A stretch of DNA of 64,000 bases from Candidatus Eiseniibacteriota bacterium (GCA_963717505.1 OY970342.1:3424001-3488000), one strand, 5' to 3'. Shown: positions 1 through 64,000, counted from the first letter of the stretch. Translations and numbers: made by a program. Notes: generated from the sequence alone by a model not told the origin.

Positions 1-747
1 GCGGTGCGCCATGCCCTGAGGCTCGACCCCCATCTTGCCGAGGCCCATGCGACGCTGGGATTGCTCAAGTACCGGATGGACTACGACTGGGCGGGGGCCG
101 ATTCGGAGTTTCACACCGCGCTCGCCCTCAATCCCAGCTATGCAACTGCGCACCAATGGTACGGGCTGTCGCTCGCGGTCCGCGGCAGACTCGACGAGGC
201 TTCGGCGGCAGTGGCACGCGCCCGCGAGCTCGATCCCTACTCCAACATCGTGCTGTTCAACCAGGGGCAGGTCCTCCAATGGCAGCGCCGGCACGACGAG
301 GCCATTCTCGTCCTCCAGCGCGTCATCAAGTCCAGCCCCGGGTCCAGCCTCGCTGGCCATGCATGGCTCGCTCGCGCCTACTATGCCAATCGGATGTATC
401 CGGCTGCCCTCGCGGAATTCATGATCGCGGATTCGTTGGAAGGGGGAAGGCTGCACCGCGACCAACGGATCCGCTCGGCTGTGCTCACGGGGGACACGAA
501 GCTGTTCTGGAACCTATTGGTTGCCGACCAGGAGGAGCGGGTGAGGGAAAGATACCTGAGCCCGAACACCATGATTGTCGGATACGCTCAGCTCGGCGAC
601 GCCGACCGGGCCTTCTATTGGGCGGAGAGAGCGCTGGAGGACCTCGACTTCAGAATCCTGGCCACTCTCCGGGACGCGATGCTGGACCCGCTGCGCTCCG
701 ACCCGCGCTTCGCTGCGATCTTACGGAAGCACGGGCTCGAGCCGTGA
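1..747 (+). CDS. TPR-repeat protein, C-terminal part (5' truncated by window edge); typical tail of TolB-like/kinase/cyclase-TPR proteins
   Basis: TPR-like helices (ALRLDPHLAEAH, ALALNPSYATAHQWY, ARELDP) and the terminal DPLRSDPRF motif. Confidence 0.8.
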   Translation, partial: AVRHALRLDPHLAEAHATLGLLKYRMDYDWAGADSEFHTALALNPSYATAHQWYGLSLAVRGRLDEASAAVARARELDPYSNIVLFNQGQVLQWQRRHDEAILVLQRVIKSSPGSSLAGHAWLARAYYANRMYPAALAEFMIADSLEGGRLHRDQRIRSAVLTGDTKLFWNLLVADQEERVRERYLSPNTMIVGYAQLGDADRAFYWAERALEDLDFRILATLRDAMLDPLRSDPRFAAILRKHGLEP

Positions 748-1079
748 GCAAGCCGAGGTCGGTGATCTTCGTGAGCCTTCCATACATCGTGGTGGAGGGA
801 GGTTATAGCCTGGCACTCGTTGGCCTCAGAATTCCACGCGAGAACCTTGATTCCGCCACCAGCGACCTCAAAGCCCGCCTCATGGGGCGCAGGATCACGG
901 CCACGTTTCCTCCCGAATACGTGGTGAGCTACAAGCCGGACATGCGAAACGGTGTCACCTCACCGTACGCACGAGGCAAAGCTCGGAGTTTCGGCGATGC
1001 TCCGGCCGTGTTCGACCTTGATGGCGTGGACGTGATCAAGGAGATCAACCATCGCTGGGGCCGCGCGAAGGTGCGTTGA
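744..1079 (+). CDS. small hypothetical protein, possibly degenerate SNase/OB-fold
   Basis: GTG at 744 overlaps the upstream TGA (GTGA coupling); 111 aa open frame. Confidence 0.4.
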   Translation: MSKPRSVIFVSLPYIVVEGGYSLALVGLRIPRENLDSATSDLKARLMGRRITATFPPEYVVSYKPDMRNGVTSPYARGKARSFGDAPAVFDLDGVDVIKEINHRWGRAKVR

Positions 1080-1325
1080 AAGCACGCGAGATCGCGAAGC
1101 CCTCGCCGATGCTCACGAGTCCAATCTGGGCCTTGCCGGCACGTCCACGTATCCCGACCGAACCCCATTGGGGGACACCGGACGCGTTGAGCCGCTGCGC
1201 CTGGAGATCGGTTGTTAACCCTCCTCGCATGCTGGATGCCATTTGCGTCTGGTCACGCCTCACCTTACGATCCGCTCGCATCCACAGCGCCACTAGCCGT
1301 AGCCGGCTCTCGGAGAACCTGCACT

Positions 1326-2111
1326 TTGCGGACCACGCCCACCCCGTCCCATGGCGTTCGGTTCCTGTTGTTACTGGTTTCGTGGATCTCGATCGCGGGT
1401 GGTCTGCTTGCCACCACCTGCGCGGGCGCGGCGCCCTCCGAATGGCTCGCAGCGGACCCGCTTCAAGCCGGAGGCGACTCCGTAGCGGCCGCCGACCGGA
1501 CGCCGACAAACCGGACGCAGCCATCGGCAACGCAGACATCCCCAAAGCCGAAAACCAAAGCCAACGGGATCCATCTGCACGGCGGGCTGTTCTCGCCGAT
1601 CGACGTCAATGCGACGAGCCCGACGCTCGGAATGCGCCTCGCCAGGCGTCTGGGCTCGCACCTGCAGGGAGGCCTGCTGGTCGGCTGGACGTTAGAGAGG
1701 AAGAGTCTGGAGCAACCTGTCGACGGTCTTCCGGGCCTGCAGCCTCACCTGATTCTTGCGCGTGTCACCGGACATCTGGTGCCCGCGATGGCGTTCCTTC
1801 AGGTGAACCTCACTGAGAAGCGCTTCCTGGCGCCCTATGCCGGCATCGCCACCGGCTACGAGTGGTTCTTCCTCCGCGCCAACGACTATCGCACCGCCGA
1901 GACGGCCTCGGCGACGTTCGCGAATTGGGCGTGGGAGAGTTGGGGAGGGATCGGCATGCGAATGGACCCGGGCACGCGTGTCGACGTCGAGCTCTTCTAC
2001 AACGGCGGATCGCTCGAGCGCGAGGTCACAGACTCTAGCGGTCGAAGCTGGAGTGAAGCGGTCCAAGTAAACGGTGTGGGAGCGAGGGTGGGCTTGGACA
2101 TCCTCTTCTAG
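1326..2111 (+). CDS. outer membrane beta-barrel protein
   Basis: TTG start after GGAGA; signal-peptide-like N-terminus; amphipathic strands (PYAGIATGYEW); C-terminal Phe. Confidence 0.7.
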   Translation: MRTTPTPSHGVRFLLLLVSWISIAGGLLATTCAGAAPSEWLAADPLQAGGDSVAAADRTPTNRTQPSATQTSPKPKTKANGIHLHGGLFSPIDVNATSPTLGMRLARRLGSHLQGGLLVGWTLERKSLEQPVDGLPGLQPHLILARVTGHLVPAMAFLQVNLTEKRFLAPYAGIATGYEWFFLRANDYRTAETASATFANWAWESWGGIGMRMDPGTRVDVELFYNGGSLEREVTDSSGRSWSEAVQVNGVGARVGLDILF

Positions 2112-2140
2112 ACGTGTTGTTCATCATCAGAGTCCGTGCC

Positions 2141-2806
2141 ATGAGAGGCCTTCACGCCCCAGCGCAGTGCGTTCACCTCGTGCCGCTGCTCGCATTGTGG
2201 TTGTCTCACGTCCTGGGTGTCCCCGCGGCAATTGCGCAGCAGGCGCCCGCGATCTGGTCGGTCCAACTGCATGCTGGACTGTTCACGCCGATCGAGGCCA
2301 GCGGGGCGAGCCCCTCGGTTGGAATGCGCTACGGCAAGCATTACGGCTCGCATGTCCAGGGAGGCTTGCTGACCGGGTGGACGTTGAAGAGCATGAAACT
2401 CACGGCGCCCGCCGAGGGCCTTCAGGGCAGCAACTCTCTTGTCGAGCTCGCCCGGGTCGACGCGCATCTGGTCCCCCTGATGGGATTCATGCAGGTCAAT
2501 TTCACGGAGAAATCTCGGCTGGTGCCCTTTGTCGGCATCGGCGCAGGCTATGAGTGGTTGCTCGTCGACGCGAAGGACTATCGGACCGAACTGAAGTCCG
2601 AGGCGGACTACGGCAGCCTGGCCTGGGAGGCCTACACCGGCGTCGGCTTGCGACTGAACAGCGAGGTGCGCCTGAATGGCGAGCTGTTCTACAACGGAGG
2701 TTCGCTGGAACGCGGCGTGTCCGACCCAAGTGGGCGCGCATGGCGTGAAGCGATCAATGTGAACGGCGTGGGAATGCGAGTGGGAGTGGACACGGTGTTC
2801 GAGTGA
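2141..2806 (+). CDS. outer membrane beta-barrel protein, paralog of upstream gene
   Basis: Signal peptide; shares HxGLFxPI, LQGGLLxGWTL, ELFYNGGSLER, NGVGxRVG motifs with the upstream ORF. Confidence 0.75.
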   Translation: MRGLHAPAQCVHLVPLLALWLSHVLGVPAAIAQQAPAIWSVQLHAGLFTPIEASGASPSVGMRYGKHYGSHVQGGLLTGWTLKSMKLTAPAEGLQGSNSLVELARVDAHLVPLMGFMQVNFTEKSRLVPFVGIGAGYEWLLVDAKDYRTELKSEADYGSLAWEAYTGVGLRLNSEVRLNGELFYNGGSLERGVSDPSGRAWREAINVNGVGMRVGVDTVFE

Positions 2807-4317
2807 CGCGGGCTCGGGCTGCCACCATCGCAATGCTGGTGGCGACGGCGCTCGTTCACCTGCCGGCGATGGCGCAGTACGGCTGGTTCCGAGACGAGCT
2901 CTACTACGTGTCCTGTGCGAAACGCCTGGCCTGGGGCTACGTGGACCATCCCCCGCTGTCGATCGCGGTGCTCGCCGCGTGGCGGACGATCGTCGGGGAC
3001 TCGCTCGTCGGCATGCGGTTGGTGCCGCTCGCCGCGCACCTCATCGTCGTCTGGCTGACGATGCGGCTCGCGCGTCGGCTCGGCGGCGGCGCGTTCGCGC
3101 AGGCGCTCGCCGGCGTCGGCGCACTCGCCTCACTCGTCTACCTTGGCGGCACCCATCAATACTCGATGAACGCACTCGACCTCGTGCTCTGGCTGCTCGC
3201 GGCGATGGCGTTGTTGCGCGCATTGGAGCGGGAACGGCTCGCCGATTGGGCGTGGCTCGGCGTGGCGGTGGGAGCGGGGCTCCTGAACAAGCTGAGCATG
3301 CTCTGGTGCGCCGGTGGCCTGGTGCTCGGCGTGCTCGTGAGTCGCAGGCGGCGGGTGCTCGCGACGCCGGGTCCGTGGCTCGCCGCGGCGCTCGCAGCCG
3401 CGATCTTCGCACCGCATGTTGCGTGGCAGGTGGCGCACGGCTGGCCGACGCTCGAGTTCATGCGCAACGCGACCGCGCAGAAGATGGTCGCGAGCTCGTT
3501 CCCCGGATTCCTCATCGGGCAGGTGCTGGTCATGAACCCGCTGGCGGCGCCGATCTGGCTCGCGGGGCTCGTGCGCGGGCTGCGCGGCCGCGCCGGCGAC
3601 CTGGGGCTCGTGCTCGCCGTCCAGTACGTGGCGGTGTTCGCACTCCTGGTCATCGTGCGCACGGCACGCGCCGATTACCTGGCGCCGGCCTACCCCGGGC
3701 TTCTCGCACTCGGCGCCGTGGCGATCGAGCGCGCGACGTCGGCCCCCGGCCGCAAGGCGTGGAAGGTCGCCGCCGTCGCGTTGCCGCTCGCGGGGATGCT
3801 CGCACTGCTCCCGCTTGCGCTTCCCGTGCTGCCGCCGGACGCCTTCGTGCGCTACCAAACCGCGATCGGCCGCAAGCCCGCCGCGGTGGAGCACCACCGC
3901 ATGGGCGTGCTGCCGCAGTCCTACGCCGACATGTTCGGCTGGCCGGAGTTCGCCGACTCGGTGGCGCGCGCGGCCGCGACGCTCACGCCGGAGGAGCGGC
4001 GTCGCGCGATCGTCATCGTGGACAACTATGGCGAGGCCGGGGCACTCGAGATGTTCGGCAACGGCCGGCTGCCGCGCATCGCCAGTCAGCACAACACTTG
4101 GTATTTGTGGGGACCGCCCGCGTGGGACCAATCCGTAGCGATCTTCGTGGGGCGCGACAGCGCCGAGGTGGCGGAGGAATGCGACACCGTGCGGGTCGTC
4201 GGCATCGCGGGGCACCCGCTCGCGATGCCCTACGAGCGCGACATGCCGATCGTGATCGCGCGCCACTTCCGCCCCGACCTCGCCGCCGCGTGGAAGCAGG
4301 GGAAGCACTACCAGTGA
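2803..4317 (+). CDS. glycosyltransferase family 39 (ArnT/PMT-like, GT-C)
   Basis: RDELYY...LAWGYVDHPPL motif, many TM helices, NYGEAGA motif. Confidence 0.85.
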   Translation: MTRARAATIAMLVATALVHLPAMAQYGWFRDELYYVSCAKRLAWGYVDHPPLSIAVLAAWRTIVGDSLVGMRLVPLAAHLIVVWLTMRLARRLGGGAFAQALAGVGALASLVYLGGTHQYSMNALDLVLWLLAAMALLRALERERLADWAWLGVAVGAGLLNKLSMLWCAGGLVLGVLVSRRRRVLATPGPWLAAALAAAIFAPHVAWQVAHGWPTLEFMRNATAQKMVASSFPGFLIGQVLVMNPLAAPIWLAGLVRGLRGRAGDLGLVLAVQYVAVFALLVIVRTARADYLAPAYPGLLALGAVAIERATSAPGRKAWKVAAVALPLAGMLALLPLALPVLPPDAFVRYQTAIGRKPAAVEHHRMGVLPQSYADMFGWPEFADSVARAAATLTPEERRRAIVIVDNYGEAGALEMFGNGRLPRIASQHNTWYLWGPPAWDQSVAIFVGRDSAEVAEECDTVRVVGIAGHPLAMPYERDMPIVIARHFRPDLAAAWKQGKHYQ

Positions 4318-4393
4318 CACGCTGACGTCGCAACCGCCTTACGGTGCTCGTAGCGCTCCTGATCTGATAGCCTCGTCCTCGGAGACGTTCCCG

Positions 4394-5183
4394 ATGCGCG
4401 TCGCCGCGCTCTACGACATCCACGGAAACCTCCCCGCACTGGACGCCGCGCTGGACGATGTCCGCCGCGCCGGCGCTGACCGCATCGTCGTCGGCGGTGA
4501 TGTGGTGCCCGGGCCGGTGCCGCGGGAGACGATCGAGCGGCTCATGAATCTGCCGCTGCCGGTAGACTTCATTCACGGCAACTGCGAGCGGGCGGTGCTG
4601 GCGCAGATGGCGGTGTCGAAGGCGGAACTGGCGACCTATTGGGGAACGGTCTCCGGCAAGCCGCTGCCCGAGCCACACCTGGCGCGCATGCGCTGGGCGG
4701 CGGAGCAGCTGCCGGACTACCAGGGGCTGTTCGCCGGCTGGCCGTGCACGTTGCGCCTCGCTATCGATGGGTTGGGAGAGACTCTGTTCTGCCACGCCAC
4801 GCCTCGGAGCGAGACCGAAGTCTTCACGCGCCTGACGTCCGAGGAGCGGCTGGCCCCCCTGTTCGAGAGCCTGGGGGTCGAACTCGTGGTCTGCGGACAC
4901 ACCCACATGCAGTTCGAACGCCGCGTCGGAGCCACTCGCGTGGTGAACGCGGGCAGCGTCGGGGGCCCCGATCGGGAGGACGGGCGCGTTCTGGGTGATG
5001 CTTGGCGATGGCGTCGAGCTGCGGTGCACGAGCTACGACCTCGATGACGCGGCGGAGCGAATTCGGCGCACGGCGTATCCGGCGGCGGACGAGGCGGCGC
5101 AGATTCTGCTCGAGCCGCCCTCGGAAGTGGAGATGCTCGAACTCTATGGCAGCTTCGAGCTGACTGGTAGCCCCGCGACCTAG
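4394..5183 (+). pseudogene. metallophosphoesterase (YfcE/PrpA-like) with a +1 frameshift near 4961-4969, probably a sequencing error
   Basis: DIHGN, GGD, GNCE, CGHTH, NAGSVG motifs; the natural continuation (GAFWVMLGDGVELRCTSYD) lies in another frame after a G5C4 run. Confidence 0.75.
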
Positions 5184-5361
5184 AACCCGTAGGACTCGCC
5201 CCTCGCCGTCACCGCGCGACGGCGATCTTTCTCTGGATCCGTTGCGCACCGGACGCCAGCTGGTAGAAGCACACGCCCGCGGCCGTGGGCCGGCGACGTC
5301 GACCACACTGCCAGAAGCGCCTTGCGTGATTCGCAGCAATCGCACACAGTCGCCCGCCCGT

Positions 5362-5438
5362 GGCCCCGTAGCTCAGACGGATAGAGCAGCGGTTTCCTAA
5401 ACCGCGTGCCACTGGTTCGACTCCAGTCGGGGCCACCA
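5362..5438 (+). tRNA. tRNA-Arg(CCT)
   Basis: Acceptor GGCCCCG/CGGGGCC, D arm TAGCTCAG..GATAGAGC, anticodon stem GCGGT/ACCGC with loop TTCCTAA, T loop GGTTCGACTCC, encoded CCA. Confidence 0.95.
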
Positions 5439-5560
5439 ACCACCATCCGCCAACGCGTGGGAAGCCATGCCTTCACCGGATGCCCTGGACCGTCGAGCCA
5501 GGTACCAACCCATGGCTCCCAATCGCCATCAGCACCGCAGACCGTCCAGTTTGAATCGGC

Positions 5561-5589
5561 TTGTGCCGATATGGTAAATACGCCATGCT
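5561..5589 (+). promoter_or_regulatory. putative TA promoter/operator
   Basis: TTGTGC-N17-CATGCT overlapping an inverted repeat ATGG-N8-CCAT (5571-5586) just before the toxin gene. Confidence 0.4.
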
Positions 5590-5955
5590 ATGGATGGCGT
5601 CACGCAAAGAAAGCCCCTCTTCTGGGTCGGCTCGTCTAGGAAGGATCTTCGCGAATTCCCGGAAGAGGTAAAGGACATCATGGGCCACGCTCTCGATCTT
5701 GCCCAACTGGGAGGGAAGCACCCGAAGGCGAAGCTGCTACTCGGTTTTGGTGGTGGCGTCCTTGAAATCGTGGACGATTTCTCTGGCGACACATATCGCG
5801 CCGTATACACGGTACGATTCGTGGGCGCCGTCTACGCTCTCCACGCGTTTCAGAAGTCGAAGCGGGGCATCAAGACACCCCAGAGGGAGCTGGACCTCAT
5901 CAGGGAGCGGCTCAAGCGAGCCGAGCTGGCCTATGCGAGTTGGAGCAAGTCGTGA
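5590..5955 (+). CDS. type II toxin, RelE/ParE (HigB/Gp49-like)
   Basis: WVGSSRKDLREFP...GVLEIVDD..GDTYRAVYTVRF..VYALHAFQK..GIKTP. Confidence 0.85.
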   Translation: MDGVTQRKPLFWVGSSRKDLREFPEEVKDIMGHALDLAQLGGKHPKAKLLLGFGGGVLEIVDDFSGDTYRAVYTVRFVGAVYALHAFQKSKRGIKTPQRELDLIRERLKRAELAYASWSKS

Positions 5956-5968
5956 ACGTAGGCGTCGC

Positions 5969-6334
5969 ATGAAATCCAGGATCAACGTGACACGCAGCAG
6001 CGGAAACGTCTTCAAGGACCTCGGCCTCCCAGACAGTGAAGAGCTCCTCGCGAAGTCTGAGATCGTCTCGCGTATTGCATCCATCATGCGGCGACGTTCC
6101 CTCACTCAAGTTGAGACGGCGAAGGTCCTGGGCGTGAGCCAGGCGGACGTGTCCGACCTCGTTCGTGGAAAGCTATCGGGGTTCTCCACAGACCGACTCT
6201 TTCGATTCTTGAATGCGCTCGGACAAGACGTGGAGATCAGGATGCCAAGACGCCTTCGCGCGCACTCCGGGCGCCTTCGCGTCGTGGTCGATCGTCCCGA
6301 GGCTACCGCAGGCGGCTCTCGCAGCAAGAGGTAG
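5969..6334 (+). CDS. XRE/HTH antitoxin (HigA-like)
   Basis: SSGNVFKDLG...LTQVETAKVLGVSQADVSDL..GKLSGFSTDRL; follows the toxin. Confidence 0.85.
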   Translation: MKSRINVTRSSGNVFKDLGLPDSEELLAKSEIVSRIASIMRRRSLTQVETAKVLGVSQADVSDLVRGKLSGFSTDRLFRFLNALGQDVEIRMPRRLRAHSGRLRVVVDRPEATAGGSRSKR

Positions 6335-6379
6335 GGCGCCAACCACTTCGGCTGCTAGCGTTCCTCGGCGGCCCGCCTG

Positions 6380-6928
6380 TTGTACTCGCTGCAACCCTGC
6401 AGAGCCAACGGCCTGACGTCATGGGCTTTGAGCGGCCCGGCCCACTCCGACTTCGTCGTCCCTCATAGAGTGCTGCGTGCCTGGGCACTTGGCGCCCGAC
6501 GCGAACTGATCGCTGACGCCAAGCTCATCGGCGACGCGCTCCATGTCGTTTCCTGCGAGCCCGAGAGCTACCAGATTCCCGTGGAGGGCTTGGGAGTCTT
6601 TCGCGACATGCCGTCCAGCCAACGAGGCAAGTTCGAGATCGCGGACGACGGCAGCTACATCCTTTGGCCGACCCAGGACATCCATCTCGACCTCGATGCG
6701 CTGCTCGCTTCCATTGACCCGGAACGTCGGGCAAGGGCGCAGCGCGTCAAGCACTCCTATGGCCAGCAGTACGGTGCGGCCATTGCTCGCCTGCGCCAAA
6801 AGCGTGGCTTGAACGGAAGAAGGCACATGAGACCCGGCACAAAGGTGACTAAGGGCAAGGCCCGCGAGGTCCCGCGCTTCGAGACCGCCGGCACCACTAC
6901 TTCCTCTTCTTCTTCACGACGTGGGTGA
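6380..6928 (+). pseudogene. DUF2442-like/HTH remnant fused to a fragment resembling a CopG-type antitoxin start
   Basis: FEIADDGSYILWPTQDIHLDL (DUF2442-like); HTH start GAAIARLRQKRGL stops abruptly; no good start codon. Confidence 0.45.
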
Positions 6929-7349
6929 CCTTCTTCTTCGCGGTGCTCTTCCTTGGCCGGACCTTCTCTGAGTTTCTGCGGAGCCACTCCGCGAAGGCTG
7001 GTGCATCCACTTCTCGCTTGGACAGTCCAAGCACCAGCTCCACTGCCTCTACCTCAGAGGCAGTGACGATGACCCCATTCTTCTCCAGGAACGTCAGCGC
7101 GACGGTGAGGGCGACACGCTTGTTGCCATCCACGAACGAATGGTCCTGCGTCAGCGCCCGTGCGTAGGCGGCCGCCAGCTCGAATACATCCGAGACGCCG
7201 CTGTGTGCGAAGTGGTTCCTTGGACTGTCGAGCGCGGAGTCGAGGAGGTGCTCAGCAACGAAGCCTGGAGCACCCCCGTGTTCAGCGAGAAGCGCCTCGT
7301 GGATGGCGAGCGTGGACTTCTTTGAAATCCACTTTGGCTCGCTCGTCAC
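6897..7349 (-). CDS. Doc-family (Fic fold) toxin
   Basis: IHEALLAEHGG, LLDSAL, HSFVDGNKRVA Doc-type motif. Confidence 0.9.
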   Translation of the reverse strand: MTSEPKWISKKSTLAIHEALLAEHGGAPGFVAEHLLDSALDSPRNHFAHSGVSDVFELAAAYARALTQDHSFVDGNKRVALTVALTFLEKNGVIVTASEVEAVELVLGLSKREVDAPAFAEWLRRNSEKVRPRKSTAKKKVTHVVKKKRK

Positions 7350-7570
7350 TTCGCGAGTTCACGAAGCGCGTTCTTGTACCTGCGCATCACTCCTTCGGCA
7401 ACCTTCATCGTCTCCGCGAAGTCTGGATCGTAGGCGGTGATCCTGAGTCCCTCGGGCGATTCCGTCAGAAACAACTCGTCGCCCTCGTTCACATGAAGCG
7501 CCTGAAGTGCTCGGGCAGGAAGGATGACCCCGTAGGAGTTGCCGATCTTTCTAACTGTGGTTTTGACCAT
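7346..7570 (-). CDS. AbrB/MazE/SpoVT antitoxin
   Basis: VRKIGNSYGVILP...EGDEL...YKNALRELAK; 4-nt overlap with doc; GGAGG RBS. Confidence 0.9.
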   Translation of the reverse strand: MVKTTVRKIGNSYGVILPARALQALHVNEGDELFLTESPEGLRITAYDPDFAETMKVAEGVMRRYKNALRELAK

Positions 7571-7594
7571 AGGACCCTCCCGTTGCCTACAGAT

Positions 7595-7602
7595 GTTATA
7601 AC
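7595..7602. promoter_or_regulatory. palindromic operator/-10 region of the abrB-doc operon
   Basis: GTTATAAC palindrome about 25 nt upstream of the antitoxin start in a GC-rich background. Confidence 0.45.
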
Positions 7603-7684
7603 TTATCGGCAGGTTCAGCAAGAGCTTGGGGACTCAGGTCGTGCAATTTGCCAAGAGGTCCGACGGGGCCTGCGAGCCGCGAGA

Positions 7685-8221
7685 TCACGCAGGAACGTAG
7701 GTCAACCTGATCACATCCTCGCCAATCCGATCATTGGCCATGAGGCGGAGCGGTGGCCGGGATCCGGCGAAATAGGGCTTGCCGTGACCCAGCACGACGG
7801 GGTGCAGGTAGATTCGATACTCATCGATCAGGCCAAGTTCGGTGAGGCTTTGGGCCAAGGCCGGGCCAGCAACTTCGATCTCCCCGTCGCGCTCGGCCTT
7901 CAGCTCGCGGATCGCGCCCTCGAGATCATCCCCAACAAGCCTGGCGTTGGGGCCGACCGACTTCAACGAGCGCGAGACGACCCATTTCGGCTGGTTCCGC
8001 CACGCCGCCGCGAAGGCGCGTTCCTCTGCATCCCATTCAGGATGATCGTCGTCCCAGTAACGCATGACCTCATACATCTGGCGACCGTACACACTGCCCG
8101 CCTGCCGCTGAGCCTCCTCGATGAAGTGGCGGAAGAGCGTGGGGCTTGGCGCAAACGCCATATGGTCGACGTAGCCGTCCAGGGACTGGTTCATTCCAAA
8201 CACGAGCTTAGCCATACCCAC
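7685..8221 (-). CDS. dihydrofolate reductase family (RibD C-terminal-like) protein
   Basis: MNQSLDGY, YGRQMYE, GLIDEYRIYLHPVVLGHGKPYF. Confidence 0.85.
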   Translation of the reverse strand: MGMAKLVFGMNQSLDGYVDHMAFAPSPTLFRHFIEEAQRQAGSVYGRQMYEVMRYWDDDHPEWDAEERAFAAAWRNQPKWVVSRSLKSVGPNARLVGDDLEGAIRELKAERDGEIEVAGPALAQSLTELGLIDEYRIYLHPVVLGHGKPYFAGSRPPLRLMANDRIGEDVIRLTYVPA

Positions 8222-8362
8222 TTCCTTTCCTTACGCGGTACATCCACGCGGCGATTCTAGCGCACGCGAATCGATCGTCTACCGGTTTCTGAAGGTTCTC
8301 GGGAGCAGGTAAGCTGCCCGGGCAATTGGAGCGATCGCCACACTCGTTGGGAGAGACGAACC

Positions 8363-8650
8363 GTGACCAATCCAGAGCCAAACGGACTCTCTAACGGGGA
8401 CACTTCCCGCGATGCGCTCCGAGCGCAGTTCGCCTCGCTGCGCCGCATCACACCCGCCCAGCGATTGGCGTTGATGGATGACCTCACATCGCTGGTTCGA
8501 TCGATGACACGGGAGGGCGTGAGGCGCCGTCACCCGGGACTTTCAGAAGCTGAAATCGACGCGCGGTTCTTTGAGATCGTCCTCGGCCGGGAGCTCGCTG
8601 CAAAGGTGCTGGAACACCGTCGGGCTCGCCTCGCCCGTCTGGAACCGTGA
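8363..8650 (+). CDS. putative antitoxin (Rv0078B-like)
   Basis: DTS..A..AQFASLRRITPAQRL...GVRRRHPGLSEAEI; coupled to a downstream nucleotidyltransferase. Confidence 0.65.
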   Translation: MTNPEPNGLSNGDTSRDALRAQFASLRRITPAQRLALMDDLTSLVRSMTREGVRRRHPGLSEAEIDARFFEIVLGRELAAKVLEHRRARLARLEP

Positions 8651-9225
8651 CCCAACCAACCGAATTCCTGGTCTACATCGCCCAACTCCTCGAGCGCCTG
8701 GGCATTCCCTACCACGTGGGCGGATCGGTTGCGAGCTCGGCTCACGGCATGTACCGCGCATCGGCGGACATCGACTTCGTCATCGACCCCACCCGCGATC
8801 AGCTGGAGGCGCTGGCCAGCGCACTCGAGCCAGAGTTCTACGTCAGTCGTTCAGCGTTTGCAGAAGCGCTCTCCCAACGGAGCACGTTCAACGCCATTCA
8901 TGACGAGACATCCTTCAAGATCGACTTCTTCATCAAGGGTGCATCTCCGTTCGATTCCGAGGAGCTACGTCGTTCCATCAGGCAAGCGGTAGGCAACCAA
9001 CCAGGGCACGCGGTGCTTCTCAAGAGTCCCGAGGACACGGTCCTGCGCAAGCTCGACTGGTTTCGGCGTGGGGGCGAGGTGTCGGAGCGCCAGTGGCAGG
9101 ATGTGCTCTCGATCCTTGTGGCTGCTCGCGAGCAACTCGACGGGCAATACCTCGAGCGCTGGTCGCGTGAGCTGGGCGTTGCCGACCTGCTCGACCGAGC
9201 CCGTAAGGAAGTGGCGGACTTGTGA
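8647..9225 (+). CDS. nucleotidyltransferase-fold protein, putative TA toxin
   Basis: GGSVASSAHGMYRASADIDF (Pol-beta-like GS/DxD); SPEDTVLRKL...WQDV. Confidence 0.75.
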   Translation: MTQPTEFLVYIAQLLERLGIPYHVGGSVASSAHGMYRASADIDFVIDPTRDQLEALASALEPEFYVSRSAFAEALSQRSTFNAIHDETSFKIDFFIKGASPFDSEELRRSIRQAVGNQPGHAVLLKSPEDTVLRKLDWFRRGGEVSERQWQDVLSILVAAREQLDGQYLERWSRELGVADLLDRARKEVADL

Positions 9226-9244
9226 GCGTTGGACGGCTCGCCAT

Positions 9245-10252
9245 TCATTCGGGCGGTCGAGTTCCTCTCCGACCCACCTGTTGCACCCTCGCCGCCTCCC
9301 GCTCGATCAACTCATCCGTCACGCGCGCGTAGCGCATCGTGGTGCTGAGGTCCCGATGCCCGAGGATCTGCTGGAGCACCGCGAGATTTCCGCCCGCCTC
9401 GAGCCAGCGCATGGCGAACGTGTGCCGGCAACGATGCACGTGGAAATCCGGGATGCCGGTGTAACGGCGAACCGTGCGCGAGAACGATCCCGGGCTCCCG
9501 GCGGCGAACGGCACGAGCCGATGGTCGATCTCAACAATCTCCGCGAGTAGCTCTGGGCTCAGTGGCACACGACGTATCCTTCCCGACTTGGTGTTGCCGA
9601 CCTCGAGCAGTACGCCTCGAACGTCGGCACGCGTAGCACGGCAGGCTTCGGCCCAACGCAGGCCGGTTCCCAGCAAGAACCTGAGAACGAATCCGCCGAG
9701 CCCGGGGAACGCAACCAGCGTCGCAACCTCGCGGTCGTTGAAGCCGCGCGGTGCGACCTCGGAGATCCTGGGCATGACGCGGTCGGGAAAGGGGGAGCGC
9801 TCGATCAGTCCGGCGCTCACCGCCCAGCGCAGGAAGCAGCGCAGGTCGCTCAGCACGTGCGTCACGGTGTACGGGCTCAACCGCCAATGATCTTCGAGCA
9901 TCAACCGGAACTCACGGATGTGCTCGCCATTCAGCTCTCGGAGCGTGGTCGGAGGGAGCCAGCCGAGCACGTAGGTGTCGAATCGACTCCGGGCGAGCCG
10001 CTGGCCCTTGGGGTTCCTCGTGGTCGCCACGTACGAGGCGAGCCAGCGGTAGCCGGCTTCGAGCAACGTCGGCCCCGATTCCCGGTCGAGCTCGGTCGAA
10101 ACAGGAGGGGGCAGAAACAACTGCCTGTGCCTTCTGCACCTGTCGCTCGTGGCGTCACCCCTGGGAACAAAGTAGGCGGGGGGGCAGTGCAATTCCGGCC
10201 GGGATCTGGCTCTGGCTGCACCGGACCCAGCTCCATGCACGGGTCGCACCAC
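9245..10252 (-). CDS. tyrosine recombinase/phage-type integrase (start uncertain)
   Basis: Full catalytic set: TGLRWAE, TKSG, HRCRH, LGH, TTMRY; SAM-like core-binding domain. Confidence 0.85.
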   Translation of the reverse strand: MVRPVHGAGSGAARARSRPELHCPPAYFVPRGDATSDRCRRHRQLFLPPPVSTELDRESGPTLLEAGYRWLASYVATTRNPKGQRLARSRFDTYVLGWLPPTTLRELNGEHIREFRLMLEDHWRLSPYTVTHVLSDLRCFLRWAVSAGLIERSPFPDRVMPRISEVAPRGFNDREVATLVAFPGLGGFVLRFLLGTGLRWAEACRATRADVRGVLLEVGNTKSGRIRRVPLSPELLAEIVEIDHRLVPFAAGSPGSFSRTVRRYTGIPDFHVHRCRHTFAMRWLEAGGNLAVLQQILGHRDLSTTMRYARVTDELIEREAARVQQVGRRGTRPPE

Positions 10253-10290
10253 GAGGGCACGCGAGCTTCTTCGACGCGGGAGGGATCGTT

Positions 10291-12708
10291 CTACAACAAC
10301 ACGATTCTGGCGATCGCCCGCTCGTCTCCGACTCGAAGTTCGAGGAAATACACTCCCGGCGCGATCCGCGCGCTGCGATCGGCACGGGACCAGCGCAGCG
10401 CTCGTGAGCCCACCTCCAGCCTGGCATTCAGCAGCTCGCCGACCTTGCGCCCGCCCAGGTCGAAGACGCGAAGCGCTGCCTGGCCAGCGTGGGTGAGCAC
10501 CAGCTCCACGGTGACGTCACCCACCGCGGGCGAGGGGCGCGCGCGGAGCGCGAGGCTCGACGCGCGCAATGGTTCCGGCTTCACACCGGTCCACGACGCG
10601 CTGCCCCGGTTCAGCAACACCGACGCCGACGCCGCGTCGGTGTTCGCGGTCACCAGGTCGGGCATGCCGTCGCCGTTCACATCGCCGACGGCGATGGAAG
10701 CAGGCCGCAGTCCGGTTCCGTAGTCCCGCTTCGGGCTCAGCGTGCCGTCGCCATTTCCAATCAGCACGGCAACGGTGGAGCCTCCTGCCACCGCGACGTC
10801 GGTGGCCCCGTCGCCATCCAGGTCCGCGACCGTCACGCTGCCCGAGCCGGCAGGATAGGATGCGGGTGGCCCGAACGTGCCATCACCGTTGCCCGGAAGC
10901 ACCTTCAGGGTCTGGTTGGACTCCGTCACGAGGAGGTCGGGGTTCTCGTCGTCGTTCAGATCGACGATCGCGATCCCGAGCCGGCCACCGACCGCAAGGT
11001 CGGTGCGCGGTTGCAGCGTGCCGTCGCCGTTGCCGAGCAGCACCGACACCGACGTCGACTTGCCGTTGGTCACGGCGACGTCGACATGACCGTCGCGGTT
11101 CAGATCGCCCACCGCGACTGCGTTCGGGTGGTCGCCAACCGCGTAGTCGGTGGACGCGCCGAACGTGCCATCGCCGACTCCGAGCAGCACCGAAACCTGA
11201 TCGAGCGTGTCGGCCACGGCCACGTCGAGCTCGCCGTCCTCGTCGAGGTCGGCGATCGCGATCGAGGTCGGTCCGGTTCCGGTCGCGAACGACATTGCGG
11301 GTCCGAAGCCACCGGTACCCAGGCCGCGCAGGACCGAGATCGTATTGCCGGCCAGGTTCGCGAGCACCAGGTCCAGGGCGCCATCGCCGTCGAGATCGTG
11401 AAGGAGCAGGGCATTCGGCTGGTTGCCCGCGACGTGGTCCTGCCCCGGGCCGAAGCCGCCGTTGCCGTCGCCGAACCGGATCGTGACCCCGGGCAATCCG
11501 TGACTCGCCACCGCGAGGTCGAGCGCGCCGTCGCCGTCGACGTCGCCGAGCGCAACCGCCGTGGGCGAGGACGGTGTCGCGACCGAGTGGTCCACGCCGA
11601 ACGAGCCGTTGCCGAGACCCGGCCGCAGCCACACGGCGTGCGCGTTGACGATCGCCAGGTCGAGATGGCCATCGTTGTCGAAATCCGCCACCCCGAGCCC
11701 GTACGGGCCGCTCGCGCCGTAGGTCCGATGAAGAACGAATGTCCCATCACCGAGTCCCCGGAGCACCGTGTTCGTGTTCGAGCGCGGGTTGCCGGTGACG
11801 AGGTCCAGCGTCCCGTCCTCGTCGACGTCGGCTGCGACGACGACCAGGGGGCCGCTGGCGGTCTTCACCTCGATCGGCGTCCCGAACGTTCCGTCGCCCA
11901 GCCCCAGGAAGACGGACACCGTCGAGCACGGGTGACAGCTGTTGCCCGCGGCGAGGTCGACGTCGCCGTCGACGTCGAAGTCTGCGGCCACGACGGTCTG
12001 GGACGCATAGCCGATCGGGTAGTCGGTGCGGGGCTGGAACGTGCCGTCGCCGTTTCCGAGCAGCACTGCCATGCTGAACTGGCCGCTGTTCGTGGCGGCA
12101 ACGTCGAGGGCGCCATCGTGGTTGAAGTCCGCGACCGCGAGCCCGTGCGGGTTGCTGCCGGTGGCGCCCTGGGTAATGGCTCCCAGCGTGCCGTCGCCGT
12201 TTCCGTGCAGGACCTGGACGGTGTTGTTGCCGCCGGTGGTCACGATCACGTCGGGCGTGTCATCGCCGTCCATGTCGGCGATCGCGATCGCCTGCGGGAA
12301 GGTGGCGACGGCGTACGACGTCGCGGGGCCGAACGTGCCGTCACCCAGACCGAGCCGCACGGAAACGGAGGCACCGGTCCAGTCGGCCGAAACGATGTCG
12401 GGCACGGTGTCGCCGTCGAGGTCCCCGAGACCGAGGGCACGCGGTCGCGAGCCCATCAGGTACACGACGCGCGGCGCGAACGTGCCGTCGCCGTTCGAGA
12501 GCAGGACTTCGACGCCACCGAACTCGGTGCCGATGACGAGATCCGGGTCACCGTCGGCGTCGAGGTCCGAGGTCGCTCCGAAGGTGCCATCGCCAGTATC
12601 GAAGGAGAGGAAGGGCGCTGCGAACCGCGTGTCGGCCAGCGCGGCCTGGAAGCAAACGGCCAGGAGGATGACCGACGCGAGCAGCGACGCTGTGCGAGTG
12701 CGGTCCAT
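10291..12708 (-). CDS. secreted FG-GAP/VCBS-repeat protein with FlgD-Ig/T9SS-CTD-like C-terminus
   Basis: Signal peptide; many D(L/F)DGDGxxD(L/V) repeats with GNGDGTF; C-terminal LRVFDLGGRKV...PGVYFL. Confidence 0.85.
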   Translation of the reverse strand: MDRTRTASLLASVILLAVCFQAALADTRFAAPFLSFDTGDGTFGATSDLDADGDPDLVIGTEFGGVEVLLSNGDGTFAPRVVYLMGSRPRALGLGDLDGDTVPDIVSADWTGASVSVRLGLGDGTFGPATSYAVATFPQAIAIADMDGDDTPDVIVTTGGNNTVQVLHGNGDGTLGAITQGATGSNPHGLAVADFNHDGALDVAATNSGQFSMAVLLGNGDGTFQPRTDYPIGYASQTVVAADFDVDGDVDLAAGNSCHPCSTVSVFLGLGDGTFGTPIEVKTASGPLVVVAADVDEDGTLDLVTGNPRSNTNTVLRGLGDGTFVLHRTYGASGPYGLGVADFDNDGHLDLAIVNAHAVWLRPGLGNGSFGVDHSVATPSSPTAVALGDVDGDGALDLAVASHGLPGVTIRFGDGNGGFGPGQDHVAGNQPNALLLHDLDGDGALDLVLANLAGNTISVLRGLGTGGFGPAMSFATGTGPTSIAIADLDEDGELDVAVADTLDQVSVLLGVGDGTFGASTDYAVGDHPNAVAVGDLNRDGHVDVAVTNGKSTSVSVLLGNGDGTLQPRTDLAVGGRLGIAIVDLNDDENPDLLVTESNQTLKVLPGNGDGTFGPPASYPAGSGSVTVADLDGDGATDVAVAGGSTVAVLIGNGDGTLSPKRDYGTGLRPASIAVGDVNGDGMPDLVTANTDAASASVLLNRGSASWTGVKPEPLRASSLALRARPSPAVGDVTVELVLTHAGQAALRVFDLGGRKVGELLNARLEVGSRALRWSRADRSARIAPGVYFLELRVGDERAIARIVLL

Positions 12709-12800
12709 GGAGGTGAGTATAGCGCGCTTGCCGGGTGTTTTGACTCACCCGGGGTCACCACCAATCGTGCTAGCTTTGGCAGCCCTGGAAACCATGCCTC

Positions 12801-13520
12801 ATGGAGGAGCTCATGTCTGAACCGAGAGAGATGAAGACCATCGCAGTGCTGGGTGGGGTTGGACCGCAAGCCACCATGGACTTCGAGGCACGCGTCCACC
12901 GCGAATCGCAGCGGAGGATTCCCGCGATGAACTTCTCGGGGTATCCACCCATGGTGGTCCACTACTATCGTCGTGCTCCCTTCCTTCTCGATGAACAAGG
13001 CACGCCGATCCAGCCGCTGAAAGTCGATCCCGAGTTCCTGCGCGCCGCCGCACGCCTCAGCGGGTCCGGCGATTTTCTGGTCATCCCTTCGAACGCCACG
13101 CATCTCTTCGAGGCCGAGATCGAACGGGCATCAGGACTGGAGGTGCTGAGCATCATCGAGGTGACGCTTGCCGAGGTCCAGAATCGAGGTTGGAAGAAGA
13201 TCGGCGTTCTCGGATTTGGCGAGCCGACGGTCTACACCAATCGACTGACGGCGATGCGCATGGACTTCGAGATCCTCGATCCTGAGCTTCGCCCAGGTCT
13301 GGACGCGGCCATCTTCAGGCTCATCGAGGGGCGCGAGGACGACAGCTCACGCCGCGCGGCCAAGGAAGCGGTCGCAGCACTCCGCGGACGCGGGGTCGAC
13401 GGGATCATCCTCGGGTGCAGCGAGATCCCGCTCCTCCTGGGGGCGGACGCCGAGGCCCCGGACCTGGTCAATCCCGTCGAGCGGCTGGCCAAGGCCGCGG
13501 TGTCGCGAGCGCTCGAATAG
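12801..13520 (+). CDS. aspartate/glutamate racemase family protein
   Basis: IAVLGGVGPQAT, VIPSNATH, ILGCSEIP. Confidence 0.8.
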   Translation: MEELMSEPREMKTIAVLGGVGPQATMDFEARVHRESQRRIPAMNFSGYPPMVVHYYRRAPFLLDEQGTPIQPLKVDPEFLRAAARLSGSGDFLVIPSNATHLFEAEIERASGLEVLSIIEVTLAEVQNRGWKKIGVLGFGEPTVYTNRLTAMRMDFEILDPELRPGLDAAIFRLIEGREDDSSRRAAKEAVAALRGRGVDGIILGCSEIPLLLGADAEAPDLVNPVERLAKAAVSRALE

Positions 13521-13612
13521 CTGACCCCGCAAGCATCTGGCCATCGGGCGACCATGGACTCCGCGAAATCCCCCGGACCTAGATCTTCATTGATCCGCCC
13601 AAGAAACATCTC

Positions 13613-13663
13613 TTGACAGCCGCCCCGCAATGCTGAAATATCAGCACTGCTGAAATTACAGCA
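13613..13663 (+). promoter_or_regulatory. blaI promoter with tandem palindromic operators
   Basis: TTGACA at 13613; TGCTGA-AATA-TCAGCA (13631-13646) and TGCTG-AAATTA-CAGCA (13648-13663). Confidence 0.75.
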
Positions 13664-13712
13664 GGCCCAAAGCACTCGAACTCTGTTCCGCAACCCGCGA
13701 GGACCCGCCCAC

Positions 13713-14114
13713 ATGCGCAAGCGCCCCGTCACCGAAGACCTCAGTCGCCGCGAGCGCCAGGTCATGGAGATCCTCCATCGCAAGGGGGAATCCACCGTCG
13801 CCGAGATCATGCAGGCGCTGCCCGACCCGCCGACCTATTCGGCGGTCCGATCGATCCTCCGCATCCTGGGAGGGAAGGGGATGGTGAGTCACCGCGAAGA
13901 CGGTCCACGCTACGTTTACGCGCCAGCCCGCCCGACCGACAAGGCGCGTGACGACGTCCTGGCGCACGTCGTCCAGACCTATTTCTCGGGCTCGGTCGAG
14001 CACACGGTGAATGCGCTCTTGCTCTTGTCCGACACGAAACTCAACGACACGGACCTCAACCGGCTGCGCGACCGGATTCGGCGCGCCCGCCAGAGCGAAG
14101 GGGACCGGACATGA
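13713..14114 (+). CDS. BlaI/MecI/CopY family repressor
   Basis: LSRRERQVMEIL...TYSAVRSILRIL..KG.V.....GPRYVY...YFSGS. Confidence 0.92.
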   Translation: MRKRPVTEDLSRRERQVMEILHRKGESTVAEIMQALPDPPTYSAVRSILRILGGKGMVSHREDGPRYVYAPARPTDKARDDVLAHVVQTYFSGSVEHTVNALLLLSDTKLNDTDLNRLRDRIRRARQSEGDRT

Positions 14115-16156
14115 TTCTCGGGATCTTCGATCCACTTGCGAGCCCTGCGACTGCAGCCGCGTTGGCCGCAGCGCTCACGCTGATCAAGATGACGCTCGTC
14201 CTGCTGGCGGCGCTCGCCGTCACACTCGCGATGCGTCGAGCGCCGGCGGGTGCTCGTCATCTGGTCTGGCTGGTGGCGCTGGCCACCATGCTCCTGATTC
14301 CGGTCGTGTCGGCCTGGGGGCCGGTCTCGTTGCCGGTGCTGCCCCAGGTCGCGAGCAAGACGTTGGGGTCGCCGGTCGCCACTGCATCGCTGTCGACTCC
14401 GACACCTGCGCAAGCGCCTACGCCACCAGTCCTGGCCGCGTCGAGCACAACGTCGCCGGGTCCGGCGAGCACGCCGGCCGCCGCCCCTCGTTCCTTCAGC
14501 GTCGGCGCGCTGATGCTGGCGATTTGGGCGTTGGGCATCCTCATCCTGCTCGGCAAGCTGGCGCTCGGCGCGTGGTCGGTTCGACGCATCGTCCGTGGGG
14601 CGCGTGTGCTCGACCGCACCGAGTGGCGGCAGCCGCTCTATGAGATCGCCGACCGCCTGGGGCTCCGTGATGCCCCCGAGTTGCTGCAGAGCGATCGCAT
14701 CACGATCCCGTTCGCCTCCGGGCTCTGGCGAAGCCGCATCGTGCTGCCGGTCGAGAGTCAGGAATGGAGCGAGGAGCGGCGGAGTGCTGTGCTCATGCAC
14801 GAGCTGGGTCACGTGCGCCGGCGCGATCTGGTCGGCCACACGCTGAGCCGGATCGTTTGCGCGCTCTACTGGTTCCACCCACTGGTGTGGACCGCGGCGC
14901 AACGCCTGCGCGCCGAGAGCGAGCGCGCGTGCGACGACCTGGCGCTCGGGCTGGGAGTGCGCCCGAGCGACTACGCCGAGCACCTGCTCGACATCGTGTC
15001 GGGAGTGCGCGATCGGCGCACGCCGGCGGTGGCGCTCGCGATGGCCAATCCGAACGAGTTCGAGGGGCGCATGCTGGCGATCCTCGATCCGCGCATCCCA
15101 CGCCGCGGACTCCGCCGCGCGCATGCGGCCTGGCTCGCCGGCACGCTGGCGGCACTGGCGCTGGTGGTCGGCGCCATGGCGCCCGTCCCGCGGACGACCG
15201 CGACGGCGGGGGAGTCCACACCCCCTGGTCCCGACGCCGTGCACGTCGCGCCGCAAGTCGTGTCGCGGGTCGAGCGCAAGTCGCAGAGCAAGACAACCGT
15301 CCGCCGCGAGACTCGCACCAAGAACTCGTCTGCTTTGGAGGAATCGACCGAGCCGATGGCGCCGATCGATGCCACGGAAGCGATTGCCATGGCTACCGCC
15401 GAAGACTCGGACACGAATGGCGACACCAAGGATCAGGACGGAAGCCGGAGGATCGCGGCTCTGGCCAAGGCGCTGCGGACGGATTCGAACGTCGAGGTCC
15501 GTCGAGTGGCCGCATGGGGCCTCGAGCGATTCGCCGAGTCCGATCAGGCGGCCGACCCGCTGGCGGCAGCGCTCGGAGCCGACGCTGCTGAGGAAGTGCG
15601 CGAGATGGCGGCCTGGGCGCTGTCGGAGAGCCGGGGGAACGCCGCGGCCATGGCAGCACTCCAGAAAGCATTCAAGAACGACAAGAGCCGGTCGGTGCGC
15701 CGCACCGCGGCTTGGGCGGCGGGGGAGATCGGTGATCGCTCGTCGGTCGCGGGGCTCATCAGTCTTCTGGCCGACACCGATGCCGACATCCGCGAAGTCG
15801 CGGCCTGGGCGATCGGCAGCTGCGAGCCCGAGAAGGCTCCGGCGGAGCTGGTTCGCCTGCTCTCGGACCCCAATCGCGACGTGCGGCTTTCGGTGGCCTG
15901 GGCGCTGAGCATGATCGAGGACCCGGAGACCGCCGACGAACTCGAGGCCGCGTTCAACCGCGAGAAGGACCCCGAGGTGCAGCAGGGTCTCATCCATGCG
16001 CTGGGCTCGATGGGGGATCGGGCAATCGACACCCTTACGCGACTCGTCGGCTCGTCCAATCCCGAGATCCGCGCCGTGGCGGTGGCCGCGCTGGCCGGCG
16101 GCAACGTGTCCGGACCCTGGCCATGGCCTCGGCCCGAGCCGCGCCCCTATCCCTAA
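14111..16156 (+). CDS. BlaR1-like M56 metallopeptidase with C-terminal HEAT repeats
   Basis: TM helices, HELGH zinc motif, YWFHPLVW..ESERACDD; VRxxAAWAL repeats; PWPWPRPEPRPYP tail. Confidence 0.9.
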   Translation: MILGIFDPLASPATAAALAAALTLIKMTLVLLAALAVTLAMRRAPAGARHLVWLVALATMLLIPVVSAWGPVSLPVLPQVASKTLGSPVATASLSTPTPAQAPTPPVLAASSTTSPGPASTPAAAPRSFSVGALMLAIWALGILILLGKLALGAWSVRRIVRGARVLDRTEWRQPLYEIADRLGLRDAPELLQSDRITIPFASGLWRSRIVLPVESQEWSEERRSAVLMHELGHVRRRDLVGHTLSRIVCALYWFHPLVWTAAQRLRAESERACDDLALGLGVRPSDYAEHLLDIVSGVRDRRTPAVALAMANPNEFEGRMLAILDPRIPRRGLRRAHAAWLAGTLAALALVVGAMAPVPRTTATAGESTPPGPDAVHVAPQVVSRVERKSQSKTTVRRETRTKNSSALEESTEPMAPIDATEAIAMATAEDSDTNGDTKDQDGSRRIAALAKALRTDSNVEVRRVAAWGLERFAESDQAADPLAAALGADAAEEVREMAAWALSESRGNAAAMAALQKAFKNDKSRSVRRTAAWAAGEIGDRSSVAGLISLLADTDADIREVAAWAIGSCEPEKAPAELVRLLSDPNRDVRLSVAWALSMIEDPETADELEAAFNREKDPEVQQGLIHALGSMGDRAIDTLTRLVGSSNPEIRAVAVAALAGGNVSGPWPWPRPEPRPYP

Positions 16157-16229
16157 AGAGAAGAAATAGAGCAGCGATCAGGAAACCGACCCATGAATCC
16201 GTCGAGGAGAGTCTTGCGCTGCCCGGTCG

Positions 16230-16245
16230 TGCTGAAATATCAGCA
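16230..16245. promoter_or_regulatory. second copy of the putative BlaI operator
   Basis: TGCTGAAATATCAGCA, identical to 13631-13646, 33 nt before the HEAT gene ATG. Confidence 0.75.
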
Positions 16246-16278
16246 CATGGTCGCGGCGCCCAACGATCGGAGCCGATC

Positions 16279-17607
16279 ATGAACCTGTTCGTCTTCCAGG
16301 CAGTCATTCTGCTGGTCACGATGCTCCCGAGCCACGCCGCGGCGGCGCCTGCCAGCAACACCGCGGTCTCGCAGGCGATCCATGACCTGATCGATTCGGC
16401 CCGCGGCGCGCCGGCCGTGCTCTGCGAGTACGCCGCGCGCTCGCTCCAGTCCGGATGGGGGTGGACGGATGCGCCGGCTTCTCCGCTCGGCGCACGCCGT
16501 CGGGGGTTTCACGAGAGCCAGCTCTCGACCGAGGACATTCGATTCCTGCTCGAGAGCCTCGACAGCCCGGACCCTTGCGTTCGCGAGCTGGCAGTGCGAA
16601 TCGTCGCCGGCGTCGAGCGCGAAGAGGTTACGACCGGGCTCCTGCAACGTCTCGCCTCGAGCGACTCGTCGATCCGGGTGACGGCCAGCCTCGGTCTCGG
16701 AATCGCCGAGCCCAAGCGCGCGGTCGAAGCGTTGATTCGCGCGACGGGAGACGTCTCGCCCAGCGTGCGCGCCAACGCGATCTGGGCTTTGGGCCGAATC
16801 GGAGACTCTCGCGCGGTGGCACCGGCAACCCACTGTCTCGAGGACCGATCGCCGCTCGTGCGCAGGACCGCGGCGGAAACGCTCGGGCACCTCGAGGCGA
16901 CCAGCGCGCTCCCGGCGCTGGTCCGGGCGCTCCAGGGTGACGACGTCGTGTCGGTCCGGCGCGTGGCGGCGTGGGCCATCGTTCAGATCCAGGGGAGCGA
17001 GTCGGCGCAGCACATTTCAGCGGCATTGCGCGACGACAAAGACGCTTCGGTCCGCGAGATGTGCGCATGGGGCCTCGGCAACCTCGACCAGCATTCCGCC
17101 GTGCCCCTGCTGGTGACGGCGGCGAAGAGCGATGTCGACGAAGAGGTGCGCGAAGCCGCGGCTTGGTCCCTGGGTGAGCACGGAGCAGAGTCCGGAGCCA
17201 AGGTGCTCGGCGAACTGGTCGAGCGGGATCGCAGCACCGAGGTGCGGTGCACGGCGGCGTGGGCCCTGGGTCAACTCGGACTGGAATCGGCACCGAAGGG
17301 GTTGATCGCAGCACTCTCCGACCCCGATCCCAAACTTCGACTCACGGCGGCATGGGCGCTCTCGGAGATCGGCGATCCGGCGGCCGTGCCTGCGCTCCGA
17401 ACCGCATTGTCGCGCGAGAAGAACGACCGGGCCCGTAAGGCGGAGGTGCGCGCGCTCATCCACTCGGGGGAGAGCGGGGAACGCCTGACCGAGCTGCTCG
17501 AGTCGGACGATCCCGAAATGCGCAAGATCGCGATCCAGGCGGTCGCGGGCCGGCACGGCATGGAACCGTGGCCCTGGCCGCAACCACGCCCTCGCCCGTT
17601 CCCCTGA
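16279..17607 (+). CDS. secreted HEAT-repeat protein
   Basis: Signal peptide (..LLVTMLPSHAAA); about 11 HEAT repeats; PWPWPQPRPRPFP tail. Confidence 0.85.
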   Translation: MNLFVFQAVILLVTMLPSHAAAAPASNTAVSQAIHDLIDSARGAPAVLCEYAARSLQSGWGWTDAPASPLGARRRGFHESQLSTEDIRFLLESLDSPDPCVRELAVRIVAGVEREEVTTGLLQRLASSDSSIRVTASLGLGIAEPKRAVEALIRATGDVSPSVRANAIWALGRIGDSRAVAPATHCLEDRSPLVRRTAAETLGHLEATSALPALVRALQGDDVVSVRRVAAWAIVQIQGSESAQHISAALRDDKDASVREMCAWGLGNLDQHSAVPLLVTAAKSDVDEEVREAAAWSLGEHGAESGAKVLGELVERDRSTEVRCTAAWALGQLGLESAPKGLIAALSDPDPKLRLTAAWALSEIGDPAAVPALRTALSREKNDRARKAEVRALIHSGESGERLTELLESDDPEMRKIAIQAVAGRHGMEPWPWPQPRPRPFP

Positions 17608-17715
17608 CGTCCGCACCCCACCGGGTGCATCCCCGCGGCGGCTGAGGAAGTCGCCGCTGACTGCTATCATCGGCGCGCCATCCAGGATCCCATCCACTCT
17701 CAGGAGGCTGCGCCC

Positions 17716-18876
17716 ATGACGCTCCGCCGGACTTTGCTGGTTGCTCCCCTCATGTTCGGTCTGGCTGCCCCGCTCGCTGCGCAGGATTCGGGCAGTTTCA
17801 TCATCCGCCTCGGCCGCGACACCACCGCCGTCGAGACCTACACGCGCACGGGAACCAAGACGGTCGTCGACCAGGTCGGGCGCGCGCCGCGGGTGCTCAA
17901 GCGGCACTACGAGTTCGAGGTGGGTGCCACCGGGGCGTCGATGCGCGCGAGTGCGGTGATCACCAGCCCGTCGGCCGCTGCCGGCACTGCACCGGTTCAG
18001 CACGTCTCGGTCATCGCCGGGGATTCGCTCAGCGTCGAGTCCCGCCGGGACACCGTCGTCCAGCGGCTGCGCGTCGCCAACGCGGCCGGCCTCGTGCTCA
18101 ACGCCGGCGCGAGCCCGTGGTCGGTGTACGACATGCTCAGCATCCGCCGGACTGCGTCCAAGGCCGACAGCCTGCGACTGCCGATGTACCAGCTTGGCGC
18201 GTCGAGCCTCACCCGGGTCACCGTAGCGGGGCTCGGTCGCGACTCGATCGCCATCCAGACCGAGAACGATCGGTACCACGCGAAAATCGACGCCTCGGGA
18301 CGGATCCAGAACGTAGTTCCGATCTGGGGGACGGTGCGCGTGCACGTCGATCGGGTCAGCAGCGTGGATCTGGCCGCGCTGACCGCGTCGTTCGCGGCGC
18401 GCGAGCAGCAGGGCACCGGGCTCGGGCCGCTCTCGACGCGCGACACGGTGCGCGCGACGGCCGGCGGTGCGTCCCTGTGGATCGACTACGGACGACCGGC
18501 CAAGCGCGGACGTACCATCTTCGGCAACGTGGTCCCGTTTGGCGAGCTGTGGCGCACCGGCGCCAACGCCGCGACTCAGCTCCGTACCGACAAGGCGCTC
18601 GAGCTCGGCGGCGTCACCATTCCTGCGGGGTTCTACTCCCTGTGGACCATTCCATCGGCCGGCGGCTGGAAGCTGATCTTCAATAGCGAAACCGGAATCT
18701 CTGGCACCGCCCACAAGGCGGACAAGGACCTTCACACGGTCGACATGAAGGTGTCGGCGATCCAGGAGCCGGTCGAGCGCTTCACGATCGGAGTCGAGCC
18801 CGGCGCCGGGGGCGGCGTGCTGTACATGGACTGGGACAACACGCGGGCCTCGATCCCGTTCACCGTCAAGCCCTGA
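17716..18876 (+). CDS. secreted DUF2911-domain protein
   Basis: Signal peptide; IDYGRPAKRGRTIFG..VPFGELWRTGANAAT. Confidence 0.8.
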   Translation: MTLRRTLLVAPLMFGLAAPLAAQDSGSFIIRLGRDTTAVETYTRTGTKTVVDQVGRAPRVLKRHYEFEVGATGASMRASAVITSPSAAAGTAPVQHVSVIAGDSLSVESRRDTVVQRLRVANAAGLVLNAGASPWSVYDMLSIRRTASKADSLRLPMYQLGASSLTRVTVAGLGRDSIAIQTENDRYHAKIDASGRIQNVVPIWGTVRVHVDRVSSVDLAALTASFAAREQQGTGLGPLSTRDTVRATAGGASLWIDYGRPAKRGRTIFGNVVPFGELWRTGANAATQLRTDKALELGGVTIPAGFYSLWTIPSAGGWKLIFNSETGISGTAHKADKDLHTVDMKVSAIQEPVERFTIGVEPGAGGGVLYMDWDNTRASIPFTVKP

Positions 18877-18900
18877 CACATTCCCAGAGAGGAGTAGGAG

Positions 18901-19812
18901 ATGTTCAAACTCTCTCGATTGGCGACACCCGCGGCCGCCCTGCTCGTCGCTAGTTCTGCCCTGGCTCAGTCGCCCGGCATGGACGCATTGTGGCCTAACG
19001 ACGACGGCATGAGTTGGGACTACGCCCAGCACTACGAGAACTTCGAGAAGCCGCAGGTCGTCGACAACCGCACCCGGCTCTCCTTCACCGGCACGACCGT
19101 CGCACCGAATGGAATCCAGGCTCAGTACCTGCATCAGGAACTGATCAGCGGCCCGAGCACCGCGAATGCGTTCAACTCCGACCTGCCCGATCCGTTCCTG
19201 CGTACCCTGTGGGTGGCTCGGCCCGACCTCCGCGGGCGGATCCTGCAAGCGCTCGACGATCTACCGTGTCCCCAGTTCGCACCCCCGGCGTCTTTCGGAA
19301 ACCTGCTCACCGGTGAGCTGGCTTTTCGAAAGGCGCCCGACGAAATCGCAGCCTGGCGCTGCAATCTTCCCGATACCAAGTCTTGGATGTGGCTGGTCTC
19401 GGATCTCACGATCGGCAATCGATTCACACTCCAATTGGTTCCGGACCTGGCGGACGACGTTTTCCTTCATGGGACGATCGCCGCGATCGAAGACGTGACC
19501 GTTCCGGCTGGAACGTTCCTCAGCTGCGTGCGCGTCGACTACGTGATCGACTACGGTACCGGCGAATGCTCCGATTACGGCGGCGATCCCACCGGTAGCT
19601 ACCGTTCGCAGTCCGCGGGCCGCGTCCACTACGCACCCGGCGTGGGACCCGTGGCGAGCTACGAAGAGTTCGTCCCGTTCGCCGAGATCAAGGGGGAATG
19701 CGGGTCGATCGAGGTCGGGTTCGTTGCCTGGCTCGCCTCGCTGCAAATGGAGTCTTCGACGACTCCGGTTCGGCGTTCGACGTGGGGGCAGCTCAAAGCC
19801 ACGTATCGATAG
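18901..19812 (+). CDS. secreted hypothetical protein with C-terminal 'STWGQLKATYR' motif
   Basis: Signal peptide; DVTVPAGTF and YAPGVG motifs; AGGAG RBS. Confidence 0.75.
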   Translation: MFKLSRLATPAAALLVASSALAQSPGMDALWPNDDGMSWDYAQHYENFEKPQVVDNRTRLSFTGTTVAPNGIQAQYLHQELISGPSTANAFNSDLPDPFLRTLWVARPDLRGRILQALDDLPCPQFAPPASFGNLLTGELAFRKAPDEIAAWRCNLPDTKSWMWLVSDLTIGNRFTLQLVPDLADDVFLHGTIAAIEDVTVPAGTFLSCVRVDYVIDYGTGECSDYGGDPTGSYRSQSAGRVHYAPGVGPVASYEEFVPFAEIKGECGSIEVGFVAWLASLQMESSTTPVRRSTWGQLKATYR

Positions 19813-19828
19813 GCCTCTTGGGTACGCC

Positions 19829-20578
19829 ATGCTTCTCGACAAGAAAATGGCATTGGTAACAGGAGCCGGAAGCGGCATCGGCCAGGCGATCGCGATCAAG
19901 TTCGCCGAGGAAGGGGCGATCGTCATGGTCTCCGACATCGATGAACAGGGCGGGGCTGCGACCGTGCAACGCATCACGTCGGACGGCGGCAAGGCGAGAT
20001 TCTTCAAAGCTGATACCTCGAAACCCGCCGACAACGAGGCGCTGGTCCAGGAGACGGTCCGGCAGTACGGCGCGCTCCATATCGCGGTCAACAACGCCGG
20101 CATCGGCGGGCCCGCGGCACCCGTCGGGGAGTACCCGATCGATGGGTGGGACAAGGTCATCGCGGTCAACTTGTCCGGCGTCTTCTACGGTATGCGCTAC
20201 CAACTGGACGCCATCAAGGCGGCAGGCGGCGGCGCGATCGTCAACATCGCATCGATCCTCGGACAAGTCGGCTATCGAAGCGCAGCGGCCTACGTGGCGG
20301 CAAAGCATGGGGTGGTGGGACTCACCAAGAACGCCGCGCTCGAATACGCGCCGCACAAGATTCGCGTGAATGTCGTGGGCCCCGGATTCATCCGAACCCC
20401 GCTCGTCGAGAAGAGCCTGACGCCCGAGGTGCTGGGAATGCTCGAGGGCAAGCACGCGCTCGGGCGATTGGGCGAGTCTTCCGAGGTGGCGGAGCTGGTG
20501 CTATGGCTCAGCTCCGACAAGGCCTCGTTCGTAACCGGGGCCTACTACGCGGTCGACGGCGGTTACCTGGCGCAGTAG
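19829..20578 (+). CDS. SDR family oxidoreductase
   Basis: TGAGSGIG, NNAG, YVAAK, PG, VDGG. Confidence 0.92.
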   Translation: MLLDKKMALVTGAGSGIGQAIAIKFAEEGAIVMVSDIDEQGGAATVQRITSDGGKARFFKADTSKPADNEALVQETVRQYGALHIAVNNAGIGGPAAPVGEYPIDGWDKVIAVNLSGVFYGMRYQLDAIKAAGGGAIVNIASILGQVGYRSAAAYVAAKHGVVGLTKNAALEYAPHKIRVNVVGPGFIRTPLVEKSLTPEVLGMLEGKHALGRLGESSEVAELVLWLSSDKASFVTGAYYAVDGGYLAQ

Positions 20579-20664
20579 TCGGGTCGCGCGACCCGCGCCG
20601 CAAGGCACCGTGGTGATCGGCACGCGCGAGGAGGCGTGACGACCACCACGCTCGACCAAGGTCG

Positions 20665-23358
20665 CTACTTCAGCCGCACCACCTTCTGCTTCAGTGTTTC
20701 TCCACCCACTTTGACCTGCGCCCAGAAGACGCCCGGCCCGGCGTCACGCCCGCGGTCGTCGCGCCCGTTCCATATCATCTGGTGGTCTCCACCCCCGAGG
20801 TGGCCGATCCGACGCGAGTGGATCATGCGCCCGCGCGCGTCGTAGACCGTCAGCTCCACTGCAGCCGGACGAGCCAAGGTCAGGGCCAGCTCCAGCGAGC
20901 CGGCGAACGGATTGCGCCGCGTCTCGAGCCGGGTGCGGTCGGCCGCGGGCTCGTCCCCGACCGCCACGGTGGTCACGGTCGAATCGCCGGCCATCAGTAC
21001 CGGCGGCGACTTCCCGTGAGCGTTCCACGCGTCGAACATGGCCTGTCCATGGCTGGTGGTGGTGTTCTCGTCGCGCAGGAATTCCATGTAATCCTTGGAC
21101 GTCGTCTGATAGTAGAGACGCGCCACGACTCTGGCGGTTGTCCCCGGCAGGGTGAACGTCGAGGTGTCCCAATTCTGACCGTCCGCGTAGCGCGGCCCGG
21201 GCCGAGTCGGGTCCACCGGCCGGCCTCCGAAATTGTCGAACCCGGCGTTGGTGAACCCCACGGGCGGAATGCGATTGTCCTTGTAGATGGTGTCGTTCAA
21301 CGCAAAGTGGAACGACTCGCCGTGCGCCGCGCCCACCGCGGCCGCGAGCGCGGGGGAGATGCCGAGGTGCGTCTCGTAGACCACTCCACCCTCGTCACGC
21401 GTGAGCACGCCGGTGGCGGCATCGTAGGCCCCCGACTCGTAGATCTTCACGCCGTCCGAGTCGTAGGCGATCACGTTGAGCCACATGCGCCGGCCCTCGG
21501 GGTATCCGGTGGGCAGTTTGTGGCCGGTTCGGTTGGTCACCGTCACGGTCGCGACCCACGACTGATACCCGGGCGCCACCGAGACGTCGACCAGTGACGC
21601 CTTCTGCAGCATGCTCACGGCGCGCGCCGCGCCATCGGCGAGTGCCATGGCGTTGGTTTCGGTGGGGTAGAGTGACGCGATGACCGGTCCGATCCAGGCG
21701 TTGCCGCCCATCATGTCGTGGAGCGGCAGGTCGGGGCGGATCGGCGCCGAGACGTCGTTGCAGCCCTTGCCGTTGACGTCACGCAGGTGGCAATCCTGGC
21801 AGCTCGACACTATGCCGCCCGGCTTGTTCCCCGCGAACTCCGGCGCGTACACGCCACCGGGGAACGCGCTGTTCTTCCATTCGCTGTAGGTGCGCTCGAG
21901 CGGCATCAGCACGGTCGAGCTGACCGAGGTGGCAGCCTGATTGAGCGGACCCGGCACGTAGTCCGCGGTCATCGCCACGCGGTCGAACGCCGGGTTCGAG
22001 ACGTCGTGGCAGGTGCCGCAGAAGTCGCTCGACGCATGGAACGGCGACACCAGATAGGCGTGGGGCGCTGAGGTCACGAACGGTCCGCGCTTGCGCGGCA
22101 GCGGGTCCATCACGAACTGTCCGTTGGAGTACGAGGTCGGCCGATGCGCCGGCAGCATGCCGTTGAGGATGGCTTCGTCCTCGGGAGGGCTCACGCCCGC
22201 CTGATAGTTGGGATCGACCGCGCGGTGGCAGAAGTCGCAGGCCATGCCGTGACGGTCGAAAGCCGTGAGCTGGCTCCCGCTCGTGGGCTGGCTGCGGCCG
22301 CCCAACCAACCGAACGGCGAGTGGCAGCGCAGGCACAAGTCGCCCGAAGAGGGAGCGTCCTGCTCGGCAACGGCCATGGCCGCGTAGAAGAGCGGATCGC
22401 GGGCCGACTGTCCCATCAACATGCCCTCGAAGTTGTGGCCGGGCTCGACCGCGGGGTCGTAGCCCCCGTGGCAATTGACGCACAGGTTCGGGCCGTCGAA
22501 CGTGCCCGCTTCGAGCGGCTGCGATCCGGGCAGCTCGAAGTCGCGGAGGGTGGTCGGCACGATGCCGCCGGACTGCTGGACGATCGTGAACAAGCTGTTG
22601 CTGATGTCCTCGCCCTGGTTGCCGGCAGCGTCGCGCGCCACCACCCGCACCCGGTTGGTCGCGCCCGGCATGTTGTGCACGAACCACAGGAACAGTCCGG
22701 TGTTCGACAGGTTCCTGCCCAGCGGCTTCCACGGCGCACTCTCGGAGTCGCGGAAGTAGACGTCGACCGCCACGACGCCGACGTTGTCAGTGGCCGTCCA
22801 CGTCAGGTTGTGCGCGGTGCCGCCGTTCCAGTTCTCGCCGCCGTTGGGCCCGGTAATCGTGACTACCGGATTCTGCGTGTCGCTGCCCATGGTCGGCACC
22901 AGGTAGCCGAGGATCTCGGCCACGGTCACGTTCGTGACGTTGTTGACGTTGGCGGGGGAGAGCCCAGGGAAGGTGGGCGTGTTCGTGTACGGCGCTCCCG
23001 CGGTGATCTCGGTGCCCTGGGTGTAGCCGTCGGTGTCCGAGTCCTCGTTGGCGACCGACAGAATGCGCGTGGTCAGACAGGCCTGGTCGTTGCCGCCGCA
23101 GGCCGGGGCCTGGTTGATTGCGGCTTCGACCCGCTGGCCATAAAGGTTACGCGTGCCGCCACCGTTGAAATCGTAGTGGCAGGCGCCGCAGTGACCTGAG
23201 TTGCTCGGAAGGTTGTCGAGACGCGTGCCGGTTGCCGAAGGGTAGGCGTTGAAGAAGGCATCGCGGATCTTTGGTCGGGCAAGCGCGGTGGTCGCACTCG
23301 CCGCCAGCAGCACCAGAACCAGCCAGGCGGCCGGAGTAACCCGAAGTGCGGGACGCAT
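20665..23358 (-). CDS. secreted multiheme c-type cytochrome (6 CxxCH) with Ig-like and FlgD/CTD-like domains
   Basis: CGACH, CVNCH, CLRCH, CDFCH, CGTCH, CQDCH; GHKLPTG motif; signal peptide; C-terminal RNPF...VYDARGR...WNGRDDRG. Confidence 0.85.
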   Translation of the reverse strand: MRPALRVTPAAWLVLVLLAASATTALARPKIRDAFFNAYPSATGTRLDNLPSNSGHCGACHYDFNGGGTRNLYGQRVEAAINQAPACGGNDQACLTTRILSVANEDSDTDGYTQGTEITAGAPYTNTPTFPGLSPANVNNVTNVTVAEILGYLVPTMGSDTQNPVVTITGPNGGENWNGGTAHNLTWTATDNVGVVAVDVYFRDSESAPWKPLGRNLSNTGLFLWFVHNMPGATNRVRVVARDAAGNQGEDISNSLFTIVQQSGGIVPTTLRDFELPGSQPLEAGTFDGPNLCVNCHGGYDPAVEPGHNFEGMLMGQSARDPLFYAAMAVAEQDAPSSGDLCLRCHSPFGWLGGRSQPTSGSQLTAFDRHGMACDFCHRAVDPNYQAGVSPPEDEAILNGMLPAHRPTSYSNGQFVMDPLPRKRGPFVTSAPHAYLVSPFHASSDFCGTCHDVSNPAFDRVAMTADYVPGPLNQAATSVSSTVLMPLERTYSEWKNSAFPGGVYAPEFAGNKPGGIVSSCQDCHLRDVNGKGCNDVSAPIRPDLPLHDMMGGNAWIGPVIASLYPTETNAMALADGAARAVSMLQKASLVDVSVAPGYQSWVATVTVTNRTGHKLPTGYPEGRRMWLNVIAYDSDGVKIYESGAYDAATGVLTRDEGGVVYETHLGISPALAAAVGAAHGESFHFALNDTIYKDNRIPPVGFTNAGFDNFGGRPVDPTRPGPRYADGQNWDTSTFTLPGTTARVVARLYYQTTSKDYMEFLRDENTTTSHGQAMFDAWNAHGKSPPVLMAGDSTVTTVAVGDEPAADRTRLETRRNPFAGSLELALTLARPAAVELTVYDARGRMIHSRRIGHLGGGDHQMIWNGRDDRGRDAGPGVFWAQVKVGGETLKQKVVRLK

Positions 23359-23413
23359 GGGGCACCTCCAATCTCGGGCCTCGCCGGAGCGGAGCCGTCG
23401 CGGAGGTTGATTG

Positions 23414-23429
23414 AGCATTGGATGTGCCG
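23414..23429 (-). promoter_or_regulatory. putative sigma54 promoter of the multiheme gene
   Basis: CGGCACATCCAATGCT (GG-N10-GC) about 55 nt upstream of the ATG. Confidence 0.55.
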
Positions 23430-23651
23430 GCGCGGTGTGGCCGAGGCCCTCGATTCGAGACCCACGCAGAGGGCTATTCCAACGATGGTTCGCGCTGCCA
23501 TCGGCGAGGACCTGGCCGGCCGTCGAGGGAGGGATCCCTGCCATCGGGTCAGGTCGGTGACGCGGGTGGCAGGCGCCGCCTGCACACTGCGAGCGGGCCT
23601 CGGCGTGAGCCGACCTCTCTTGCCCGCGCTCCCGGTCGTGGCCATAGTCTA

Positions 23652-24998
23652 ATGGTCATGATTCGGTCCGCGTCCCAATACCTCGATCTTGCCGCTCGCC
23701 TGATTCGTGGCCAGCCCACGGGCGAGGCCCTCATCCGCTATCAGAGCCAGCGGTTACGCCGGCTGGTTCACCATGCGTATGAACGGGTGCCCCACTATCG
23801 GCGACTGTTCGACCAGCACGGGGTCAAGCCGCACGACATTCGTGGCGTTCAGGACCTGTCGAAGATCCCGATCACCACTCGCCGGGATCTGCAGTCGCTG
23901 CCCGTGGAACAAGTCGTCGCGCGCGGGGTCGACGCCGGGCGCATGGAGGTCCACCGCACCGCGGGCTCGAGCGGCGAGCCGTTCACGGTCCGTCGCACGC
24001 TCGCCGAGGACCGTTTTCTGTTCGCGCTGCGCTTGCGCGCGTTCCATCAGATGGGTTGGCGGCCGAGTGACCGCTGGGCCCACGTCGCCTCGCTGCGACC
24101 TACCACGGCGCGAACCGGCTTCGTCAACTCCGTGCTCAAGCGCTTCGGCTCGTTCCGCCCTCGTGGTTTCAACTGCACCGGTCCGCTCGAAGAGATCATC
24201 CCGGCGCTGCGCGAGTACCGGCCCGACGTGATCACCGGCTATCCCAACGCCCTGGCGCGCCTGGCGCTCATGCTCACCGACGACGATCGTCGCGTGATCC
24301 GACCACGTCTGATCGTGAGCGAGTCCGAAGTCCTGGCGCCGATCATGCGTGAGCACATCCGCAAGGGATTCGCGGCGCCGACTTACGAGATCTACGCGAG
24401 CTGGGAGTTCAACGTGCTCGGTTGGGAGTGCGCGTCGAGCGGTGAGCTACACACCTGCCCTGACACGGTCCTGCTCGAAATCCTGGCCGATGGCCGGCCG
24501 GCAGCCGAAGGCGAACGCGGGGAAGTGGTCGGCACCGCGCTCCATTCGTTCGGCATGCCGCTGATCCGCTACCGGCTCGGCGACGTCGTCACCCGGGGTC
24601 GTGACGCGTGCGCCTGCGGGCGCTCGTTTTCCACGATCCGTGCGGTGCAGGGTCGCATGCTCGACTTCTTCCCGCTGCCGGATGGTCGGGTCCTCCATCC
24701 ATACGAGATCTCGCGGCACTTCATCTACGGGACCTCACCGATCGTGAGTCAATACCAGCTCACCCAGGAGCGTAAGGATCACATGGTGCTGCGGGTCGTG
24801 CCTTCGCCCTCGGCCCCCCCCGACGCGTTTACGACCTTGCGCGAGCGGCTGGGCGAGCTGCTCGGCCCGCGGGTGACGATCAATATCGTCGTGGTCGACG
24901 GGATTCCATCGGAGCCGAGCGGCAAGTATCGCGTGGCGCGCTCCCTCGTGGCCTCGATGTACGATCAGAGCGCCACCGCCGACGAAAGGGGCCGTTGA
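23652..24998 (+). CDS. phenylacetate-CoA ligase/F390-like adenylate-forming enzyme
   Basis: TAGSSGEP, YASWE, MPLIRYRLGD, SGKYR. Confidence 0.85.
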   Translation: MVMIRSASQYLDLAARLIRGQPTGEALIRYQSQRLRRLVHHAYERVPHYRRLFDQHGVKPHDIRGVQDLSKIPITTRRDLQSLPVEQVVARGVDAGRMEVHRTAGSSGEPFTVRRTLAEDRFLFALRLRAFHQMGWRPSDRWAHVASLRPTTARTGFVNSVLKRFGSFRPRGFNCTGPLEEIIPALREYRPDVITGYPNALARLALMLTDDDRRVIRPRLIVSESEVLAPIMREHIRKGFAAPTYEIYASWEFNVLGWECASSGELHTCPDTVLLEILADGRPAAEGERGEVVGTALHSFGMPLIRYRLGDVVTRGRDACACGRSFSTIRAVQGRMLDFFPLPDGRVLHPYEISRHFIYGTSPIVSQYQLTQERKDHMVLRVVPSPSAPPDAFTTLRERLGELLGPRVTINIVVVDGIPSEPSGKYRVARSLVASMYDQSATADERGR

Positions 24999-24999
24999 T

Positions 25000-26196
25000 T
25001 TGCGGATTGCCTACCTCACCGACGGGTTCCCCTATCCCCTGACCAGCGGGCTGCTGCGTCACTACCACTTCATCCGCGAGCTGTCCCGGCGGCATCAGGT
25101 GACGCTCTTGTCGCTGGCCGAACAGGAGGCGACTGATGAGCAACGTGGAGCCTTGCAAGCGATCACGACCGACACCCTGACGTTTCCGTTCGAGCCCAGG
25201 CCGGGGTCGTTCGCGCGGCGTGCGATGCGGCAGTTGATGGCGCGGAATCCCTACGACTCGGCGGTCGAGCGCATGGGGGAGACCCTGGCTCGGATGGTTC
25301 GAGAGCATGCGTGCGATGTGGTCTTCTATTCGGGCATACGCACCACGCCGGTGCTCGAGCACGTGAAGCACGTTCCCGTGATCGTGGATCTGTGCGATTC
25401 GACCTGGGTGCGGCTGCGCTCGCGCCTGCCGAATCTCCCCCTGGGCCGGTGGCCGGTCGTGCTCCTCTACCATGCTCATGCGCGTCGCGTGGAAACACAT
25501 CTGCTGCGGCGGGCGACCCATGCGCTGTTGGCTGCGCCGCGCGACCTCGAGGCACTCGGTCGTGACGCGGAGGGAAAAGCGAGCGTGGTTCCCAACGGGG
25601 CGGACCTCGAGTACTGGCGGCGCACCTCGTCCGCCCGCGGAACGGGTACCATCGTGTTCACCGGCGCCATGCACTACCGGCCCAACGTGGACGCGGCCCG
25701 GTACTTGATCGAGCAGATCTTTCCCGAGGTCCAGCGGGCGATTCCCGAAGCCCGGCTGCTGGTGGTCGGCCGCGACCCACCTCGGGCGCTTCAGGCCGCG
25801 GCGCGCCGGCCGGGCGTCACCGTGACCGGTTTCGTGCCGGACATGAGACCCTACCTCGAGCAGGCCACGGTGTTCGCCGCGCCGATCCGGTTTGGCGCCG
25901 GCATCCAGAACAAGCTGCTCGAGGCCATGGCCATGGAGCTGCCGATCGTCGCTTCGCCGATCGCGTTCGACGGACTGCGTACTCAGGCCGGCGATGCACC
26001 TCCGATCGTGGTGGCCACCGACCGGGTGGGCTTCGCCCGCGAGCTGGTGAAGCTGCTGGAGGAGGGACGCCGCGATCGGACACCGCGACGTGACGTGCGC
26101 TGCTACGTGGAACGTCACTTTCTTTGGCGGGCGAGTGGCGACGCCCTGGAGAAGGTCTTGAGTCACGTCACCCACGACCGGCGAGCTGTATCATGA
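25000..26196 (+). CDS. glycosyltransferase family 4
   Basis: FPYPLTSG, VPNG.D, FTGAMHYRPNVDA, GAGIQNKLLEAMA. Confidence 0.88.
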   Translation: MRIAYLTDGFPYPLTSGLLRHYHFIRELSRRHQVTLLSLAEQEATDEQRGALQAITTDTLTFPFEPRPGSFARRAMRQLMARNPYDSAVERMGETLARMVREHACDVVFYSGIRTTPVLEHVKHVPVIVDLCDSTWVRLRSRLPNLPLGRWPVVLLYHAHARRVETHLLRRATHALLAAPRDLEALGRDAEGKASVVPNGADLEYWRRTSSARGTGTIVFTGAMHYRPNVDAARYLIEQIFPEVQRAIPEARLLVVGRDPPRALQAAARRPGVTVTGFVPDMRPYLEQATVFAAPIRFGAGIQNKLLEAMAMELPIVASPIAFDGLRTQAGDAPPIVVATDRVGFARELVKLLEEGRRDRTPRRDVRCYVERHFLWRASGDALEKVLSHVTHDRRAVS

Positions 26197-27266
26197 ACAT
26201 CAAGGCCCGGCCCTTCTCCGCCTTGGACGCGAACGAGGTCCACCTCTGGAGCCGCATTCAGATCGCCGACCCGATCGTTGACAGTCCGTTCCTCAGCGCA
26301 GGCTTCGCCCGCGCGGTCGCGGCCTGCCGGAAGGACGTCGAGGTCGCGGTTCTGAGCGACGGCGGGCGTACGGTTGGGTTCCTGCCGTTCCATCGATGCG
26401 ACGGGGACGTCGGCCGGCCCGTCGGCATGCGGCTCTCGGACTTGCATGGACCCGTCGTCGAGCCTGGTCTCGATTGGGATGCGGGCCAGCTGATTCGCGG
26501 CGCGTCTTTGACCGCATGGCACTTCGACCACGTGCCGGCAGCGCAGCTGCCGCTACAGAGATTTCACTGGGGCGATGCGTCTTCGCCGTACATCGACCTG
26601 AGCCGGGGGTTCGAAACCTATCGGGCCGAACGCCGGCGCGCCGGTTCCGAGCAGTTGCACCAGGTCGAGCGCAAGGCGCGCAAGCTGGAGCGTGAGGTGG
26701 GCCCACTCCGGTTCGAGTGGCACACGACCGATCCACGCGTGTTCAAGTTTCTGCTGGAACACAAGTCCGAACAGAGGCGGCGCTCGCGGACCTTCGACGT
26801 GTTGGAGCTCGAGTGGGTGGTCGAGGTGCTCGACCGGCTGCGCACCACGGCGTCCGACGACGTCTCCGGAGTGCTGTCGGCGCTCTACGTCGGGGATCGG
26901 CTGGTGGCCACGCACCTCGGGCTGCGTAACCGCCGCGTCCTCCATCTGTGGTTTCCCACCTTCGATCGCGAGTTGCACCATCACTCGCCGGGCTTGGTGT
27001 TGATGGTCGAGATGGTCAAAGCCTGTCATGGCCAGGGAATCGACTGTTTCCACCTGGGAGCGGGCATTCAGCAATTCAAGCTGGGCCTGATGACCGGCAG
27101 TGTGCCGATCGCCACCGGATCGGTGGCCACCGGGCGCGTCTCGTGGGCGATGGGTGCGGCGTCCTATCGGACGCGACGCTGGCTCGGCGCTTCGCCGATC
27201 CGTGCGGCGCTCGAGATCCCCGACCGTGTCCTCACCAATTGGCGCCAGCGCGCGGTGATGCGGTGA
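26193..27266 (+). CDS. GNAT N-acyltransferase, CelD/BcsL family
   Basis: SPFLS, LEREVGPLRF, HLWFPTFD..SPGLVL. Confidence 0.8.
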   Translation: MNIKARPFSALDANEVHLWSRIQIADPIVDSPFLSAGFARAVAACRKDVEVAVLSDGGRTVGFLPFHRCDGDVGRPVGMRLSDLHGPVVEPGLDWDAGQLIRGASLTAWHFDHVPAAQLPLQRFHWGDASSPYIDLSRGFETYRAERRRAGSEQLHQVERKARKLEREVGPLRFEWHTTDPRVFKFLLEHKSEQRRRSRTFDVLELEWVVEVLDRLRTTASDDVSGVLSALYVGDRLVATHLGLRNRRVLHLWFPTFDRELHHHSPGLVLMVEMVKACHGQGIDCFHLGAGIQQFKLGLMTGSVPIATGSVATGRVSWAMGAASYRTRRWLGASPIRAALEIPDRVLTNWRQRAVMR

Positions 27267-28357
27267 TCGCTGGTGCGGACCTGGCGGTTCGACTCACGCG
27301 TCCCGACCAGTTGTCGGTGGCCGAGCAGGACCTGTGGTCGCGGCTGCAACCGGCCGACCCTGAGTTGGACGGCCCGTTCTTCTGTCTCGAGCTGATTCAG
27401 GCCGTCGGGCGTGTGCGCCCCGACCTGGAAGTCGCGGTGATCGAGCGCGGCGGGGAAGTGCTCGGGTTCTTTCCATTCCAGCGTGGCGCGGGCAACGTCG
27501 GGCGCCCGGCCTTGAGCCGACTCTCGGAGTTCCAGGGATTCATCATGCCGCGCGGTGTTTCGTTCGACGCCGCCGATCTGCTCCGGCAATGCCGACTGGT
27601 GGCGTGGCACTTCGATCACCTGGTGGCGTCGCAGCTTCCGCTCCAGCCGTACCACTGGAGCGTCACCGGGTCGCCGGTCATGGATTTGAGCCGGGGGTAC
27701 CAGGCCTATGAATCGCAACGGCGGCAAGCCGGTTCGTCGCTCCTGGCCAGCCTGGGGCGGAAGTCGCGCAAGTGCGCGCGTGAGGTGGGTCCGCTGCGCT
27801 TCGAGTTTCACAGCCGCGATCCGGCAGTGTTCCGTGCGCTGATCGACTGGAAGACGCGGCAGCACGAGCAAACGAATCGCTTCCGGGTGCTCGACACCCC
27901 CTGGCTGATCGAGCTGCTCGAGGACCTGCAACGGGTCGAGTCGCCACGATTCTCCGCCGTGCTCTCGGCGCTGTACGCCGGCGACCGGCTGCTGGCGGTC
28001 CACTACGGGCTTTCGAGTCCGGCGTCGGTGCACATCTGGTTTCCCGCGTTCCACCCCGACTACTCGCGCTACTCGCCGGGCCTGCTCCTGTTCGTGGAAC
28101 TCGCGAAGGCAGCGGCGGACCGCGGCATCAGGCGCGTCGACCTGGGCAAGGGTCCCGAGCGCTACAAGATCGAGTTCATGACCGGGGCGGCGACGATTGC
28201 CGAGGGTTCGTTCGACACCCGGCCCGCACATCGCTGGGCGCGCCTGGTGTGGCATCGCGCCAATCGATGGCTGACGGCCTCGCCCAACCGCGCGGTGCTC
28301 GCGTTGCCGTTGGAATGGTCGCGGCGCTGGCGGCAGCGGCGAGCGTTCGGTCAGTGA
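27263..28357 (+). CDS. GNAT N-acyltransferase, CelD/BcsL family (paralog)
   Basis: WHFDHL, REVGPLRF, YSPGLLL, DLGKGPERYK. Confidence 0.82.
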   Translation: MIAGADLAVRLTRPDQLSVAEQDLWSRLQPADPELDGPFFCLELIQAVGRVRPDLEVAVIERGGEVLGFFPFQRGAGNVGRPALSRLSEFQGFIMPRGVSFDAADLLRQCRLVAWHFDHLVASQLPLQPYHWSVTGSPVMDLSRGYQAYESQRRQAGSSLLASLGRKSRKCAREVGPLRFEFHSRDPAVFRALIDWKTRQHEQTNRFRVLDTPWLIELLEDLQRVESPRFSAVLSALYAGDRLLAVHYGLSSPASVHIWFPAFHPDYSRYSPGLLLFVELAKAAADRGIRRVDLGKGPERYKIEFMTGAATIAEGSFDTRPAHRWARLVWHRANRWLTASPNRAVLALPLEWSRRWRQRRAFGQ

Positions 28358-29025
28358 CGTATTGGCAGGACGCGCGTGCGATCGCGCGGCGCCACGGAGT
28401 GCCGGCGGTCACCCTGTGGGTCGGGCACGGCCTGACAACCCGACTCTTTGGACTCGCGGGGAATCGCGTCCTGTGGCTCGACGCCGACCGGGTCGACGTG
28501 ACGCTCGGCCTGCCGCCCGAGGTCACCTCTCGGTTTCTCACGCCCGAGGAGGTTCGTGCGCTCGCGCAGGCACCGGTGAACACCTTGAGCGCGCCGATGG
28601 CCGAGCGCATCGCGCAGCTCGGCCACCAGTGTTACGCGGCATTCCAGGGCGAGCGGCCGATCGCCTATTGCTGGTACGCCACCGGGCGCATCGAGGCCGC
28701 GGATCACTGGGGCATTCCGCTGACGCTGCCGCCCGCGGTCGCGCTCAGCTACAACGCGTTCACCTACCCGGAATTCCGCGGACGCCGACTGCACGGCGGA
28801 CTCAAGGTCCGGGCGCTCAGGGCGATGCCGGGCATTCGCGCCCTGGTCTCGCTGGTCCGGATCGCGAACTGGCAATCGCTCAGGAGCCTCGAGCGTGCTG
28901 GATTCCAGGACCTCGGCGTGCTGCTGACCCTCGGCTCCAAGACCAAGTCCGTGCTAAGGATCCCCCGACGGGCGGCGGACCGGGGGATCCGTTTCTCGGT
29001 GGACGATCTTACGACGCCGGCTTGA
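28354..29025 (+). CDS. GNAT-like protein
   Basis: FTYPEFRGRRLH acetyl-CoA motif A; N.QSLRSLERAGF; GTGA coupling. Confidence 0.65.
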   Translation: MTYWQDARAIARRHGVPAVTLWVGHGLTTRLFGLAGNRVLWLDADRVDVTLGLPPEVTSRFLTPEEVRALAQAPVNTLSAPMAERIAQLGHQCYAAFQGERPIAYCWYATGRIEAADHWGIPLTLPPAVALSYNAFTYPEFRGRRLHGGLKVRALRAMPGIRALVSLVRIANWQSLRSLERAGFQDLGVLLTLGSKTKSVLRIPRRAADRGIRFSVDDLTTPA

Positions 29026-30436
29026 TGTTCTGGTTCATCCGGAACAGGTTGTTCGGATCGTACTTGGCCTTGAGTTTGGCGAGCCGCGCATAGTTGCCAT
29101 CGTAGGCGCCGCCTTCCACGCGCTTGGCTTCGTCTTCGGGCATGAAGTTCACGTAGACGCCGCCGGTGGCAAATGGCGCCGAAGCGTCGAACAACTCGCG
29201 AGCCCAGGCGATGCACTTCTGATCCTGGCCTGGATCATTCCAGCGTGTGTGGACGTTCATGATGAACTCGACGTCGCGATGCGGGTACGCCGTCGCGTCG
29301 GCGGCCACGCGGTTGACCGCGGCCCCGAGGTTCCCGATGAAGACCTCACAGTCGCCGGTCGGCAGCCGACCGATCGCGTCGAGCACCACACGCACCAGCC
29401 CGTCGTCGAGCTTCTTGAAGTCATGCGACTTCCAGTAGTTGCGCGCCCCCGGCGTCAGCAGTGGATCGAACGCCGTCTGCCAACCCACGAACGGCGTCGG
29501 TCCGATCACGTCGGCGATCGGCTTGCCTAGCGCCCGCAGCGGAGCGACGGCCTTTTCGGCCGCGGCCCGGTCGCCGATGGCGCACACCGCCAGCACGACG
29601 ATTTCTTTGCCATGGACTTCCGGTGGGAGGAAGGGCAGGGGCGGCGCCTGGCGCAGGACGACCCAGGCGGTGACGTCGTCGGGCGCCGAAGCGACGAAAC
29701 GACGGTAGCCGTCGAGCACTTCCTGGGCGGCCGACAGCGGGTGAACGATCAGGCCGGCCAGCACCTCGGGCCCGACCGGATGAAGCCGATACTCGAACGA
29801 AGTCACGACGCCGAAGTTGCCGCCGCCGCCGCGAATCGCCCAGAACAGGTCCGGGTTCTCCCGCTCGTTCGCGTGCAGGAGCTTGCCATCGGCGGTCACC
29901 ACGTCGGCCGCGAGCAGATTGTCGACGGTGAGTCCGTGCTTGCGGCTGATCCAACCGAAGCCGCCACCCAGCGTGAATCCGGCAATGCCGGTGGTCGAGT
30001 TGATACCGACCGGGGTCGCCAGGCCGAACGCCTGCGCCTCGCGATCGAACTCGCCGAGTGTGACTCCCGGCTCGACCCGGGCCGTGCGTGCGACCGGGTC
30101 GATGCGCACCGACTTCATCGGCGACAGGTCGATCATCAGCCCACCGTCGCATACCGCGTTGCCGGCAATGTTGTGTCCGCCGCCGCGCACGGCCAGGAGC
30201 AGGTCGTGCTCGCGCGCGACCGAGACCGCGCGGATCACGTCGGCGGCCCCGGCGGCGCGCACGATGGCCGCCGGACGGCGGTCGATCATCGCGTTCCAGA
30301 TGGTGCGTGCGGCGTCGTAGCCCGGCTCGCCCGGCAGGCACAGGCTGCCGCGGAGACTGGTGCGCAGTGATTCGATTGCTTCAGCAGGAACGTTCTTGCG
30401 GTTTCCGTCGAGGGATTTGAGGCCGACTGCGGTCAT
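29009..30436 (-). CDS. FAD-binding oxidoreductase (berberine-bridge/GlcD-like)
   Basis: RGGGHN, DLFWAIRGGGGNFGVVT, YVNF, KYDPNNLFR. Confidence 0.92.
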   Translation of the reverse strand: MTAVGLKSLDGNRKNVPAEAIESLRTSLRGSLCLPGEPGYDAARTIWNAMIDRRPAAIVRAAGAADVIRAVSVAREHDLLLAVRGGGHNIAGNAVCDGGLMIDLSPMKSVRIDPVARTARVEPGVTLGEFDREAQAFGLATPVGINSTTGIAGFTLGGGFGWISRKHGLTVDNLLAADVVTADGKLLHANERENPDLFWAIRGGGGNFGVVTSFEYRLHPVGPEVLAGLIVHPLSAAQEVLDGYRRFVASAPDDVTAWVVLRQAPPLPFLPPEVHGKEIVVLAVCAIGDRAAAEKAVAPLRALGKPIADVIGPTPFVGWQTAFDPLLTPGARNYWKSHDFKKLDDGLVRVVLDAIGRLPTGDCEVFIGNLGAAVNRVAADATAYPHRDVEFIMNVHTRWNDPGQDQKCIAWARELFDASAPFATGGVYVNFMPEDEAKRVEGGAYDGNYARLAKLKAKYDPNNLFRMNQNIKPAS

Positions 30437-30805
30437 GGATGAAATCCTCCTTAGGAGCCGATTCAGTTCGGGTGTCGAACCGGGGTGGTAGGCATGGGCA
30501 GCCTGAGCTACCCCGCCTCGCCGCGCAATTGGGGGAGCCTCGTGGACGGCCTTCTCCGCCCGGAACTACCGGGCCGCGGGGCAAGAGTTGGCGCCGGCGT
30601 GCGGGTCACCGACCTGCACCCGACATGGGCGGGCGTCGGCCGGCCGTTCTCCGGCTGAATTCGGGTTCCGGGTCCTCCGCCGGCCGTGGTAAGCTTGTGC
30701 GCTTTCGCTGGCTGGCCTCCACCCCGCAAGAGGCCCATCTGGGTCTCGCTGGCCCGCGCCTGGACCCGCAAGTCGAGTTCAGCATTGCAGATTCGAGCCT
30801 GCTAC

Positions 30806-33800
30806 ATGATCGGGGCGTGGCTGTGCCTGATGCCGGCCAGCGCCCTGTCCCAGACCGTCCTCACCCCTCGCGTATCACTCGAAGCTCCAGGGTTCCGAGA
30901 CCAGGACGACATGTGCTTCTGGATCCACCCCGTGGATCCGACCCTGAGCACCATCATCACCGCCGATAAGGCGGCGGGGGACTTGTTCGTCTACGACCTC
31001 GCCGGCTCGCCGCTCCAGACGATCCAACTCCCCGGCGGCCAACCCGGCAACGTCGACGTTCGCTACAACTTCGACCTGCAGGGCATCCCCACGGACATCG
31101 TGGGCGTCAACGATCGCAACACCCGCAAGCTGATGATCTTTCGCATCGACCCGGTGAGCCGAGCGCTCGAACGCATCGATGATGCCTCCCTCGACACCGC
31201 GCCGAGAACGTACGGGTTCGCGTTCTACGTGAGCCCGATCACCGGGAAGTACTACGTGTTTTCGCCAACCGAGGATGGGGTCGTCGAGCAGTTCGAGCTG
31301 ACCGACGCTGCCGGCCGGATCGCGGGCACGCTGGTGCGTTCGTGGGACCTGGGTGGAATCACCGAGGGCACAGTGTGCGACGATCAGAATGGGGTCGTGT
31401 TCTTCGGGGAGGAGGACGAGGGCATCTGGAAATTCGGCGCCGAACCGAACGACCCGACGGTGCCCACGGCCGTCGCCACGGTCGGCGACAGCAGCGGACT
31501 CACCGACGATGTCGAGGGGCTGACGATCTACTACGCGGCCGCCGGCGGCGGCTATCTGATCGCCTCGAGTCAGGGCAGCAACGAGTTCAAGGTCTACGAT
31601 CGACGGCCGCCGCACGCCTTCCTGCACTCCTTCTCGATCGAGGGCGTGGTCGAGACCGACGGCATCGACGCCATCAATCTGGCGATGGGCCCACAGTTCC
31701 CGGCGGGCATTTTCGCCGCCCACAGCCACTTCGAGAACGCCCCCACGCCGATCAAGCTGTGCGGCTTCGAGGACCTCGGGCTGCCGGTCGACATCGAGTA
31801 CTGGAATCCCAGGCTGAGCGGCTTGCTCCCCGTGATCCTGTCGTTCGCTCCGACCCTCGGACCGATCGGAACCGAGGTCACGATCACGGGAACTCGATTC
31901 ACCGGTGTCACGAGCGTTCGCATCGGCGAGATCGAGGCGGTCGAGTTCGCGGTCGACTCCGACACTCGGATCCGGGCGGTGGTCCCGGGCGGCGCCTCCA
32001 CCGGCCGCATCCGGATCACCACGACTCACGGGTCCGGCGTGAGCTCGACGAACTTCGGCGTACCCGAGCCACCGACCCTCGAATCGTTCTCGCCATCCCT
32101 CGGCCCGGTGGGCACCGAGGTGCTGGTCCTCGGCACCGGCCTGCTCACGACGACGGCCGTGGACTTTGCCGGCATTCCGGCGACATTCGACGTGAGTTCG
32201 GATGTGGAGCTGCGCGCCATCGTCCCCGCCGGCGCGACCACCGGTCCGATCCGAATCGTCAATACCGCGGGCTTTGCCCTGAGTGCGGAGGATTTCGAAG
32301 TCACCGCCGTTCCGGCACCCGTGACCCTGGGGCCCGCGCACGACACTCGAGTGCTCTCGTCCAATCCCACGGCGACCTACGGCGCGGGCGGAACGTTGCG
32401 CGTGCGCAGTGCCACCGCCAACCCGGCGTATCGCACCTACCTCAAGTTCGATGTCGGCGATTTGGGCACAACGGTGGCCGGCGCGACCTTGCGCCTGTTC
32501 TGCGCCGATTCGAGCAGCGATGGCGGCGCGATCTACTCGGTTTCCAATGATGAACTGGGCACCACCACGCCGTGGGAGGAGGGCACCCTCGACTGGAACC
32601 GCGCACCCGAGCTGACGGAGCCACCGCTCGACCAGCAGGGCAGGGTGGACGCCGGCAACTGGTACGAGTTCGACGTCTCGGCCGCCGTCACCGGCCCGGG
32701 CACCTACAGTTTCGGCATGAGCAGTACCTCGACGAACATCGCGGGCTTCGGTTCCAAGGAGAGCATCCACCCTCCCGAGCTGGTGATCGCCCTCGAAGCG
32801 CCAGCGTTGCCGCCCGAGATCACCTCGTTCACTCCTACGGCCGGACCTGCCGGAATCATCGTGACCATCACCGGAGCGCAGTTCGAACCGGTGACCGGGG
32901 TCGACTTCAACGGCGCCGAGGCGGTATTCGTCATCGACTCCGGCACGCAGCTTCGAGCGACGGTGCCGATCGGAGCGACGACCGGCCCGATCCGGGTCAC
33001 GAGTCCCAACGGCACGAGGGGTAGCCCGGTGGATTTCACCGTCACCGCACCACCACCATCGATCGTGACCTTCACCCCGAGTCACGACTCGCGTGTCGTC
33101 TCTTCGACCCCCGACCTGACCTACGGCGCCGGCCTCATGCTCCGGGTGCGCAGCGCCACCGCGGTCCCGGCCTATCGCTCCTACTTCAAGTTCGACGTCA
33201 CCGGTCTCGATCGCGTGGTGCGCCGCGCCACCCTGCGCCTGTTCTGCGCCGACTCGAGCGTCGATGGCGGCACCGTCTATTCGGTATCGAACGACTTCCT
33301 CGGCACCGCGACGCCGTGGGTCGAAGCCAGCCTCAACTGGAACAACGCTCCCGATCTGGGCGTGGCGCTCGACCAGCAGGGGGTGGTGAATGGCGGCGCC
33401 TGGTACGACTTCGACGTCACCGCCGCGATCACCGGCAACGGCACCTTCAGCTTCGGCCTGAACAGCGCCTCGACCAACATCGCCGCCTACCGTTCCAAGG
33501 AGAGCGAGCAGGTCCCCGAGCTGGTGATCGAGCTGGGAGAGGAGACCATCCCCGTGCCGCCGACGATCGTCGACTTCGCCCCGGCGAATGGTCCAATCGG
33601 CACCGAGGTCACGGTCACCGGCGCCGGGTTCGCCACGGCCAGCGCCGTCACGTTCAACGGCTCCGCCGCCACGTTCGCCGTCGACTCCGACACGCAGCTC
33701 CGCGCCACGGTTCTCGCCGGCGCCACCAGCGGCCCGATCCGCGTCGACAACCCGGGCGGCTTCGCCGTCTCCGCCACCGAGTTCACCGTCACCGCACCAC

Positions 33801-35362
33801 CACCATCGATCGTGACCTTCACCCCGAGTCACGACTCGCGCGTCGTCTCTTCGACCCCCGACCTGACCTACGGCGCCGGCCTCATGCTCCGGGTGCGCAG
33901 CGCCACCGCGGTCCCGGCCTATCGCTCCTACTTCAAGTTCGACGTCGCCGGTCTCGATCGCGTGGTGCGCCGCGCCACCCTGCGCCTGTTCTGCGCCGAC
34001 TCGAGCGTCGATGGCGGCACCGTCTATTCGGTGTCGAACGACTTCCTCGGCACCGCGACCCCGTGGGTCGAAGCCAGCCTCAACTGGAACAACGCTCCCG
34101 ATCTCGGCGTGGCGCTCGACCAGCAGGGGGTGGTGAATGGCGGCGCCTGGTACGACTTCGACGTCACCGCTGCGATCACCGGCAACGGTACCGTCAGCTT
34201 CGGCATGAACAGCGCCTCGACCAACATCGCCGCCTACCGTTCCAAGGAGAGCGAGCAGGTCCCCGAGCTGGTGATCGAGCTGGGAGAGGAGACCATCCCC
34301 GTGCCGCCGACGATCGTCGACTTCGCCCCGGCGAACGGCCCAGTCGGCACCGAGGTCACGGTCGCCGGCGCCGGGTTCGCCACGGCCAGCGCCGTCACGT
34401 TCAACGGCTCCGCCGCCACGTTCGCCGTCGACTCCGACACGCAGCTCCGCGCCACGGTTCCCGCCGGCGACACCAGCGGCCCGATCCGCGTCGACAACCC
34501 GGGCGGCTTCGCCGTCTCCGCCACCGAGTTCACCGTCACCCCGCCGCCGCCTTCGATCGTGACCTTCACCCCGAGTCACGACTCGCGCGTCGTCTCTTCG
34601 ACCCCCGATCTGACCTACGGCGCCGGCCTCATGCTCCGGGTGCGCAGCGCCACCGCGGTCCCGGCCTATCGCTCCTACTTCAAGTTCGACGTCGCCGGTC
34701 TCGATCGCGTGGTGCGCCGCGCCACCCTGCGCCTGTTCTGCGCCGACTCGAGCGTCGATGGCGGCACCGTCTATTCGGTATCGAACGACTTCCTCGGCAC
34801 CGCGACCCCGTGGGTCGAAGCCAGCCTCAACTGGAACAACGCTCCCGATCTCGGCGTGGCGCTCGACCAGCAGGGGGTGGTGAATGGCGGCGCCTGGTAC
34901 GACTTCGACGTCACCGCCGCGATCACCGGCAACGGTACCTTCAGCTTCGGCCTGAACAGCGCCTCGACCAACATCGCCGCCTACCGTTCCAAGGAGAGCG
35001 AGCAGGTCCCCGAGCTGGTGATCGAGCTCGAGCCCACGGTGAACCTCGTCCGGAGCGCACGCGTACTATCGACCGCTTCGATCTCGTCGATCGCTCTCGG
35101 AGTGCCGCGACCCAATCCCTTCTCGCACCAGACCTCAGTGCGGCTCGATCTGCCCCTGCCCGCGCGGGTCAAGGCCGTCGTCTACGACGTGAACGGTCGA
35201 GTCGTCAGGAACCTCGGGCTGCTCGATTTGGGCGCGGGCAGCCATGACCTGACCTGGGATGGTCGCGATGCCAACAGCCAGAGGTCGCCGATCGGGCACT
35301 ACTGGCTCAAGGTCGACGTCGCGGGAATCTCCGCGACGCGGCGACTGACGCACGCACGCTAG
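30806..35362 (+). CDS. beta-propeller phytase with 5 IPT/TIG, 4 DNRLRE/CBM96-like domains and FlgD/CTD-like tail (start uncertain)
   Basis: DDMCFWIHP, NVDVR, EGTVCDD, DVEGLTIY, YLIASSQG, ETDG; SF.P..GP.GT.V.I.G repeats; terminal PNPF..VYDVNGR..WDGRD. Confidence 0.85.
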   Translation: MIGAWLCLMPASALSQTVLTPRVSLEAPGFRDQDDMCFWIHPVDPTLSTIITADKAAGDLFVYDLAGSPLQTIQLPGGQPGNVDVRYNFDLQGIPTDIVGVNDRNTRKLMIFRIDPVSRALERIDDASLDTAPRTYGFAFYVSPITGKYYVFSPTEDGVVEQFELTDAAGRIAGTLVRSWDLGGITEGTVCDDQNGVVFFGEEDEGIWKFGAEPNDPTVPTAVATVGDSSGLTDDVEGLTIYYAAAGGGYLIASSQGSNEFKVYDRRPPHAFLHSFSIEGVVETDGIDAINLAMGPQFPAGIFAAHSHFENAPTPIKLCGFEDLGLPVDIEYWNPRLSGLLPVILSFAPTLGPIGTEVTITGTRFTGVTSVRIGEIEAVEFAVDSDTRIRAVVPGGASTGRIRITTTHGSGVSSTNFGVPEPPTLESFSPSLGPVGTEVLVLGTGLLTTTAVDFAGIPATFDVSSDVELRAIVPAGATTGPIRIVNTAGFALSAEDFEVTAVPAPVTLGPAHDTRVLSSNPTATYGAGGTLRVRSATANPAYRTYLKFDVGDLGTTVAGATLRLFCADSSSDGGAIYSVSNDELGTTTPWEEGTLDWNRAPELTEPPLDQQGRVDAGNWYEFDVSAAVTGPGTYSFGMSSTSTNIAGFGSKESIHPPELVIALEAPALPPEITSFTPTAGPAGIIVTITGAQFEPVTGVDFNGAEAVFVIDSGTQLRATVPIGATTGPIRVTSPNGTRGSPVDFTVTAPPPSIVTFTPSHDSRVVSSTPDLTYGAGLMLRVRSATAVPAYRSYFKFDVTGLDRVVRRATLRLFCADSSVDGGTVYSVSNDFLGTATPWVEASLNWNNAPDLGVALDQQGVVNGGAWYDFDVTAAITGNGTFSFGLNSASTNIAAYRSKESEQVPELVIELGEETIPVPPTIVDFAPANGPIGTEVTVTGAGFATASAVTFNGSAATFAVDSDTQLRATVLAGATSGPIRVDNPGGFAVSATEFTVTAPPPSIVTFTPSHDSRVVSSTPDLTYGAGLMLRVRSATAVPAYRSYFKFDVAGLDRVVRRATLRLFCADSSVDGGTVYSVSNDFLGTATPWVEASLNWNNAPDLGVALDQQGVVNGGAWYDFDVTAAITGNGTVSFGMNSASTNIAAYRSKESEQVPELVIELGEETIPVPPTIVDFAPANGPVGTEVTVAGAGFATASAVTFNGSAATFAVDSDTQLRATVPAGDTSGPIRVDNPGGFAVSATEFTVTPPPPSIVTFTPSHDSRVVSSTPDLTYGAGLMLRVRSATAVPAYRSYFKFDVAGLDRVVRRATLRLFCADSSVDGGTVYSVSNDFLGTATPWVEASLNWNNAPDLGVALDQQGVVNGGAWYDFDVTAAITGNGTFSFGLNSASTNIAAYRSKESEQVPELVIELEPTVNLVRSARVLSTASISSIALGVPRPNPFSHQTSVRLDLPLPARVKAVVYDVNGRVVRNLGLLDLGAGSHDLTWDGRDANSQRSPIGHYWLKVDVAGISATRRLTHAR
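33035..35028 (+). repeat. intragenic tandem repeat, 747-bp unit, about 2.7 near-identical copies
   Basis: Same sequence starts at 33035, 33782 and 34529 with only scattered substitutions. Confidence 0.95.
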
Positions 35363-35389
35363 CTGCTCCGAGCGCCATCGCCCTGAACT

Positions 35390-35422
35390 TGTAATCCGTA
35401 CACCGCGCCGGAACTCCTTACA
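35390..35422. promoter_or_regulatory. putative enhancer (bEBP UAS), tandem site
   Basis: TGTA-ATCCG-TACA plus GGAA-CTCCT-TACA 20 bp later; same layout as 40759-40791. Confidence 0.55.
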
Positions 35423-35486
35423 CGGCCCGACCGGGTTTGCCAGGTTGCAAGCGAGTAGGGGCCACGACTTAGGAGATTGGCTCAGG

Positions 35487-35502
35487 TGGCATGAAGCCTG
35501 CT
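35487..35502 (+). promoter_or_regulatory. sigma54 promoter
   Basis: TGGCATGAAGCCTGCT (GG-N10-GC). Confidence 0.65.
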
Positions 35503-35567
35503 CATCCCTGCCGCGGGTCGTGCATGCTTCGGCGACCCATTCAAGGCCGAACACAAAAAAGGAGAAG

Positions 35568-36059
35568 ATGATGCCCAAGCTGAGTATGGCGTACAAAGCG
35601 CGGCGCATCGCGATCCTGAGTCTGATGTGTTGCGCAGGATGGATCCTGGGCGCCGTTTCGACCGAAGCGGCGACCGACGCGGACGTTCGCGCCGGTATCT
35701 ACGTTGAATCGGATGCCATCGGAGTTGGTGCCGGTTTGTTGACGCCGGTCGGTTCCAGCCCTCGGTGGTTCTTCAATCCCAACGTCGAGGTCGGGTTCGG
35801 CGATCAAGAGAACCTGATCGCGATGAACGGCGACTTCCACTACGACTACGCACGAAACAGTGGTTTGTCAGCGTGGATGGGCGCCGGACCAGCCGTGCTG
35901 GTCACGAATCCGTCTGCGGGCGATACCCGCACCGATCTGGGCTTGAACGTCCTGACCGGTCTCAGCGGTACCAAGGGTGACGTTCGACCGTTTGCCCAGC
36001 TGAAGGGCGTGGTGTCGGACGAGAATCAGGTCGTACTGCAGGGCGGTATTCGCTTCTAG
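35568..36059 (+). CDS. small outer membrane beta-barrel protein
   Basis: AAGGAG RBS, signal peptide, FNPNVEVG, C-terminal GIRF. Confidence 0.75.
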   Translation: MMPKLSMAYKARRIAILSLMCCAGWILGAVSTEAATDADVRAGIYVESDAIGVGAGLLTPVGSSPRWFFNPNVEVGFGDQENLIAMNGDFHYDYARNSGLSAWMGAGPAVLVTNPSAGDTRTDLGLNVLTGLSGTKGDVRPFAQLKGVVSDENQVVLQGGIRF

Positions 36060-36278
36060 ATGATTCGAGCCGGGGGCGGGGACGCTTCCTGGGGTGTGAC
36101 GCGCAAACCCGCTCCCGGACCCGTGTATTCACAAACCCCATGAATCCTGAAGAGGAGTTGAGGTTCCTACATTAGAAAAGTAGCCTTGGGGACGCCGTTC
36201 GCCACCCGTGGCACGGACCCGCCTGCGCGAATGCCTGGCGGGCCGGTCGCTTTTGCCCGGCCGGCGTGATCGAGGGCC

Positions 36279-37952
36279 ATGAAGACGCGAATCGAGTTCT
36301 TGGACTCCGTCAGCGGGCGCCTACCCCGAATCCGACGCCTGGGATTGCTCATCGGCTTCGTGCTCTTTGGCGTCCTGGTCACGCTGGTCATCTGGTGGAG
36401 CTCGATGCGGGACTCCAATCGGCGGGCGGCCACCCTCCTGACCGATGTCGCGCGCGATGCTCACGGCGTGCTCAACGTGCGGGTGGAGCGGCACGTCGAG
36501 GCGCTCCGCAATCTGGCCCTGTTCTGGCAATTGCACGGATTGCTGCAGCAACAAGCTTGGGACTTCAACAGCGACATGATGATCCGGAACTTTCGCGGAA
36601 TCGAATGGATCGCGTGGGTCAATGGCACGACGGGCGCCTATCGTTTCGCGGCCCGGGACTCGGGCGCGCGCATGGACCCCCGGATCGTCGAGATGGCGCA
36701 GGAACGGGCGAGCGAGCCGGGGAGCCTGTCCGTGACCGACGCCTCGCCGCAGAACCCGGTCCTGCTGTTCACGCCGGTGCGGACCTCGCAGGACAGCGTC
36801 GGGGTGCTCGTCGCCTCGATCTCGCCCGAGCGGCTGCTCAGCCACGAGCTCCTGGTCACCGGTGACGTCCTCGCCTATTCGGTCTCCACCGACTCGGGAG
36901 CGGTCGTCTATCGGTGGGGAGAACCGGCCGCGAAGGTGCCGCCGGAGATGTCCCTGGAGATGGCCCTGCCGCCCCTGTTCGGCACGATGTGGACCGTGCG
37001 CTACGAGCCGACACACGTCTACCTGAACGGCGTCGTGTCCCGCTGGCACGACTCGTTCCTCTGGACCGGCTTGCTCCTGTCGCTGGCCCTGGGCGCCATT
37101 GCGTACCAGTTCGTGACGCTTCGCGAGTACTCGATGGCGTTGGCCGCCACGAATCGGCGCCTGGACGCCCAGGTTCGGGAACTCTCCGAACGCGACCAGA
37201 GCCTGAGGCGCATGAACGACGAGCTCGAGCTGCGGGTCGAGGCCCGCACGGCCCAGCTCGCGGAGGCCATGAAGGAACTCGAGACCTTCAGCCACTCGAT
37301 GTCCCACGACCTCCGCTCACCGATCGGGGCGGTCCTCAATTTCACGTCGATCCTCGAGGAGGACTATGGCGAGAAGCTGGACCCCGAGGGACTCCGGGTG
37401 CTGCATCGCATCCGGGACAGCGGCACCTCGGCCACCCGGCTCCTCGACCAGTTGGTGCAGTTCGTCTGGCTGGGACGCGAAACCGCCGAAATGAACGAGG
37501 TCAACATGACGCTGCTCGCGCGCGAAGCGTTCCGCGAAGTGTCGGTCGGGCCTGGGGCGGAGCAGGTGACGTTCGAATTGCCGGAACTGCCGCCGGTGCG
37601 CGGCAACGCCGCCTTGCTCGGGCGGGTATTTCGGAACTTGCTCAGCAATGCGGTCAAGTACACGCGCGGAGGCAAGGCGCCGCGGATTTCCGTCCGTGCC
37701 GAGGAACGCGACGTGGAAACCGCCTACTGGGTCGAAGACAACGGGATCGGCTTCGACCCGGCGCACGCCAAGTCGCTGTTCGAACCCTTCCGCCGACTTC
37801 ACTCTTCCTCGGAGTACGAAGGCGTCGGGCTCGGCTTGGCGATCGTCGCCAAGATCGTACGACGACATGGAGGTCGTGTCTGGGCCGAGAGCAGGGGTCC
37901 AGGGGGCGCACAGTTCGGCTTCGCCCTGCCCAGGGAAGGAGGAACGGCATGA
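36279..37952 (+). CDS. membrane sensor histidine kinase
   Basis: Two TM helices around a sensor domain; H-box SHDLRSP; NLLSNAVKY, DNGIG, GVGLGL. Confidence 0.92.
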   Translation: MKTRIEFLDSVSGRLPRIRRLGLLIGFVLFGVLVTLVIWWSSMRDSNRRAATLLTDVARDAHGVLNVRVERHVEALRNLALFWQLHGLLQQQAWDFNSDMMIRNFRGIEWIAWVNGTTGAYRFAARDSGARMDPRIVEMAQERASEPGSLSVTDASPQNPVLLFTPVRTSQDSVGVLVASISPERLLSHELLVTGDVLAYSVSTDSGAVVYRWGEPAAKVPPEMSLEMALPPLFGTMWTVRYEPTHVYLNGVVSRWHDSFLWTGLLLSLALGAIAYQFVTLREYSMALAATNRRLDAQVRELSERDQSLRRMNDELELRVEARTAQLAEAMKELETFSHSMSHDLRSPIGAVLNFTSILEEDYGEKLDPEGLRVLHRIRDSGTSATRLLDQLVQFVWLGRETAEMNEVNMTLLAREAFREVSVGPGAEQVTFELPELPPVRGNAALLGRVFRNLLSNAVKYTRGGKAPRISVRAEERDVETAYWVEDNGIGFDPAHAKSLFEPFRRLHSSSEYEGVGLGLAIVAKIVRRHGGRVWAESRGPGGAQFGFALPREGGTA

Positions 37953-38398
37953 TGTCCGCGATGCCCATCATTCTCATCGTCGACGATGACGATGGTCATC
38001 TGTTGATCGCGCAGCGCGCCATTCGGCGTTCGGAGCTCGAGGTCGAGGTGCATGCGGTGCGGACCGGGGAGGAGGCGTTGCGCGTGCTGGGTTTGGGCGA
38101 CGAGGCCTCGCCCGTGAGTCGAGGAGCGCGGCCGGTGGTGGTCATGCTCGATCTCTCGATGCCCGGCATGAGCGGCTGGGACGTCCTGCGCCAGATCCGA
38201 GCGGCCGAGCAGAAGATCCCGGTGGTCGTCGTCTCGTCGTCCGGGCGGCCCGACGACGTGCGTCGCAGCTACGAGTTGGGGGCGAACAGCTACCTGGTCA
38301 AACGGTACGAAGCCGAGCGTCCCGGCGGATATGTCGCCGACGCGGCCCGATACTGGGTCGAGCTGAACGAGCCACCGGCCCCGGCCCGGGCCGGCTGA
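37949..38398 (+). CDS. single-domain response regulator (Rcp1-like)
   Basis: IVDDD, LDLSMP, SYELGANSYLVK. Confidence 0.9.
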   Translation: MMSAMPIILIVDDDDGHLLIAQRAIRRSELEVEVHAVRTGEEALRVLGLGDEASPVSRGARPVVVMLDLSMPGMSGWDVLRQIRAAEQKIPVVVVSSSGRPDDVRRSYELGANSYLVKRYEAERPGGYVADAARYWVELNEPPAPARAG

Positions 38399-38425
38399 CG
38401 GACGGCGTTTCTCGCGGGGGAGGAT

Positions 38426-39814
38426 TTGATGACCCGACTCAAGGCAATGGTGGTCGAGGACGATCCGGACTTCCGCGAAAGCCTGGCGGCGTTGATCGAG
38501 CGCGAGAACTTCGACGTTGCTCAATGCTCGTCGTTTCGGGAAGCGCTCCAGCACTTGATCGACCACGGTCCCGACGTCGCGGTGATCGACCTGGTCCTGC
38601 CCGACGGCGACGGCCTCGACCTGATGCGCGACGACCGCGTCCCGACCCAGTGCGAGTTCGTGGTCATCACCGGCAACGCGACGGTCGACTCGGCGGTCGA
38701 CGCGCTCCGCGTCGGCGCGATCGACTACCTGACCAAACCCATCGACCGCGCACGCCTCAAGACCATCTTGGCCAACGTCGCGCGGACCCGCGAGCTGAAG
38801 CAGCAGGTCGAGAGTCTGCGCGACGAGCTGCGGGAAATGGGTCGCTTTGGTCCGTTGGTCGGACGATCCGAGGCGATGCAGCCGGTCTACGATCTGCTGA
38901 GTCGGGTGGCCCCGACCCGCGCGAGCGTGTTGCTCACCGGCGAGAGCGGAACCGGGAAGGAGCTGGCCGCCGAGACCATCCATCGCCTGAGTCGCCGCAG
39001 CGCCGGACCGTTCCTCGCGGTCAATTGCGGCGCCATCACCCAGACCTTGATCGACAGCGAGCTGTTCGGTCATGAAAAGGGGAGCTTCACCGGCGCCGAC
39101 AAGAGCCGCCAGGGCTACTTCGAGCACGCGCAGGGAGGGACGTTGTTCCTCGACGAGGTCACCGAGATGCCCCTCGAGTCCCAGGTCAAACTCCTGCGGG
39201 TGCTGGAAACGTCCAAGCTGATGCGCGTGGGCGGCTCGGAGGCCCTGGACGTCGACGTGCGCGTGATCGCCGCGACCAACCGCGATCCGCTCCAGGCGAT
39301 CGCCGACGGCAAGCTGCGTGAAGATCTCTACTATCGCCTGAACGTATTCCCGATCGCGCTGCCCCCGCTGCGCGGGCGCTCGCGGGACGTCGACTTGCTG
39401 GCCGAGCATTTTCTCGATCAGCACAACGCCCGCGAGAAGACGCGCAAGCGGCTGTCGCCCGAGGCCAGCAAGCGGCTACGCAGCTACTCCTGGCCAGGCA
39501 ACGTCCGCGAGCTGAAGAACGCCATCGAACGGGCGGCGATCCTGGCCGACGAGACGATCGAGCCCGAGCTGCTCCCGGAGCCGGGAGCACCGGCCCCGAC
39601 CGCGACCGGTTCCGACACCGGCGCCGTGCTCCAGCTCCGGGTCGGCGCTTCCCTCGAGGAACTCGAGCGACGGCTGATTCTCGCCACCCTGGAGGATCTG
39701 GGCGGCGACAAGCGACGCGCGGCCGACCTCCTGGGCATCAGCCTCAAGACGCTCTACAACCGCCTCAATCTCTACGAGGCAGCGCGTCAGGCCGACGCAG
39801 CGCCGACCGACTAG
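38426..39814 (+). CDS. sigma54-dependent response regulator (NtrC/AtoC family)
   Basis: REC domain; GESGTGKE, GSFTGA, FLDE, WPGNVREL; Fis-type HTH. Confidence 0.95.
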   Translation: MMTRLKAMVVEDDPDFRESLAALIERENFDVAQCSSFREALQHLIDHGPDVAVIDLVLPDGDGLDLMRDDRVPTQCEFVVITGNATVDSAVDALRVGAIDYLTKPIDRARLKTILANVARTRELKQQVESLRDELREMGRFGPLVGRSEAMQPVYDLLSRVAPTRASVLLTGESGTGKELAAETIHRLSRRSAGPFLAVNCGAITQTLIDSELFGHEKGSFTGADKSRQGYFEHAQGGTLFLDEVTEMPLESQVKLLRVLETSKLMRVGGSEALDVDVRVIAATNRDPLQAIADGKLREDLYYRLNVFPIALPPLRGRSRDVDLLAEHFLDQHNAREKTRKRLSPEASKRLRSYSWPGNVRELKNAIERAAILADETIEPELLPEPGAPAPTATGSDTGAVLQLRVGASLEELERRLILATLEDLGGDKRRAADLLGISLKTLYNRLNLYEAARQADAAPTD

Positions 39815-39924
39815 AGAGCCCGGCGCCCGCGACGGTGGGCCGCGGGCCTCCGGTGGCGACGCACGCTTTGGCGAGGAACCACCCCGCGTAGGGCGTGGCG
39901 ACGTCAATCCGACCGGGCTGCGCC

Positions 39925-40500
39925 TTAGAACTTGATGGCCATTCCCAGAGCCATGGTCCAGAAGTCGGGGTCGAACTGTTCCGGCAGCAGCGGATCATCT
40001 TCCTGCTCCCGCAACATCACGTAGCGCCCATTCAGGTCGAGCGCCGCATTGGTGTTCACCGGGACGCGAACGCCGCCGCCGAGGTGCAGGCCGAACTCCT
40101 GTTCGGTGCGATTCTCGAGCGGTGGCGTCAGATTGTCGTCGAAGTCGAACGACATGTTGTACCAGCCGACGCCACCGCCGGCGTACAGCGCCGGGACCGG
40201 CGTCAACCACAGCGATGCCGTCACCGGCCACATACGAACTTCAGCCGCGCCGGCGGCGATGGTTTCACTTCGATAGGCGACTCCGAGCTCGGTCGACAAC
40301 AAGGGCAGCAGCTGCCCGCGCACCGACAGACTGCCGAACGCCTGCGTTTCCTCGCCGTTTACGGACCGAGTCAGGCCCGCAGCCGGAATGATCTCCGCGG
40401 CGTTCGCGATCGAGAGTCCCGCCACCAGCGCGACCAGAAACAGCGCGCCGGCCACTGCCAAACGCGGCACGAGGCCGAGGCCACGATGATGAGCATGCAT
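39925..40500 (-). CDS. small outer membrane beta-barrel protein
   Basis: AAGGAGG RBS, signal peptide, YAGGGVGWY, FGLHLGGG, C-terminal IKF. Confidence 0.78.
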   Translation of the reverse strand: MHAHHRGLGLVPRLAVAGALFLVALVAGLSIANAAEIIPAAGLTRSVNGEETQAFGSLSVRGQLLPLLSTELGVAYRSETIAAGAAEVRMWPVTASLWLTPVPALYAGGGVGWYNMSFDFDDNLTPPLENRTEQEFGLHLGGGVRVPVNTNAALDLNGRYVMLREQEDDPLLPEQFDPDFWTMALGMAIKF

Positions 40501-40616
40501 GGAATTCCTCCTTTCGCCGATCGGCCGGTTTCGAACCCCGGAAGCTCCGAGTCTCCGAAACCTGCCGCGCGTGGACGCTGCCATGGGGAGCGCTGCGGCC
40601 ACGAGCGCGACCGCCG

Positions 40617-40632
40617 TGCAAGGCATGTGCCG
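40617..40632 (-). promoter_or_regulatory. sigma54 promoter (leftward)
   Basis: CGGCACATGCCTTGCA (GG-N10-GC, TTGCA). Confidence 0.6.
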
Positions 40633-40758
40633 CCGGGGAGCGCCCGCATCTCGATCGCATCGCCACTGCTTCGGAAACCGCGCGCCGCGAACGCGTTCGG
40701 CCTCGTGCGTGACATTTCCATGAGTCGCGCTCGCGACCTCGGGGCGGCGGCGCGAGCC

Positions 40759-40791
40759 TGTAGTCCTTACAAGCTCGCGGCAACCGTTACA
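40759..40791. promoter_or_regulatory. putative enhancer (bEBP UAS), tandem site
   Basis: TGTA-GTCCT-TACA plus GGCA-ACCGT-TACA 20 bp later, between divergent sigma54 promoters. Confidence 0.55.
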
Positions 40792-40844
40792 TCGCGGTCG
40801 GCTGCCTTCGCGATGGAAGTTCTTTGTTTTCAGGCGTCCACGCG

Positions 40845-40860
40845 TGGCACGCGACCTGCT
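40845..40860 (+). promoter_or_regulatory. sigma54 promoter (rightward)
   Basis: TGGCACGCGACCTGCT (GG-N10-GC). Confidence 0.7.
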
Positions 40861-40929
40861 AAATGCCGGTCGGCGGGGCAAGACGCCACGCGCCTCTTCC
40901 ACGGATCTCACTCACTACGGAGGTTCATC

Positions 40930-41079
40930 ATGTTGTGGGCCCTGTTCGTGATTCTCATGGCGATGTGGCTGCTGGGCATGGTGACGTCGTACACCATGGG
41001 CGGGTTCATTCATCTCCTGCTCATCCTGGCGATCGCTGCGATGCTGATTCGGATCATCCAGGGCCGGCGGCCGGCCTAG
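40930..41079 (+). CDS. lmo0937-family small membrane protein
   Basis: MLWALFVIL..WLLG..SYTMGGFIHLLL..IIQGRR; GGAGG RBS. Confidence 0.88.
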   Translation: MLWALFVILMAMWLLGMVTSYTMGGFIHLLLILAIAAMLIRIIQGRRPA

Positions 41080-41109
41080 TCCCGTGAACAACGGCAGGGG
41101 AGGCGGACG

Positions 41110-41523
41110 ATGACGATGCTCCTGAGTCTGTGCGCGGTGGTGGTCACCCTGGCCGTGGTGGCCATCGCGATCGCGACCATCCGCGCCGTGCGTCACCTCG
41201 AAGCAACGGCGAGCGAGTTCAAGACGACGTCGGAAGCCGTACGCGTCTCGGTGCGCGAGGCCGGTGCGGTCTTGCGTCAGCTCCAGGAGTTCTCCGGCGA
41301 ACTGGAGACACTGGTGCCGCCCCTGAAACGGGCCTCGGCTCGCGTCGAGCAGGTCGGCGACCGGGCCGTGCGTCTCTCCAACGTCATCCTGAACGAAGTC
41401 GAAGGGCCGATTCGCAACACGCTGGCCCTGATCACGGGAGTGCGCACCGGGGCGCGGTCGCTGATCGAGGCACTCGCCCGTCGCTCGGGGTCACCATCCA
41501 ACGGAGGATACGGTCATGAATGA
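41110..41523 (+). CDS. DUF948/YoxC-like membrane-anchored coiled-coil protein
   Basis: N-terminal TM, helical body, immediately upstream of a YtxH gene. Confidence 0.6.
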   Translation: MTMLLSLCAVVVTLAVVAIAIATIRAVRHLEATASEFKTTSEAVRVSVREAGAVLRQLQEFSGELETLVPPLKRASARVEQVGDRAVRLSNVILNEVEGPIRNTLALITGVRTGARSLIEALARRSGSPSNGGYGHE

Positions 41524-41845
41524 ACACACAAACGACAACGGGCGCGGGACAGGCGCGATGATGGGATTCCTGCTTGGCGCCGCCGTGGGTGCGGGCGTGG
41601 CGCTCTTGATGGCGCCGGCTTCCGGCCCCGAGACGCGACGACGCCTCGGTCAGACGGCCCGCCGCTGGGGCGCCGGCATGCGCGACGGAATCGGCCAGGC
41701 GCGAGAACATTTCGGTGAACTGAAGAGTGAAGTGCACGGACGAATCGGCGAACTGCGGCACGACGTGAATACCGCCGTTGCCGCCGGTCGCGAAGCCTTC
41801 ACGCGGGAACGTGATGGTCGAGCGAATCCGACGACACAGCCTTAG
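41516..41845 (+). CDS. YtxH-domain protein
   Basis: GFLLGAAVGAGVALLMAPASGPETRRRL. Confidence 0.88.
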   Translation: MNEHTNDNGRGTGAMMGFLLGAAVGAGVALLMAPASGPETRRRLGQTARRWGAGMRDGIGQAREHFGELKSEVHGRIGELRHDVNTAVAAGREAFTRERDGRANPTTQP

Positions 41846-41887
41846 CCGCGATCGGTGCTGCCGGGTCGATCGTGGATCGGAGGAACG

Positions 41888-42103
41888 ATGAAAGCGATCA
41901 GTGTGTTCTTGATTGTGCTGGGCATCATCGGCCTTGCCTACGGCGGCGTCGTCTACACGCAGCGAGAGAAGGTGATCGACGCCGGGCCGTTCCAGGCCAG
42001 CGTCGACCGGGAGAAACGAATTCCCTTGCCGCCGGCGGCGGGAGCCGTCGCCTTGGTCGCGGGCTTGATTCTGCTCACCCGTCGGACCCGGACCTCGTGG
42101 TGA
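41888..42103 (+). CDS. small membrane protein (DUF3185-like)
   Basis: LIVLGIIGLAYGG..YT.REKVIDAGP...IPLPP..G. Confidence 0.75.
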   Translation: MKAISVFLIVLGIIGLAYGGVVYTQREKVIDAGPFQASVDREKRIPLPPAAGAVALVAGLILLTRRTRTSW

Positions 42104-42107
42104 CGTC

Positions 42108-43775
42108 ATGGCCGTCGGTCACGCTCCGGTCGTAAGGGCTCCGCGGAAGTCGGGGCCCCGTTTCATGGAAAAGGCTGAAGACTGCGCGACGGACGTCGGG
42201 TCAGCCCGGACGTCCGTTCGCGCGCTTGTCTTCGCCAACCCGGTCGCGCCGAACGCCGAGATGGAGCGACTGCGGGCTGCGCTCGACGCCCACGTCGGAG
42301 TCGGCTCCTACCGACTCGTCGAGACGGCGCGCGGACCGGAGTTCGCCGCCGAGGCCGAGTGCGAACTGATCGAAGCCGCCAGCGGCGGCTGCGAGCTGGT
42401 GCTGGCCGCGGGCGGCGATGGCACCATTTCGATGGTTGCGGAAATCCTCTATCGATTGGGCGACCCGGTGGCGAGCATGGTGCTGGGGATCGTTCCCTGC
42501 GGGACTGCGAACATCCTGGCGCAGGAGCTGGAGATCCCGTCGGCGATCGAAGACGCGGTGGCGCTCGCCGTCACCCGTCCGCGGGTGGTGCCGCTCGACG
42601 GCATCGCGGTCGGGGAACGTCTTTGCCTGACCCAGGTCGGCATCGGCCTCGACGCGACCATGATTCGGGAGACGAGTCGCGAAGCGCAGCAGCGCTACAA
42701 ACGTCTGTCGTACCTGGCGACCCTGGCCCGACGCACCATGGGACACCGGTCGCAGGCGTTTCGCATCCGCATCGACGGCAGACCGTTTCGCATCCGCGCC
42801 TGGCAGGTGCTGGTGGCCAACGCCTCGACGCTCGGCACTCGTCCGTTCGTCTGGGGACCGGACATCGATCCCACCGACGGCGTCGCGGATCTCTGCATCT
42901 TCCAGGTCCAGCACCTGCGCGACCTGTTGAGCTTGATCTGGACGACGCTGACTGGCCGGCTCGAGAGCAACCCAAACGCCCAGTTCCTGCGTGCACGGAA
43001 GGAAGTGCAGGTCGAGTCCAACCGGCGGCTGCCGGTGCAAGGCGATGGCGAATCGCTCGGCTTCACGCCGGTGCGCCTTGTGGTCGCGACCAATGCGGTA
43101 CGGGTCGCGGTTCCCGCGCCCAAGGAGACCGTCGCCACCGAAGGCCCGGTCGTCGCTCCAGCCCTGCCGGGCACGAATGGTGCTCGACCCGCGCTTCCGG
43201 GCCGCGCGATCCGCTCGTTCTGGGCGCAGTGGCGGGCGCGACTCGGCCACGCCGACACCGCCGCCTTCCTGGCGATCAACCGTCTGAGCGGCGGGCCTCG
43301 GATGGATCGTCTACTGGCCTTCGCCTCGCGCATTCTGGACTGGGGAGAGATCTGGGCCTTGCTGGCGCTCGCGATCGCCCTCTACGACCGGAGCCGTTCT
43401 CATGTTCCGCTCATGGTGCTGCCACCGCTCTGGCTCGCGATGCTGACGGTCAACGGTCCGGTCAAGAATGCCTTCCTGCGTCAACGCCCATTCCTGATCC
43501 ACGAGCGTGCGCGCCTGATCGGCCGAACTCCGCTGGACTCGTCGTTCCCCTCGGGTCATACGGCGGCGGCCTTCGCGGGAGCCGCACTGCTCGGCGCGCA
43601 TCTTCCTGCCCTCGCGCCGGTTTTTTGGGCGTATGCGGCGTTGGTCGGGTTCTCGCGCGTCTATCTGGGCGCCCACTTTCCCGCCGACGTAGTGGTCGGT
43701 GGACTGGTCGGGGCGGGACTCGCGATTCTCTACGGTGGGCTCTGGTCGCTCGTCACCCCGTGGATCGTCAAGTGA
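42108..43775 (+). CDS. diacylglycerol-kinase family / PAP2 phosphatase fusion
   Basis: NP, AGGDGT, PCGTAN, QGDGE; K..FLRQRP, SFPSGH, SRVYLGAHFPADV. Confidence 0.85.
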   Translation: MAVGHAPVVRAPRKSGPRFMEKAEDCATDVGSARTSVRALVFANPVAPNAEMERLRAALDAHVGVGSYRLVETARGPEFAAEAECELIEAASGGCELVLAAGGDGTISMVAEILYRLGDPVASMVLGIVPCGTANILAQELEIPSAIEDAVALAVTRPRVVPLDGIAVGERLCLTQVGIGLDATMIRETSREAQQRYKRLSYLATLARRTMGHRSQAFRIRIDGRPFRIRAWQVLVANASTLGTRPFVWGPDIDPTDGVADLCIFQVQHLRDLLSLIWTTLTGRLESNPNAQFLRARKEVQVESNRRLPVQGDGESLGFTPVRLVVATNAVRVAVPAPKETVATEGPVVAPALPGTNGARPALPGRAIRSFWAQWRARLGHADTAAFLAINRLSGGPRMDRLLAFASRILDWGEIWALLALAIALYDRSRSHVPLMVLPPLWLAMLTVNGPVKNAFLRQRPFLIHERARLIGRTPLDSSFPSGHTAAAFAGAALLGAHLPALAPVFWAYAALVGFSRVYLGAHFPADVVVGGLVGAGLAILYGGLWSLVTPWIVK

Positions 43776-43839
43776 AGGAGCAGGGCTCGGCTCCTGCCGA
43801 CGCCGAGCCCGCTGCCCTCGGGGTGCGGCCCCCGGCTTC

Positions 43840-44055
43840 CTAGGCTCCGAACACGATCCTCAGGGTCTCGGCCATGGCCTCTTCCCAGGTCTCCGCTTCC
43901 CACATCGGCAGGTCTGCCGACCAGAATCCGACGCACTTGAGCTCCACGATGTCTTCGCGATTCTCGTGGGTCACCACCACCGCCTGCGCGACCCACGCCG
44001 ACAGCCCGAGTCGGGCCGCAGCCTCTTGTGCTTGCTGAGTCGTCATTTTCGCCAC
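43840..44055 (-). CDS. small hypothetical protein
   Basis: 71 aa ORF with purine-rich RBS; no recognised family. Confidence 0.45.
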   Translation of the reverse strand: MAKMTTQQAQEAAARLGLSAWVAQAVVVTHENREDIVELKCVGFWSADLPMWEAETWEEAMAETLRIVFGA

Positions 44056-44230
44056 CCCTTTCCAGTGCGCTTTCGTTTTCTGCCAACCGTCCTCTTCGTT
44101 TCAAACCGCTTCAATCATGAGAACGACGAAGGGCCAGGAACCGCACATGCAGGGGGGAGACTCGGATCGAGGAGCGCGGGATGCGGGCCAAGATCGGGGG
44201 TCGGCCGAGTACCTGGGAGGACCACGAAAC

Positions 44231-44257
44231 AGGGGAGGGCTCGGTGAGCCCTCCCCT
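44231..44257 (-). terminator. putative intrinsic terminator
   Basis: 12-bp perfect stem AGGGGAGGGCTC/GAGCCCTCCCCT just after the LamG gene stop; short T tract on the minus strand. Confidence 0.55.
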
Positions 44258-44282
44258 CGAATACCGACGGTGAACCGCGGAT

Positions 44283-47200
44283 CTAGCGGGTCATGACCAG
44301 CTTGCGCACCTGACGACCTCCGGGCTTCACGTAAGACACGAAGTAGATCCCCGGAGCCACGGCGCCCCGCTTGGTTCGGCCGTCCCAGGCGACCGAATGG
44401 CGGCCCGGGGCAAACGTGCCCTCGGCGAGGACGTGGACCTCGTGACCGGTCACGTCCAGCACGCTCAACCGCACGTGCGATTCGCTCGCGACCGTGAACT
44501 CGATGGCAGTCCGGTCCTTGACCGGGTTGGGCCAGATTCGACTCAGGGCGAACTCACGGGGCAGTTCTTCGACGGCCGTGGTCTGTCCAAAGACCGCGGT
44601 GATCGTGTGGTCGGCTACGACGTCGGGGAACGTGTAACTCGGGTCGGTGCCGACCCCCTGTCCGTCCACGATGACATTGACGATGATGAATCCGGGATCG
44701 GGGGTGATCGTGTAGGTCTGGTCGTCGCCGCACGCCACGACCGAGCTGCCGGCGGGGGAGATCGTGCCCGAGCCGATCGCCTGAGCCACGATGGTCGACG
44801 CCGTCGCGGTAAAGGTCACGGCGATCGTGTGGTTCTGGTGGACGTTGCTGAACGTGAATGCCGCCACGGCGCCGATCGACGACCCGTCGATCAGCACGTT
44901 CGCGACCCTGTAACAGGCATCGGCCACGATCGTGTACGACTGCGCCCCGCCGCACGCGACGATGGTGTTGCCGGCCGGCGTGATCGATCCGCCGGTGCCG
45001 GCCGAAGCGTCGATCGCGAACGGACCGCTCAGCACGAACGAGGCCGAGATCGTGTGGCTGGCCTGGAGGTTGGTGAAGGTGAAGAAGCCGGCCGGGCCGA
45101 CCGAGAGGCCGTCGACCAGGACGTCAGCGATCGCGTAGCAGGGTTCGGGCGAGATCGTGAACATCTGGTCGGAGCCGCATGCGTACGCCGCGCTGCCGAT
45201 CGGCGTGATCGAGCCGCCGGCGCCGGCGGAGGCCTCGATGGTGAAGCTCAGGAGGCTGAAGGTCGCGGCGATCGTGTGGCTCGCCTGGACGTTGGTGAAT
45301 GTGTAGCCCGAAACCGCCCCGACCGACACACCGTCGACCAGAACGTCGGCGATCACGTAGCAGGGGTTCGGCGTGATGGTGTATGCCTGATCGGCGCCGC
45401 ACGCGACGAGGGTGGGGCCGCTCGGCGTGATCGCGCCACCCGGGCCGGCAGTGGCGGTGATGATGTTGCCCGCTTCGACGAACGACGCGGCGATCGTGTG
45501 CGACTCGCGAACGTTGAGGAAGCCGTACTCGGCCACCGGTCCGACCGAAACGCCATCGACCAGGACGTCGGCGACCGCGAAGCAGGGATCTGCGGTGATC
45601 GTGTAGGCCTGGTTGCCCTGGTGGGGCACGGCGGTGACTCCGGCCGGAGCGATCGCGCCATGGTCGCCCGCAGTGGCGGTGATGTCGTGCGTGATCGCAA
45701 CATTGAACGGGGCGCACGCCGTCCGGTCCCAGTTGCTGACCGGGGTCCCGGCGATCGCGCCGTGGATACCGGTGCCGGCGGTGCCGTATGCGATGGCGCC
45801 TGCAGCCTCGTTGAGCGCCCAGCGGCCGACCAGTCCGGCCTGAGCCGAGGCGATCTGGCTGTTGATCTCGTCCTGAACCTGCGACTGGGTCCGCGCGTAG
45901 TTCCAGATCCGCACTTCGTCGATCGCGCCGTCGAAGAACCCGTCTGCCGCGGACGCCGAATTGAGGGCACTCGCCAGCGCCACCGGCAATGTGCTCGAAG
46001 AGGACAGCGGCTGGCCCACGGCGAGCGAGGCCTCGAGCGCGCCGTCCAGGTAGAGCTTCCAGGTCGATCCGTCGTAGGTCGCCGCCACGTGATGCCAGGT
46101 GCCGAGGCCGACCGGCGTGGTTCCGGCGACCGGGTGATTCAGGCTCGGCGTCGCACCACTCGCGCCTTCCTCGAAGTCAGCGGCGAGCACGCCGTCGGCG
46201 GCGCGGATGCCCAGGATGTAGTTGACGTCGAGTGCTTCGCTCTCCGACTCGTCGCGGCCCTTGGCGATCAACGGGACCAGATCGGCAATGCCGCCGGTCG
46301 CGGTTCCGGTGCCGGCACCGTCGCGCCGCATCCACAGCTCGAGGGTCATCGCCGAGAGCCGAAGCGCTGCCGGATTGCCGAACGACACGAAGCCTTCGCT
46401 ACCTGCCCCGTCGGGATCGAACGACAACGCCTGACACGGTTCGGCGGTGGTCGTGGCGCAGGCGACGCCCGAATACGGCGAGGGCCCGCAGTCGCCCGTA
46501 GCGCGCACTCGATAGCAGTACTCGGTCGACGCCGCGAGCGGAGCGTCGGTGTAGGCGGTCGCATCGACGCCGAGCGTGGCGATCACGGCGAACGGGCCCG
46601 AGGTGCCGCTGGTCGAGCGCTCGACCGCGTAACCGGTCTCGTTCGACGCGACATCGGTCCAAGCGAGCTGGACCTGAACGCCGTCCGGAGCCGAAGCGGT
46701 CAGACCGGTGGGAGCCGCGGGAGCCGATGAAGCAATCGCATCGAACGGCGATCCCGAGACCCAGGTGGGGCCGTTCATCAGGATTCCGTGCGGAACCCCG
46801 AGCGAGTTGTCGACCGTGAGACCGTCGCCTTCACTCATGCCCCAGCGACCCAGGAGTCCGGCGCCGCTGCTCAGTTCCTGGTTCATTCCGGCGGTGATCT
46901 CGCACTCGGAGTGGGCAACATTCCAGATGCGGGCTTCGTCGAGCACGCCGTGGAACAGGCCCTGAACCTCGCCGCTCGGCGTGACCCCATTCGAAGCCAG
47001 TGCGGTTCCGAGCGAGGCGTGCTGAATGCTGGATGACTGTGGCAGCCGGCCCGTGCCCAGATCGAGCGAACTCTCCAGCGCGCCGTTCAGGTAGACCTTG
47101 AGCGTGGTGCCGTCGAACGTCGCGGCCGCGTGATACCACACGTTGTCCGCGATGACCGTGGTGCCCCACAGCGGATGGTTCTGCCCCGGCGTGGTCTGGC

Positions 47201-48182
47201 CGGTGCCTTCCTCGAAATCGACACCGATCACCGGCCCGGCGAACGGCCGGATGCCGAGGATGTAGTTCATGTCGACCGTCGAGCCGTCGTTCTCGGCGAT
47301 ACCCTTGGCCATCAGTGGAACGATGTTCATGCCGCCGGCTCCGGTGTTGGTCGAGGTCCCGGGCCCGGTGCGCTTGAACCAGGTTTCGATCGTGAAGTTG
47401 GTGGCGCCGAGCGCGGGCGCCTGACCGAAGGTCACGTAGTCGTCGACGCCATCGAAGGAGAGTCCGGTCGCGAGCCCACCGGCGACCGGCTCGGCGATCG
47501 CGACGTTGTCGACCGCGAAGCTCGGACGCGCGCCCGCGCCGCTCACCTGGCGCTGGGCCCACCGCAACTGGACCACCGGCTGGCCGTCGCAGACCGCGGG
47601 CAGTGTGACGGACCGGTACTCGAGCTCTTGCGGCGTGACGGTGTTCCCGATCTGGATCGTCGTGCCGTTCTGGTATCCGGTGCCCGCCAGCGTCGTCCAT
47701 GATCCGGCAGTCCCGACCCGATACTGGAGCGCAATCTCGTTGATGCGCGTATTCGCTCCGCCGTTGTACGGGTTGCGCAGCGTCATCACCTCGTAGCGGA
47801 CGACGACGCCGGAAGCTCCGCTGGTGTTGATCGCGAGCCCGAGTCCAAAGTCGAGGGTGCCGCTGTTCAGCGGCCCGAACTTGCCGTTGTAGTTGTAGAT
47901 CGCCCCGGTGCCGATCGCGGCGGTGCCCGACGCGACCAGGGCCTGGTCGGCCGTCGGTCCGGTGGTCAGGAACGCGGCCCCGACCGTCCCGTTGGTCCAT
48001 CCCTGCCAGCCGGGCGGGAACGTGGAGGCGGCATGCGGGAGGGACTTGAAGTCCTGGGCGTACGGCAAAGCCTGTGGAGTCGGCTGGGTTTGGGCTTGGC
48101 CGATGGCCGGGTAGACGAAGAGACAAATCGCAATCGCGACCGGAATGGCCGCGCCGCGCAGTACGGCGGTTGCTGCCTTCAT
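44283..48182 (-). CDS. large secreted surface protein: 2 LamG-like, FN3, 5 InlB-B/bacterial repeats, FlgD/CTD-like tail
   Basis: Signal peptide; WYHAAATFDG..G.LDE.RIWN twice; YCYRVRA; IT.AG.GG.I.P.G..HTI.A.F repeats; WPNP..WDGR..PGIYF. Confidence 0.85.
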   Translation of the reverse strand: MKAATAVLRGAAIPVAIAICLFVYPAIGQAQTQPTPQALPYAQDFKSLPHAASTFPPGWQGWTNGTVGAAFLTTGPTADQALVASGTAAIGTGAIYNYNGKFGPLNSGTLDFGLGLAINTSGASGVVVRYEVMTLRNPYNGGANTRINEIALQYRVGTAGSWTTLAGTGYQNGTTIQIGNTVTPQELEYRSVTLPAVCDGQPVVQLRWAQRQVSGAGARPSFAVDNVAIAEPVAGGLATGLSFDGVDDYVTFGQAPALGATNFTIETWFKRTGPGTSTNTGAGGMNIVPLMAKGIAENDGSTVDMNYILGIRPFAGPVIGVDFEEGTGQTTPGQNHPLWGTTVIADNVWYHAAATFDGTTLKVYLNGALESSLDLGTGRLPQSSSIQHASLGTALASNGVTPSGEVQGLFHGVLDEARIWNVAHSECEITAGMNQELSSGAGLLGRWGMSEGDGLTVDNSLGVPHGILMNGPTWVSGSPFDAIASSAPAAPTGLTASAPDGVQVQLAWTDVASNETGYAVERSTSGTSGPFAVIATLGVDATAYTDAPLAASTEYCYRVRATGDCGPSPYSGVACATTTAEPCQALSFDPDGAGSEGFVSFGNPAALRLSAMTLELWMRRDGAGTGTATGGIADLVPLIAKGRDESESEALDVNYILGIRAADGVLAADFEEGASGATPSLNHPVAGTTPVGLGTWHHVAATYDGSTWKLYLDGALEASLAVGQPLSSSSTLPVALASALNSASAADGFFDGAIDEVRIWNYARTQSQVQDEINSQIASAQAGLVGRWALNEAAGAIAYGTAGTGIHGAIAGTPVSNWDRTACAPFNVAITHDITATAGDHGAIAPAGVTAVPHQGNQAYTITADPCFAVADVLVDGVSVGPVAEYGFLNVRESHTIAASFVEAGNIITATAGPGGAITPSGPTLVACGADQAYTITPNPCYVIADVLVDGVSVGAVSGYTFTNVQASHTIAATFSLLSFTIEASAGAGGSITPIGSAAYACGSDQMFTISPEPCYAIADVLVDGLSVGPAGFFTFTNLQASHTISASFVLSGPFAIDASAGTGGSITPAGNTIVACGGAQSYTIVADACYRVANVLIDGSSIGAVAAFTFSNVHQNHTIAVTFTATASTIVAQAIGSGTISPAGSSVVACGDDQTYTITPDPGFIIVNVIVDGQGVGTDPSYTFPDVVADHTITAVFGQTTAVEELPREFALSRIWPNPVKDRTAIEFTVASESHVRLSVLDVTGHEVHVLAEGTFAPGRHSVAWDGRTKRGAVAPGIYFVSYVKPGGRQVRKLVMTR

Positions 48183-48471
48183 TCCAAAAACCTCCCAGTC
48201 GGTTCCAGGCGCCCGGTTGTTTTCAGTGACTAAGCGTAGGCGAGTGCCACGGAACCGCAACGAAAAACCGGCGGCGGGTCACACGGAGACATTGCAAGGT
48301 CGCGCGGAGTGCGCAACGCATGCGATCTGCACTAGAGACGACCAGGATCGACGTGCGAAAAGGATCGAGGCGGGAGGGTATCGGGTCCGGAACACACAGC
48401 GGAGAGGGGTTCCGCGTTCCGGTCACTGCAAGCGGGACCGGCAGGATGCCGTAGGGGGCGGAAAAAATCAA

Positions 48472-48520
48472 CCGCCGGCCGGAGGGTCCGTATTTCCCAT
48501 ACGGACCGCCGGCACGGCGG
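48472..48520 (-). terminator. hairpin, possible terminator downstream of the anti-sigma gene
   Basis: GGTCCGTAT/ATACGGACC core with GC-rich outer arms; TTGATTTTT follows on the minus strand. Confidence 0.4.
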
Positions 48521-48655
48521 GCGCGCGGCCCAACGATGTATTGCTACCTCAGTACTACCTCGCCTGGAGGCGATGGAGGTTGCCTCTCGCACGTTATGTC
48601 GCAAAACGCGGCAGGGCGTTTACAGATTTTCTGTGGTCCCGGTGGCCGCCGCCCC

Positions 48656-49564
48656 TCAGGGTCGGGGCCGACGGACCTGGAAACGGCCCTCGTAACCCAC
48701 AACCCCCGCGCCTCCCAGCATGATGCGGTGAGTGCCAGCCTCGAGGTCCTTGGCGGGAATAAGGAGAGCCAGGGCCTCCAGCTCATGGTCCCACGCCTCC
48801 ACCACTTCGATGGCGCCACTCCAGATGGTGCGGCCGTTGGACTCTCGAATCACCTCGACGTTCATCCGCCCGGACGGACTCGCCCCGGCAAAGGGACGAT
48901 GCTGGACGATTACCGGCTGCCAGAGCTGATCGGGGAGAATCGCCACGGACGGAACTCGGTCGACACCTCGGGTAGTGGCCGGCAAGTAGAGCAGCCGGAT
49001 GGCACCACCCCGGTCGGTGAGCTGTCGCTGCGCCAGCTCGCGGCTCAAGCGGGACTGCTCCGCCTTCAGCTCGCTCAATTGCCGGCCGGCCTCCTCGTGC
49101 GCGCGCAGCAGTTTGGGATGACGTGCCAAGCCCACGTACGCGGGGAAAGCCAGGATGATGAGTCCGGCTGCCAGAGCCGGCGCCAGCCAGGCAATCGCGC
49201 TTCCCGGAATCGAGATCGGGCCGGGGCCCGGCCGCCGCGTAGCAGCCTCCGCCCTGCGAGTCAGCAGGATTTCGTCGCTGCACGAGGCGCACTGCGCCAC
49301 GTGAGCCTCGATCTTCGACCGCTCCTCCGCGCTCAGCGCCGGATCCTCGAGGGCAAAGCTGACGATGTCCCGCGAGGTGGGGTGGGCCTCGAAAACGTTC
49401 GCCCCGCCCCGGGCCACGGCTGCCCGCACTTCATGCATTGCGGTCACCGCCTGGCGACACTCGGCACAGGTGCCGACGTGGGACCAGGCCTCGGTGGCCT
49501 GAGGCTCCGGGACCAGGTTCGAGAGCAGATCGGACAGCAATGGGACGACGTCTCGATGGGTCAT
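48656..49564 (-). CDS. zinc-binding (zf-HC2) membrane anti-sigma factor
   Basis: Two HxxxCxxC motifs (HVGTCAEC, HVAQCASC), TM helix, coiled coil, extracytoplasmic domain. Confidence 0.78.
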   Translation of the reverse strand: MTHRDVVPLLSDLLSNLVPEPQATEAWSHVGTCAECRQAVTAMHEVRAAVARGGANVFEAHPTSRDIVSFALEDPALSAEERSKIEAHVAQCASCSDEILLTRRAEAATRRPGPGPISIPGSAIAWLAPALAAGLIILAFPAYVGLARHPKLLRAHEEAGRQLSELKAEQSRLSRELAQRQLTDRGGAIRLLYLPATTRGVDRVPSVAILPDQLWQPVIVQHRPFAGASPSGRMNVEVIRESNGRTIWSGAIEVVEAWDHELEALALLIPAKDLEAGTHRIMLGGAGVVGYEGRFQVRRPRP

Positions 49565-49777
49565 CGGCCTAACCCCCGGGTCTCATGTGCGTTCCCATTC
49601 CCCTGCTTTCGTCGCAGATAACCCGGATTCGTTGCGAGGCTAATCATCCCCTGGACAATCCCAGCCCTCGGCGCATACCGTCTAGGGCGTTCAGAGCGGC
49701 TGGACGCCCCTCCCGGCGCCCGAACCCGGAAGGCCCCGGATGGGTCGGATTTCGGCACTTACGTCGAGCCGCGGCGA

Positions 49778-50350
49778 ATGACAGAAGACCGGGAGAGTCA
49801 AACCAGGGGCGACCAGGACCTGCTCCAGCGATTCATCGCTGGGGAGGCGGTCGCGTGTCGAAGGGTCGTGGACTGGGCACGCGAGATCGTGCGCTTCCGG
49901 CCTTACGGTATCCCACGACATGAGCACGAGGACATCGTCCAGGAGGCCGTCGGCATGGTCTGGCGGGCCTGCTCCAAGCCGGACTTCGTACTGCGGACGG
50001 GACTTCGGGCCCTGACCCGCCGCGTCGTCCTGGCGCGATGCGTCGACCAGCTTCGCCGCATGCGTCCCTCGGTGCCGATCGAGCCCAGCTTGGCCGACAC
50101 CCGGCCCGACCCCGAGCAGCAGCTGGCCCGACGCCAGCAATGGGCGCACGTCCAGCACGCGCTTCGCCAACTGGATGAGAGCTGTCGCGAGATCATCCGC
50201 CTCCATTTCCTCGACGAGGTCCCGTACTCCGAGCTGGCAGGACGACTCGGGCTCGCGACCCCGACGGTGCGCGTGCGCATGTTCCACTGCATGAAGGAAG
50301 TCCGCCGGTTGCTCGACGTCGAGCGCCAGGGGCCGCCTCACGGTCCCTGA
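49778..50350 (+). CDS. ECF RNA polymerase sigma factor
   Basis: EDIVQEA (region 2), CVDQLRR, CREIIRL..YSELAGRLGL..TVRVRMFHC (region 4). Confidence 0.88.
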   Translation: MTEDRESQTRGDQDLLQRFIAGEAVACRRVVDWAREIVRFRPYGIPRHEHEDIVQEAVGMVWRACSKPDFVLRTGLRALTRRVVLARCVDQLRRMRPSVPIEPSLADTRPDPEQQLARRQQWAHVQHALRQLDESCREIIRLHFLDEVPYSELAGRLGLATPTVRVRMFHCMKEVRRLLDVERQGPPHGP

Positions 50351-50352
50351 GC

Positions 50353-53300
50353 ATGCGGGTGGCGCGCATCACGGTCCCGGCTTCGCTCGTGGCTCTCCTC
50401 GCGTTTGCAGGCGCGCCGATCGTCGCCGGCGCTCCTGATGCCCACGAAGCGGACTCGATCCGTGCGCTGATCACTGCCCGGCGCTTCGGGCCGGCCGAGA
50501 GTCGTGCGCGCGATCTGGCCCGCGACCTGGAACGCACCACGCCCCGTGGACTCGATCTGGCTCGGCGAGGCGCTGAACCTGCAGGCCGAGGCCATGTGGC
50601 GCGGTGGACGGGTGAACGTTGCCGAGGCCGAGTCGGTGGCCGCTCGCGCGGTGGCGGTGCGCGAACGAGTTCTGGGCAGCGACCATCTCGACTACGCGAC
50701 CAGCCTGCACAACCAGAGCAATCTGTTGCGAATCGGCGGCCGGCTGGACCAGCTCGACGAACGCTATCGTCGGGTCCTTGCGATCCGCCTCGCGCAGCTC
50801 GGTCCCGAGCACCCCGATGTGGCGCGAACGCTCAACGACTACGGCAACCTGCTGAACCTGACCGGGGACTACTCCGGAGCCGAGTCGCTGTACGTTCGCG
50901 CCTGCGCGACCTACGAACGGCTGATCGAGACCCAACGTCGCAATGTCGGGGCATGCCTCAACAACCTCGCCCAGCTCGCACTGGCCAAGGGCGACTACGC
51001 GCGGGCTCGGGCACTTCAGGAACGATCGCTCGAGGAGTTCACCGCAGCGCTCGGTCCCGACCACGCCAATGTCGCCGTGGCCTGCGTGAACCTGGCCCGG
51101 ACACTATCGATCCTCGGCGAGCGCGACGAGGCACTCCGGCTGCTCGAGCGCGCTTTCGATATCCACGTGAAGACGCTTGGACCCGAACACGCCGATGTCG
51201 CCTGGAACCTGCGCGAGCTGGGGAGCCTCCAGACGCGGTCCGGCAACCTGCCGGAGGCCCGACGGTCGCTCGAGCGCGCAATCGAGATTCACGAGAAGAG
51301 CCGGGGTGAACGCCATACGGAAACCGCCCTGGATCTCTCGGCGCTCGCCGACGTCGCCGAAGCGACCGGGCGCGATTCCGAAGCGGTGGCGCTTCACGAA
51401 CGGGCGCTGGCGATCAACCGACAGGTCCTCGGCCCACAGCATCCTCGCGTCGCACTGGAACTCATGGGACTCGGCCGGCTCGCCACCCGGCGCGGCGACT
51501 TCGAGGATGCCCGCCGTGAGTTCGAGCAATCGCTCGCGATCCGCCGGAGTTCGCTGGGCGCCGACCACCCGCTGGTCGCCGAGGCCGAGCGCGCACTCGC
51601 GAACGTGGTTTGGGCGATGGGGGACACGGCGGCGGCGTTCGAAATGGCGTTGTCCGCCGAAGCGATCGCGCGCGAGCACGTGCGCCTGCTGCAGCAGTCC
51701 CTGCCCGAGCGTCTGGCGCTCTCGTTCGCGGGAAGGCGCATCACCGGATTGGACCTGGCGGTGTCCATCTACCTTGCGGGCCCGAGCGAAGCCCGTGCGG
51801 TGCGGCTCGCGGATGCCATCGTACGCTCGCGAGCGATCGTGCTCGACGAAATGGTCCTGCGCGCTCGGCTCATGGCGGAGATGAACGAGCCCGGCCTCGA
51901 CACGCTCGCTCGTCGGTTGTCGGCAGCGCGCGAGCGGCTTTCGAACCTGTCGGTGCGCATGCCGGAGCGCGAGCAGGTCGGGCGCTACCGAACGCTGGTC
52001 GACGCGGCGCGCGCCGACCGCGAGCGGGCCGAACGCGCCTTCGCCGAGGCCAGCCTCGCTTTTCGCGGGCGAGAGCGGCAGCGCACCGCGGGGTTCGAGG
52101 AAGTTCGTTCGGCGTTGACCGCCGGGTCGACGCTGGTGGGCTATTGGGTGGTGCGGCGCACGACGCCGGGCGCGGCGGATGCGCGAGGGGGGGGAGGGAT
52201 TTCGGAGCCACCCGGCAAGACCCTCTACATCGCGTGCGTGATCCGTTCCGGCGATGTCGCGCCGATCATCGTTCCGCTCGCCGCGGCCCCGAGTGTGGAC
52301 TCGCTCGCGAGTCTCGCAGCGAGCCAGCTGGCCGCCGGCTCGACGCTTCCGGTGTGGAGACTGGTCGAAGCGGAGGGTGAATACCGCTTGGCCGGCGCGG
52401 CGTTGCGGCGCGCGGTTTGGGACCCGCTCGAGCCCCACCTCGGGACCGGGGAGCGGGTGCTCATCGTTCCCGATGGCGGGCTCAGCCGGGTCGACTTCGT
52501 AGCGCTCCCGGATTCGACCGGGTACCTGGTAGAGGGGGCCCGACTGTTCCACTACCTATCGTCGGAGCGAGCGCTAGCGTCCATGCCGGCAAGCGACCTC
52601 GCGGGCCGCGGGCTGCTGGTGGTCGGCGATCCCGACTTCGGCGCGCAACCCGGTTCGAACTCCGGCGAGGAGCCCGACTCGAAGCCGACCCTGCGAGGCG
52701 CAGGGTTCGCTCGCGGAACTCCTACGTGCATCGATCGGTTGCCTGTGTTCGCGCCGCTGCCGCGGGCGCGGCGTGAAGCGAGGGTGATCGAAGGCTACTG
52801 GGAACGCCTGGCGCGACACCCGGACGCAACCCACGGCGGGACTTCGGCCGGCGACACGGCGATCGTGCTCACCGGACGCCTGGCGACCGAAGATGCGTTT
52901 CGGCGCCTGGCCCCTGGACGCCGTGTGCTGCACCTGGCCACACACGGTTTCGTCCTCGAAGATCGGTGCGCGGACGACTCGGAAGCGGGGAACGCGCGCC
53001 CGCCCGCACACCCGGCGACCCTGGGAGGGCTGGCGCTCACCGACGCCAACCGAAGGTCGGGTCCGCCGACCCGTCACGACGGCGTCCTGACCGCGGAGGA
53101 AATCGCGGGCCTCGACCTCGGCGGCGTCGAGTGGACGGTGCTGTCGGCATGCAACACGGGCGTCGGGGAGGTGCGTTACGGAGAGGGCGTTTTCGGCCTG
53201 CGCCGCGCATTCGAAGTCGCCGGCTGCCACACCCTGGTCATGAGTCTCTGGCCGGTTTCGGATGAAGCCGCGGGGGAGTGGATGGAGCGGCTCTACGAGG

Positions 53301-53440
53301 CGCGCTTTTCGCGTCACCTCGACACGGCGAGCGCGTTGCGTGCCGCAGGACGTGGGGTGCTCGAACGACGGCGCTCGCGCCGCGAAAGCACCCATCCCTG
53401 GTGCTGGGCGGGGTTCATCGCGGCGGGCGACTGGCGTTGA
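50353..53440 (+). CDS. exported TPR-CHAT (caspase-like) protease; +1 frameshift near 50542-50545
   Basis: Signal peptide in the 50353 frame joins the TPR frame if one C is removed from GCCCCGTG; LGPEHPDVA TPRs; catalytic HLATHG and LSACNT. Confidence 0.85.
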
Positions 53441-53482
53441 GGCGAGCTTGCGCCCCGACACGCGAACCCCGAGGATCCCGGC

Positions 53483-55018
53483 GTGACGCTCGATTCCTCG
53501 CGTGACAACGCGCTCCACATCGAATCCACCGAGTTCCGGCGCATCGGCCACCGACTGGTCGACGAGATCGCCGACCTGCTCGCCCAGTTGCCGAACCGGC
53601 AGGTCACTGCGGTGGAGTCTCCCGAAGCCGTACGGGCCGCGATCGATTCCGAGGCGCCACTCCCCGAATCCGGATCCGATCCCGCGGCGCTGATCGAACG
53701 CGCCGTGCGCCTGGTGCGCGAGCACTCGTTGTTCAACGGCCATCCGAAGTTCTTCGGCTACATCACCGCATCGCCGACGCCGATCGGCATTCTCGGCGAT
53801 TTCCTGGCCGCGGCCGCCAACCCCAACGTCGGCGGCTGGATGATCGGCCCGCTCGCGACCGAGATCGAAGCGCAGACGGTGCGTTGGATCGCCGAGCTGA
53901 TCGGCTACCCACGCTCGTGCGGCGGGCTCCTGGTCAGCGGCGGCAACATGGCCAACTTCACCTGCTTCTGGGCGGCGCGTGTGGCCCAGGTCGGCAACGA
54001 GGTGCGTTCGAAAGGGCTCGGCGGCGTCCAGGGCCACCGCCTGCGGGTCTACACCTCCGCGGAGACCCATACCTGGTTGCAGAAGGCGATGGATCTCTCG
54101 GGCCTGGGCACCGACGCGGCACGCTGGATTGCCACCGACTCGCAGCAGCGAATGGAGGTCGCGGCGTTGCGCGCGGCGATCGACGCCGATCGCCGCGCGG
54201 GACTCCAGCCGTTCCTGGTGATCGGCACCGGCGGCTCGGTGAGCACGGGCGCGATCGACCCATTGCCCCAGATCGCGGAGGTGTGCCGCGAGCATGGACT
54301 CTGGTTCCACGTCGACGGCGCCTACGGGGGTTTCGCCGCGTGCCTGCCGGACGGAACGGAGGACCTGCGCGCCCTGGCGCTCGCGGACTCGGTCGCGGTG
54401 GATCCTCACAAATGGTTGTACGCCCCGATCGAGGCCGGCTGTGCTCTGGTGCGCGATCCCGATCACTTGCGGGCGGCGTTCTCGTACCATCCGGCCTACT
54501 ACCATTTCGGGGTCGAAGCCACGAACTACGTCGACTTCGGCCCGCAGAACACGCGCGGATTCCGCGCTCTCAAGGTCTGGCTCGCGCTGCAGCACGCGGG
54601 TCGCGTCGGCTACCAGCGGTCGATTGCCGAGGACATTCGTCTGGCGGCGCGACTCCACGCCGCGGTCGGACGCAATCCCGAGCTCGAGGCAGCGACCTTG
54701 GGCCTGAGCATCGCGACGTTCCGGTTCGTTCCGGGCGACCTGCGCACGCGCGCCGGCGAGCCGGCGGTCGCCGAGTACCTCGACGGTCTCAATCGGGAAG
54801 TGGTCGATCGAATCCAGAAGGGCGGCGCATTGTTCGTGTCCAACGCGGTGGTCGGCGGCCGGTACCTGCTGCGGGCTTGCGTGGTCAACATGAACACGAC
54901 CGCGGCGGACATCGACGCGGTGCCCGAGATCGTGGCCCGCGCCGGACGCGCCACCGACGCCGAACTACGGCCGAAGGCACTGGGAGGATCAAAGGATCCG
55001 GTGTCCGCCCGGTCCTGA
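53483..55018 (+). CDS. PLP-dependent group II (aromatic L-amino acid/glutamate) decarboxylase
   Basis: HPKFFGYI, SGGNMAN, HVDGAYG, DPHKW. Confidence 0.9.
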   Translation: MTLDSSRDNALHIESTEFRRIGHRLVDEIADLLAQLPNRQVTAVESPEAVRAAIDSEAPLPESGSDPAALIERAVRLVREHSLFNGHPKFFGYITASPTPIGILGDFLAAAANPNVGGWMIGPLATEIEAQTVRWIAELIGYPRSCGGLLVSGGNMANFTCFWAARVAQVGNEVRSKGLGGVQGHRLRVYTSAETHTWLQKAMDLSGLGTDAARWIATDSQQRMEVAALRAAIDADRRAGLQPFLVIGTGGSVSTGAIDPLPQIAEVCREHGLWFHVDGAYGGFAACLPDGTEDLRALALADSVAVDPHKWLYAPIEAGCALVRDPDHLRAAFSYHPAYYHFGVEATNYVDFGPQNTRGFRALKVWLALQHAGRVGYQRSIAEDIRLAARLHAAVGRNPELEAATLGLSIATFRFVPGDLRTRAGEPAVAEYLDGLNREVVDRIQKGGALFVSNAVVGGRYLLRACVVNMNTTAADIDAVPEIVARAGRATDAELRPKALGGSKDPVSARS

Positions 55019-55028
55019 GCGCAGCGCG

Positions 55029-56321
55029 CTAGCGCTCGACGGCCTCCAAGGACTGGGTCAGGTACTCCGTTCGTCGGGTTCGATTCAACGCGCGGGCACT
55101 TTCGCCGGCGCCGACGACGTTGCCCACGTAGAACGGCAACGCGATGCCACCGACCACGAACGCTGCGGGCACGTAGCCGTCGCCCGCCAGTGCGACCACC
55201 GTCCAGATGAGCGCCCCATTGACGAGCAGGGTTCGCACGCCGTCCCGGGTTCGTCCGGCGTAGACCTGGCCGGAACCCGGAACCACGGCTGAGAGACCGG
55301 AGGCCAGGCCGGGTCGGGCGCGCGGCACATCCGGTCCATGCGCGGCGGCGGCGGCGAGTGATTCGAAGCGGCGGGCCAGCGACAGGTCGGGTGTAACTTG
55401 CACCGCTCGCTCGAAGTTCGATTGGGCTTCGTCCCACCGGCCACGCCGCATCCGGCACAAACCCACGAGGCCCAACGAGCGCGCTTCGTCAGCCGAATCC
55501 AGCGCGGCCGGCGGATCCGGGTCCGTGCTGGCCACGAGTCCCGGAACCGGACCGAATTCATCCAAAATCCCGGCGGCGCCGTCCGGATCCCCGGCGTTGA
55601 AACGGCACACCGCCGCGCGATGGATGTCATCGCCGCGATCCTGGGAATCGAGCATGGCCGCCGCCAGGTAACGCTCCTCGGCTTCGACCCAAAACGATGA
55701 CTCGAACCAGCAACGACCCGAGGCGCGGTGCGCGCACACCAGAGCCGACGGTGTGCCGTCCAGGAACGCGGCGCGAAGGAACTCAGTCTCGGCTCGGCGA
55801 CAGTCGCCGGCCGCCGCCAGCGTCACACCGAAGGCAAACGTTTCGCCAGGTCTCGAGCGATCTCCGTCCTCGGAGTCCTGTGCCGCCAGGCACGCGGTAG
55901 CCCGCGTTCTCTCGGCAGGGAGGAGCCAGGTCGGAGCCCGGATCGCAGTCGGGTCCGGAGTCTCGCCGCGCGCCGGGTCGAGCAGGCGCCCATCGGCGGC
56001 GCGCGCGTAGTGGCTCGACGCCGATGCATTGCAGCGCATCAGTCGATCGGCCGAGCGCGAAACTCCCGCCAGCAGTCCGTGAGCCGCGATCGCGTCGAGC
56101 GCGTACTGCGAGCAGCTCGGCTCGAAGCGGCAGCGCACGTGACGGACGGCCGAAAGGTAGCGCTGGTAGAACCGGATGGACGAGGACACGGCATCCGAGG
56201 CCGGACCGGAGCGGACAGTATCGGCTTCCGCGGCCGCACGTGCCGATCCAACGAGACCCGGCCCGGCAGCCAGGAGCGCCAACAGGGCGAGGCCGCGAAG
56301 GTCAGAACCAGTCGTGCGCAT
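55029..56321 (-). CDS. YidD-like domain fused to TPR repeats and a C-terminal membrane hairpin
   Basis: IRFYQRYLS..CRFEPSCSQYA..HG..DRLMRCN; TPR helices; SAVVPGSGQVYAG. Confidence 0.75.
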   Translation of the reverse strand: MRTTGSDLRGLALLALLAAGPGLVGSARAAAEADTVRSGPASDAVSSSIRFYQRYLSAVRHVRCRFEPSCSQYALDAIAAHGLLAGVSRSADRLMRCNASASSHYARAADGRLLDPARGETPDPTAIRAPTWLLPAERTRATACLAAQDSEDGDRSRPGETFAFGVTLAAAGDCRRAETEFLRAAFLDGTPSALVCAHRASGRCWFESSFWVEAEERYLAAAMLDSQDRGDDIHRAAVCRFNAGDPDGAAGILDEFGPVPGLVASTDPDPPAALDSADEARSLGLVGLCRMRRGRWDEAQSNFERAVQVTPDLSLARRFESLAAAAAHGPDVPRARPGLASGLSAVVPGSGQVYAGRTRDGVRTLLVNGALIWTVVALAGDGYVPAAFVVGGIALPFYVGNVVGAGESARALNRTRRTEYLTQSLEAVER

Positions 56322-57519
56322 AGACGAACCCGATCTCGACGCCCACCGGCGTCTTGTCGCCGATCCAGTCGAACGTGAGTGACTTCTCCTGCTTCGAGGC
56401 CCAGGCGATCGCGAAGGTTCGCACGAGAACACCGCAGTAGTCGTTGCCACCGCGGCCGCCCGTCCACCACAACAGTCCGGTGACCAGCTCGCCACCGAAC
56501 CGCAGTCGCGAGAGCGACTCGGTGCGTGATCCCGAGCCGATGACGACCGGACCGGGTAGCTGCCAGACTTCGTAGTTGATATTCGCCGATTCATAGACCC
56601 AGTAGCCGCCGGGCCCGAGCCCCCAGAACCACTGGGACTTGCCAATCGGAACGAAGTCCCCGATCCGAAGGCCAAAGTCGGTGACGTGGACCGAGGACGA
56701 CTGCGGGGAGTCGAGGCCCTGCGAGGTCCGGTAGTCGAATTTCGGATCGCCACTCGCCGTGCCGTAGCCCGCGACGGCCCCGATCGAGAATCCGGGCGCG
56801 ACCCGCCAGTTTCCGGAGAGCCCGACGCGGAAGAGCGGGTTCGTGTACTCCTCGCGAACTTCCTGAGGTCCCACCAGGTACGCGGGACCGACGTTGACCA
56901 GCAACACGGACTGCGGGCGTGTACCCGGCTTGCGATCCGCGGGCCATTTCGGCGGCGGCGGTGGCGGTCCCGGCGGACGTGCAATCGCGTAAGCCGGAAC
57001 CCAACCGGAGCCGATCGCGCCGTCCTCCAGCGCCACCAGCAGCCACTCGCCGCCCACCAGGCTGTGGGTTTCGAGCACCCGGATTCGCGCGTTGGCCGGC
57101 AGCTCGCCCGCCCACTCCCAACCCTCCGCTTCTCCGCCGGGACCACTCCACAGAGTGATCGTTCCCGCGGGCGCGGTGCTCGGAACGACCGCGGCGTCGC
57201 CAACCCGCCAGCCTGGGGGCGCGGAGGTGACGGCCGCCGGATCCGCAACCGGCGTCGCCACCGCATCCATCGCACTGAAGAAGCCGAAAAAGCAGTCCAG
57301 AAAGCAGTCGCCGCTGTCCTCGTCGTCATCGTCCGTCGATGTCGACTGCGGCGAACCGCCTTTGGTCTTCGTATCCTCCTTGGGTTTCGCCTTGGGGACG
57401 CGCTCTTTCTTCTCGGTGGCAAGCCATGCACCCTGAGGCGCTCGGCGGGGGGGTGGCGGCGCGGCGTGCAAATCGAGCACAGTCGCCTGAGTGACGATGA
57501 GCGCTGCGATCGATGTCAT
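56302..57519 (-). CDS. hypothetical protein: SH3-like domain plus C-terminal beta-barrel (start uncertain)
   Basis: Hydrophobic N-terminus; WLLV..GWV SH3b-like segment; Pro linker; aromatic strands ending in WF. Confidence 0.6.
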   Translation of the reverse strand: MTSIAALIVTQATVLDLHAAPPPPRRAPQGAWLATEKKERVPKAKPKEDTKTKGGSPQSTSTDDDDEDSGDCFLDCFFGFFSAMDAVATPVADPAAVTSAPPGWRVGDAAVVPSTAPAGTITLWSGPGGEAEGWEWAGELPANARIRVLETHSLVGGEWLLVALEDGAIGSGWVPAYAIARPPGPPPPPPKWPADRKPGTRPQSVLLVNVGPAYLVGPQEVREEYTNPLFRVGLSGNWRVAPGFSIGAVAGYGTASGDPKFDYRTSQGLDSPQSSSVHVTDFGLRIGDFVPIGKSQWFWGLGPGGYWVYESANINYEVWQLPGPVVIGSGSRTESLSRLRFGGELVTGLLWWTGGRGGNDYCGVLVRTFAIAWASKQEKSLTFDWIGDKTPVGVEIGFVYAHDWF

Positions 57520-57800
57520 CAGGAACGTGGTCTTGCGCGGGACGGCCCGCCCGGGAACGAGCGGGCGTGAATTCGCCGCGGGTACAACCGGAACCGTGGT
57601 GGTCAAGGCGGCCTCGATGCGGCTCGACCACGCCCGGGCAAAAGCGCGCAATCGAATGGATGGAGAGCGACAAGAGCTATAGAGCCGGCGCGTCGGTTCG
57701 TCAATCCGGAACCCGAGGCGCCCCCTGTGACTCCGGCCGGGGAACGGGGTATCGTCGGTCGCTCAATCCGACCGCCACCTACTCGAAGGAACACGCCTGC

Positions 57801-58775
57801 ATGGACCCCGTCACCTGGCAGAACGAGATTGCCGCCCGCATCGAGGTCCTCGCCGACCTCGAACCCGACGTCGACGAGCTGATGCGCGACCACGAGTCCA
57901 AACGCGAGCTGTGGTGGCCGAGCGACCTCATGGCGGACCCGGAGGAGGAGAACTCGCTGGACGGACTCGCGAAACTCCGCGAAATGGCCCGCGGCCTGAC
58001 CGATCCGTGCCGCATCGCGCTCGCCCTCAACCTGATCACCGAGGAGGGCCTGCCGCATTTCCACCGGCTGCTCGCAGTCCACTTCGGCGACGAGACGTTC
58101 TGGCGGCGCTGGATGAACCTGTGGACCGCCGAGGAGGACCGGCACGGCGCGGTGCTGCGCGACTACTGCCGCGACGCGAAGGTCATGCACTCGCCGACGT
58201 TCGACCGGATCCAGTTCTCGTACCTGCGAAGCGGATTTCACCCATCGTGGGATCGTGATCCCTACCGTGTGTTCGTCTACACCACGCTTCAGGAGCGAGC
58301 GACCCAGACGTCGCACATGAACACCGGCACCCTCTGCGGGCAGTACGAGCCGCGCATCGGCTACATCCTGTCGCGGATCGGCGGCGACGAGGCGCGCCAC
58401 TACGCGTTCTATCGGAACGTGTTCGCCAAAGTCCTCGAGCGTGACCCCGACCGCGCTCTGGACTCCGCAGCGCACGTGATGCCGAGCATCGAGATGCCGG
58501 GAGCCAGCATGCCGGGCTTCCGTGAGTTCGCCGACGTGGTGCGCCGCGCCGGCATCTATGGGCCGCGCGACTACATGAAGATCGTTCAGGACCAGATCAA
58601 GTTCTGGCAGGTCGAGACGATGACCGGACTCAAGGAGCAGGGTCGCAAGGCGCAGGAGAAGATCCTCGGCATTCCGAGTCGATTGGAGAAAGTCGCCGAG
58701 TACATCGAAAGCCGAAGCAGCGCCAAGACCTTCTCGTTCGACCTGATCTTCCAGCGTACGTTCGCCATGGAGTGA
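57801..58775 (+). CDS. soluble acyl-ACP desaturase (DesA-like diiron)
   Basis: TEEGLP, WTAEEDRH, QERAT, DEARH, IEMPG. Confidence 0.88.
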   Translation: MDPVTWQNEIAARIEVLADLEPDVDELMRDHESKRELWWPSDLMADPEEENSLDGLAKLREMARGLTDPCRIALALNLITEEGLPHFHRLLAVHFGDETFWRRWMNLWTAEEDRHGAVLRDYCRDAKVMHSPTFDRIQFSYLRSGFHPSWDRDPYRVFVYTTLQERATQTSHMNTGTLCGQYEPRIGYILSRIGGDEARHYAFYRNVFAKVLERDPDRALDSAAHVMPSIEMPGASMPGFREFADVVRRAGIYGPRDYMKIVQDQIKFWQVETMTGLKEQGRKAQEKILGIPSRLEKVAEYIESRSSAKTFSFDLIFQRTFAME

Positions 58776-58782
58776 GGTCCGG

Positions 58783-60018
58783 ATGCCGGTAGTCGTCGTC
58801 ACGGGCATGGGCGTGTCGGCTCCGAACGGCACCGGAGTCCCACGATTCTGGGAAGCCCTGGCGGCCGGACGCACCGGAATCGGCCCGATCACGCGCTTCG
58901 ATGCCTCGAAACTGCGCAGCCGGATCGCGGGCGAGGTCAAGGACGACGAAGCTGCGGCGCGCATGTCGTCCAAGACGTTCAAGCGCAGCGCCCGCTTCAC
59001 GCACCTGGCGGTGGTCGCGGCGCTCGAGGCGATCGCCGACGCCGGGCTCGACGAAGGTCCCGAGCGCGAGTCGGCGGCGGTCGTCGTGGGCTCGGGAATC
59101 GGCGGCTTCGACTTCCTGATGCAGGAGCACGAGGTGTTCCTGAAACGCGGGCCGGGTCGCTTCGCGCCGCTCACCGTGCCGATGATCATTCCCAACATGG
59201 CGGGAGGGACGATCGCGATGGAGACCGGCATGCGCGGGCCCAACGTGTGCGTCAGTGCGGCGTGCGCGAGCGGGGCCCTGTCTGTGGGCACGGCACTCGA
59301 CCTGATCCGCGCCGGGCGATGCGACGTGGCCCTGGCCGGCGGGGCCGAGTGCACGATCGACGCGTTCGCCGTCGACGGGTATTGCCAGCTGCGCGCGCTG
59401 TCGACCCGCAACGACGAACCCGAGAAGGCGTCGCGGCCGTTCAGCCTCGATCGCGACGGCTTCGTGATCGCCGAGGGCGCGGGGATGCTGGTGCTCGAAA
59501 GCCTCGAGCATGCGCGTGCGCGCGACGCGAACATCCTCGCCGAGCTTGCCGGCTACGGCGTCACCGCCGATGGCTTTCACCAGACTGCGCCCGACCCGTG
59601 CGGGCGCGGCGCGGTGCGCGCCATGAAGGCGGCGCTCGAGGACGCGCGAGTCCCGGCCGATCGGATCGACGTCATCAACGCCCACGGCACCTCGACTCCG
59701 CTCAACGACGCCACCGAAACCGCGGCGATCAAGGAGGTCTTCGGCGCGCACGCGCGGCGGCTGGCGGTCCACTCGACCAAGTCGATGACCGGCCACTCAC
59801 TCGGCGCGGCGTCGGCGATCGAAGCGGTGGCCGCGGTGCTGACGCTGCAACACCAGGTGTTGCATCCGACCATCAACCTCGACACCCCCGATCCCGCGTG
59901 CGACCTGGACTACGTGCCCAACCACGCTCGCGAGGCGCGCGTGCGCACGGTGATGTCGAACGCGTTCGGCTTCGGCGGACACAACGGCGTCCTGGTGTTC
60001 CGGAGCCTCGAAGCCTAA
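58783..60018 (+). CDS. fabF: beta-ketoacyl-ACP synthase II
   Basis: SAACASG, NAHGTST, KSMTGH, NAFGFGG. Confidence 0.9.
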   Translation: MPVVVVTGMGVSAPNGTGVPRFWEALAAGRTGIGPITRFDASKLRSRIAGEVKDDEAAARMSSKTFKRSARFTHLAVVAALEAIADAGLDEGPERESAAVVVGSGIGGFDFLMQEHEVFLKRGPGRFAPLTVPMIIPNMAGGTIAMETGMRGPNVCVSAACASGALSVGTALDLIRAGRCDVALAGGAECTIDAFAVDGYCQLRALSTRNDEPEKASRPFSLDRDGFVIAEGAGMLVLESLEHARARDANILAELAGYGVTADGFHQTAPDPCGRGAVRAMKAALEDARVPADRIDVINAHGTSTPLNDATETAAIKEVFGAHARRLAVHSTKSMTGHSLGAASAIEAVAAVLTLQHQVLHPTINLDTPDPACDLDYVPNHAREARVRTVMSNAFGFGGHNGVLVFRSLEA

Positions 60019-61178
60019 CCGGCCGGGCGTCGCGCCCCGAGCCGAGCGATCGCGGCGATGCCGAGCCCCGGACCCAGAGCGAGCACCGCGAACGCCCAGG
60101 CCCAACCCACACTCGCCGCCAGCACGGGAACCAGCTGGATCGTGGCCAGCGTCAGCAGGAAGCCGAGCGAGGTCTGGAGCGTGAGCGCGGTACCCACTGC
60201 GTGGCGGGGCGCCACCTCGGTCACCATGGCGCTGAATTGCGCGGAGTCGGCGACCACGAAGAATCCCCAAAGCCCGAGTGCGGCCATCAGCCACCACGGG
60301 TTCGCGCCGAACAGGAATCCAATGCCCAGGCAACAAGCACCGCTGGCCGCCATCGCCACGGTGACGACTCGGGCATAGCCGAGACGCGCCGCGGCCCAGC
60401 CGCCCCAGACGCATCCGATCCCACCCGCGGCCAAAGTCCAGAACGCGGCGAGGTCCGGGAGAAGGGCGGCATGCGAGACCGCCCTCGCGGCGAGACTGGC
60501 CGCGACGAACGCCGGCACCCATGTCCACATCGCGTACAGCTCCCACATGTGCCCGAGGTAGCCGGCGATCGCAAGCCGGGTTTCTCGATGACGAACCACC
60601 TCGGCCATCAGGCGCCAATCGAATGGCCGCCGCTCGAAGGGGAAGGGCCCGTCGCGGTAGAACGCCCCGACCAACAGTGCCGAAACCAGAGCGCCGGCCG
60701 AAGTCGTGTAGAGGATGAAGTCGAGGCTCGGGAGCCCCAGTGCGTGAACGAGATAGGGGATCGCCTTGCCGGTGCACAAGGCCCCGATCAGGATCCCGAT
60801 CGCGAGCCCGCGTCCCGATCGATACCAGGTCGCGGCCATCTTCATGCCCGGCGGGTACACGCCCGCGAGAAAGAACCCGGTGAGGAAGCGCGTCACCAGC
60901 GCCGGCACGAACCCGCCGGCGGCGAGCAGCGACAGGTTGGCGACGGCCGCGAGTGCCGCCGAACCCGCGAACAGCCCGCGCGAGGGCAGGATGTCGGCCA
61001 GGTTCAACACCGCCGAGCACGCCGTGCCCGCCACGAAACCGAGCTGAACCACCGCGGTCAGCCAGCCGACTTGCGATGGGTCGAGCGACCACCGGCTACT
61101 GAGCTGGGGTGCGGCGGCGTTTCCGGCGAACCAGAGCGACATGCCGAGCAATTCGGACACGGACAACAGCGTCAGCAT
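60015..61178 (-). CDS. MFS transporter (start may be up to about 61250)
   Basis: About 12 TM; MSLWF, LAGVYPPGMK, GYLGHMWELY, ADSAQFSA. Confidence 0.88.
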   Translation of the reverse strand: MLTLLSVSELLGMSLWFAGNAAAPQLSSRWSLDPSQVGWLTAVVQLGFVAGTACSAVLNLADILPSRGLFAGSAALAAVANLSLLAAGGFVPALVTRFLTGFFLAGVYPPGMKMAATWYRSGRGLAIGILIGALCTGKAIPYLVHALGLPSLDFILYTTSAGALVSALLVGAFYRDGPFPFERRPFDWRLMAEVVRHRETRLAIAGYLGHMWELYAMWTWVPAFVAASLAARAVSHAALLPDLAAFWTLAAGGIGCVWGGWAAARLGYARVVTVAMAASGACCLGIGFLFGANPWWLMAALGLWGFFVVADSAQFSAMVTEVAPRHAVGTALTLQTSLGFLLTLATIQLVPVLAASVGWAWAFAVLALGPGLGIAAIARLGARRPAG

Positions 61179-61270
61179 GGCCGCGCGGCGTTCAGCCCCG
61201 GTTTCAGCAGCTGCCTCCGCAGTGGACCCCAACGGCCGTCGCTCGCTCAAGGCAGTGGGTCTTCGCGTCC

Positions 61271-61723
61271 CTAGATCGGTTCGCTCGCGGGCGACGGCGG
61301 CTCGGCGGGCGCCGGTGCACGGGCCGTCATCGCCTCGCGTCGCGCGATCCCGATCAGAACTCCGGCCGCCAGCAGCATGCCCGGAATCTCGCCGCGCGCC
61401 ACCAGGATCGCGATCGGTCCTGGGCAGGCGCAGGACAGGCCCCAGCCGACGCCGAACAACGCTCCACCCAGCCAATGCTCGCGCGTCGGCATCGCCTTGC
61501 TCCACGACACCGTCGTGCCGCCGAAGACCGACTTCACGCCGAAGGACTGAAGCACGCGCAGGCCGATGAACGCGGTGGCAATCGCCGAGAGCATGATGAG
61601 ATAGACGTAGGGCTCGCGGAACCGAAGCATGTCGTGGATCGTGCCCGGGTTGTACAAGTGCGCCCAACCGAGCGCGAAACCGAACAGCCCTCCCGAAAAC
61701 AGCGGCGCGACGAAGTCCCTCAT
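61271..61723 (-). CDS. YeeE/YedE family sulfur-compound transporter subunit
   Basis: GGLFGFAL..LFGVGWGLSCACPGP. Confidence 0.82.
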   Translation of the reverse strand: MRDFVAPLFSGGLFGFALGWAHLYNPGTIHDMLRFREPYVYLIMLSAIATAFIGLRVLQSFGVKSVFGGTTVSWSKAMPTREHWLGGALFGVGWGLSCACPGPIAILVARGEIPGMLLAAGVLIGIARREAMTARAPAPAEPPSPASEPI

Positions 61724-62193
61724 GGCGCGCTCATCAGGTAGTCGACCACCCAGCTGGTCGCGATCGCGACCCCCATGAACGACACGGTCGTCGCAAGGCT
61801 GGCCGGCGAACCCATCGAGGCGCCGCAGATGCCGTGTCCGGAGGTGCAGCCGCCGGACATGCGCACTCCAAACCCGATCAGGACGCCGGCGACCAACAGC
61901 AGCGCGAAGCGACCGGAGCCGCCGCCATAGCGCAGCTCGTAGAACACGTCGCTGTTGGGCACCCCGAGGGTACCCGCAAGGTAGGAGGCGAGCACGCCGC
62001 CCAGAGCGATGCCGAGCAGCATGAAGATGGTGTACCTGGGTTTGGATCTCGGCTGTCGCGCCCAGGCCAGCAGATCGACGAAGCCGCCGGTGGCGCCGGT
62101 GGGCCGATTGGCGAGCCAGAAGTGAAGGACGACGGCCAGGCCGATCAGCGGCCCCGCGAAGAACCACGGGGCGCGCAGCGCAAACGGGTCCAT
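61720..62193 (-). CDS. YeeE/YedE family sulfur-compound transporter subunit
   Basis: PWFFAGPLIG..GFGVRMSGGCTSGHGICG. Confidence 0.88.
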   Translation of the reverse strand: MDPFALRAPWFFAGPLIGLAVVLHFWLANRPTGATGGFVDLLAWARQPRSKPRYTIFMLLGIALGGVLASYLAGTLGVPNSDVFYELRYGGGSGRFALLLVAGVLIGFGVRMSGGCTSGHGICGASMGSPASLATTVSFMGVAIATSWVVDYLMSAP

Positions 62194-62336
62194 GAAAGAG
62201 CCTCCCGGGGTGTCGACGAGCGGCGCGAGCCGGCGATTCTAGCGGCGCAACCGGGGGGCGTCCACGCGGTTTCGTTTGAAGTGCCGGTCCGCTACCTTGT
62301 GGTCGACCGGGCCCTCGGGAACAGCGGGGCAGAAGC

Positions 62337-63026
62337 ATGATTTCCGTCGTCGTTCCGTCTCGAAGCGAAGGGGATCGCCTGCGGGCGGCCATTATCCGCC
62401 TGTGCGACCACGACGGCAGTGTCCCGTTGTCGGGCGATGCCGAAGTCGTGATCGCGGCCTACGGCGAGTCTGAAACGGTGCGAGCCCACGCGGTGCGTCA
62501 CCGGCGGCTCACCTGGGTCGACTGCCCGCGTCCCTGCCGCGGTGAGCAGTTGGCGCGCGGAGCGGACGCGGCGCGCGGTGAGTTCCTGCTGTTCGTCCAC
62601 GCCGACACGCGCCTGCCGAGCGGTGCTTTGCAGATGGTCGCCACCGCGCTCGCCGATCCGGAAGTCGTCGGCGGCGGCTTTCGCGTGCGCTTCGACGCCC
62701 GCCATCCCGCGCTCGCGCTGCTCGAGCGCCTGAGCAGCCTGCCGTGGCGCAACACATTCCTCGGTGACCAGGCGTTCTTCTGTCGCCGCGGCGACTACCA
62801 GGCCGCGGGCGGCTTCTCGGCCCTGCCGCTGTTCGAGGACGTGGACCTGGTCCAGCGTCTCGCGCGCCGCGGGCGGCTGGTGCGGCTGCCGGGGCGCGTG
62901 ACCACTTCGGCACGGCGGTTCGTCGCGCATGGCCCCTGGCGCCAGCTCGCGCTCAATGGCTGGCTCATGGTCCGGCACTACACCGGACAGCGTCCGGCCG
63001 ACGCCGCCCGCGGCTACCAGCCTTAG
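62337..63026 (+). CDS. GT2 glycosyltransferase, TIGR04283-like
   Basis: ISVVVP, LFVHADT, GDQAFF, LFEDV, TTSARRF. Confidence 0.85.
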   Translation: MISVVVPSRSEGDRLRAAIIRLCDHDGSVPLSGDAEVVIAAYGESETVRAHAVRHRRLTWVDCPRPCRGEQLARGADAARGEFLLFVHADTRLPSGALQMVATALADPEVVGGGFRVRFDARHPALALLERLSSLPWRNTFLGDQAFFCRRGDYQAAGGFSALPLFEDVDLVQRLARRGRLVRLPGRVTTSARRFVAHGPWRQLALNGWLMVRHYTGQRPADAARGYQP

Positions 63027-64000
63027 TCGCGCACCGCGGCGCGCGCCTGGTCGATGCGCGCCTTGATTCCCGCCAGTCCGGGATTCCGGGCGCGTTCGGC
63101 CTCGAACCATCGCAAGGCGTCTGCCGGCCGGCCCTGTTCTAGCGCGATCAGGCCGAGCAGCTCGCGCAGTCGCGGGCGATCGGGACGCAACTCGAGCGCG
63201 CGCCCGAGAACCGCGGCCGCTTCGTCCCAGGCCCCATCCATCATCCGCATCAAACCCAGCAAGTGCAGCGCGCGGCTATTCTGCGCCGAGGACGCCGCCA
63301 TGCGCCGGAGTTCGCCGGTCGCGCGCGCGCGCAACACGGTGTCGCCGGCGGCCGCCGGCACCAGGGCCTCTCGGCGCCGCACTCCGGCGGGGAGGACGTG
63401 ATAGGCGTGGCGCGCGATCACTGAATCGAATCCGGCGTCGCGACGCACCAGGATCTGGGCGACGTCGTCCGAGAACACGAGGGCCCAGGTCGAATCGGCA
63501 TCGAGCACGTCGAGCAGCCGATCGCCGGGATCCTGATCGCGCTGCAGTACCAGATAGTCGAACCGGGCGTCACGATCGAGCGCTTGCCACGCGCTCGCGT
63601 TTACGAAGACGTGCGGATACCGCTCGCGGTCGGCGGGGCGCAGGTTCTCGGGCTGCGTGGTCGCGAACGGCAGGCGTTCGCGATCGGGCCACCCGCGAAA
63701 GGCCAGGTAGCCGCCCAGGTGAAAGTGATTGAACGCCCGCCCGCGCACGCCGTTCGATTCGAGGAAGTCCGCGGCCGCGATCGGCACGATCGAGCGGTCG
63801 AAGTCGACGCCCAGCGGCAGATCGCGACGCGTCCACTCGGGAATCCCGAGAGCGAGGCACGCCGCGGCCGCGAGCGCCGAGCGCACCCAGGTCGACCGGG
63901 TCCAACGGATCCACGACGGCCGCCGGCTCGAGGCCCATGCCGAGAGGTCGCGCGCGACGAACGGCAGTGCGACCATCGCCAGGAAGCCGAGGAATCGCTG
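63023..64000 (-). CDS. membrane protein with C-terminal TPR (5' truncated by window edge)
   Basis: TM helices, FNHFHLGGYL motif, terminal TPR helices; frame runs off the window. Confidence 0.65.
   Translation of the reverse strand, partial: QRFLGFLAMVALPFVARDLSAWASSRRPSWIRWTRSTWVRSALAAAACLALGIPEWTRRDLPLGVDFDRSIVPIAAADFLESNGVRGRAFNHFHLGGYLAFRGWPDRERLPFATTQPENLRPADRERYPHVFVNASAWQALDRDARFDYLVLQRDQDPGDRLLDVLDADSTWALVFSDDVAQILVRRDAGFDSVIARHAYHVLPAGVRRREALVPAAAGDTVLRARATGELRRMAASSAQNSRALHLLGLMRMMDGAWDEAAAVLGRALELRPDRPRLRELLGLIALEQGRPADALRWFEAERARNPGLAGIKARIDQARAAVRD

Follow-up and report, generated by a model that had tools for sequence, protein, structure and literature searches.

Why do a BlaR1-like membrane protease and the exported protein encoded downstream of it end in nearly the same short peptide, rich in tryptophan and proline? 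The question is raised by a locus of a soil bacterium at positions 13613-17607 of the window (the whole stretch of 64 kb of DNA that was analysed), in which a first-pass annotation had proposed a blaI gene, an M56 protease gene with HEAT repeats and a gene for an exported HEAT protein. Pfam matches and gene coordinates support this gene set (Table 1). A literature search retrieved no experiment and no paper on the M56-HEAT and exported-HEAT tail family.

Organization and control of the locus

The blaI product was assigned to the BlaI/MecI family by profile search (PF03965, 86.4 bits against a cut-off of 22.6), and its matches to the NCBIfam CopY/TcrY and BlaI models fall under their cut-offs. 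Its stop codon overlaps the start of the M56-HEAT gene by 4 bases (ATGA). The M56 domain covers residues 23-323 of the encoded sensor (PF05569, 135.9 bits against a cut-off of 31), with HELGH at residue 230 and four hydrophobic segments (residues 19-37, 51-69, 129-147 and 339-357), and the protein carries four HEAT_2 stretches. The NCBIfam blaR1_generic model scored 85.6 bits against a cut-off of 400, with a match spanning only the protease part; a penicillin-binding (transpeptidase-like) sensor domain was ruled out, the C-terminal domain consisting of HEAT repeats only. The last 255 residues were modelled by AlphaFold2 as all-helical repeats (pLDDT 90.4), and this model and the profile search bear out the proposal that HEAT repeats replace the penicillin-binding domain in this BlaR1-like protease.

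Table 1. Features of the locus, with positions counted from the first base of the window
Feature	Coordinates	Strand	Details
TTGACA hexamer, possible -35 box	13614..13619	+	17 nt upstream of AT-rich operator core; inference
Operator site 1, before blaI, GCTGAAATATCAGC	13632..13645	.	palindromic arms GCTGA/TCAGC
Operator site 2, GCTGAAATTACAGC	13649..13662	.	2 mismatches; 17 bp after site 1
blaI-type winged-helix repressor gene	13713..14114	+	133 aa; PF03965 residues 10-123, E 2.4e-24
M56 (BlaR1-like) membrane metalloprotease gene with extracytoplasmic HEAT sensor	14111..16156	+	681 aa; PF05569 E 2.1e-39; HEAT_2 E 6.1e-44
EL1-like extracytoplasmic loop, residues 70-128	14318..14494	+	Pro/Ser/Thr/Ala-rich; weak conservation
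HEAT sensor domain, ~residues 446-668	15446..16114	+	five Trp-ladder repeats; AlphaFold2 model; alignment
Sensor tail PWPWPRPEPRPYP, residues 669-681	16115..16153	+	end of M56-HEAT ORF
Operator site 3, exact GCTGAAATATCAGC, between M56 stop and HEAT gene start	16231..16244	.	motif search
Exported HEAT-repeat paralog of the sensor	16279..17607	+	442 aa; HEAT_2 E 1.7e-70; signal-peptide-like N-terminus
Trp/Pro-rich loop, mature residues 39-51, consensus GWGxWxDAPxTPL	16450..16488	+	conserved; pLDDT 43-48
Exported-protein tail PWPWPQPRPRPFP, residues 430-442	17566..17604	+	end of exported HEAT ORF

The Sec-exported protein contains six HEAT_2 stretches and an N-terminal hydrophobic, signal-like segment. 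Its gene had been described as a long reading frame from 16123, which overlaps the last part of the M56 gene; the ATG at 16279 is the likelier start codon. The two HEAT domains align collinearly as paralogs, with 39% identity over 217 residues (E 2e-36). The AlphaFold2 model of the exported protein (pLDDT 89.8) found its closest solved folds among the alphaRep proteins (Foldseek TM 0.85-0.90, rmsd 2.5-4.8, identity 33-38%), with a TM of 0.90 against 4zv6_A. Repeat profiles and models of two-helix repeats at a pLDDT of about 90 thus agree on a HEAT-like alpha-solenoid, while the Trp/Pro-rich loop is predicted to be without fixed structure.

The regulator operon shares with the effector gene a palindromic operator that is the predicted target of BlaI: exact copies precede both transcription units, as the first-pass annotation had stated. 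Only 0.17 operator matches are expected by chance, and none of 100 shuffles gave as many as 6. Sites 1 and 2 are covered by a 17-bp tandem repeat at 13627-13663, and 18 of 32 related loci have a doublet with the same spacing. The core TGA-W4-TCA was found upstream of blaI in 31/32 evaluable related loci and 3' of the M56 stop in 42/46; the remaining sites in 334,690 bp of related loci number only two, both ahead of a HEAT gene. This conservation argues for the proposed BlaI-controlled unit of three genes, with a paralogous sensor and effector. Since a consensus promoter scan of the region returned no full sigma-70 match, we infer, rather than assign, a -35 box at the TTGACA hexamer.

None of the genes flanking the cassette in the window was found again in the cassette-bearing loci. 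A neighbouring short-chain dehydrogenase gene had matches only in L002, L049 and L083, three loci without the cassette that fit the pattern by chance.

Conservation and exclusivity of the C-terminal tail

The sensor ends in GPWPWPRPEPRPYP and the exported protein in EPWPWPQPRPRPFP, with the common motif PWPWPxPxPRPxP. Among 120 homologs chosen by whole-protein similarity to the exported HEAT protein, 114 carry the tail (111 strictly at the C-terminus; 116 with any tail variant), and the four tail-less ones look truncated or frameshifted. When sensors were sampled by the protease domain alone, 112 of 120 had it. Mean column identity in the exported-protein tail is 0.94, against 0.63 in the remaining protein. 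The third codon positions are free to vary, all four proline and all six arginine codons are used, as are all three stop codons, so that selection acts on the amino acids.

The tail is also exclusive. When the 4.16 Mb genome was scanned in six frames, PWPWP was found at the end of only two long reading frames (734 and 623 aa from stop to stop), the five other matches lying inside reading frames of 64-116 aa. The first-pass annotation had suggested a search for the tail pattern and its co-occurrence with M56 and HEAT genes; in 119 pattern-matched loci, 115 of the 118 tail-ending reading frames encode HEAT or M56-HEAT proteins. The shared tail, put forward as a claim open to refutation, is thus kept in homologs and was not found on unrelated proteins. 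Comparison of the homologs shows the same near-invariant Trp-Pro tail on both paralogs, under selection at the amino-acid level and confined to two families.

These data bear directly on the idea that the tail does nothing in the mature protein and is a generic tag for export or sorting, or a feature of the DNA, the RNA or translation stalling. Its C-terminal position, its richness in proline and the Pro that directly precedes the stop codon in most copies (103/112 sensors) would suit such an origin, but the count of 115/118 implies that it is not a generic sorting tag. Neither a transmembrane nor a basic segment follows the tail, no tandem DNA repeat underlies it, it has no consecutive prolines, and some tails have 1-6 extra residues after the motif. 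The genome scan, the limitation to HEAT families and the codon variation largely refute this explanation, which we find barely credible. PEP-CTERM, LPXTG, GlyGly-CTERM and the T9SS C-terminal domain were ruled out by the same genome scan and HEAT count; a sorting-signal layout (a hydrophobic helix with a basic terminus after the motif, or a folded ~80-residue domain) was rejected as the proteins stop 0-8 residues past the motif. A proline-rich antimicrobial peptide was likewise rejected, the motif being the last 13 residues of proteins of 442 and 681 residues and not a free short peptide; the likeness of its PRP and WPW elements to such peptides is one of motif only.

The two families differ consistently within the motif. 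Sensor tails are of the type G-PWPWPRP[EQ]PRP[FY]P and exported tails of the type [DN]-PWPWPxPRPRPFP, with E/Q versus R at motif position 8. The preceding residue is Gly in 103/112 sensors and Asp or Asn in most exported proteins, and is thus fixed within each family. Motifs recognized by enzymes are typically short, unstructured and nearly invariant, as this peptide is. The tail could accordingly be a recognition or processing site, through which a periplasmic protease or prolyl isomerase controls turnover or activation of both proteins, or from which a small signalling peptide is clipped and then read by the sensor groove (autoinduction). No protease or isomerase gene is conserved beside the cassette among the related loci, however, and the last residue of the tail is not always terminal, which makes recognition of a free C-terminus unlikely; we regard a processing site as decidedly improbable.

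The Trp ladder and possible docking of the tail

The recurring Trp noted in the first-pass annotation is present in five copies of VRxxAAW[AGS][LIA] in the sensor and six in the exported protein. The Glu said to follow it did not hold up: that position is variable, and the conserved acid is the Glu of VRE before the Trp. In alignment with the alphaRep repeat, the ladder Trp falls on variable position 26 and the VRE Glu on position 22. According to the available text of PMC3754942, the concave binding face of alphaRep proteins comprises positions 18, 19, 22, 23, 26 and 30, which are hypervariable in their natural parents. Of these positions, the present repeats conserve 22, 23 and 26 (entropy 0.84, 0.77 and 0.44) and vary at 18, 19 and 30. 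Trp occupies position 26 in 56-64% of repeats, against 8.3% (218/2619) in 132 untailed HEAT representatives, and does so in five to six consecutive repeats, invariant across homologs. Position alignment and conservation place the Trp stripe and its flanking residues on the concave face of the solenoid in both paralogs, where a ligand-binding ladder had been proposed.

The ladder is not restricted to proteins with the tail. Untailed M56-HEAT representatives (P0140, P0172, P0230 and P0237) also have Trp-rich repeats, and one sub-lineage of close sensors (P0300, P0365, P0386 and P0387) lacks the tail, although the exported protein downstream in that locus type has it. It follows that the groove must bind some other ligand and that the sensor can function without its own tail; judged by these relatives, the groove cannot exist for the tail alone.

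AlphaFold2 places neither tail with confidence: its pLDDT is 57-67 in both proteins, which is above the 43-49 that these models give to clearly disordered loops. The three variable tail positions had weak mutual information with other residues of the protein, with no clear focus on the groove. In BlaR1, as described in the available text of PMC9834060, the EL1 loop lies in the groove of the sensor, from which the antibiotic displaces it. The EL1-like loop of the present sensor is poorly conserved (mostly 1-3 out of 9 in 42 aligned M56-HEAT proteins), and the tail is the sole conserved unstructured segment of the sensor that faces outward, a pattern that fits the tail as the counterpart of EL1.

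We read the locus as a self-contained, autoregulated BlaI/BlaR1-type switch of Gemmatimonadota that acts by regulated proteolysis and, tentatively and at somewhat less than an even chance, the tail as a groove-docking peptide displaced by a ligand. The tail would be extended and polyproline-II-like and would sit in the Trp/acidic groove of a HEAT domain, its own or that of the paralog, acting as EL1 does in BlaR1. An outside ligand competing for the groove, possibly a Pro-rich or basic peptide in extended form or a glycan strand that stacks against the Trp ladder, would free the sensor tail and shift the conformation of the sensor. The cytoplasmic zinc protease would then become active, BlaI would be cut and both promoters would open. 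The induced soluble paralog, with its more basic tail (PRPRP versus PEPRP), could soak up the ligand or compete for tails and grooves, providing feedback.

The loose placement of the tail by AlphaFold2 would also be expected if its partner were another molecule. Trp and Arg favour membrane interfaces, and the tail might be an envelope anchor, a Trp/Arg/Pro peptide pinning the sensor and its paralog to a membrane leaflet, peptidoglycan or an outer-membrane protein, so that loss of contact would report envelope perturbation. In both proteins the tail is extracytoplasmic, at the end opposite the membrane tether, an unconserved linker of ~85 residues. Distant M56-HEAT proteins (P0150, P0189, P0204 and P0250) terminate in basic (P-[RQK])n tails that lack Trp and resemble rigid spacers or polyanion-binding segments. 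A general anchor should, however, be found on more exported proteins than the two of this genome; it leaves the difference at motif position 8 unexplained, and the conserved concave stripe would still require a ligand. We consider an anchor rather unlikely.

A narrower form of the docking reading makes the tail a tethered mimic of the signal, in a receptor-and-decoy defence that reads extended proline-rich or cationic peptides or a glycan strand on an importin-like Trp ladder, which is improbable. If true, no BlaR1 relative that senses peptides would have been described before, and a HEAT receptor autoinhibited by a pseudo-ligand would have a bacterial example; displacement of the tail would fire the protease, and the periplasm would be flooded with a soluble copy of the receptor mopping up the ligand.

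Comparison with known systems

Importin-alpha, a weaker Foldseek match (TM 0.37-0.47), is also a solenoid with an aromatic ladder on its concave face and offers the idea of a built-in competing peptide. Its repeats are armadillo and not HEAT-like, and its autoinhibition is exerted by the N-terminal basic IBB segment and not by a C-terminal tail, contrary to the parallel drawn at first; docking of a tail in the present proteins is a proposal. The alphaRep proteins, artificial binders derived from natural thermostable HEAT-like repeats, share the repeat and the fold described above, but differ in that the groove positions hypervariable in their parents include the three conserved here, with Trp at position 26, and in that the present protein is exported and tailed.

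CenIR of Clostridioides difficile, like other BlaIR-like systems that have no beta-lactam-binding domain, also combines a BlaI-like repressor with an M56 protease that lacks a transpeptidase-like sensor. In the available part of that report (bioRxiv 10.64898/2026.04.08.717257), the C-terminal part of CenR is short and predicted to be disordered, in contrast to the well-folded HEAT domain, conserved groove, secreted paralog and tail of the present system.

There are close parallels with BlaI/BlaR1 and MecI/MecR1 of Staphylococcus aureus and Bacillus licheniformis, which share the winged-helix repressor, the four-helix M56 zinc protease with HExxH in a cytoplasmic loop and the extracytoplasmic C-terminal sensor. 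In them too, palindromic operators lie ahead of the regulator operon as well as of the effector gene, sensor and effector have related ligand specificities, and EL1, as an internal pseudo-ligand, provides the proposed parallel for the tail (PMC9834060, available text). Unlike those systems, this locus has a HEAT solenoid in place of the penicillin-binding fold, a non-enzymatic paralog of the sensor as effector, an unconserved EL1-like loop and a Trp-Pro tail on both proteins.

Gene content and operator of the cassette

The window has a GC content of ~67%, and the host genome, with relatives labelled Gemmatimonadales or Gemmatimonadaceae, is a single contig of 4.16 Mb. The cassette (13613-17607, + strand) is composed of blaI, an M56 protease gene with a HEAT domain (the sensor) and a gene for an exported HEAT-only protein. 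The M56 gene overlaps the blaI stop by 4 bases. Its product contains hydrophobic segments at residues 19-37, 51-69, 129-147 and 339-357, followed by an unconserved linker and then the HEAT domain. With the topology taken from the family, a BlaR1-like layout is inferred, in which the protease loop would be cytoplasmic and the C-terminal domain would face outward. At 39% identity (E 2e-36), the sensor domain aligns collinearly with the second half of the exported protein, indicating that the two are paralogs. By eye, the N-termini of several homologs of the exported protein are lipobox-like or signal-like. An NCBIfam search with all three cassette proteins returned no family above the cut-off.

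Coordinates of the cassette genes and other features (window positions unless another sequence is named)
Feature	Coordinates	Strand	Details
blaI	13713-14114	+	PF03965, E 2.4e-24
M56 protease-HEAT gene	14111-16156	+	PF05569 at residues 23-323; HELGH at residue 230
HEAT-only exported gene	16279 (likely start ATG) to 17607	+	signal-peptide-like hydrophobic stretch after the start
Second conserved Trp/Pro segment of the exported protein	16450-16488		mature residues 39-51; consensus GWGxWxDAPxTPL; pLDDT 43-48
FG-GAP protein	10291-12708	-	13 repeats
Protein with many CxxCH-like motifs	20665-23544	-	959 aa
Only other M56 protease of the genome, outside the window	G000:C1:2195047-2197650		TPR-like C-terminal domain, no tail (by eye)
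Locus L014, variant layout with a tail-less sensor	1-3588 of L014		EYFGEEGDQ-type ending

The FG-GAP protein and the protein with CxxCH-like motifs have similar beta-rich ends of ~80 residues (by eye), which may be the real generic C-terminal sorting domain of this genome.

A common upstream operator had been noted in the first-pass annotation, and the sequence GCTGAAATATCAGC was indeed found as an exact copy before both blaI and the HEAT gene, against a chance expectation of 0.17 matches. A further copy with 2 mismatches is located 17 bp past the first site. Since exact shared k-mers of both upstream regions recovered the operator in only about one third of the related loci, a search for the core pattern TGA-W4-TCA was used instead. 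The core was present upstream of blaI in 31 of the 32 evaluable loci, in 18 of them as a doublet 17 bp apart, and just after the M56 stop in 42/46. Only two other sites were found in 334,690 bp of related loci, each ahead of a HEAT gene. A consensus scan for promoters and terminators found nothing. None of the genes flanking the cassette in the window recurs beside it in related loci, indicating that the conserved unit is the three genes. In loci L111, L055 and L080 the cassettes are split into several overlapping ORFs by frameshifts, which could be assembly errors or decay.

Conservation and distribution of the C-terminal tail

Both HEAT proteins close with the motif PWPWPxPxPRPxP. When the whole genome was scanned in six frames, the sensor and the exported protein were the only long ORFs with a terminal PWPWP, and the near-identical tail noticed at first reading is confirmed. 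The tails come in two flavours, G-PWPWPRP[EQ]PRP[FY]P in the sensor and [DN]-PWPWPxPRPRPFP in the exported protein.

Conservation in homologs, whose lack would have refuted the reading of the first-pass annotation, was found in two sets of proteins. In the first set, the 120 proteins most similar to the exported one (40-67% identity), 114 contain PWPWPxPxPxPxP at or near the end, with the exact ending PWPWPxPRPRPxP in 111; 116 have some variant of the tail, and the remaining four look truncated or frameshifted. The second set (n = 120) was chosen by the protease domain alone and is blind to the tail, which was carried by 112 of its members. The eight without it comprise three fragments, one apparently frameshifted protein and four with a common other ending and a longer HEAT array. 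Mean column identity was 0.94 in the tail versus 0.63 elsewhere in the protein. Across copies, the tail codons include all four for Pro, all six for Arg and all three stop codons, and no tandem DNA repeat was found beneath the tails; the constraint therefore acts on the amino acids. A DNA repeat or a translation-stall motif is thus essentially excluded as an explanation of the tail. Some copies contain up to six, rarely eight, residues past the motif, indicating that a free C-terminus is not required.

Other endings were also observed. Sensors without the tail and with an EYFGEEGDQ-type ending are found in loci L014 and L024 and in the representative proteins P0300, P0365, P0386 and P0387; in this type of layout at least one additional tail-less HEAT gene lies ahead of the tailed exported gene. 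Four distant M56-HEAT proteins of 832-870 aa (P0150, P0189, P0204 and P0250) have longer, Trp-less basic (P-[RQK])n tails. No tail was present in P0140, P0172, P0205, P0220, P0226, P0230 and P0237, several of which still have Trp-rich repeats.

A degenerate DNA pattern of the tail plus stop codon, searched in one genome per species, matched at least 119 loci. Among the matches listed, 95 loci had 118 ORFs ending in frame in the motif: 34 M56-HEAT, 81 HEAT-only (many cut by the locus ends) and three without any match. Of these three, two appear to be off-frame artefacts, and the third ends in a HEAT-like stretch past a probable frameshift. A generic sorting tag is essentially excluded, since the tail closes only two long ORFs in the genome and belongs to a HEAT or M56-HEAT protein in 115/118 of the ORFs listed. 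The other 24 listed loci, mostly from actinomycetes and other high-GC genomes, contain no motif-ending ORF and were regarded as chance DNA matches.

By a count of titles, 85 of the 93 HEAT-type loci among the matches listed were named Gemmatimonadota, four were 'bacterium' bins and four were bins labelled as other phyla. Tailed cassettes in the latter are L033 (Verrucomicrobiia), L081 (Polyangiales), L095 (Anaeromyxobacter) and L116 (Eisenbacteria). The sensor domain of L033 is the closest to that of the window among those compared (60% identity), suggesting that at least this locus is mis-binned. The loci named Gemmatimonadota include a contig of 2171 bases (L045) with a tailed HEAT gene from the cultured isolate Roseisolibacter sp. 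H3M3-2, a possible experimental host. Within the class, a W-P-x-P-x-P-x-P-R-P-x-P DNA pattern applied to 206 genomes was too loose in high-GC DNA, and gives only a rough idea of a patchy distribution, as a reversed-pattern control matched about equally often. True tail pairs, judged by eye, were found only in the genome of the window (G000) and in G099, G102, G118 and G130, with a single copy in G162, all from the window's own family.

The HEAT groove and possible roles of the tail

AlphaFold2 modelled the exported protein in its mature form (pLDDT 89.8), as well as the C-terminal 255 residues of the sensor (pLDDT 90.4), as regular solenoids of two-helix repeats. Among solved structures, artificial alphaRep binders come nearest (TM up to 0.90, rmsd 2.5, 33-38% identity), and with this likeness a binder-coupled switch could be engineered from the sensor. 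In sequence alignments to alphaRep chains, the recurring Trp corresponds to variable position 26 and the Glu of the VRE motif to position 22. According to the alphaRep report (PMC3754942), positions 18, 19, 22, 23, 26 and 30 form the concave binding face. Across 169 exported proteins that have the tail, conservation at positions 22, 23 and 26 is about as high as in the structural core, while 18, 19 and 30 vary. Trp occupies position 26 in 56-64% of the repeats of tailed proteins, versus 8.3% in 132 untailed HEAT representatives. This enrichment and conservation at a concave position indicate that the Trp ladder is a real, family-specific ligand surface.

The GWGxWxDAPxTPL segment of the exported protein has no predicted fixed structure and is absent from the sensor. 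Two invariant cysteines, mature residues 30 and 81, lie on either side of it and could form a periplasmic disulfide.

The first-pass annotation regarded the tail as a tethered pseudo-ligand of the HEAT groove, displaced by an external peptide, and the exported protein as a sponge. The BlaI switch unit and the Trp-lined groove of that interpretation are supported; docking of the tail in the groove is put forward here only tentatively. It is favoured by the fact that the same proteins combine a conserved groove of Trp and acidic residues with an extended peptide that is also conserved, and by a precedent in BlaR1, where the extracellular loop EL1 lies in the groove of the sensor and the antibiotic displaces it (PMC9834060); the docked EL1 segment is reported there with a pLDDT of 60-75. 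Here the EL1-like loop is unconserved, which leaves the tail as the sensor's only conserved flexible outward-facing segment. The tail was modelled with low confidence, at pLDDT 57-67, somewhat higher than the plainly disordered loops (43-49). These low values weaken docking, as do some untailed M56-HEAT relatives that retain Trp-rich repeats, the tail-less sensor of one sub-lineage and an uninformative covariation analysis. The latter scored APC-corrected mutual information in 169 exported proteins with a tail (effective number 111), and for ten of the 13 tail positions conservation was too high for analysis. The three that vary (motif positions 6 and 12 and the residue just ahead of the motif) showed weak couplings of 0.09-0.16 nats, and the 8/24 top partners at concave positions are unconvincing. 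A complex prediction for the sensor HEAT domain (A2) and the exported protein (A1) reached a best score of 0.24 against a mark of 0.32, which counts neither way on binding. Alternatively, the tail could serve as an envelope anchor, which we consider unlikely, or as a processing or recognition site, which seems distinctly improbable.

Relation to BlaI/BlaR1 systems

The tail is a striking and experimentally tractable peptide element on a BlaI/BlaR1-type switch. The system offers unusually sharp experimental handles: the sensor is folded and its Trp-lined groove conserved, a soluble paralog is under the same control, the operator is simple, and the 13-residue tail exceeds every other part of both proteins in conservation. 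It could show whether receptors of this family generally rely on a built-in pseudo-ligand, the part that EL1 plays in BlaR1. A literature search for a HEAT-sensor BlaR or a PWPWP tail, with subscription journals and supplementary files outside its scope, found no paper. The cassette resembles BlaI/BlaR1 in its repressor, protease, gene arrangement and operator, but a HEAT domain takes the place of the penicillin-binding sensor. According to a recent preprint (10.64898/2026.04.08.717257), BlaIR-like systems that lack a beta-lactam sensor are common and almost all of their signals are unknown; the cassette belongs to this large and little-studied set.
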